NCBI GenBank assembly: GCA_002688505.1 | Contig: CP024013.1 | Span: forward strand, 120,001-152,000 | DNA: 32,000 bases | Direction of reading: 5' to 3' | From: Candidatus Saccharimonadota bacterium | Lineage (GTDB): Bacteria > Pseudomonadota > Gammaproteobacteria > Enterobacterales > Enterobacteriaceae | Part shown: in pieces, positions 1 to 32,000 of the stretch | Layout: every line of letters begins with the position of its first letter | How positions within the stretch are numbered: the stretch's first letter is position 1 | The notes under the pieces: model-generated | The model's input: only the letters and a program-made list of their open reading frames with translations | Databases searched by the model: none | Told to the model about the DNA's origin: nothing | Position numbers and translations under genes: made by a program

Positions 1-352
1 TATTATATACATATAATATTTTTATAATATATTTAAATATTTTATTTAATAATAATATAAATATATATATTAAATAAAATATATAATTTATTTTATATTA
101 ACTTTATTAATTAAACATTTTAATTTACTTAAATACTTTGATAGATTTTTCTAAACCCAAATAAATTAATAGATAATTACAAAACTTTTTAATTCTAAAT
201 ATTTTCTAAGTAATTGATTATATTTCAATTTTAATATTTTTGCAATATAATAAATTTTATATTTTTATTAAATTTTTTAAATAAAATATTAAAAATTATT
301 GATTTAATTATAAATTATGTTTAAAATATTATAAACTTTTAAAAATTCTAAT

Positions 353-2251
353 ATGTTATTTTCTAATAAATTTGATTTTGAAGTTATTATAATTGGTGGA
401 GGACATGCTGGTATAGAAGCTTCATATATTTTATCAAAACTAAAGTGTAAAACTTTAATGATTACTTTTAATAAAAAAAAAATAGGTGAATTATCTTGTA
501 ATCCTTCTATAGGAGGTTTAGGTAAAAGTAATTTAGTTAAAGAAATAGATGCTTTAGGTGGTTTAATGGGTAAATTAGTAGATTTATCTGGTATAAACTA
601 TAAAATATTAAATATTAGTAAAGGATATGCTGTAAGAGCTACTAGAGTTCAAGTAGATAAAGATATATATAAAAAAAATGTTTTAAAATATTTAATTAAA
701 TATAAAAAATATTTAACAATTTTAGAAGATGAAGTTATTGGTTTAATAATTAAAAAAAATATTGTATATGGTATAAATTCTAAAAATTTTGGTAATATAT
801 ACTCTAATATAGTTTTATTATGTACTGGTACTTTTTTAGATTCTAAAATATTTATAGGTAATAAAATTTTTAATGGAGGTAGAATTAATGATTTTAGTTC
901 TATAAAATTATCTAACTATTTAAAAAAAATTAATTTAGATTTTGGTTATTTAAAGACAGGTACTCCTCCTAGATTAAATAAAAAAACTATTGATTTTAGT
1001 AATTTTGATAAACAGATTAGTAATGTTAATTTAATTTCTAAATTTTCTTTTTTTAATGAATTAAGAAAAAAAAATAAATTACAGCAAAAAAATTGTTATT
1101 TAACTTATACAAATAAACTAACTAATATTATTGTAAAAAAAAATTTACATTTAAGTCCTTTATTTAATGGTTTAATTGTATCTAAAGGTCCAAGATATTG
1201 TCCATCATTAGAAGATAAAATTAATAATTTTTTTAGAGATAGACATATTATATTTTTAGAACCAGAAAATATAGATAATAATATTATATATCCTAATGGT
1301 ATATCTATGAGTTTTCCTATAAATATACAATATAAAATTGTTAATTCAATAAGTGGTATGAAAAATACAGAAATTTTATTACCAGGTTATGCTGTAGAAT
1401 ATATGTATCTAAATCCTATATTTTTAAATAAAAGTTTAGAAAGTAAAATAATTAAAAATTTATTTATTGCTGGTCAGATAAATGGTACTACAGGTTATGA
1501 AGAAGCTGCTTCTCAAGGATTAATAGCTGGTATAAATATTTATTTAAAAATTAAAAATAAAAATTCTTTTATTTTAGATAGATTGAATTCATATATAGGT
1601 GTTTTAATAGATGATTTATGTACTAAAGGAATAAAAGAACCATATAGAATTTTTAATTCTAGATCTGAGTTTAGTTTATTTTTAAGAGAAGATAATGCTG
1701 ATTATAGATTAACGCCATTATCTAATAAATTAAAATTAATTAGCAAAAAGAAATATAATTTTTTTAATAATAAAGTAAATGAAATAAAATTAATTTATAA
1801 TTATTTAAATAAAAAAATATTTTTATTTAAAGATTTACCTATATTTGTTAGAAAATATTTTAAAAATAAATGTAATATTAAAGCAAAATCTTTATTATGT
1901 AATTCATTAATAAAATTTAGTAGAATAAAAAATTTTTTATTTAAAGATAAAAAAATTTTTTTAAAAAGTAAATTTTTAAAAGAAATAAAAATATTATTTA
2001 TATATAATGGATATTTAAAAAGACAAAAATTTCAAATTAATAAATATAAATTTTATGAAAATATTATTTTACCTAGTAATATTATATATAAAAATATTAA
2101 AGGTTTATCTAATGAAGTTATTGATATATTAAATTATTTTAAGCCTAATTTTTTAGGTCAATTATTAAGAATTTCTGGTGTTACACCAATATCTTTATTT
2201 ATTATTTTTAATTATTTAAAAAAAAAAAATTTATTATTTTTAAATTATTAA
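353..2251 (+). CDS. mnmG: tRNA uridine-5-carboxymethylaminomethyl modification enzyme MnmG (GidA)
   Basis: Intact 632-aa ORF ending in TAA. N-terminal FAD-binding motif IIIGGGHAGIEAS. Collinear over its full length with E. coli MnmG (about 629 aa). Confidence 0.95.
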   Translation: MLFSNKFDFEVIIIGGGHAGIEASYILSKLKCKTLMITFNKKKIGELSCNPSIGGLGKSNLVKEIDALGGLMGKLVDLSGINYKILNISKGYAVRATRVQVDKDIYKKNVLKYLIKYKKYLTILEDEVIGLIIKKNIVYGINSKNFGNIYSNIVLLCTGTFLDSKIFIGNKIFNGGRINDFSSIKLSNYLKKINLDFGYLKTGTPPRLNKKTIDFSNFDKQISNVNLISKFSFFNELRKKNKLQQKNCYLTYTNKLTNIIVKKNLHLSPLFNGLIVSKGPRYCPSLEDKINNFFRDRHIIFLEPENIDNNIIYPNGISMSFPINIQYKIVNSISGMKNTEILLPGYAVEYMYLNPIFLNKSLESKIIKNLFIAGQINGTTGYEEAASQGLIAGINIYLKIKNKNSFILDRLNSYIGVLIDDLCTKGIKEPYRIFNSRSEFSLFLREDNADYRLTPLSNKLKLISKKKYNFFNNKVNEIKLIYNYLNKKIFLFKDLPIFVRKYFKNKCNIKAKSLLCNSLIKFSRIKNFLFKDKKIFLKSKFLKEIKILFIYNGYLKRQKFQINKYKFYENIILPSNIIYKNIKGLSNEVIDILNYFKPNFLGQLLRISGVTPISLFIIFNYLKKKNLLFLNY

Positions 2252-2386
2252 ATTTATTTTATATAAAATGTTATAATTATTTATAAAATTAGTTATATTT
2301 TAAATTAATTTTATAATAATTAATAATTTATATAATTATTTTGGATTTTATTATAAAATTTATTATTAATAATATTGGATTTTGTA

Positions 2387-3199
2387 ATGTTTAAAAATTT
2401 TATTTTAAATTTTAGTTTATCTAATAATTATATTAAACATCATTTATCACATTTATATTTTGATATTTTAAATTTTAAATTATTAGATAATTTTAATAAT
2501 ATAAATTCTTTTTGATTTATTAATATAGATTCTTTAATTATATCTTTAATTTTAGCTTTATTATTTTTATTTATTACTAAATATTTTATATTAAATGTTA
2601 AATATAATAAAATACCTAATAGAATTCAAATTTTTTTTGAGTTAGTTATTATTTTTGTATTAAATAATGTAAAAAAAATTTTTGGTAAAAAAGATAAATA
2701 TGTTTTTAGTTTAGCTTTTACAGTTTTTACTTGAATTTTATTAATGAATTTAATGAGTATAATTCCTATAGATATTATACCTTATATATTAAAATTTTTA
2801 TTAAATATTAATTGTTTTAATATATCTGTATCTTCTGATATTAATATAACTACTTCAATGTCTTTTTGTGTTTTATTTTATATTTTTTTATATAAGATTT
2901 ATAATAATGGTTTTTTAAATTTATTAAGAAATTTTTTTTTTCATCCATTTAATAATAAATTTTTAATTATATTTAATATTTTATTAGAAATTATAAATAT
3001 TTTTTCTAAATTTTTATCTTTATCTTTAAGGTTATTTGGTAATATGTATTCAGGAGAAATTATATTTATTTTATTGTTTTTTTTAACACCATTATGATTA
3101 CAATGATTAATTGTTTTTCCTTGATTTTTATTACATATTTTAATATCTTTTTTACAATCTTTTATATTTATGATATTAACTATTGTTTATATATCATAG
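2387..3199 (+). CDS. atpB: ATP synthase F0 subunit a
   Basis: ORF-track fragment 2744..3097 extends to 271 codons with TGA=Trp. Aligns end to end with E. coli AtpB (HHLSHL, SFWFINIDS, FTWILLMNLM, LRLFGNMYSGE, LQSFIFMILTIVY). All 5 in-frame TGA (2513, 2732-region, 3095, 3104, 3122) sit on E. coli Trp positions. Ends in TAG at 3197. Confidence 0.93.
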
Positions 3200-3478
<279 letters not shown>

Positions 3479-3490
3479 AATAAATATTAT

Positions 3491-3973
3491 ATGAAAATTA
3501 ATGTTACTTTTTTAATTCAAATTATATCATTTATATTTTATATTTTATTTTGTATAAAATATATATGACCATATATAGATAATATCTTAGAAAAAAGAAA
3601 AAAATATTTGTTTTTAAAATTTGAAAAAATTAAAAGTGCTAAATTAAAAATATATTATTTAAATAAAAAAATTAATGAAAAAAAAAAATTAAATAATATA
3701 CTTATATCTAAGATGGATAATGATTTAAAATATATAAAAAGAAAATTAATTGAAAAATATAAAAAAAAAGCTAAATATGAATACTTTAAAATAATAAATA
3801 GTGCTAAATTAAAAATTAAAAATAAAAAAAGAATTATGTATAGTGATTTTAATAATAATATATCTAATATTTTATATATAGTTTTAAAAAAAATTACATA
3901 TAAAATTTTTAATAAAAAATTAGATAATAAATTTATAAATAAATTATTAAAAGATTTTAATAAATTACATTAA
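3491..3973 (+). CDS. atpF: ATP synthase F0 subunit b
   Basis: ATG 3491 is in frame with track ORF 3608..3973 through one TGA. N-terminus MKINVTFLIQIISFIFYILFCIKYIWPY matches E. coli [28 protein letters not shown], with the TGA on the conserved Trp. The remainder is a Lys-rich helix. Confidence 0.85.
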
Positions 3974-3975
3974 TT

Positions 3976-4536
3976 ATGTTAAATAATATTAGAAATTTGT
4001 CATATTCATATTCATTATCTTTAATTAAAATTATCAATTTAAATGATATTAAATTAATTAAATATTGAATTAATTATTTTAAATTATTAATATTTTTATT
4101 TAAAAAATTTAATATTAGAAAATATTATTTTATAAATAAAATTTTATTTTATAAAAAAGTATCATTAATTTTTAAAAAAATTTTATATCTTAATAAAGAT
4201 ATGATAAATTTTTTTTATATTATTATTCAAGATAATATAATTGATTATTTAAATTTAATATATAAGAACTTTATATTTATTTACAAAATTAAAAAAAATA
4301 TAAAAGATATATTTATATATTATAAAAATTTAATTTATGATAAAAATATTTTTTTTATAAAGAAAATTCTTAAAAAAAATATATATGGTAATTTAAATTT
4401 TATTTTTTTAAGAAAAAAATATTTAATAGCAGGTTTAAAAATAAAAATTAATAATTTTGTAATTGATAGTAGTATATTTAATATTTTAAATAAAATAAAA
4501 TTATTAAATTATAAAGAGTATAAAAATGTCTTTTAA
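3976..4536 (+). CDS. atpH: ATP synthase F1 subunit delta
   Basis: Position in the operon. ATG 3976 is in frame with track ORF 4201..4536 through one TGA. C-terminus LIAGLKIKINNFVIDSSIFNILNKIKLL resembles E. coli [25 protein letters not shown]. Otherwise highly diverged. Confidence 0.75.
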
Positions 4537-6070
4537 ATTTGAAGAAATAAGTGAAATAATTAAATCTAGATTAGATAAATTAAATAATATTGATTATTAT
4601 TATGAAGGAACAATTATATCTGTAATTGATGGTATTATAAGAATTACTGGTTTATCAAATGTTTTTTTAAGTGAATTATTAGAATTACCCTATAATATAG
4701 GATATGCATTAATCTTTGATTTAGATAAAGATTTTATTAGTGCTATTTCTTTAAGTTCATATAATAAATTAAAGCCTGGAATGATTGTTAAAAGTACAGG
4801 TAATGTATTAAAAGTTCCTATTGGAAATAATTTATTAGGTAGAGTATTAGATAGTTTAGGTAGACCAATAGATGGTAAAGGAAGTTTAAATTGTAATAAA
4901 TTTTATCCTATAGAACGTGAATCTCCTTTAATTATTGATAGAAGATATATAAATAGGCCATTATGTACTGGTTATAAATCAATTGATAGTATGATTCCAA
5001 TAGGTTTAGGACAAAGAGAATTGATAATAGGTGATAGAAAAACAGGAAAAACTAGTTTAGTTATTGATATAATAATAAATCAAAAAAAATTAAATGTTAA
5101 ATGTATATATGTATCTATAGGACAAAAATTATCTAGTATTTTTAATATAATTGAAAAATTAGATTATTTTAAAGCTTTAAATAATACAATATTTGTTGTT
5201 TCTACATCTTCTGATGAAGCTATAATGCAATATATAGCTCCATATTCTGGATGTTCAATAGCTGAATATTTTAGAGATAATGGAGAAGATGCTTTAATTA
5301 TATATGATGATTTATCTAAACATGCTATTTCTTATAGACAAATATCATTATTATTACGTAGATCTCCAGGTAGAGAAGCTTATCCAGGTGATATATTTTA
5401 TTTACATTCTAGATTATTAGAAAGATCTGCTTATGTTAATTATAAATTTATTAATAAATTTAACTCTAATTATAAAAAAAGTAGTATTACAGGTTCTTTA
5501 ACTTCTTTACCTATAGTAGAAACATATGAAGGTGATATATCATCATTTATAGCTACTAATATCATATCTATTACTGATGGTCAAATATTTTTAGAATCTG
5601 ATTTATTTAATTCAGGTATAAAACCTGCAATTAATCCTGGAATATCTGTTTCTAGAGTAGGTTCATCTGCTCAAACTGTTATAATGAAATATTTATCTAG
5701 TTCTTTAAGAACTTCTTTATCTCAATATTATGAATTATTAAATTTTTCACAATTTTCTTCTAATTTAGATAGTAATACTATTTCAATATTAAATTATGGA
5801 AGTAAATTAATTGAAATTTTAAAACAAAAACAATATTGTCCTTATTCATTATTTAAACAAATATTGATTTTATTTTCTTTAAAATATGGTTATTTAGATG
5901 ATATAGATTTAGATAAAATTTCTATTTATGAAGAAAAATTATATATTTATGCTTGTAAAAAAGATTTAAAATTAAAGAATAAAGTAAATATATTTGGTTT
6001 TATAAATGATAAAATTATAAATTCTTTGAAAAATATTATTATTTCTTTTAAATCTAAAATTTTAATTTAA
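4526..6070 (+). CDS. atpA: ATP synthase F1 subunit alpha
   Basis: 514-aa ORF with Walker A GDRKTGKTS and strong collinear similarity to AtpA. Overlaps the atpH end by 11 nt. Confidence 0.97.
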   Translation: MSFKFEEISEIIKSRLDKLNNIDYYYEGTIISVIDGIIRITGLSNVFLSELLELPYNIGYALIFDLDKDFISAISLSSYNKLKPGMIVKSTGNVLKVPIGNNLLGRVLDSLGRPIDGKGSLNCNKFYPIERESPLIIDRRYINRPLCTGYKSIDSMIPIGLGQRELIIGDRKTGKTSLVIDIIINQKKLNVKCIYVSIGQKLSSIFNIIEKLDYFKALNNTIFVVSTSSDEAIMQYIAPYSGCSIAEYFRDNGEDALIIYDDLSKHAISYRQISLLLRRSPGREAYPGDIFYLHSRLLERSAYVNYKFINKFNSNYKKSSITGSLTSLPIVETYEGDISSFIATNIISITDGQIFLESDLFNSGIKPAINPGISVSRVGSSAQTVIMKYLSSSLRTSLSQYYELLNFSQFSSNLDSNTISILNYGSKLIEILKQKQYCPYSLFKQILILFSLKYGYLDDIDLDKISIYEEKLYIYACKKDLKLKNKVNIFGFINDKIINSLKNIIISFKSKILI

Positions 6071-6074
6071 GTGT

Positions 6075-6080
6075 AAGGAG
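6075..6080 (+). promoter_or_regulatory. Shine-Dalgarno AAGGAG, 5 nt upstream of the atpG TTG start
   Basis: Consensus SD hexamer immediately before TTG 6086. Confidence 0.45.
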
Positions 6081-6085
6081 TTATT

Positions 6086-8760
<2,675 letters not shown>

Positions 8761-8816
8761 TATTGTTTTAATATAATTAATAATTTTATTAATTTTTATA
8801 GTAAATCATAATTTTT

Positions 8817-8822
8817 TATAGT
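8817..8822 (+). promoter_or_regulatory. Candidate -10 element TATAGT inside the TTTTATAGTAAA motif, upstream of the tRNA-Ala cluster
   Basis: The hexamer ends 36 nt before the tRNA-Ala 5' end. The same motif and spacing occur before tRNA-His (22074..22079). A second copy lies at 8797..8802. Chance matches are common in DNA this AT-rich. Confidence 0.3.
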
Positions 8823-8857
8823 AAAATATAATTAAATTAGTTATATAATATAATTAT

Positions 8858-8930
8858 GGGGTTATAGCTCAATTGGTAGAGTATCTGCTTTGCACGCAGA
8901 AGGTTAGCGGTTCAATTCCGCTTAACTCCA
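8858..8930 (+). tRNA. tRNA-Ala (anticodon UGC)
   Basis: Hand-folded cloverleaf: GGGGTTA/TAACTCC acceptor with the G3:U70 identity pair, anticodon loop CTTTGCACG, T-loop TTCAATT. No encoded CCA. Confidence 0.93.
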
Positions 8931-8937
8931 TTTATTA

Positions 8938-9010
<73 letters not shown>

Positions 9011-9046
9011 TAAATTATAATTTTATTTATAGTAAATTTTATATTT

Positions 9047-9128
9047 GGTGGGATTCCTGAGTGGTTAAAAGGGACAGACTGTAAATTTGTTGTCATTGAC
9101 TTCGAAGGTTCGAATCCTTCTCCCACCA
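9047..9128 (+). tRNA. tRNA-Tyr (anticodon GUA), class II with long variable arm
   Basis: Acceptor GGTGGGA/TCCCACC, loop CTGTAAA, long variable arm TGTCATTGACTTC. Closely collinear with E. coli tRNA-Tyr. No encoded CCA. Confidence 0.92.
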
Positions 9129-9161
9129 ATATTAATTTAATATAATAAATAAAAATAATAA

Positions 9162-9233
9162 GCGAATATTATATAAAGGTTATTATATTAGCCTTCCAAG
9201 CTAAAGATGCGGGTTCGAATCCCGCTATTCGCT
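9162..9233 (+). tRNA. tRNA-Gly (anticodon UCC)
   Basis: Acceptor GCGAATA/TATTCGC, anticodon stem TTAGC/GCTAA, loop CTTCCAA, T arm GCGGG-TTCGAAT-CCCGC, discriminator U. The D arm is very AT-rich. No encoded CCA. Confidence 0.85.
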
Positions 9234-11809
9234 TAAAAATATTTTTTAAAAGTAATATATATTTTATCTTTTATTAAATATGGTTTGATATATTTTTTTT
9301 TATTTTTAATTTTTGTAAAATTTATTTCTTTAATAAAATATATATTATTAGTAAATTTATTTAATAAATATTTATTATTTATTAAAATATTAATTTTTAT
9401 TAAATTTAAGTTAATTATAATTAGATTATTTATCTTTAGTTTAATTTTTCTTAAATAAACTATTATATTTTTTATTATTTTAAATGTTTTTATATAATTT
9501 TTATTTTTAAATTTGTAATTTATATTTGGTATTTTTTCTAATAAAATTGATTTTTTATTATTTTTTTTATATATAGATTTAATTTTATTTCATATATATT
9601 CAGTTATAAATGGTATAATTGGATGTGATAATATTAATATATTTTTATAAATATATATTATAGTATTTATTGAAAAATTATTTTCTTTTTTATAATATAA
9701 AGTTTCTTTAAATAATTCTATATATCAATCACTAAATTTATTCTTTAAAAAATTTTTTAATAAATTACATAATAAATCAAATCTAAATAATTTTATTGAT
9801 TTTTTATATTTTTTTGTAAATTTATTAAAATTATTTATTATTCAGTAGTCTATTAATAATATTTTGTTACTAAAATAGTTTTTTTTTTTGTAATTTTTAT
9901 AAAAATATATTATATATTTTGATAAATTTCATAATTTATTACAATAATTATAACTATCATTTAATTTTTTAAAATTAAAATTTATTTTTAATTTTAAATT
10001 TGACATTGAAGCTAAAGTATATCTTAATATATCTGTACCATATTTTTTTATTCCATTAGGAAAATTTTTTTTTGTATCTAAAATAATTTTTTTTCTATTT
10101 TTAATATTTATTAAATTTTTTATTCTTTTTTTGATTAGTTTTTTTTGTGATATACCTTTTATAATGTCGTTTGGATCTATTACATTACCAATAGATTTAG
10201 ACATTTTATTTCCATTTTCATCTGTTATTAATCCTGTTATAAATACTTTTTTAAAAGGTATTATAGATTTTTTTTTTTTTTTTATTAGAAATAATGTTAT
10301 CATTATCATTCTTGAAATTCAAAAAAAAATTATATCAAATCCACTAACTATTACATTTACTGGATGAAAATATTTAAATAATTTTTTTTTTTTAGGTCAT
10401 CCTAAACTAGCAAATGTTCATAATGATGATGAAAATCATGTATCTAAAATATTTTTATCTTGTTTTAGTTTTATATTTTTTAATTTATATTTTTTAATTA
10501 TATATTTTTTATTATATCCTATATATTTATTTTTATTATTGTCATATCAAATTGGTATTTTATGTCCTCATTTTATTTGTCTTGATAAACATCAGTCTTT
10601 TATATTTTTCATTCATTTAAAATATAAATTTTTATATTTAGATGGTATAAATTTTATTTTATTTTTTTTAACATATAGAATAGCTTTTTTTGATATATAT
10701 TTAGTTTTTAAATATCATTGTTTTTTTAATATATATATAATTTTATTATTATTTTTAGTATTAAAAAAAATATTTTTTTTAATTTTCTTAATTTTAAATA
10801 TATGATTATTTTTTTTTAGTATTTTAATAATTTTTTTTTTATTTAAATTTTTATATTTATATAAAATATTTTTATGTATTTTTTTACCTTTGTATGTATA
10901 AAAATCAGGTTTATTTTTAATTAATCCGTTTTTGTTAAATATATTAATTATATTAAATTTATATTTTTTATTTATATTAAAATGTTTTTTATTATGACCA
11001 GGAGTTATATTTAAACAAAAATAATTATTATATGTTTTAATTTTTTTATTTAAAATTATTTTTAATTTAATATTATTAATGGGATTAATAACATATTTAT
11101 TTATTAATTTTTTTTGTTTTTTATTTTTTGGATTTATTAATATGTATGTATTAGCTAATATATTTTCTGGTTTTGTAGTAGGTATTATTATATAGTTATT
11201 TTCATTAATTATTTTATATTTTATATAATATTTTTTAGTTGTTTTTTTTTTTTTATATATTTCTAAATCAGATAAAACTGTTTTAGTTTTTTTATCTCAA
11301 TTAATAATATTATATGATTTATATATTAATTTTTTTTTATATAATTTTATAAATGCTTTATTAACTGAATATGAAAAATTTTTATCTAAAGTAAAAGATG
11401 TTTTATTTCAATAAATACTACTTCCTAATATTTTAGTTTGATTAAAAATTTTTTTTTTATATTTTTTTTTTCATTTTCATAGTTCTTTAATTAATTGTTG
11501 TTCTGAATATTTTTTTTTAATATTTTTTAAATAATTTTCTACTATTATTTGAGTTGATATTCCTGCGTGATCTATGCCCATAGTTCATATAGTATTAAAA
11601 CCAGACATTTTTTTATATCTTATTATAATATCCATAATTGTTTGTTGATAAGCATGTCCTATATGTAGATTTCCAGTAATATTTGGAGGTGGCATTATTA
11701 TAGAGAAATTTTTTTTATTAAATATTTTTTTTGGGTTAAATAGTTTATTTTTTATTCAAAATTTGTATATTTCTTTTTCTTTTTTTATTATATCTAATAA
11801 TTTTAACAT
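9233..11809 (-). CDS. valS: valine--tRNA ligase (C-terminal coiled-coil shortened)
   Basis: I translated the minus strand codon by codon with TGA=Trp. It gives 858 aa with no TAA/TAG and is collinear with E. coli ValRS ([73 protein letters not shown]). It has 19 in-frame TGA, mostly on conserved Trp. TAA at 9233-9235. Confidence 0.93.
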
Positions 11810-13263
11810 TATATTATTTTATTATAATTTTTTATTCTATTTGTTAAAAATTTAATTAATAAGTAAACAGTTCTACCAGTAGCTCCATTTTTATTTCATG
11901 CAGTACCTGCTATATCAAAATGTGCTCATTTATATTTTTTTACAAAATTATTTAAAAAACAAGCTGCATTTATTGTATCTGAATAATTATTTTCACTACA
12001 ATTTTTTAAGTCCGCTATTTTAGATATTAAATATTTATTATATTTATTATATAATGGAAGTTCTCAAATATCATCATTTGATTGTTTACTTGCTTTTATT
12101 AATTCTTTTGATAAATTTTTATTATTAGTTATTAATGCACTAATGTTATTACCTAATGCAATTAAACAACATCCAGTTAATGTAGCTATATCTATTACTA
12201 TTTTAGGTTTATATTTATTTATATATGATAATGTATCACATAATAGTAATCTACCTTCAGCATCTGTATTAATAATTTCAACAGTTTTACCTGATAATGT
12301 TTTTATAATTTCTCCCGGTTTTGTAGATTTACTATCTATTATATTTTCTGCACATGATAATATAGCTATAATATTTAGTTTTAAATTTAGTTTATTTATT
12401 ATATACATTATTCCTCAAATAACAGCTGCTCCTGACATATCATATTTCATTTCATGCATATTATTTGAGTGTTTTAAAGATATACCTCCTGAATCAAATG
12501 TTATACCTTTTCCTATTAATATTATAGGTTTTTTAGATTTTGGGTTATTAAAATATTTTATTTTTATCATTTTAATTTTATTTTTAGATCCTCTATTAAC
12601 TGATAAATATGCATTCATACCTATTTTTTTCATTTTTTTTTTATTTAGATATGATATTTTAATATTTTTCCCATTTATATATTTTTTAGTTTTATTAAAA
12701 ATGTAATTAGAATTACATATATTAGGAGGTGTATTACATAAGTCTCTTGTTTTTTTTATTCCATTAGAAATTAATAAACTATTTTTAATAGATTGTTTAG
12801 ATTTATTTTTTTGTTTATATTTTATTTTGAAATATATTAATTTTTTTTTATTTTTTTTTTTTTTAGTTTTAAATTTTAAAAATTTATATGTTTCATATTC
12901 TATGATATTAATAAAATTAAATATTTTTCAATATATATTTTTGAATTTTATATTTTCTAAAAAAACTAAAATATTATTATAATATTTTTTTTTAATTATT
13001 TTAATAGTTTTAATTATTAATTTTTTAAAAATATTTTTATTAATTTTTTTATTATTAAATTTTATTAAATATATATTTTTGTTATTATTTAATATTTTAT
13101 TAATTTTTAATTTATTAAATAATTTTTTTTTAATTTTTGTTTTTTTTTTTTTTATTTTTTTATAATTTTTATTAAATTTATTATATTTATTATTTATAAA
13201 AATTATAATACAATCATATATTTTTATATTTTTATTTATATTATATTTTAATTTATATTTCAT
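11809..13263 (-). CDS. pepA: leucyl aminopeptidase (M17 family)
   Basis: Track ORFs 12928..13263, 12415..12633 and 12064..12408 share one frame and join through TGA codons. Motifs: TRDLCNTPPNICN, GKGITFDSGG, MKYDMSGAA, NTDAEGRL, WAHFDIAGTAW. Its TAA (11811-11809) overlaps the valS ATG (TAATG). Confidence 0.88.
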
Positions 13264-13775
13264 TTCTATTATTAATTAATTTATTATTATTTAATTTATT
13301 AATATAATTTTAATTATTATAATATAATATATTAATTTATATATTATTTAATTATATATAATTTTATTTTAAATTTAAAATATTTTTTTTTAAATAGAAT
13401 ATTTTGTTAATATTAAATTTTGTTTTAAAATTTATATTATTTGTAATATTAAATAAATATTAAAAGTTTAATTATATTAAATATAATTAATTATAATAAT
13501 TTTATGATATTAAAAAAATAATTTAAATATTTATTTTATATAAAATATAATATTTTAATATATATAATTAAATTATATATATAATATATTATAGAAAATT
13601 TTATAAAATTATATATAAAATTTATCTAAAATTAAATATATATAAAAAATTATAATAATTTAAAATAATAAATTAATAATTTTAATAAAATAATTATGTT
13701 TTATTAAATATTTTAATGTTAATTAAATTAATTTTTTATGTAAATATTTATAGAAATTTAAAATTTTATATAAAT

Positions 13776-13849
13776 CAGGGGTAGAAGGAATTGAACCCTC
13801 AACCTATGGTTTTGGAGACCATCGTTCTACCTAATTAAACTATACCCCT
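13776..13849 (-). tRNA. tRNA-Trp (anticodon CCA)
   Basis: The reverse complement is AGGGGTATAGTTTAATTAGGTAGAACGATGGTCTCCAAAACCATAGGTTGAGGGTTCAATTCCTTCTACCCCTG. It is orthologous in layout to E. coli tRNA-Trp. Anticodon loop CTCCAAA. D stem GTTT/GAAC, so position 24 is A. No encoded CCA. Confidence 0.92.
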
Positions 13850-13863
13850 AAATATATAATTAT

Positions 13864-13936
13864 TAGGTCTAAGTGGGGTTGAACCACTGACCTCACCCTT
13901 ATCAGGGGTGTGCTCTAACCTCTGAGCTATAGACCT
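13864..13936 (-). tRNA. tRNA-Ile (anticodon GAU)
   Basis: The reverse complement folds with acceptor AGGTCTA/TAGACCT, anticodon stem CACCC/GGGTG, loop CTGATAA and T-loop TTCAACC. No encoded CCA. Confidence 0.93.
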
Positions 13937-13963
13937 TTAATAAAAAATATTTTATAATTAATT

Positions 13964-13972
13964 ATTATATCA
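13964..13972 (-). promoter_or_regulatory. Candidate extended -10 (TGATATAAT) upstream of the tRNA-Ile/tRNA-Trp pair
   Basis: The reverse complement of 13964..13972 reads TGATATAAT (the TGnTATAAT form), about 28 nt upstream of the tRNA-Ile 5' end. TATAAT-like strings are frequent by chance here. Confidence 0.25.
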
Positions 13973-14047
13973 AATTATTTTTTTTTGTCATTATAAAAAA
14001 TGATTTATTATAATAATAATATTTATTATATAGTATAATTATTTATT

Positions 14048-14413
14048 ATGAATATTGATAATAATATTTTTAAAAATATTTTAAATAATAAAATTAAAGC
14101 TAATATTATTTATAAAGATAAATATATAACAGCTTTTGATGATATTAACCCAAAAGCTCCAGTACATATTATATTAATACCTAATATTTATATTAAAAAT
14201 ATTAATCATATAGATAAGTCAAATATATATTTATTAGGAAAAATGTTATTAGTTTCTTCAAAAATAGCTAAATTTAAAAATATAAATAAAAGTGGTTATA
14301 GATTAATAATAAATTGTAATAAAGATGCTGGTCAAGAAATTAATTATTTACATATTCATATTATAGGAGGTAAATATTTGGGTAATATAATTTGTAATTG
14401 TAATAAAATATAA
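14048..14413 (+). CDS. hinT: HIT-family purine nucleoside phosphoramidase
   Basis: 121-aa ORF with histidine triad YLHIHIIGG. Collinear with E. coli HinT (ITAFDDINPKAPVHIILIPN, GYRLIINCNKDAGQE). Confidence 0.88.
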   Translation: MNIDNNIFKNILNNKIKANIIYKDKYITAFDDINPKAPVHIILIPNIYIKNINHIDKSNIYLLGKMLLVSSKIAKFKNINKSGYRLIINCNKDAGQEINYLHIHIIGGKYLGNIICNCNKI

Positions 14414-16096
14414 ATGAAAACAAAAAAATATTTTTTATTTACTAAAAAAAATAATTTAAGTAATAAAAATAATATAATACATGAATTAATGATAAAAGGA
14501 GGGTTTATAAGAAAATTATGTTCAGGTATTTTTATATTATTACCAAATGCATTAAAAGTAATTAATAATATAGTTAATATTATTAAAAATGAAATGTTTA
14601 AGATAGGTGGTTTAGAAATTCAAATGCCTGTTATAACTCCTTTTAGTTTATGAAATAAAGGTGGTAGATTTTATAATTATGATAAAGAATTATATAAATT
14701 TTATGATAGAAATAATAAAATGTTTTTATTATCTCCTACTAATGAAGAAATAATTACTGAATTTTTTTTTAGAGAAAATTTATTATTAAGTGGTTATCCA
14801 TATATATTTTATCAATTTAATAATAAATTTAGAGATGAAATTAGAATTAAATCTAATTTAATAAGATGTAAAGAATTTATTATGAAAGATGCATATTCTT
14901 TTCATACAAATTTAAAATGTTTAGATAATACATATTTAAATATTTTAAATACATATTTAAATATTTTTAAAATTATTGGTTTAAATGTTTGTTATAAAAA
15001 AGCTAAATGTGGTAAAATAGGAGGTATTTTATCTCATGAATTTCATTTTATATCTAAATATGGAGAAAATAAATTAAATATTGATAAATTTAATTATTTA
15101 AATATTTTAAATTTAAAATTTAATAATTTTAATTTTAAAATGTTTAAAAAATTTAAATGTTTATATTTTAATATAAATAAAATTGATAAATTTATTATTA
15201 AAAATTTAAATAATTTTATTAGAACTTATATAATTAAAATATATTTAATTAATAAAAAAAATATTTTTATTATATTGTTAATAAATAATTATAAAAGTAT
15301 TGATTTAATTAAAATTAAAAATTTATATCCATTATCTAATAAAATTAAAATTTTAAATAAAAAATATATTTTTAAAAAATTTAAAATTTTAGATATTTTT
15401 TTAGGACCTTTTGGTTTAAATTATAGAATAATTGCTGATTGTTCTTTAATTAATTATATTAATTTTATTATAGGTTCAAATATAAACAATTATTTGTTTA
15501 TAAATGTTAATTGAAAAAAACATTTAAATATTGTTACATTTTTAGATATTAGTAAAAATTTTAGTTTATATATTAAGAAATTTAATAAAAATATAAATAT
15601 AATTAAAAAAAAATCAATTGAAGTGGCTCATATATTTAAATTATTAGATAAATATTCTTTAAATTATAAAAAAAATAATAATATTAATAAAATACTTATG
15701 GGATGTTATGGAATAGGTATTTATAGAATTTTTTTTAGTGTAATAGAACAATATTCTTATAATAACAAAATTATATTACCTTTATCTATTTCAAGTTTTA
15801 AATTAGGAATAATTCCTATTAATTTATATAATAATAAAAATGTTTATAATATTTCTTATAAAATTTACAAATTTTTAATTAAAAAAAAAATAGATGTTTT
15901 AATAGAAAATAGAAATATATATTTTGGTGAAATTTTAAATGATTTTGAATTAATTGGTATACCTAATTTTTTAATTATAAGTAATAATTTATTATTATTA
16001 AATATTTTAGAATTTAGAGATAGAATAAATAATTTAACTCAATTTATAAGAGTTAATGAAATATTTAATTTTTTATTTAGAAAATATAAAAATTAA
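14414..16096 (+). CDS. proS: proline--tRNA ligase
   Basis: Three track ORFs (14414.., 14720.., 15623..) are in one frame and joined by TGA at 14651-14653 and 15512-15514. Matches E. coli ProRS: HELMIKGGFIRKL, PFSLW (TGA at the E. coli Trp), FRDEIR, EFIMKDAYSFH, SHEFHF, IEVAHIFKL, GCYGIG. The ATG directly abuts the hinT stop. Confidence 0.9.
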
Positions 16097-16098
16097 GT

Positions 16099-17431
16099 TT
16101 ATTTTTTATATGTTTTAAATATTATGTTTCAATTATCATAATTCTTAGGATTTCCATTTTTTGTAATAAATATATTAGGACATAATATAGGTTTTTTATT
16201 ATAAAATATTATTGGTATAAATTTTCTTTTTCATGGTAATATTTTATATTGTTGTCAAATTTTTTTTATTTTTTTTTTTTTTTTACTGTTTAAAATTTTA
16301 ATTTTATCTTTTATTTGAAATTTTATATAAATTTTTTCTCATTTAAATGGTTTTCTAACTTTATTTATATTTTTATATTTGCTTATTTTTTTATTATTAA
16401 TATATAATAAACCAATTTTATTAGGTAAATTTATATAGTTTTTATTTTTTTTTCATAAAAATTTTTTCTTTTTTAATTCTTTAATTTTTTTATCTATAAA
16501 TAATTTATTTTTATATTTATATATTATAAATTTTTTAAAATGTATTTGAAAATATATTTTATATTTATTTTTTAAAATATTATATAATAATAAATTTGTT
16601 AATTTATATGAAATTATATTTTTATTATTTTTATATATAAATTTTCTTAAAATTATTATAATTTCTTCTTTATTTAATTTTATTAAATATTTAAAATTTA
16701 TATTATTATTATTTATATCTATACTTTTTTTTATTTTTTTTTTAATTAATTTATTAATTAATTCATATTGTTTTTTACATATATTTGAATTTCTTATAAC
16801 TGATTTTATAAAAAAAGGTCATTTTTTAATTATTAATGGTAAAATTACTAATCTTAAGTAATTTCTATCATAATTTATATCTTTATTACTTAAATCTTCT
16901 ATTCATTTAATATTATTTTTTAAAGCATATTTAATAATATATTTTTTTTCAATATTTAAAAATGGTCTTATAATAATAATTTTATTATTAATTTTTTTTT
17001 TTTTTTTTTATTCCTATTAATCCTTTTATACCGCAACCTCTTTTAAGTGATAAAAATATTGTTTCTATTTGATCATTTTTATGATGTGCGGTTAATAAAA
17101 TTTCATTTTTTTTTATATATTTTTTATAAATTTTATATCTTTTTATTCTTAATTTATGTTCTAAATTAGATTTATTTTTTATATATATATTTTTTTTTAT
17201 TAAATGTATTTTATTTATTTTACAAAATTTAATACATTTTTTTTCTCATTTTTTAGATATATATAAAATATTATGATTTATATGTATTGCTCTAATATTA
17301 ATATATTTTTTAAATTTATTTAAAGAATAAAGTAATACTGTTGAATCTACTCCTCCACTATATCCTACAAGAAAATTTTTATATTTATTAATTAAATTTT
17401 TTATAATATTTTCAATAAGTTCAATATACAT
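16099..17431 (-). CDS. tilS: tRNA(Ile)-lysidine synthase, interrupted by a frameshift inside an A18 run (slippage-rescued gene, pseudogene or homopolymer sequencing error)
   Basis: The N-terminal frame (from ATG 17431) has PP-loop SGGVDS and LLTAHHKNDQIETIFLSLKRGCGIKGL, then terminates just after the poly(A) run. The downstream part (IIIIRPFL.., WIEDLSN..NYDRNYLR, ..IWQQYKILPWKRKFIPIIFY) is open in a different frame from 17007 to TAA 16099-16101. Total length is 1333 nt (3n+1). Confidence 0.85.
16992..17009 (-). repeat. 18-nt homopolymer (T18 on plus strand, A18 on the tilS coding strand)
   Basis: Counted directly: an a followed by 9 t (16991-17000), then 9 t followed by an a (17001-17010). 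Confidence 0.95.
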
Positions 17432-17553
17432 TTTAAAAATTTTTTATATATATTTATTTATATAATTTTATTTCTTTTTTTTTTATTGTCTTTAATACAA
17501 ATTTATTATAATATATTTATATATATTTAAATTATTATTTGAATAGTTTATTA

Positions 17554-17626
17554 GGGTCGTTAGCTCAGTTGGTAGAGCAGTTGACTTTTAATCAATTGGT
17601 CACAGGTTCGAATCCTGTACGACCCA
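17554..17626 (+). tRNA. tRNA-Lys (anticodon UUU)
   Basis: Acceptor GGGTCGT/ACGACCC, anticodon stem GTTGA/TCAAT, loop CTTTTAA, T arm ACAGG-TTCGAAT-CCTGT. No encoded CCA. Confidence 0.93.
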
Positions 17627-17923
17627 TTAATAATTTATAAAATCAATATGTAATATTTTATTCTTTACTGGATGTTTTTGAATTTCTTTAATTTTACATT
17701 TTAATTTAATTTTATTAATTTTTATAATTAATTTTATATTTTTAATATTTTTTTTATTTTTTAATAGATTAAATATTTTTTTATATTTTACTTTAATAGG
17801 TATATTTTGTTTTTTTTTTATATATATTATTGCTGGTATTTTTTCTTTTTTTCTAATTTTATTACTGTAATTAGTTCCTATGTTATTTCTATAATTAACT
17901 TTTAAATTAATAATTTTTTTCAT
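17627..17923 (-). CDS. rplY: 50S ribosomal protein L25 (short form)
   Basis: 98-aa ORF. KIPAIIY and IQKHPVKNKILHIDF match E. coli L25 (KFPAIIYG, VQRHPYKPKLQHIDF). The stop codon abuts the tRNA-Lys 3' end. Confidence 0.88.
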   Translation of the reverse strand: MKKIINLKVNYRNNIGTNYSNKIRKKEKIPAIIYIKKKQNIPIKVKYKKIFNLLKNKKNIKNIKLIIKINKIKLKCKIKEIQKHPVKNKILHIDFINY

Positions 17924-18006
17924 AATATATTTAATTAAGTTTTAAATTTTTATTTATTAATGATAATATTATATATTAAAATATATTTTTTAATAAATAT
18001 AATTAT

Positions 18007-18864
18007 ATGAATAATTCTTTAAAATTAAGAAATAAAAATATAGGTGTACATATAAAAAATAGTTTGTGTTTATATAAAAATGTTATTTTTGCTAATAAAT
18101 TAAATATAAGTGCATTTTCTTTTTTTATAGGTAGTCCATTAAAATGAAATAAAAATATTAGTATTAATGATATTAATAAATTTAAATTTTTTTGTAAAAA
18201 ATTTAATATTAATAAAAATTATATAATTCCTCATAGTAGTTATTTAATTAATTTAGGTTCTCCTATTAATAATAAATTATGAAAATCATTACATTTATTA
18301 AAAAAAGAAATATTTATATGTAATAGATTAGGATTAAAATTAATAAATTTACATATAGGAAGTCATTTAAATTTAATAACAGAAAATAAGTGTATTGATA
18401 TTGTTATTAATTCTTTAAATTATATAATTAAATATACAGAAAATATTATATTAGTATTAGAAAATTCTGCTGGTAATGGTAATTATATAGGTTATAATTT
18501 AGATCAAATTTATAATATTATATGTTCTATAGATAATAAATCTCGTATAGGTGTTTGTATAGATACTGGACATGCATTTGCATCTGGATATGATTTACGT
18601 GATTTTAATAGTTGTGATATTTTTTTTAATATTTTTAATAATAAAATAGGTTTTAATTATTTAAGAGCATTACATTTAAATGGTAGTAGATGTAAATATT
18701 TTAGTAAACAAGATAAACATAGTATTTTATTAAATAGTTATTTAGGTAATAATATTTTTTATTGGATTATGAGAAATAATTATTTTAATAATTTACCAAT
18801 TATTTTAGAAACTGTTAATCCAAATTTATGATTAAGTGAAATAAATTGATTATATTCTATTTAA
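18007..18864 (+). CDS. nfo: endonuclease IV
   Basis: Absent from the ORF track because 4 TGA codons split it. Checked codon by codon: 285 aa, collinear with E. coli Nfo (PHSSYLINLGSP, NLHIGSH, LENSAGNG, SRIGVCIDTGHAFASGYDL, LHLNGS, PIILETVNPNLWLSEINWL). TGA at 18145, 18829 and 18847 fall on E. coli Trp positions. Confidence 0.92.
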
Positions 18865-19172
18865 TTTTTTAATTTATATATTTTTAATTGTTTTTTTATT
18901 ATATTTGATAATTTATCTAATGATTTTTGTTTTGGATGTTTTTTTTTAATCTCTCATGAAAGTTGATCTTCTGATAAATATATATGTATATGATGTCCAT
19001 TATTATCTTCTATAATTACATGATATCATGGTAATTTTTTATATTTTTTTTTTTTAATTTTATTTTTTTTATTTAAAGAATATATTGGATCAATATCTAT
19101 TATTACACCTAAAAATCCTAATAATTTGTGTCTTACTTGTTGTCCTATATTGAATTTACTATTAATTATCAT
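18861..19172 (-). CDS. hspQ: heat-shock protein HspQ (YccV, hemimethylated-DNA-binding domain)
   Basis: 103 aa with 2 TGA=Trp. [33 protein letters not shown]...[13 protein letters not shown] matches E. coli [32 protein letters not shown]...APWYHVVMEDDNG. Not present in the ORF track. Confidence 0.85.
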
Positions 19173-19229
19173 GTTTATTTATATTATAAAAAATTATTAT
19201 TATAAATATTATATATATAAATATTAATT

Positions 19230-20237
19230 TTATAAAAATTTTATTTTTATTTTTTTATTTATTTGATACTTATTTATTAAAACTCATTTTCTAAACTTAA
19301 AATAAGTATATGGAATTAATCCTGATAAAAACATAATAGCTATTGTTATAGGATAACCATAATGTAAATTTAATTCAGGTATATATTTAAAATTCATACC
19401 ATATATTGATGATATTAATGTAGGTGGTAAAAATATTACAGATATTATTGAAAATATTTTTAATATACTATTTTGTTCAATATTTAAAAAACCCATAGCT
19501 GATTGCATTAAAAAATTGATTTTTTGAAATAAAGATTCGTTATATGTTAATAATGATTCTATGTCTGTAATTATTTCTTTAGATAATTTTTTTTGTATAT
19601 CATTAAAATTTATTTTACGAATTAAAAATTTTATAGCTCTTTTAGTGTCTATTAAACATATTCTAATTTTTGATGTCATATCTTCTTTTTTAGATAAAAT
19701 TGATATTGATATATTAAATTCTTGATTATTTTGATATTTTAATATTATAGAAGTTAAATTTTCTAAATCATTTGAAATTATTTCTATTTCATTTGCTAAT
19801 TGTTCTATTTTAATTTCAAATAAATCTAATAATAAATTGTATATATTTTTATATTTTGTTTTTTTGTTTATAATTTTATATTTACATATTTTGAATGTTA
19901 TTAATTCTTTTTCTCTTAATGAATATAATTTGTTTTTATTTAATATAAAAGCTACTGTATATATGTTCATATAATCTTCTATATTTTTTTCTACAAAAAA
20001 AGAATGTATATGTAATCCATTTTTATCTTTAAAAAATCTTGCTGAATATTCTATATTAGATAATTCTAAATTTTTAATTATTTTTTGGTTAAATGTTTTT
20101 TCTATATATATTTTTTCTATATTTGATGGATTAATTAAATCTATTCAAAAATTTCTTTTTAATTTTTCTTTTTTTATATTATTTAATGTTTTTATTTTTT
20201 TGAATATTTTATTTTTATATTTAAATATATTTAACAT
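19230..20237 (-). CDS. corA: magnesium/cobalt transporter CorA
   Basis: Track ORF 19284..19970 extends in both directions through TGA codons. The N-terminus (NFWIDLINP, SARFFKDKNGLHIHSFF) and the core (LLLDLFEIKIEQLANEIE, NESLFQKINFLMQSAMGF, YGMNF) are collinear with E. coli CorA. The terminal FRKW matches E. coli RKNW. About 17 further codons follow before TAA at 19230. Confidence 0.9.
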
Positions 20238-20387
20238 TTTCTTTATTAATATTTATTTATTTATAATAATTATTTTACATTAAATTTGAAATTTATAAAA
20301 TTTTGTTAATATAAAATATTTTATTTATTTAAAAAATTTTCAAAATATAGTAGAATATTTATTATTTGTTTTAGAATAGGATTTTTC

Positions 20388-20720
20388 ATGAATAAATTAT
20401 TTTTAGAAGTAAATAATGAATCTTTTAATATTGAGGTATTAAAACATAATGGATATGTATTAGTAGATTTTTGAGCTAAATGATGTGGTCCTTGCAGATT
20501 ATTTATGAATATATTAAATGATATACATAGTCAATTTATTGATAAAGTAAAATTTGTTAAAGCTGATATTGATAATTGCAATATACTAACTAAAAAATAT
20601 AAAATTAAAAGTATACCTACAATTGTTTTATTTAAGAATGGAAATTTTATAGATAAAAAAGTAGGTTTATTAACTAAATTAGATATTATAAATTTTTTAA
20701 ATTTAAATATGTCTGATTAA
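20388..20720 (+). CDS. trxA: thioredoxin
   Basis: 110 aa. Active site VDFWAKWCGPC with both Trp encoded by TGA (20472, 20481). Collinear with E. coli TrxA (IPTIVLFKNG). Confidence 0.93.
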
Positions 20721-20778
20721 ATTTTTTATATTTTTATTGTTTGTTTTAACAATTTATTAATAATATAATTAATATATT

Positions 20779-22041
20779 ATGAATTTTACGCAATTAAAAA
20801 GTATGTCAGTTTCTGAATTAGTAGTTCTAGGTAAAAAAATTGGTTTAGAAAATTTAGCTAGGATGCGTAAACAAGATATAATTTTTTCTATTTTAAAACA
20901 GCATTCAAAAAGTGGTGAAGATATTTTTGGTAGTGGTGTTTTAGAAATATTACAAGATGGTTTTGGATTTTTAAGATCTTCTGATAGTTCATATTTATCT
21001 GGTACTGATGATATATATGTTTCTCCTAGTCAAATACGTAGATTTAATTTAAGAACTGGTGATACTATTTCTGGAAAAATTAGACCACCTAAAGAAATAG
21101 AACGTTATTTTTCTTTATTAAAAGTAAAAAAAATTAATTATGATAAGCCAGAAAATTCTAAAAATAAAATTTTATTTGAAAATTTAACTCCTTTACATGC
21201 TAATAATAGATTATATATGGAAATAGGTGATGGTTCTTTAGAAGATATAACTTCTAGAATATTAGATTTATCTTCACCTATAGGTAGAGGTCAAAGAGGT
21301 TTGATAGTAGCACCTCCAAAAGCAGGTAAAACAATTTTATTACAAAATATAGTTAGAAGTATTAATTATAATTATTCAGATTGTATATTAATGGTATTGC
21401 TAATAGATGAAAGACCTGAAGAAGTTACTGAAATGAATCGTTTAGTAAAAAAAGGTGAAGTAATTTCATCTACATTTGATGAACCTGCTCAAAGACATGT
21501 ACAAGTATGTGAAATGGTTATTGAAAAAGCTAAGAGATTAGTAGAACATAGAAAAGATGTTATAATTTTATTAGATTCAATAACTAGATTAGCTAGAGCT
21601 TATAATATTGTTGTTCCTGCTTCTGGAAAAATTTTAACAGGTGGTATAGATGCTAATGCTTTACATAGACCTAAAAGATTTTTTGGTGCAGCACGTAATG
21701 TAGAAGAAGGTGGGAGTTTAACAATTATAGCTACTGCATTAATAGATACTGGTTCTAAAATGGATGAAGTCATTTATGAAGAATTTAAAGGTACAGGTAA
21801 TATGGAATTACATTTATCTAGAAAAATTTCAGAAAAAAGAGTATTTCCTGCTATTGATTATAATAGGTCTGGTACTAGAAAAGAAGAATTATTAACTTCT
21901 TCGAATGAACTTAAAAAAATATGAATTTTAAGAAGAATAATTCAACCTATGAATGAAATAGATGCTATGGAATTTTTAATTAAAAAGTTATTAATGACTA
22001 AAACAAATAATGAATTTTTTGAAATGATGAAAAGTACTTAA
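20779..22041 (+). CDS. rho: transcription termination factor Rho
   Basis: 420 aa, very high identity to E. coli Rho along the whole length ([33 protein letters not shown]). TGA at 21922 corresponds to the Trp in E. coli KMWILRK. Ends in TAA at 22039. Confidence 0.97.
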
Positions 22042-22073
22042 TAGATATTTAAAATATTATTTTAGTAGTATTT

Positions 22074-22079
22074 TATAGT
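22074..22079 (+). promoter_or_regulatory. Candidate -10 element TATAGT inside the TTTTATAGTA motif, upstream of tRNA-His/Pro
   Basis: The hexamer ends 36 nt before tRNA-His position -1, the same motif and spacing as at 8817..8822. A further copy lies at 22104..22112. Confidence 0.3.
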
Positions 22080-22114
22080 ATTATTTAATATAATTATTAA
22101 TAGTTTTATAGTTT

Positions 22115-22188
22115 GGTGGTTATAGCTCAGTTGGTAGAGCACTGGATTGTGGTTCCAGTTGTCATGGGTTCAATTCCCATTAACCACC
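22115..22188 (+). tRNA. tRNA-His (anticodon GUG) with encoded G-1
   Basis: Acceptor GTGGTTA/TAACCAC preceded by an extra G opposite discriminator C. Anticodon stem CTGGA/TCCAG, loop TTGTGGT. No encoded CCA. Confidence 0.92.
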
Positions 22189-22204
22189 TTATTTTTTATT
22201 ATAT

Positions 22205-22278
22205 CGGTGAGTAGCGCAGTTTGGTAGCGCAACTGGTTTGGGACCAGTAGGTCGGAGGTTCAAATCCTCCCTTGCCGA
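22205..22278 (+). tRNA. tRNA-Pro (anticodon UGG)
   Basis: Acceptor CGGTGAG/CTTGCCG (two G:U pairs), anticodon stem ACTGG/CCAGT, loop TTTGGGA, T arm GGAGG-TTCAAAT-CCTCC. No encoded CCA. Confidence 0.9.
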
Positions 22279-22305
22279 TTTATATTTATATATTTTTTAT
22301 ATAAT

Positions 22306-23922
22306 ATGAAAAAAAAAATATTAGTAACATGTGCTTTTCCTTATTCAAATGGTGATATACATTTAGGTCATATATTAGAACATATTTATGCGGATATTTG
22401 GGTAAGATATCAAAAATTGATTGGTAATAAAATTTATTTTATATGTGCTGATGATTCACATGGTACAGCTGTATTATTAAAATCTATCAATATTAATATT
22501 GATCCTAATTTAATGATTAATAATATTTTATTGGATCATAAAAATGATTTTTTAAAATTTAATATTTTTCATGATTATTATTATAAAACTCATAGTAAAT
22601 ATAATTATATTTTTTTAAGAAATATTATTGATAAATGTTTTGTTAAAAATATTATTTATAATAAAAATATTTTACAATATTATGATAATAAAAAAAATAT
22701 TTTTTTACCAGATAGATATATAATTGGTACTTGTCCTAAATGTTTAAGTAAAAAACAGTATGGAGATAATTGTGTTATTTGTGGTAGTATATATAATACA
22801 TTAGATTTAATTAATCCTATTTCTTTAGTTTCTAAAAATAAACCAGTTTTAAAATATTCTAATCATTTATTTTTAAATTTAAATATTTTTAAGCAAAAAA
22901 TAATAAATTGAATTAATAGTATTAATTTACAAGAAAATGTTTTTAATCAATTATTAAGTTGATTAAAAAATGATTTAATTGATTGAAATATTTCTAGAGA
23001 TAGTCCATATTTTGGTTTTAAAATTCCTTCTAAATTTATAAAAGATAAATATTTTTATGTTTGGTTTGATGCTTTATTAGGTTATATAAGTACGTTTTAT
23101 AAGTTTTGTAAAATTAATAATAATTTTTTATTTGATAAATTTTGATTTAATGATAGTAATTATGAATTATATCATTTTATAGGTAAGGATATATTATATT
23201 TTCATGGTATATTATGACCTGCTATTTTAGATATATTAAATTTTAGAAAACCAACTAATATAATTGTACATGGTCATGTTTTAATTAATAATTATAAAAT
23301 GTCAAAATCATATGAAAATTTTATTAGTGTAAAGAAATGATTAAAATATTATGATTCTGATAGTTTAAGGTATTATTTTGCTAGTTTATTATCAAATAAT
23401 ATTAATGATATTAATTTATGTTTAATAGAATTTGTTAATAAAATTAATTCTGATATTGTTAATAAATTTATTAATATATGTTCTAGGATTTCTAGATTTT
23501 TAGAAATTTATTTTAATAATATTTTATCTAATAAATTATGAAATGAAAATTTTTATAATTTATTTGTTCAAAAATTTGATATAATTTGTTATTATTATTT
23601 AAATTTTAATTATTATAAAGTTATAATTGAAATAAATATTTTATTAGATTTAGTTAATAAATGTATTACAGATAATAAACCTTGACTATGAACAAATAAT
23701 TTTAAAAAATTAAGGAATTTACATATATTTTGTACTACCATAATAAATATTTTTAAATTAATTTCTATATATTTAATGCCTATTATACCTAATATTATTA
23801 AAAAAATAGAATTTTTTTTAAATACTAAATTAAATTGAAAAAATTTTGATAAACCTTTACTGAATCATAAAATTTTAAAATATGAAAATATTTATAATCG
23901 TATTAAATTATATAATTTTTAA
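22306..23922 (+). CDS. metG: methionine--tRNA ligase (core enzyme, C-terminal tRNA-binding domain absent)
   Basis: Checked triplet by triplet: 538 aa with about 10 TGA=Trp. Motifs: [11 protein letters not shown], zinc knuckle [45 protein letters not shown]. Ends at ..[10 protein letters not shown], where E. coli MetRS continues for about 130 aa. Confidence 0.93.
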
Positions 23923-23990
23923 TATATTGATTAATTATTTAATATTATATATAATAAAATATAATTTTATTTATTTAATATTAATATTTT

Positions 23991-24191
23991 ATGTCATATT
24001 TTATTGTTCAGAAAGCTATTAAAATAGTTGGAAATAGATTCGATTTAATATTGATAGCTTCTTATTATTCAAGACAAATACAATTGTATAATAAAAAATT
24101 TATTAATAATAAAAACAAACCTACTATAATAGCTCTTAAAAAAATTGAAAATAATTTATTTGATAAAGATTTATTAATAAATTTTTTGTAA
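23991..24191 (+). CDS. rpoZ: RNA polymerase subunit omega
   Basis: 66-aa ORF. VQKAIKIVGNRFDLILIASYYSRQIQ matches E. coli [26 protein letters not shown]. Confidence 0.85.
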   Translation: MSYFIVQKAIKIVGNRFDLILIASYYSRQIQLYNKKFINNKNKPTIIALKKIENNLFDKDLLINFL

Positions 24192-24197
24192 AATTAA

Positions 24198-25391
24198 ATG
24201 AAAATTTATATGGTAGGTGGTGCTGTAAGGGATAAATTATTAGGTTTAAATATTAGAGATAGGGATTGATTAGTAGTTGGTTCTACATATAAAAATATGA
24301 TTAATTTAGGTTATAAACCTATAGGTAATTTTTTTCCTGTTTTTATTAATCCTATAACAAAAGAAGAGTATGCTTTAGCTAGAAAAGAGAAAAAAAATGG
24401 TGTTGGTTATAAAGGTTTTTATTGTAGTTTTTCTTCAGATGTTACTTTAGAAGAAGATTTGTTTCGTAGAGATTTAACAATTAATTCTATTGCAATGGAT
24501 AAAAATGGTAAATATTTTGATCCTTATAATGGTATTAATGATATTAGAAATAGAGTTATTAGAAATGTTTCACATTATTTTATAGATGATCCAATAAGAT
24601 TACTAAGAGTAGCAAGATTCTATTCATATTTATTAAATTTTAATTTTTATATTGAAAATAATACATTTAATTTAATGAAAAAGATTGTTATTAATGGTGA
24701 ATTATCTTATATAACTCCTGAACGTATTTGAATAGAATTTAAAAAAGTATTGAATAATAAAAATATATATTTTTTTTTTAGTATTTTAAATAAATGTAAT
24801 GCTATTAATATAATTTTTCCTGAATTAAATAATATTTTTAATAATATTAAAATTAGATATTATTTTTATTTGATTTTTAAAAAAATAGATTATTTAAATT
24901 ATAATATATATATTAAATTTATTTTTTTTTGTTTTTTTTTTAATTATACTATATTTTCTAGAAAATATTTTATATATAGTGATTTTATTTTGAATAATGT
25001 AAAAAAATTTTGTATAAAATTTAGATTACCTAGTAAATATTTTTTTTATTTTAAAAAAATATTTTTAGTTATAAAGTTAATATATTTTTTTAATAATAAA
25101 AATTTATTTAATTTTTTATTAGATATATTTTATAAATTAGATATATGAAGAAATACTAATTTAATTTTTAATTTATATAATATATTAATTATATTAAAAT
25201 TTTTTAATTTAATTAATATTAATATAATTTGTTTTTTAGAAAATAATTTATTTAAAATATATAAATTATTAGTAAATTTAAAAATTAAAGATTATATTAA
25301 TTTTAATAGTTTAAAAGGTAAGTGTATAAAAAAAAATATATATAAGTTACGTTTATTAACTTTAAAAAAATTTTTTAAATTGAATTTCTAA
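24198..25391 (+). CDS. cca: CCA-adding tRNA nucleotidyltransferase (HD domain degenerate)
   Basis: [30 protein letters not shown] (TGA on the conserved Trp), EEYALARKEKK, RRDLTINSIA and DPIRLLRVARF match E. coli Cca. Track ORFs 24297.. and 24750.. share the frame. 397 aa ending in TAA at 25389. The C-terminal half has no recognisable H..HD..D residues. Confidence 0.88.
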
Positions 25392-25394
25392 ATT

Positions 25395-26408
25395 TTAATT
25401 TTTAAAATTTTCATTTATTTTTCATTTAGGTTTTATATCTATTTCAAAATTATTTTTTATTTTTTTATTAAATAAATATTTTTTTCATCCTGTATATGCT
25501 ATCATTGCAGCGTTATCTGTACATAATTTTTTGTTATTAAAAAAAATTTTTTTGTTTATTTTAGTTAAATTAAACATTTTTTTTCTTAAAATTTTATTAC
25601 TACTAACTCCTCCAACAATAGATAATGTATTAATTTTATATTTTTTAGATGCTAATTTTATTTTTTTTATTAATATATTTGTAATACTTTCTTGTAATGA
25701 AAATGCAATATTAGCTTTATTTTTAAAATTTAATTTATTATTTTTAATATAATTAAAAATATGTGTTTTTAATCCTGAAAAACTAAAATTTAAAGTATTT
25801 TTATTTATTAATGGTTTTGGAAAATTTAAATTTTTATTTGAATATTTTGCTATTTTTGATATATATTTACCTCCAGGTAATTTTAGTTTTAATAATATTG
25901 AAATTTTATCAAATATTTCTCCTGCTGAATCATCTAGTGATTGTCCTATAATTTTATATTTTCCATAGTTTTTTACTATACATAATAATGTATGTGCTCC
26001 AGATGTAACAAGTGATATAAAAGGGAATTTTGGTACTTTTTTATTTATCATAATAGACATTATATGTGCTTCTATATGATTTATAGGTATTGATGGTATT
26101 TTATATATTAAAGACATAGATTTTGCTAATGCAGTTCCTATTAATAAAGAATTTGGTAATCCAGGTCCAGCACAATATGATATTATATTAATATCTTTGA
26201 TTTTTTTTTTTGTTTTTTTTAATGCTTTATTTAATACTATAAATATTTTTTTATAATGATTTTTAGAAGCTATTTCTGGCATTATACCACCATATTTTGT
26301 GTGTATTTTATTTTGACTAAATAATTTATTTGTTAAAATACCAATTTTTGTATCATATAAACTTATCCCAGTTTCATCACAAGATGTTTCTATTCCTAAA
26401 ATTATCAT
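25395..26408 (-). CDS. tsaD: tRNA N6-adenosine threonylcarbamoyltransferase
   Basis: Track ORF 25485..26408 (MIILGIETSCDETGISLYD, HIEAHI, CTDNAAMIAY) continues through 2 TGA to TAA at 25395. At 337 aa it is the same length as E. coli TsaD, and the terminal KPKW matches RPRW. Confidence 0.93.
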
Positions 26409-26485
26409 ATCTTTTATTTTAATTTAATTTATTATATAATTATAATATATTTTAATTATAATTTAATTTTATAGGATATATTTTT

Positions 26486-26704
26486 ATGCCTTTTATTAAA
26501 GTAAAAGATAATGAACCTTTTGATATAGCTTTAAGAAGATTTAAAAGATGTTGTGAAAAATCAGGTATTTTAACTGAAGTACGTAAAAGAGAATTTTATG
26601 AAAAACCTACTACTATTAGAAAAAAAGCTAGAGCTTCTGCTATTAAAAGAAGTATAAAAAAATATTTTAGAAATAATAATAATAATAATAATAGTAATAG
26701 ATAA
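26486..26704 (+). CDS. rpsU: 30S ribosomal protein S21
   Basis: [47 protein letters not shown] is nearly identical to E. coli S21. The C-terminal tail is replaced by poly-Asn. Confidence 0.95.
26672..26692 (+). repeat. (AAT)7 trinucleotide repeat encoding Asn7 in the rpsU tail
   Basis: Seven consecutive in-frame AAT codons, read directly from the sequence. Confidence 0.9.
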
Positions 26705-26730
26705 ATTTTAATTAAAGAAATATATATTTT

Positions 26731-28473
26731 ATGAAATATATTTCTCGTTTATTTATTAATCAATTAATATCATCTAATGATATTGTAGATATAATTTCAT
26801 CTAAAATAAGTTTGAAAAAAGTTGGTAGATATTATAGATCTATTTGTCCATTTCATGATGAAAAAAATGCATCTTTTATAGTTAATAGAGATAAACAATT
26901 TTTTTATTGTTTTGGTTGTAAATCTAGTGGTAATATTATTGATTTTTTAATTAAAATTAATAATTATAATTTTTTGGATGCTATAAAAGAATTATCTAGT
27001 ATTAGTGGTATACCAATATTATATAATAATATTAATTTTATTAATAAAAATTATTTCAGAGATAAAAAAAAATTTTTTAAACTAATGTTTAATATTAATA
27101 AAATTTATATTAAATCTTTAATTATAAATTATAAAGTTTATAAAATAAGTAAATTTTTAATTAAAAGAAATATTAATCATAAATGTATTATGCATTTTTC
27201 TATAGGTTATTCTTATAGTATATTAGTAAATAAATTTATAAATAATTTAAGTTATGAAAATAAATATTTTTTATTTAAATTAGGTATTTTAATAAAAAAT
27301 AAATATGGTAATTTTTATGATAGATTATTTAATAGAATAATATTTCCAATACATAATATTAATGGTAATATAATAGCTTTTGGTGGTAGATCTATTATAG
27401 ATAATAATTTTATTAAGTATATAAATTCTTCTAATAATATATTTTTTACTAAAAATTATAATTTATATAATTTTTATAATATTATAAAAAATAAAAATAA
27501 ATTAAAAAGAATATTAGTTGTTGAAGGTTATATAGATGTAATTATGTTATATAAATTTGGTATTAAATATTCTGTAGCTTTATTAGGTTCTAATATATCT
27601 AAAAAACAAATTGAAATATTATATTTTTATACTAATAAAATTGTATTATGTTTAGATGGTGATAAATCAAATTTTTTTTATATTAAAAATATTATTAAAA
27701 TATTAATTTCTTTTATAAATAAGAAAAGAATGTCTTTTTTTGTTTTTTTACCTTGTGGAGAAGATCCTGATTCTTTAATTCAAAAAGAGGGTAAAATTTT
27801 ATTTGAAAAAAGAATAAATAATTCTTTATCTATTATAGATATTTTATTTAAGTTTTATTTTTTAAAAAGTAATTTTTATAATTATAAATATAAAATTTAT
27901 TTTGTAACTTCATTATTACCTTATATTTCTAAAATTAATTGTCCTGTTACTAAATATTTTATAAAATATAAAATTTTTAATAAAATTGGTATTTTAAGTG
28001 AATATAATTTAAGAAATTTTTTATTTTTAAATATTAATAAAAATAATATTAAAGTTAAGTTTACTTTATTAAGATGTTTAATAAGTTTATTATTAAAATA
28101 TCCTAAATTATCTTATAAAGTAAATTTATATGATAAAATATTTAATTATAATAGAAGTATTCCAGGTTTGGTTTTATTTTTAGATATAGTTTATTTATGT
28201 ATTAATAATAAAAATATTAATATTATTAATATTATATCTAAATTTAATAATAATATAAAAAATTATTTAATAAAATTATTTTTATGAAATTTTTTTCCTA
28301 AAAATGTAAATTATGATTTGATTTTTAATGATGCTTTAATTAAATTAAAATTTTTTATTATAAAAAATATTTTAAAAAAAATATTATTAAATAATAATAA
28401 TTTATATGAATTATCTTTAAGTAGAAAAATAAAGATATGAAATTTAATTAAATTTAATAAATTAAAGTATTAA
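26731..28473 (+). CDS. dnaG: DNA primase
   Basis: Zinc finger CPFHDEKNASFIVNRDKQFFYCFGCKSSG and Toprim VVEGYIDVI..DGD. Track ORF 26731..28287 continues through 2 TGA to TAA at 28471. 580 aa (E. coli DnaG is 581). Confidence 0.9.
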
Positions 28474-28514
28474 TTTATATATGTATATATAAATTAAAGT
28501 ATTAATTTATATAT
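28459..28514 (+). repeat. Tandem direct repeat: 24-bp perfect copies AAATTAAAGTATTAATTTATATAT at 28459-28482 and 28491-28514
   Basis: Read directly from the sequence. The first copy contains the last dnaG codons and the stop. The second copy is intergenic. Confidence 0.85.
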
Positions 28515-28582
28515 ATATTTTTTTTTATTAAATTTATTTGTTTAAATTATTTAATTTAAATAAAAATTATGGATTTTATTTT

Positions 28583-30397
28583 ATGAAAAAAAGTATTAAG
28601 TTAAAAATTATTTTATTAATTTCAGAAAATAAAAAAAAAGGTTATATAACATATTCTCAAATTAATGATAGGTTATCTTTTTTAAGTAAAATTAGTTCTT
28701 TACAATATAAAAAAATTATTAAAATAATAAATAATTTTGGTATTGCTGTTATAAAAGATAAAAATATAGATAGATTAATTTTTTGTAAAAAAAAAAATAT
28801 TATTTCTAATAATAATTGTTCAGATTTTTTAGATAATAATTTATTAAAATATGAAAATAATGTTAATAAGATTACAGATCCTGTTAGGATGTATATGAAA
28901 GAAATGGGTAATGTTGAATTATTAACCAGGGAAGGTGAAATTAAAATAGCTAAAAAAATTGAATATAGTATTAATAAGATTCAGTTTAATTTAGCCAAAT
29001 ATTTTAAGTCTATTAAATATTTTTTAGATCAATATAATTTAGTTAAACTTAATATTATTAAATTATCTGATTTAATAGTTGGATTTGTTGATTATAAATT
29101 TAATTATAATTTTATTTTTAATAAAAAATATAATGATTTTTATAAAGTAAAATATATTGATAATTTTAATAATACTAATAATATTAATAATTTTAAAAGA
29201 ATTATAAAAAATAAGTTTGATTATTTAAGTTATCAATATAATAATTTATTAAAATTTATTAATAAATATACAATAAATCATCCTTATTCTAAGTGTGAAC
29301 TAAATAAATTAATAAATATTTTTATGACATTTAAATTAGTTCCAAAACAATTAAATCATTTATTATTTAAAATTAAAAATATTTTTAATAAAATAAATTT
29401 AATTGAAAAAAAAATAATGTATTTATGTGTAAAAAAAAGTTTAATGCCTAAAGATATTTTTATATCTTTATTTTATAAATATAATTATAGTTTTAACTGA
29501 TTTTATAAAGCTATTAATATGAATAAATTTTGATCATTAAATTTATTAAAATTTAAAGATAAAATATTTAATAAAATTAATAATTTAATTATTATACAAG
29601 ATAAAATAGGTTTAAATATTTTAAAATTTAAGAAAATAAATATTAATATATTAAATAATGAAATTAAAACTAAAAATTCTAAAAGAGAAATGGTAGAAGC
29701 TAATTTAAGATTAGTAATTTCTATAGCTAAAAAATATACTAACAGAGGTTTACAATTTTTAGATTTAATTCAAGAAGGTAATATAGGTTTAATGAAAGCT
29801 GTTGATAAATTTGAATATAGAAGAGGATATAAATTTTCAACATATGCTACTTGATGAATACGTCAGGCTATTACTAGATCTATAGCTGATCAAGCTAGAA
29901 CAATAAGAATTCCTGTACATATGATAGAAACTATAAATAAATTAAATAGAATTTCTAGACAGTTATTACAAGAGATTGGTAGAGAACCTACTCCAGAAGA
30001 ATTATCAAATAAAATGTTAATGTCAGAGGATAAAATTAGAAAAATTTTAAAAATTTCTAAAGAACCAATATCTATGGAAACACCTATTGGTGAAGATGAA
30101 GATTTACATTTAGGTGATTTTATAGAAGATACATCTTTAGAATTGCCATTAGATTCTGCTACTACTGAAAGTTTGAAATCTGTTACTAATAATATTTTAT
30201 CTAGTTTAACTCCTAGAGAAGCTCAAGTTTTAAAAATGAGATTTGGTATTGATATGAATAGTGATCATACTTTAGAAGAAGTAGGTAAACAATTTGATGT
30301 TACTAGAGAACGTATTAGACAAATAGAAGCAAAAGCATTAAGAAAATTACGTCATCCTAGTAGATCTGAAATTTTACGTGGTTTTTTAGATGATTAA
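28583..30397 (+). CDS. rpoD: RNA polymerase sigma factor RpoD (sigma-70)
   Basis: Track ORFs 28538..29500 and 29921..30397 share the frame and join via 4 TGA, including tandem TGA TGA in TYATWWIRQ. ATG 28583 gives the same 19-residue spacing to GYITY as in E. coli. Regions 2-4 are almost identical to E. coli RpoD. Confidence 0.95.
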
Positions 30398-30492
30398 TTT
30401 TATTAAAGTAATTTTTATTTAAAATAATTTTACTATTAATTTTAAATTATATATTAATTAATTAATTAAATAATAATTTTATATGAGATTAT

Positions 30493-31053
30493 ATGTTATA
30501 TAAATATGAATTAAATGAAGAGAAGATTGAAATTGAAATGAATAAATGTGTTTGTTCTTTTAAAGAAAAAATTTCTAAGTATAATTTAAATTTTAATAAT
30601 ATAAATATTATTTCTAATTTATATATTGATTATTATGGTTATAAAACAAAATTATATAAATTATCTAATATATGTTTTGAAAATAATTGTTTTAAAATTT
30701 CATTGTTTGATAAAAAGATAAAAAATAAAGTTAGAAATATAATTGAAACTTCTAATTTAAATTTAACTACAAATATTTGTGATAATAATATAATAGTAAA
30801 TTTACCACCTATAACTGAGCAATATAGAATTAAGATTTTAAATTTATTAAAAAAAGATTTAGAATTTTTTAAAATTTCTATTAGAAATAAACGTAAATTT
30901 TTTAAGAATAATATAAAAATTTTATTAAAAAATAAAATATTTAGTAAAGATGAAAGTTTATTATTAAATAATAAATTACAATTTATGACAAATAAATATA
31001 TAAAGATTTTAAGTATGTTATTTTTAAATAAAAAAAAAAATATATTAATTTAG
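30493..31053 (+). CDS. frr: ribosome recycling factor
   Basis: 186-aa ORF ending in TAG. KCVCSFKEKISK, YIDYYGYKTKLYKLSNI, NLPPITEQYRIKI and IRNKRK are collinear with E. coli Frr. Confidence 0.88.
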   Translation: MLYKYELNEEKIEIEMNKCVCSFKEKISKYNLNFNNINIISNLYIDYYGYKTKLYKLSNICFENNCFKISLFDKKIKNKVRNIIETSNLNLTTNICDNNIIVNLPPITEQYRIKILNLLKKDLEFFKISIRNKRKFFKNNIKILLKNKIFSKDESLLLNNKLQFMTNKYIKILSMLFLNKKKNILI

Positions 31054-31143
31054 TTTTAATTTTTTATATATTATTTTATATATTTTAGTTATTAATATAT
31101 TTATTAATTTAATTTTTAAAATTTTATTAATATATTTTAAATT

Positions 31144-32000
31144 ATGATATATAATTTTAAATTATTAATATTTATACTAAATTATTTTATGTTTATAATT
31201 AATTATTTAATAATTTTATTTTTTTTAATATTTAATTTTAATTTTTGTTTTTCTAAAAATATACAATTTAATAAAGTTTTTATATACTATAATTATAGTA
31301 AAATTTTTCATAATATTTTATATAAAAAAATTAATTATGAATTTATTAAATTTAATAATAAAAATATAATTAATTTTTTATGAAAAATGAATTTTTTTTA
31401 TAAAATTAAATATTTTAAATTAAATAATAATTTATTTATATATTTATATAATAAATTAATTATTAATAATATTATATTAAATAATAATAATAAAATTTAT
31501 TTTAGTAAAAAATTTTTATTTAAAATTTTAAGTAGTTTTAATATTAATAAAAATTGTTATTTATATAAAAATAATTTATTTAAATTTAAAAAATTTATGT
31601 TATTAAAATATAAAAATATAGGTTTAAATAATTTAAAAATTAATTTTAATATTATTAAGTTTAATAAAATTTATATATTATTAAAATTAAATATTAATAA
31701 TAATTTATTAAATAATTTAAATATTAATATATATGGAAATAAATTTTTAAATAAAGATAAATTTTTATTATTATTAAAAGATTGTAAATTTGATATAGTA
31801 TTTTTAAATAAAAATAAATTTAATATATGTTTGAATAAAATAAAAAATTTTTATTTTAATTATGGATTTTTAGATTTTAGTATTATTAAAATTGATAAAA
31901 AAATAGATTGTAATAATAAATTAAATATTAATTTATATATTCATGAAGGTAATAGATATAGAATAAATAATTTATTTATATTAAGTAATATATCAAAATT
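31144..32000 (+). CDS. bamA: outer-membrane protein assembly factor BamA, 5' partial (continues beyond the window)
   Basis: Hydrophobic signal-like N-terminus. Continues past TGA 31381. POTRA-like repeats: IKNFYFNYGFLDFSIIKIDKKIDCNNKLNININLYIHEGNRYRINNLFILSN resembles E. coli [51 protein letters not shown]. Lies downstream of frr, as in proteobacterial synteny. Confidence 0.72.

What the first reader, a model, noticed from the sequence alone, without database searches (positions are those of the whole stretch)
13776..13849. tRNA-Trp keeps a CCA anticodon in a genome where nearly all Trp codons are UGA, and carries the Hirsh-suppressor state A24
**Seen in sequence.** The tRNA-Trp gene has anticodon loop CTCCAAA (C34 C35 A36), not UCA. 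By my approximate hand count the window has about 75 in-frame UGA Trp codons, and I noticed only about 3 UGG (18766, 22398, 23062). The D stem reads G10-T11-T12-T13 / G22-A23-A24-C25, so pair 11:24 is U-A.

**Established knowledge.** In E. coli tRNA-Trp this pair is U11:G24. The single change G24A (the Hirsh suppressor) lets the unchanged CCA anticodon read UGA through a C:A mismatch at the wobble position.

**Inference.** UGA decoding here may rely on a naturally Hirsh-like tRNA-Trp, possibly with a C34 modification, plus loss of RF2, rather than on an anticodon change. AT mutational bias alone could also produce A24, and A24 may be ancestral in the lineage.
Basis: partly seen in the sequence, partly recalled or inferred. 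Interest (0 to 1): 0.85.

Follow-up and report, generated by a model that had tools for sequence, protein, structure and literature searches.

The report
Hirsh-type tRNA-Trp in Stammera symbiont
A tiny beetle-symbiont genome (Candidatus Stammera capleta) that spells tryptophan almost only as UGA keeps one tRNA-Trp with the ordinary CCA anticodon; this tRNA carries the D-stem base (A24) that makes E. coli tRNA-Trp read UGA, but standard-code relatives carry it too, so it looks like a permissive pre-condition, not the switch.

Summary
**Observation: confirmed.**
- tRNA-Trp(CCA) lies at 13776-13849 on the minus strand, with U11:A24, A9 and a 5-bp anticodon stem.
- The window has 66 in-frame TGA codons against 3 TGG. 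No gene ends in TGA.
- 46 of 56 aligned TGA codons are TGG in a standard-code relative.

**Organism.** The window is not from Burkholderiales. It belongs to Candidatus Stammera capleta (Enterobacterales), and its tRNA-Trp is an AT-shifted copy of E. coli trpT, which has U11·G24. Several other Enterobacterales symbionts keep G24, so A24 here is the literal Hirsh change.

**What is already published.** Stammera keeps the CCA anticodon, has no tRNA-Trp(UCA), and has mostly lost prfB (2023-2026 papers). No paper in the held library links Stammera to A24 or the Hirsh suppressor.

**Main caveat.**
- All 13 distinct Stammera tRNA-Trp sequences I sampled have A24. That includes three lineages that still use UGG and the standard code.
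- Two other standard-code AT-rich symbionts also have A24.
- A24 therefore predates the recoding and is not sufficient for it.
- Every code-4 lineage adds a further tRNA change: a 9-nt D loop, as in this window, or an unpaired 27·43.

**Best reading.** Hirsh-type near-cognate decoding, permitted by A24 and unmasked by RF2 loss.

**Rating.** Interest is moderate. Novelty: a new member of a known kind.

The parts
13776..13849 (-). tRNA-Trp gene, anticodon CCA, the only Trp tRNA seen. E. coli-trpT-like backbone with A1-U72 and G73; no encoded 3' CCA.
   Evidence: ARAGORN. Rfam RF00005 at 69.2 bits. Sequence. Across 18 related tRNA-Trp genes the cloverleaf is 99.5% paired and 12 pairs show compensatory changes.
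13813..13815 (-). Anticodon C34-C35-A36. C34 is at 13815.
   Evidence: Direct reading. The anticodon loop CTCCAAA is invariant in all 18 aligned sequences.
13825..13825 (-). A24, the Hirsh-suppressor state. It pairs with U11 at 13839.
   Evidence: Direct reading. Alignment column 25 of A2 is A in all 13 Stammera sequences and G in E. coli, Pantoea carbekii, Arsenophonus and Buchnera (Periphyllus). The 11:24 pair is UA in 14 rows and UG in 4.
13832..13832 (-). Extra D-loop nucleotide (A17a), which makes a 9-nt D loop.
   Evidence: Alignment A2. The insertion is present in 8 of 9 distinct code-4 Stammera tRNA-Trp sequences. It is absent from the 3 code-11 Stammera, from E. coli and from the other symbionts.
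13864..13936 (-). tRNA-Ile(GAU), the upstream neighbour in the same orientation. The Ile-Trp gene pair is conserved in all Stammera loci.
   Evidence: ARAGORN.
24198..25391 (+). cca, the CCA-adding tRNA nucleotidyltransferase. It is needed because this tRNA-Trp gene does not encode its 3' CCA.
   Evidence: Table-4 translation. The orthologue in relatives carries PF01743 PolyA_pol and PF12627.
16099..17431 (-). tilS, the tRNA-Ile lysidine synthetase and the only C34-modifying enzyme seen in the window. It is split by a frameshift in a poly(A) run near 16988. It matters only for the rival idea of a C34 modification.
   Evidence: Three-frame translation. Orthologues of 429-444 aa carry PF01171 and PF11734.
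22306..23922 (+). metG, an example of Trp codon usage: 10 in-frame TGA and 2 of the window's 3 TGG codons (22399, 23062).
9233..11809 (-). valS, with 19 in-frame TGA and no TGG.

Best explanation
The window comes from a code-4 lineage of Candidatus Stammera capleta, the extracellular pectin-digesting symbiont of tortoise beetles (Enterobacterales).

**What the tRNA does.** Its single tRNA-Trp keeps the CCA anticodon and has to read both UGA (about 95% of Trp codons) and UGG. UGA is most likely read as a near-cognate codon through a C34·A mismatch at the third codon position.

**Two things that help this reading.**
1. The D-stem pair is U11:A24 instead of the enterobacterial U11·G24. This is the same G24A change as the E. 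coli Hirsh suppressor, which speeds acceptance of the tRNA on UGA without touching the anticodon.
2. There is no RF2 to compete for UGA.

**Inferred order of events.**
1. G24->A arose first, probably by AT-biased drift, because it is already present in Stammera lineages that still use the standard code.
2. RF2 was then lost or weakened, so UGA was captured by the leaky tRNA.
3. AT pressure then converted UGG to UGA.
4. Further tRNA changes may have tuned efficiency: a 9-nt D loop in this clade, and an unpaired 27·43 in another.

**Shown:** the sequence states, the codon usage, the phylogenetic distribution, and the polarity relative to E. coli-type tRNA-Trp.

**Inferred:** that A24 increases UGA reading in this tRNA, that C34 is unmodified, and the order of events.
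For: **The tRNA and its states.**

**Codon usage.**
- 66 TGA against 3 TGG, and no TGA stops.
- 46 of 56 aligned TGA codons are TGG in code-11 Stammera.

**Organism.**
- The best ProS hits are about 40 genomes of 212-326 kb, followed by Buchnera and Annandia.
- Synteny is conserved.
- The matching records are titled Candidatus Stammera capleta.

**Ancestral state.**
- E. coli trpT has U11·G24 in 5426 of 5426 genomes.
- G24 is kept in Pantoea carbekii, Gullanella, Arsenophonus MAGs, Buchnera (Periphyllus), and the Heteropsylla and Trixagus symbionts.

**Distribution in Stammera.**
- All 13 distinct Stammera tRNA-Trp sequences have CCA plus A24.
- The cloverleaf is maintained, with 12 compensatory pairs.
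- No tRNA with a UCA anticodon occurs in any sampled locus.

**Literature.**
- 49 Stammera genomes have tRNA-Trp(CCA), none has UCA, and prfB is present in only 15 (PMC13462651).
- Reference Stammera is prfB-negative with trnW CCA (PMC10540940).
- G24A lets E. coli TrpT read UGA by accelerating forward rates and stabilising a bent tRNA (PMC11805395; PMC13092985).
- C34 is retained in every lineage although 35% of the G/C positions of this tRNA have drifted to A/T. This argues that the CCA anticodon is under constraint and in use.
Against: **A24 is not specific to recoded lineages.**
- Three code-11 Stammera have it: CP144774, CP144771 and CP144777, with TGG far outnumbering TGA.
- A standard-code Buchnera (Mollitrichosiphum) and a Donacia piscatrix symbiont also have it.
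- Code-11 Stammera still end some genes in TGA. With RF2 present, A24 therefore does not abolish termination.

**A24 or C9 is common elsewhere.** 2414 of 3438 bacterial 4-bp-stem tRNA-Trp genes carry A9C and/or G24A.

**Context differs from E. coli.** The Hirsh effect was measured in the E. coli tRNA. This tRNA differs from it at about 20 other positions and has an extra D-loop base.

**No direct data.** Nothing here or in the held literature shows UGA reading, aminoacylation or modification for this tRNA. The prfB status of this particular genome was not tested.
Confidence: 0.55

Rival explanations
1. A24 is an incidental product of AT mutational bias and contributes little. UGA is read because RF2 is absent, so any near-cognate tRNA-Trp(CCA) eventually wins at a vacant codon. 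Alternatively, other changes in the tRNA are the real enhancers: the 9-nt D loop, A27-U43 in place of C27-G43, or changes in the ribosome or EF-Tu.
For: - A24 occurs in code-11 Stammera, in a standard-code Buchnera and in a Donacia symbiont.
- 15 of 43 G/C positions of E. coli trpT are A/T in this tRNA, and G24->A turns a wobble pair into a Watson-Crick pair.
- What separates the code-4 from the code-11 Stammera tRNAs sampled is not A24. It is a D-loop insertion (8 of 9 distinct code-4 sequences) or a G27·A43 mismatch (the ninth).
- Unpairing 27:43 is experimentally known to raise UGA reading.
Against: - G24 is retained in several AT-rich Enterobacterales symbionts: Buchnera (Periphyllus) at 20% GC locally, and Arsenophonus MAG loci at 13-18% GC. 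Drift to A is therefore not automatic.
- G24A is the best-documented single change that makes this very tRNA backbone read UGA.
- The window's own tRNA has a fully paired 5-bp anticodon stem, so the 4-bp-stem mechanism does not apply to it.
Confidence: 0.27
2. C34 of the mature tRNA is chemically changed so that it pairs with A. Possible routes are C-to-U editing, or a lysidine-like modification by the TilS enzyme encoded 2.2 kb away. The gene sequence would then understate the decoding capacity.
For: - tilS is conserved next to proS in every Stammera locus and is present in the window.
- C34-to-U editing of tRNA-Trp for UGA decoding exists in trypanosome mitochondria (title and abstract of PMC8677022, listed).
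- C34 is strictly conserved despite strong AT pressure.
Against: - No deaminase or other candidate enzyme was seen.
- TilS is needed anyway for AUA decoding in an AT-rich genome, so its retention says nothing about tRNA-Trp.
- From my own knowledge, not tested here: lysidine at position 34 would block UGG reading, and it would probably disturb recognition by TrpRS, which uses C34.
- The window's tilS carries a frameshift.
- No data of any kind bear on modification.
Confidence: 0.1
3. A second, cognate tRNA-Trp(UCA) exists elsewhere in the genome, on a plasmid, or is imported, and it does the UGA decoding.
For: Only 32 kb of this genome was examined here.
Against: - Published surveys found no tRNA-Trp(UCA) in any of 49 Stammera genomes.
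- None was found in roughly 20-kb syntenic loci of 10 further Stammera genomes.
- Stammera lives extracellularly, according to the abstract of the Paleocene-origin preprint. tRNA import is therefore unlikely (inference).
Confidence: 0.03

Closest known systems
E. coli Hirsh suppressor, trpT(G24A) (Su9)
   Same: - Same tRNA backbone. The window tRNA aligns along its whole length with E. coli trpT, and it shares A1-U72, G73, A9, the D-stem U11/U12 and an identical anticodon loop.
- Same base change (A24 opposite U11).
- The CCA anticodon is unchanged.
- The expected effect is the same: reading UGA as Trp through a C·A mismatch.
   Different: - It is a natural, fixed allele and the only Trp tRNA of the organism, not a laboratory suppressor working beside a wild-type copy and RF2.
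- It must decode about 95% of Trp codons as UGA.
- It differs from E. coli at about 20 other positions: an extra D-loop base, U13·G22, G26, and A27-U43.
- Function is untested.
- The same A24 also sits in standard-code relatives.
[quoted passage not shown]
   Same: A near-cognate CCA tRNA is the sole UGA=Trp decoder in a tiny, AT-rich, code-4 symbiont, with no UCA tRNA.
   Different: - The window tRNA has a paired A27-U43, a 5-bp stem, and it carries A24. That family is defined as lacking A24.
- The Zinderia tRNA-Trp is a different sequence with C11:G24 and an A27/C43 mismatch.
- One other Stammera clade (CP144819, CP144850, CP144822) does have G27·A43 in addition to A24.
Cognate tRNA-Trp(UCA) of Mycoplasmatales, Hodgkinia and Nasuia
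   Same: Serves a UGA=Trp code in a reduced genome that lacks RF2.
   Different: The anticodon here is CCA, not UCA. Decoding is near-cognate rather than cognate.
Candidatus Providencia siddallii (PSAC), an early-stage UGA reassignment with trnW(CCA)
   Same: An Enterobacterales symbiont with a CCA tRNA-Trp reading in-frame UGA. The published model invokes distal tRNA mutations that allow A-C mismatches.
   Different: - PSAC keeps a prfB gene that is interrupted by UGA, and only about 20% of its genes carry UGA.
- The window shows near-complete replacement of UGG by UGA.

Membership tests
Bacterial tRNA-Trp (Rfam RF00005, Trp isoacceptor of E. coli type) | Cloverleaf fold detected by covariance model and by ARAGORN | tested here: met
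   RF00005 at 69.2 bits against a gathering score of 29. ARAGORN calls tRNA-Trp. In 18 homologues, 99.5% of cells are paired and 12 pairs are compensatory.
Bacterial tRNA-Trp (Rfam RF00005, Trp isoacceptor of E. coli type) | Anticodon CCA and discriminator G73 (the TrpRS identity set, from my own knowledge) | tested here: met
   C34 C35 A36 at 13815-13813 and G73 at 13776. Both are invariant across Stammera.
Hirsh-type (G24A) near-cognate UGA-reading tRNA-Trp | A at position 24 opposite U11, with the CCA anticodon unchanged | tested here: met
   U11 (13839) pairs with A24 (13825). Column 25 of alignment A2.
Hirsh-type (G24A) near-cognate UGA-reading tRNA-Trp | A24 is derived from an ancestral U11·G24 in the same tRNA lineage | tested here: met
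   G24 is found in E. coli (5426 of 5426 genomes) and in 8 other Enterobacterales symbiont lineages. Polarity is inferred from these outgroups; no formal ancestral reconstruction was done.
Hirsh-type (G24A) near-cognate UGA-reading tRNA-Trp | A24 goes together with UGA being read as Trp | tested here: inconclusive
   All code-4 Stammera have A24. So do 3 code-11 Stammera, a standard-code Buchnera and a Donacia symbiont.
Hirsh-type (G24A) near-cognate UGA-reading tRNA-Trp | Demonstrated insertion of Trp at UGA by this tRNA, dependent on A24 | not testable with these tools
   Needs a reporter assay or in vitro translation.
[quoted passage not shown] | Top anticodon-stem pair 27:43 unpaired, 7-nt loop, no A9C and no G24A | tested here: not met
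   The window has an A27-U43 Watson-Crick pair and carries A24. The definition is taken from PMC13092985.
Cognate opal-decoding tRNA-Trp(UCA) | U at position 34 | tested here: not met
   C34 in the window and in all 13 Stammera sequences.
Genetic code 4 genome (UGA = Trp) | In-frame UGA at conserved Trp positions, and UGA not used as a stop | tested here: met
   66 in-frame TGA. 46 of 56 aligned TGA codons correspond to TGG in a code-11 relative. 24 of 24 stops are TAA or TAG. Table-4 ORFs total 9447 aa against 6038 aa under table 11.
Genetic code 4 genome (UGA = Trp) | Release factor 2 (prfB) absent | not tested
   No RF gene lies in the window or in any held locus. The literature reports prfB lost in the reference Stammera and in 34 of 49 genomes. 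This genome was not checked.

The most novel reading that the evidence does not exclude
Stammera may preserve living stages of an 'ambiguous intermediate' route to a new genetic code.

1. The enterobacterial tRNA-Trp first acquired the Hirsh change G24A by AT drift while RF2 was still present. The extant code-11 Stammera would represent this stage, with latent UGA leakiness.
2. This leaky tRNA made loss of RF2 survivable.
3. Different code-4 clades then improved the same CCA tRNA by different second-site changes: a D-loop insertion in the window's clade, and an unpaired 27·43 plus A19 in the CP144819 clade. None of them ever changed C34, because TrpRS needs it.

If this is right, the classic laboratory suppressor mutation would be the natural first step of a codon reassignment.
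Probability: 0.3. Interest if true: 0.75.

Novelty: new member of a known kind. Interest (0 to 1): 0.5.

Why it matters
**The open question.** How Stammera reads UGA without a UCA anticodon is unresolved.
- Recent surveys list Stammera as a code-4 organism with only a 5-bp-stem tRNA-Trp(CCA), and they offer no mechanism.
- The exact Hirsh substitution in an E. coli-type tRNA-Trp gives a concrete hypothesis. It can be tested directly in E. coli with existing UGA reporters.

**What the comparative result adds.** A24 is already present in the standard-code basal Stammera lineages.
- It argues that a permissive tRNA came before loss of RF2.
- It identifies second-site tRNA changes that track the recoded clades.

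**Limits.** The phenomenon itself (CCA retained in a UGA=Trp genome) is published. A24 is not rare in bacteria. All of the functional part is inference.

Tried and rejected
  - The published Zinderia tRNA-Trp differs: C11:G24 and an A27/C43 mismatch.
  - Nasuia is published as lacking ATP-synthesis genes (abstract), while the window carries the atp operon.
  - The protein hits and record titles point to Stammera.
- **blastn of the window tRNA against E. coli genomes:** no match at E<=1e-3, because the query is too short and too diverged. It was replaced by an exact search with the E. coli trpT sequence.
- **Single-sequence RNA folding:** it does not recover the cloverleaf (z = -1.1). This is uninformative for an AT-rich tRNA, so covariation was used instead.
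  - The one genome-contig scan was therefore restricted to E. coli-like D arms with an 8-nt D loop and no encoded CCA.
  - That scan cannot see tRNA genes that encode CCA or have 9-nt D loops. The sample of standard-code symbionts is therefore small and not random.
- **Sister lineage of Stammera in the ProS tree (P0041):** the only contig stops before the tRNA region.
- **Release-factor genes in all held Stammera loci:** none found, so prfB presence could not be mapped onto the tRNA states.
- **The 4-bp anticodon-stem explanation:** rejected for this window, because A27-U43 is paired. It may apply to the CP144819 clade.
- **Base following in-frame UGA:** A 33, T 20, G 9, C 4. This simply mirrors genome composition and was not pursued.
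- **The NJ tree of ProS:** it places the CP144819 code-4 clade apart from the other code-4 genomes. Compositional bias and long branches make it too weak to claim two independent recodings.

Full report
**1. The observation**

ARAGORN finds nine tRNA genes in the window. One is tRNA-Trp(cca) at 13775-13850 on the minus strand. Rfam's tRNA model matches 13776-13849 at 69.2 bits.

Read 5'->3', the gene is AGGGGTATAGTTTAATTAGGTAGAACGATGGTCTCCAAAACCATAGGTTGAGGGTTCAATTCCTTCTACCCCTG.
- The anticodon loop is CTCCAAA (C34 C35 A36 at 13815-13813).
- The D stem is G10-C25, U11-A24, U12-A23, U13·G22. A24 is at 13825 and U11 at 13839.
- A9 is unchanged.
- The anticodon stem is a full 5 bp, with A27-U43 at the top.
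- The discriminator is G73, and no CCA is encoded.
- The D loop has 9 nt, one more than in E. coli.

The window is 15% G+C.
- Reading frames are far longer under table 4 than under table 11: 9447 against 6038 aa in ORFs of at least 100 aa.
- In 24 genes there are 66 in-frame TGA and 3 TGG codons (at 18763, 22399 and 23062).
- All 24 stops are TAA or TAG.
- Of 56 window TGA codons that align to a standard-code relative, 46 align with TGG.

**2. The organism**

That is wrong.
- The published tRNA-Trp of Zinderia insecticola is a different molecule, with C11:G24 and an A27/C43 mismatch (supplement of PMC13092985).
- The window's AtpD is found only on a Logan contig that also carries ptsI and HPr.
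- The best ProS matches are about 40 unnamed NCBI genomes of 212-326 kb, followed by Buchnera, Annandia and other Enterobacterales symbionts.
- Ten of those genomes share the window's gene order around proS, valS and tilS, including the tRNA-Ile/tRNA-Trp pair. Eight of them also keep the atp operon at this locus.
- The genome-contig collection titles these records 'Candidatus Stammera capleta' (CP144774, CP144771, CP144777, CP144822, CP144850).

The window therefore comes from a Stammera lineage. The closest sampled genome is CP144843, with 78% ProS identity. Stammera is the tortoise-beetle digestive symbiont, a gammaproteobacterium.

**3. What is already known**

For Stammera the headline fact is published.
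- Manzano-Marin et al. 2023 tabulate Stammera as prfB-negative, trnW CCA, 15.4% GC, with 62% of genes carrying UGA (PMC10540940).
- A 2026 survey of 49 Stammera genomes reports tRNA-Trp(CCA) in all, tRNA-Trp(UCA) in none, and prfB in 15 (PMC13462651).
- The 2026 NAR paper on 4-bp anticodon stems lists Stammera among code-4 bacteria with an ordinary 5-bp-stem tRNA-Trp(CCA) and offers no mechanism for it.
- The gTranslate preprint reports a basal Stammera clade of five genomes that still use code 11 and keep prfB.
- No paper in the held library connects Stammera with the Hirsh mutation or position 24.

**4. Is A24 derived?**

The window tRNA is plainly an AT-shifted E. coli-type trpT (alignment).
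- The E. coli sequence, with U11·G24, is present in 5426 of 5426 complete E. coli genomes.
- I ran one scan of 185,579 species-representative genomes for E. coli-like tRNA-Trp D arms without an encoded CCA. It returned 99 loci.
- Among the Enterobacterales symbionts in that set, G24 is kept in Pantoea carbekii, Gullanella, three Arsenophonus MAGs, Buchnera (Periphyllus), and the Heteropsylla and Trixagus symbionts.

A24 in Stammera is therefore the literal Hirsh substitution in the same tRNA lineage. The literature states that G24A lets E. coli TrpT read UGA with an unchanged anticodon, through faster forward rates and a stabilised bent tRNA (PMC11805395; PMC13092985).

**5. Is A24 tied to the code change?**

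It is not.

| Group | Genomes sampled | Codon usage (TGA vs TGG) | tRNA-Trp |
|---|---|---|---|
| Standard-code Stammera | CP144774, CP144771, CP144777 (312-314 kb) | 3 vs 61, 0 vs 27, 1 vs 18; some genes end in TGA | CCA, U11:A24 |
| Code-4 Stammera | all other sampled genomes | e.g. 60 vs 3, 45 vs 1, 62 vs 10, 56 vs 3, 48 vs 0 | CCA, U11:A24 |

(Codon counts; tRNA states.)

- All 13 distinct tRNA-Trp sequences, from both groups, have CCA and U11:A24.
- A24 also occurs in a standard-code Buchnera (Mollitrichosiphum, 419 kb) and in the Donacia piscatrix symbiont (459 kb).
- Relative to E. coli trpT, 15 of 43 G/C positions are A/T in the window tRNA. A G->A change at a wobble pair is therefore unremarkable under AT pressure.
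- G24 nevertheless survives in some equally AT-rich contexts.
- A24 and/or C9 is also common among bacterial tRNA-Trp genes generally (2414 of 3438 four-bp-stem genes).

A24 thus predates the recoding and is not sufficient for it.

**6. What does differ between code-4 and code-11 Stammera tRNAs**

In alignment A2:
- The three code-11 Stammera have an 8-nt D loop and five Watson-Crick pairs in the anticodon stem.
- Eight of the nine distinct code-4 sequences, including the window's, have a 9-nt D loop. Six of these also have G30·U40.
- The ninth (CP144819/850/822) keeps 8 nt but has G27·A43 unpaired and A19 in place of G19.
- The cloverleaf is otherwise under clear constraint: 99.5% of cells are paired, 12 pairs show compensatory changes, and 0 of 500 shuffles reach this.
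- The anticodon loop is invariant.

These second-site changes are candidates for tuning UGA reading. That is inference.

**7. Mechanism**

*Most likely (about 0.55).* The sole tRNA-Trp(CCA) reads UGA as a near-cognate codon.
- A24 makes this reading efficient enough, and the absence of RF2 leaves it without competition.
- A24 is a pre-existing permissive state, and RF2 loss is the switch.

*Main rival (about 0.27).* A24 is incidental. RF2 loss, other tRNA changes, or both, do the work.

*C34 modification or editing (about 0.1).*
- It cannot be excluded from DNA.
- tilS lies 2.2 kb away, but it is needed anyway for AUA decoding, and in the window it carries a poly(A) frameshift.

*A hidden tRNA-Trp(UCA).* It is contradicted by published surveys of 49 genomes.

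*Untested here.* The prfB status of this particular genome. No release-factor gene lies in any held locus.

**8. Verdict**

The Hirsh-type reading is the simplest mechanism, and it appears not to have been proposed for Stammera.
- The lineage assignment was wrong.
- The CCA-retention phenomenon is already published.
- A24 is shared with standard-code relatives, so it is at best necessary or permissive, not decisive.

I file it as a new natural member of a known kind (Hirsh-type near-cognate suppression) with moderate interest. Its value lies in making an open question directly testable, and in the order-of-events inference from the code-11 Stammera lineages.

Noticed in passing
window 13264-13775: A 512-bp spacer between pepA and tRNA-Trp with only 2.5% G+C and no ORF. 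Most Stammera relatives have efp (179-190 aa) at this position, so efp appears to have been lost from this locus in the window's strain. CP043983 also lacks it here.
   Followed up: partly
window 16099-17431 (minus strand), break near 16988: tilS is split into two reading frames at a long poly(A) run: an N-terminal 147 aa, then the remaining roughly 300 aa in another frame. Relatives have an intact tilS of 429-444 aa. The cause could be a sequencing error, a pseudogene, or a gene rescued by transcriptional slippage.
   Followed up: partly
L126, L185, L197 (code 11) versus window, L122, L124, L128, L165, L229-L234 (code 4): Within Stammera, the code-4 tRNA-Trp genes carry second-site changes that the code-11 lineages lack. 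These are a 9-nt D loop, G30·U40, a shortened variable-loop/T-stem region, or G27·A43 together with A19. In a ProS neighbour-joining tree the G27·A43 clade (CP144819/850/822) branches apart from the other code-4 genomes. This hints at more than one route to UGA reading.
   Followed up: partly
L233 (CP144815, 244 kb) and L234 (CP043989, 213 kb): In the smallest Stammera genomes sampled, mnmG is followed directly by the tRNA cluster and valS. The whole atp operon and pepA, both present in the window, are missing from this locus.
   Followed up: no
L130-L228 (genome-contig scan): The U11·G24 wobble within the identical D arm TAGTTCAATTGGTAGAGC is not an enterobacterial peculiarity. It recurs in Brachyspira, Opitutales and other Verrucomicrobiota, Aminicenantes, Caldisericia and several Clostridia (87 of 99 hits). 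This suggests that the wobble pair is itself conserved.
   Followed up: no
L168 (Enterobacterales endosymbiont of Trixagus turgidus): Its tRNA-Trp(CCA) has G24 but a C27/A43 mismatch, a 4-bp anticodon stem of the Blastocrithidia-like type. The one ORF in this locus shows TGG and no in-frame TGA. This is a possible standard-code carrier of the other UGA-reading tRNA state.
   Followed up: no
Phage-encoded tRNA-Trp-like genes are therefore common. They were not examined.
   Followed up: no
window 10131-10901 (+), 12143-12706 (+), 19516-19974 (+), 28642-28998 (-): Long table-4 ORFs lie antisense to, or overlap, valS, pepA, corA and rpoD. They are most likely spurious.
   Followed up: no

What the first reader, a model, noticed from the sequence alone, without database searches (positions are those of the whole stretch)
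16988..17011. tilS is frameshifted exactly inside an A18 run, a candidate for rescue by transcriptional slippage
**Seen in sequence.**
- The 5' part of tilS (PP-loop SGGVDS ... LKRGCGIKGLIGI) enters the poly(A) run. It reads KKKKKN and then TAA at 16990-16988.
- The collinear continuation (INNKIIIIRPFLNIEKK ... WIEDLSN ... ILPWKRKFIPIIFY, stop at 16099) is open only in a different frame. That frame is itself closed by TAA at 17010-17008.
- The frame change must therefore occur within the 18 A residues (16992-17009).
- A17 or A20 would give one continuous ORF of about 443 aa.

**Established knowledge.** TilS makes lysidine on tRNA-Ile2, which is needed to read AUA. Transcriptional slippage on long poly(A) tracts is documented to rescue frameshifted genes in Buchnera and Blochmannia.

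**Inference.** AUA is one of the commonest codons in every gene here, so a truly dead tilS would be hard to tolerate. The alternatives are slippage-dependent expression, a recent pseudogene compensated by another mechanism, or a homopolymer-length sequencing error.
Basis: partly seen in the sequence, partly recalled or inferred. Interest (0 to 1): 0.78.

Follow-up and report, generated by a model that had tools for sequence, protein, structure and literature searches.

The report
Unstable poly(A) tract in symbiont tilS
In this tortoise-beetle gut symbiont (Candidatus Stammera capleta), the essential tRNA-modification gene tilS looks broken by one extra A in an 18-A run. An independent assembly of reads from the same strain has 17 A's and an intact gene, so this is an ordinary unstable homopolymer or a length miscall, not a dead gene or a new mechanism.

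Summary
tilS (minus strand, 17431-16099) enters an A18 run at 17009-16992. The 5' frame stops at TAA 16990-16988, and the collinear 3' frame opens only after TAA 17010-17008. A17 or A20 gives a 443/444-aa TilS.

The window is a Candidatus Stammera capleta genome: 14.9% GC, code 4. Both halves are true TilS. The 3' part has no internal stop in 297 codons and dN/dS of 0.34-0.47, so it is not decaying. AUA is the fourth commonest codon.

The key result comes from Logan contigs assembled independently from SRA run SRR6147586. They match the window over 31,118 bases apart from two SNPs, one contig-end mismatch, and this tract. There they read A17, the in-frame length, and two contigs abut at the tract.

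The frameshift is therefore best read as a +1 length variant of an in-frame A17 allele. It may be sequencing stutter or real replication slippage. It is not shown to be a fixed lesion that depends on slippage for rescue.

Rescue by transcriptional slippage remains plausible for any A18 templates, but it is untested. It is also an already-known phenomenon (Buchnera, Blochmannia).

Two other Stammera genomes have tilS out of frame at a second poly(A) tract, so the pattern recurs. Interest is low to moderate.

The parts
16099..17431 (-). Whole tilS locus (tRNA(Ile)-lysidine synthetase). It is interrupted in this record and gives 443 aa if the run is A17.
   Evidence: The repaired protein matches PF01171 (178.7 bits), TilS_C (48.7), TIGR02432 (181.2, cut-off 93.6), and PRK10660 positions 7-435 of 439. 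It is 76-79% identical to intact Stammera TilS P0001-P0003. It matches E. coli TilS 1NI5 at E = 5.9e-50.
16988..17431 (-). 5' reading frame (147 aa), with the PP-loop ATPase N-terminal part. It ends KKKKKN plus TAA.
   Evidence: On its own it scores 121.6 bits on TIGR02432.
17342..17359 (-). PP-loop motif SGGVDS (residues 25-30).
   Evidence: Read directly from the sequence.
16992..17009 (-). A18 homopolymer (T18 on the + strand). This is where the frame changes. It encodes the poly-Lys part of a variable loop.
   Evidence: Relatives have in-frame A10-A16 at the homologous site. Logan contig L012 has A17. The loop varies in length among TilS structures.
16988..16990 (-). TAA that ends the 5' frame, two bases after the run.
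17008..17010 (-). TAA (T plus the first two A's of the run) that closes the 3' frame upstream. This confines the frame change to the run.
16099..17007 (-). 3' reading frame: 302 codons plus stop. It holds the end of the PP-loop domain, the central domain and TilS_C.
   Evidence: PF01171 positions 133-180 and TilS_C. PRK10660 positions 153-435, E = 8.3e-55. No internal stops in 297 codons, against 40 and 53 in the other frames. No in-frame ATG, GTG or TTG.
16269..16284 (-). Second long tract (A16), in frame here. The same tract is out of frame in two other Stammera genomes.
   Evidence: L009 (CP145599.1) has A18 and L010 (CP062308.1) has A17 at this site. In both, the downstream frame stays intact.

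Best explanation
tilS in this Candidatus Stammera capleta strain is a live, selected gene. It carries a very long, unstable poly(A) tract in the coding sequence of an indel-tolerant surface loop. The in-frame length is A17.

The A18 in this record is a +1 length variant of that allele. It arose either as a homopolymer-length call from PCR-library short reads, or as a real replication-slippage variant carried by some genome copies or host populations. The strain is therefore not shown to depend on a fixed frameshift.

**Shown.**
- The frame geometry.
- TilS identity of both halves.
- Intactness of the 3' part and purifying selection on it.
- Existence of reads with exactly A17 from the same strain.
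- Concordance of all other homopolymers between the two assemblies.

**Inferred.**
- Templates with A18 would still yield some in-frame mRNA (A17, A20) through RNA-polymerase slippage. On runs this long, slippage is expected to be frequent whatever the DNA length.
- Products with 4-7 lysines in the loop would be functional.
For: - **Independent in-frame allele.** Logan contigs of SRR6147586 cover 31,118 of the 32,000 window bases. They differ only by two A/G SNPs, one contig-end mismatch and this tract, which reads A17. Merging L012 and L013 through their 30-nt overlap gives an uninterrupted 443-aa TilS.
- **A17 was seen in reads.** Logan uses 31-mers seen at least twice (PMC12424806). The k-mer T-A17-TTAATAATAAAAT therefore occurred in at least two reads. 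The contigs abut at the tract, which implies a graph branch there and so mixed tract lengths in the reads.
- **A one-off discordance.** Of 27 runs of 10 nt or more compared, only this one, the longest, differs in length.
- **A17 is the expected length.** The closest relatives encode the same GIKKKKKINNK. ATA + 5xAAA + A of ATT gives A17. Relatives carry A10-A16 in frame.
- **No decay.** The 3' part has 0 internal stops in 297 codons. Its dN/dS is 0.34-0.47, against 0.28-0.33 among intact relatives.
- **The gene is needed.** AUA makes up 75.6 of every 1000 codons, and about 37 related genomes keep a full-length TilS.
- **Library type.** The Stammera genomes of that study were assembled with MEGAHIT from PCR-amplified Illumina PE150 libraries (10.1101/2023.12.12.571295). 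I could not establish how this record was sequenced.
- **Indel-tolerant loop.** Aquifex TilS has a 5-residue gap at this position, and Stammera relatives differ by one residue.
Against: - I could not establish whether SRR6147586 is genomic or transcriptomic. If it is RNA-seq, A17 would be a slipped transcript and would support obligate slippage instead.
- The two SNPs show that the window was not simply built from that consensus. A18 could therefore be the true, fixed state in the window's own sample.
- All three frame breaks seen in Stammera tilS are expansions (+1, +2, +1). From general knowledge, PCR stutter tends to contract runs, so this hints at real mutations rather than miscalls.
- I could not see read counts, so I cannot say whether A17 or A18 is the majority.
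Confidence: 0.68

Rival explanations
1. A18 is the true, fixed genomic state in this strain. Full-length TilS is made only because RNA polymerase slips on the tract, losing one A or gaining two, possibly helped by ribosomes sliding on poly(A).
For: - The record itself reads A18.
- The rest of the gene is intact and under purifying selection, as in the documented Buchnera and Blochmannia cases.
- Two other Stammera genomes have tilS out of frame at another long tract, with intact downstream frames.
- In ~130 kb of Stammera loci, all three runs of A17 or longer are out of frame, while every run of A16 or shorter inside a gene is in frame.
- Transcriptional insertions rise exponentially with A/T run length in Buchnera and E. 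coli (PMC5574713). Runs of 9 A/T can add up to 6 nt (PMC5009743).
- If SRR6147586 is RNA-seq, its A17 would be direct evidence for this reading.
Against: - An independent assembly of the same strain has the in-frame A17.
- The frameshift is not shared by any relative at this site.
- No RNA or protein data exist.
- Traverse and Ochman found no transcript-level restoration of frameshifted Buchnera pseudogenes in their genome-wide data (PMC5574713).
Confidence: 0.22
2. tilS is a very recent true pseudogene. AUA is read by another route, such as a tRNA-Ile(UAU) or a host-supplied factor.
For: As written, the record encodes only a 147-aa fragment cut in the middle of the ATPase domain. No tRNA-Ile(CAU) was found in the ~45 kb I could inspect.
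Against: - There is no second lesion: 0 stops in 297 codons, where random frames carry 40-53.
- dN/dS is far below 1.
- About 37 Stammera genomes retain tilS.
- AUA is the fourth commonest codon.
- No tRNA-Ile(UAU) was seen in any locus, only GAU.
- The in-frame allele exists.
Confidence: 0.04
3. This is a programmed +1/-2 ribosomal frameshift site, or a split gene whose two polypeptides assemble.
For: Poly(A) is intrinsically slippery for ribosomes (established knowledge: ribosome sliding on consecutive AAA codons).
Against: - There is no stimulatory RNA structure downstream: MFE -6.8 kcal/mol, z = +1.27.
- The out-of-frame arrangement is not conserved in any relative.
- The 3' part has no in-frame ATG, GTG or TTG in 302 codons, and the break falls inside the PP-loop domain at profile position 134 of 182.
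Confidence: 0.04

Closest known systems
Poly(A)-tract frameshifts in Buchnera aphidicola and Blochmannia genes, rescued by transcriptional slippage (Tamas et al. 2008, as cited in PMC10540940, PMC4350177 and PMC5009743)
   Same: An AT-rich, genome-reduced insect symbiont. A single-base frame disruption lies exactly inside a long sense-strand poly(A) run in an otherwise intact housekeeping gene. Sense-strand poly(A) runs are strongly over-represented (47 against 6).
   Different: The tract here is much longer: A17-18, against about A9-A12. The genomic frameshift is contradicted by an independent assembly that gives the in-frame length. No cDNA evidence is available.
Ancient conserved homopolymer frameshifts in Blochmannia (Wernegreen et al. 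2010, recalled from memory)
   Same: A frameshift in a homopolymer of a gene that stays under purifying selection.
   Different: Those frameshifts are shared across species. Here every relative is in frame at this site. The out-of-frame states in other strains lie at a different tract and look independent and recent.
Poly(A/T) frameshifted CDSs in Candidatus Providencia siddallii and Candidatus Pantoea carbekii (PMC10540940; PMC4350177)
   Same: Routine annotation-level observations of frameshifts in A/T runs of symbiont genes, with slippage offered as a possible rescue.
   Different: Those involve other genes (asnB and argI in P. carbekii) and shorter runs (A8-A9 in P. carbekii). tilS is not among them.
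Thermus thermophilus dnaX A9 transcriptional slippage (PMC5009743)
   Same: RNA polymerase adds or omits A's on an A run, giving products in alternative frames.
   Different: That slippage is programmed and conserved, and makes two useful proteins from an in-frame gene. Nothing here suggests a second useful product.
Homopolymer contingency loci (phase variation) in pathogens
   Same: An in-ORF mononucleotide run whose length varies and switches the frame.
   Different: Those genes are dispensable surface or restriction functions switched adaptively. tilS is a housekeeping gene needed to read a very common codon.

Membership tests
TilS, tRNA(Ile)-lysidine synthetase | N-terminal PP-loop ATPase domain with an SGGxDS motif | tested here: met
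   SGGVDS at 17359-17342. PF01171 scores 178.7 bits (cut-off 27). TIGR02432 scores 181.2 bits (cut-off 93.6) on the repaired protein and 121.6 on the N part alone.
TilS, tRNA(Ile)-lysidine synthetase | TilS-specific C-terminal substrate-binding domain | tested here: met
   PF11734 scores 48.7-49.6 bits (cut-off 22). TIGR02433 scores 38.7-39.5 bits (cut-off 20.2).
TilS, tRNA(Ile)-lysidine synthetase | Full-length equivalog score (NCBIfam PRK10660, cut-off 606 bits) | tested here: not met
   308.4 bits over positions 7-435 of 439. Coverage is complete and the low score reflects extreme AT-driven divergence. Intact Stammera orthologues are 76-79% identical.
TilS, tRNA(Ile)-lysidine synthetase | One uninterrupted ORF | tested here: inconclusive
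   Interrupted in the window (A18). Uninterrupted, at 443 aa, in Logan contigs of SRR6147586 (A17).
TilS, tRNA(Ile)-lysidine synthetase | Substrate tRNA-Ile2 (anticodon CAU) present in the genome; lysidine formed | not testable with these tools
   Only about 45 kb of this strain was available. It holds tRNA-Ile(GAU) and one CAU tRNA that resembles elongator tRNA-Met.
Poly(A) frameshift rescued by transcriptional slippage (Tamas 2008 class) | Frame disruption lies within an A/T homopolymer of about 9 or more | tested here: met
   A18. Stops in both frames confine the shift to the run.
Poly(A) frameshift rescued by transcriptional slippage (Tamas 2008 class) | Rest of the gene intact and under purifying selection | tested here: met
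   0 internal stops in 297 codons. dN/dS 0.20-0.26 in the N part and 0.34-0.47 in the C part.
Poly(A) frameshift rescued by transcriptional slippage (Tamas 2008 class) | The frameshift is a verified property of the genomic DNA | tested here: inconclusive
   An independent assembly gives the in-frame A17. The library type of SRR6147586 is unknown.
Poly(A) frameshift rescued by transcriptional slippage (Tamas 2008 class) | mRNA population contains frame-restoring run lengths; full-length protein is made | not testable with these tools
   No RNA reads or proteomics were accessible.
Programmed ribosomal frameshifting | Shift site with a stimulatory element, conserved out-of-frame arrangement in relatives | tested here: not met
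   No structure downstream (z = +1.27). All 8 relatives are in frame at this site.
Phase-variable contingency locus | Length-polymorphic in-ORF repeat in a dispensable, environmentally selected gene | tested here: not met
   Length heterogeneity is likely. However, the gene is a conserved housekeeping enzyme kept in about 37 strains.

The most novel reading that the evidence does not exclude
The two very long poly(A) tracts of Stammera tilS are effectively frame-agnostic. Beyond about A16, RNA-polymerase slippage would be so pervasive that roughly the same share of transcripts is in frame whatever the DNA length. The DNA frame would then drift freely between strains; at least 3 of the ~40 Stammera tilS genes seen here are out of frame, always at runs of A17 or longer. 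Under this reading, an essential decoding enzyme is routinely made through transcriptional infidelity, and the tracts act as a built-in throttle that keeps TilS at low level.
Probability: 0.2. Interest if true: 0.55.

Novelty: new member of a known kind. Interest (0 to 1): 0.27.

Why it matters
If the A18 were fixed, an enzyme needed to read about 7.6% of all codons would depend wholly on polymerase slippage. That would be a strong example of expression by infidelity in a minimal genome.

The evidence points instead to an unstable or miscalled homopolymer with an in-frame allele present. The practical lesson concerns annotation. Runs of A17 or longer in these 15% GC symbiont genomes cannot be length-called reliably from short reads. 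Pseudogene calls at such tracts, here and in CP145599.1 and CP062308.1, should not be read as gene loss.

The recurrence at two tracts of the same gene is a modest lead for anyone studying slippage in symbionts.

Tried and rejected
- **Window's own record.** I looked up the 147-aa N fragment to find it. I got round this with TGA-free window proteins: L25, HIT, MnmG, S21 and RRF. Only Logan contigs of SRR6147586 came back, never the source record.
- **Nature of SRR6147586.** No paper in the library mentions it. The Cell 2017 and Curr Biol 2020 Stammera papers are not held. The supplement of 10.1101/2023.12.12.571295 does not list it.
- **Split gene.** Rejected, because the 3' part has no in-frame start codon.
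- **Programmed ribosomal frameshift.** Rejected, because there is no downstream structure and no conservation.
- **tRNA-Ile2(CAU) or tRNA-Ile(UAU).** None found in the window, in 9 related loci or in the extra Logan contigs. The one CAU tRNA is metT-like.
- **Truncated relative P0040 (312 aa).** I first suspected another poly(A) frameshift. It is a genuine loss of the C-terminal domain, with proS following directly.
- **A13-A14 frame breaks.** Those flagged by my automated survey are threshold artefacts near gene ends, not frameshifts.
- **Literature.** I found no prior description of poly(A) frameshifts or slippage in Stammera.

Full report
**1. What is in the sequence**

The window is 14.9% GC. 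TGA is read as a sense codon: 65 in-frame TGA against 3 TGG across 26 genes.

On the minus strand, a tilS reading frame starts at ATG 17431 and carries the PP-loop motif SGGVDS at 17359-17342. It enters a run of 18 A's at 17009-16992, reads KKKKKN and stops at TAA 16990-16988.

The collinear continuation (KKKKKINNKIIIIRPFLNIEKK...NIIFKTYKK, stop at 16101-16099) is open in the frame displaced by one base. That frame is closed upstream by TAA 17010-17008. The frame change can therefore lie only inside the run.

Run lengths of A14, A17, A20 and A23 give full-length products of 442-445 aa. All other lengths terminate after 145-155 aa.

**2. Both halves are one TilS**

- The N part matches the PP-loop family PF01171 over profile positions 2-134.
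- The C part continues at positions 133-180 and ends with the TilS_C domain.
- The repaired protein covers positions 7-435 of 439 of the enterobacterial TilS model PRK10660.
- It aligns end to end with E. coli TilS, PDB 1NI5, at E = 5.9e-50.

**3. Organism and relatives**

A scan of species-representative genomes and a protein search place the window in Candidatus Stammera capleta. This is the extracellular pectinolytic symbiont of tortoise beetles.

About 37 related genomes, with chromosomes of 212-325 kb, encode full-length TilS of 429-447 aa. The closest are 76-79% identical.

Code 4 together with an unchanged tRNA-Trp(CCA) is already published for Stammera (PMC10540940).

**4. The gene is not decaying**

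- The 3' part has no internal stop in 297 codons. The other two frames of the same DNA have 40 and 53.
- dN/dS against the three closest relatives is 0.20-0.26 upstream of the tract and 0.34-0.47 downstream. Among the intact relatives themselves the values are 0.13-0.23 and 0.28-0.33.
- AUA is the fourth commonest codon: 75.6 per 1000, half of all Ile codons, and 51 in tilS itself. TilS function is therefore expected to be needed.

**5. The tract is a conserved, growing homopolymer in a variable loop**

At the homologous site, eight relatives carry A10, A10, A10, A11, A12, A12, A14 and A16, all in frame. The closest relatives encode the same peptide, GIKKKKKINNK. With this window's flanking codons (ATA...ATT), that peptide requires A17. 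The record therefore differs from expectation by one extra A.

In solved structures this segment is a loop of variable length. E. coli has GLSAMAEVSEFAGT-RLIRP, Aquifex TilS has a 5-residue gap, and Stammera relatives differ by one residue. One lysine more or fewer should be tolerated; this is an inference.

Long sense-strand poly(A) runs are strongly enriched in the window:
- 5 runs of 14 or more, against 0.54 expected;
- 47 sense-A against 6 sense-T runs of 9 or more.

**6. The decisive comparison**

Looking up TGA-free window proteins returned five contigs assembled independently by the Logan project from SRA run SRR6147586. Together they cover 31,118 of the 32,000 window bases.

They are identical to the window except at four places:
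- two A/G SNPs, at 15849 and 31702;
- one mismatch at a contig end, at 13139;
- the tilS tract, which reads A17.

All other 26 homopolymers of 10 nt or more agree in length. These include the A16 tracts in valS and in tilS itself.

Contigs L012 and L013 end at the tract and overlap by exactly 30 nt (A17 + TTAATAATAAAAT). Merging them gives an uninterrupted 443-aa TilS.

Logan builds 31-mer graphs, discards k-mers seen only once, and simplifies with Minia3 (PMC12424806). Two things follow:
- The 31-mers that contain a whole A17 with both flanks were present in at least two reads.
- The unmerged k-1 junction means a branch at the tract, so reads with other lengths also exist (inference).

The Stammera genomes of the main comparative study were assembled with MEGAHIT from PCR-amplified Illumina 2x150 libraries (10.1101/2023.12.12.571295). 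From general knowledge, an A17-18 run cannot be length-called confidently under those conditions. I could not establish how this particular record was sequenced.

**7. What I could not settle**

I could not find out whether SRR6147586 is DNA or RNA. The contigs run through divergent intergenic regions and tRNA clusters and break almost only at homopolymers. That pattern looks like genomic coverage, but it is not proof.

The two SNPs show that the window was not simply built from that consensus. The A17/A18 difference may therefore be a real difference between samples. I also had no read counts.

**8. Recurrence in other strains**

Two other Stammera genomes have tilS out of frame at the second long tract, which is in frame (A16) in this window at 16269-16284. 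CP145599.1 has A18 and CP062308.1 has A17. In both, the downstream frame is intact.

In about 130 kb of Stammera sequence:
- all three runs of A17 or longer are frame breaks, and all three lie in tilS;
- every run of A16 or shorter inside a gene reads through, including seven A16 runs.

All three breaks are expansions. This fits either length-dependent miscalling or real length-dependent instability that is tolerated because slippage blurs the frame.

A third short relative, CP144785.1 (312 aa), has truly lost the C-terminal domain.

**9. Mechanism and rivals**

| Explanation | Probability |
|---|---|
| Live gene with a hypervariable A17-class tract; A18 is a +1 variant, technical or real, and the in-frame allele is present | about 0.68 |
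| Fixed A18 with obligate rescue by transcriptional slippage | about 0.22 |
| True recent pseudogene | about 0.04 |
| Programmed ribosomal frameshifting or a split gene | about 0.04 |

Slippage on A/T runs is well documented and rises exponentially with run length (PMC5574713; PMC5009743). Nothing here tests it, however, and the frameshift is not conserved.

The pseudogene reading is contradicted by the lack of any other lesion.

Ribosomal frameshifting and the split gene are rejected for three reasons:
- there is no downstream structure (z = +1.27);
- the out-of-frame state is not conserved;
- there is no start codon anywhere in the 302-codon 3' part.

**10. Novelty and verdict**

Frameshifts inside poly(A) runs of symbiont genes, with slippage as a proposed rescue, are a known and routinely reported kind (Tamas et al. 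2008, as cited). I found no earlier mention of this for Stammera or for tilS.

At most this is a new member of a known kind, and the specific frameshift is contradicted by independent data. Interest is 0.27.

The most novel reading still open is frame-agnostic tracts that make TilS expression routinely dependent on transcriptional infidelity. I give it about 0.2 probability.

Noticed in passing
L009 4129-4146 (CP145599.1) and L010 4120-4136 (CP062308.1); homologous to window 16269-16284: Two other Stammera genomes have tilS out of frame at a second poly(A) tract: A18 and A17, against the in-frame A16 here. In both, the downstream frame is intact. In ~130 kb surveyed, all runs of A17 or longer are frame breaks and all are in tilS.
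   Followed up: yes
L011 3001-3939 (CP144785.1): In this Stammera strain TilS is only 312 aa and lacks the C-terminal domain. proS follows directly on the other strand. This resembles the short TilS of Annandia and Vidania seen.
   Followed up: partly
window 15849 and 31702: Two A/G differences between the window and the Logan contigs of SRR6147586. Position 15849 changes proS codon AAT (Asn) to AGT (Ser). The two assemblies therefore represent slightly different consensus sequences or samples of one strain.
   Followed up: partly
window ~29764-29791 (rpoD): Logan contigs L015 and L016 break inside rpoD at a place that is not a homopolymer. This hints at a polymorphic site within the SRR6147586 sample.
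   Followed up: no
window 13775-13850 (tRNA-Trp, anticodon CCA); whole window: TGA is the normal Trp codon (65 TGA against 3 TGG in 26 genes), yet tRNA-Trp keeps anticodon CCA. This is already described for Stammera and Zinderia (PMC10540940).
   Followed up: yes
whole window: Homopolymer runs of 9 or more inside genes are almost always poly(A) on the sense strand (47 against 6 poly(T)). Sense-strand A and T contents are far more balanced (13,419 against 11,494). The bias reflects AAA (Lys) at 132 per 1000 codons.
   Followed up: partly
L016 10893-11157 (about 9.7 kb beyond the window's 3' end, same strain): A tRNA cluster Leu(UAG)-Gln(UUG)-CAU lies upstream of miaB. The CAU tRNA resembles E. 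coli elongator tRNA-Met (62 of 74 identical to a from-memory metT sequence), not tRNA-Ile2. The TilS substrate gene was not found in the ~45 kb available.
   Followed up: partly
window 13134-13153 (pepA): Logan contig L013 begins with T20 where the window has TTTTTG + T14. Logan contigs also end at the runs at 12851-12864 and 19044-19055. Short-read graphs of this genome fragment at homopolymers in general.
   Followed up: partly
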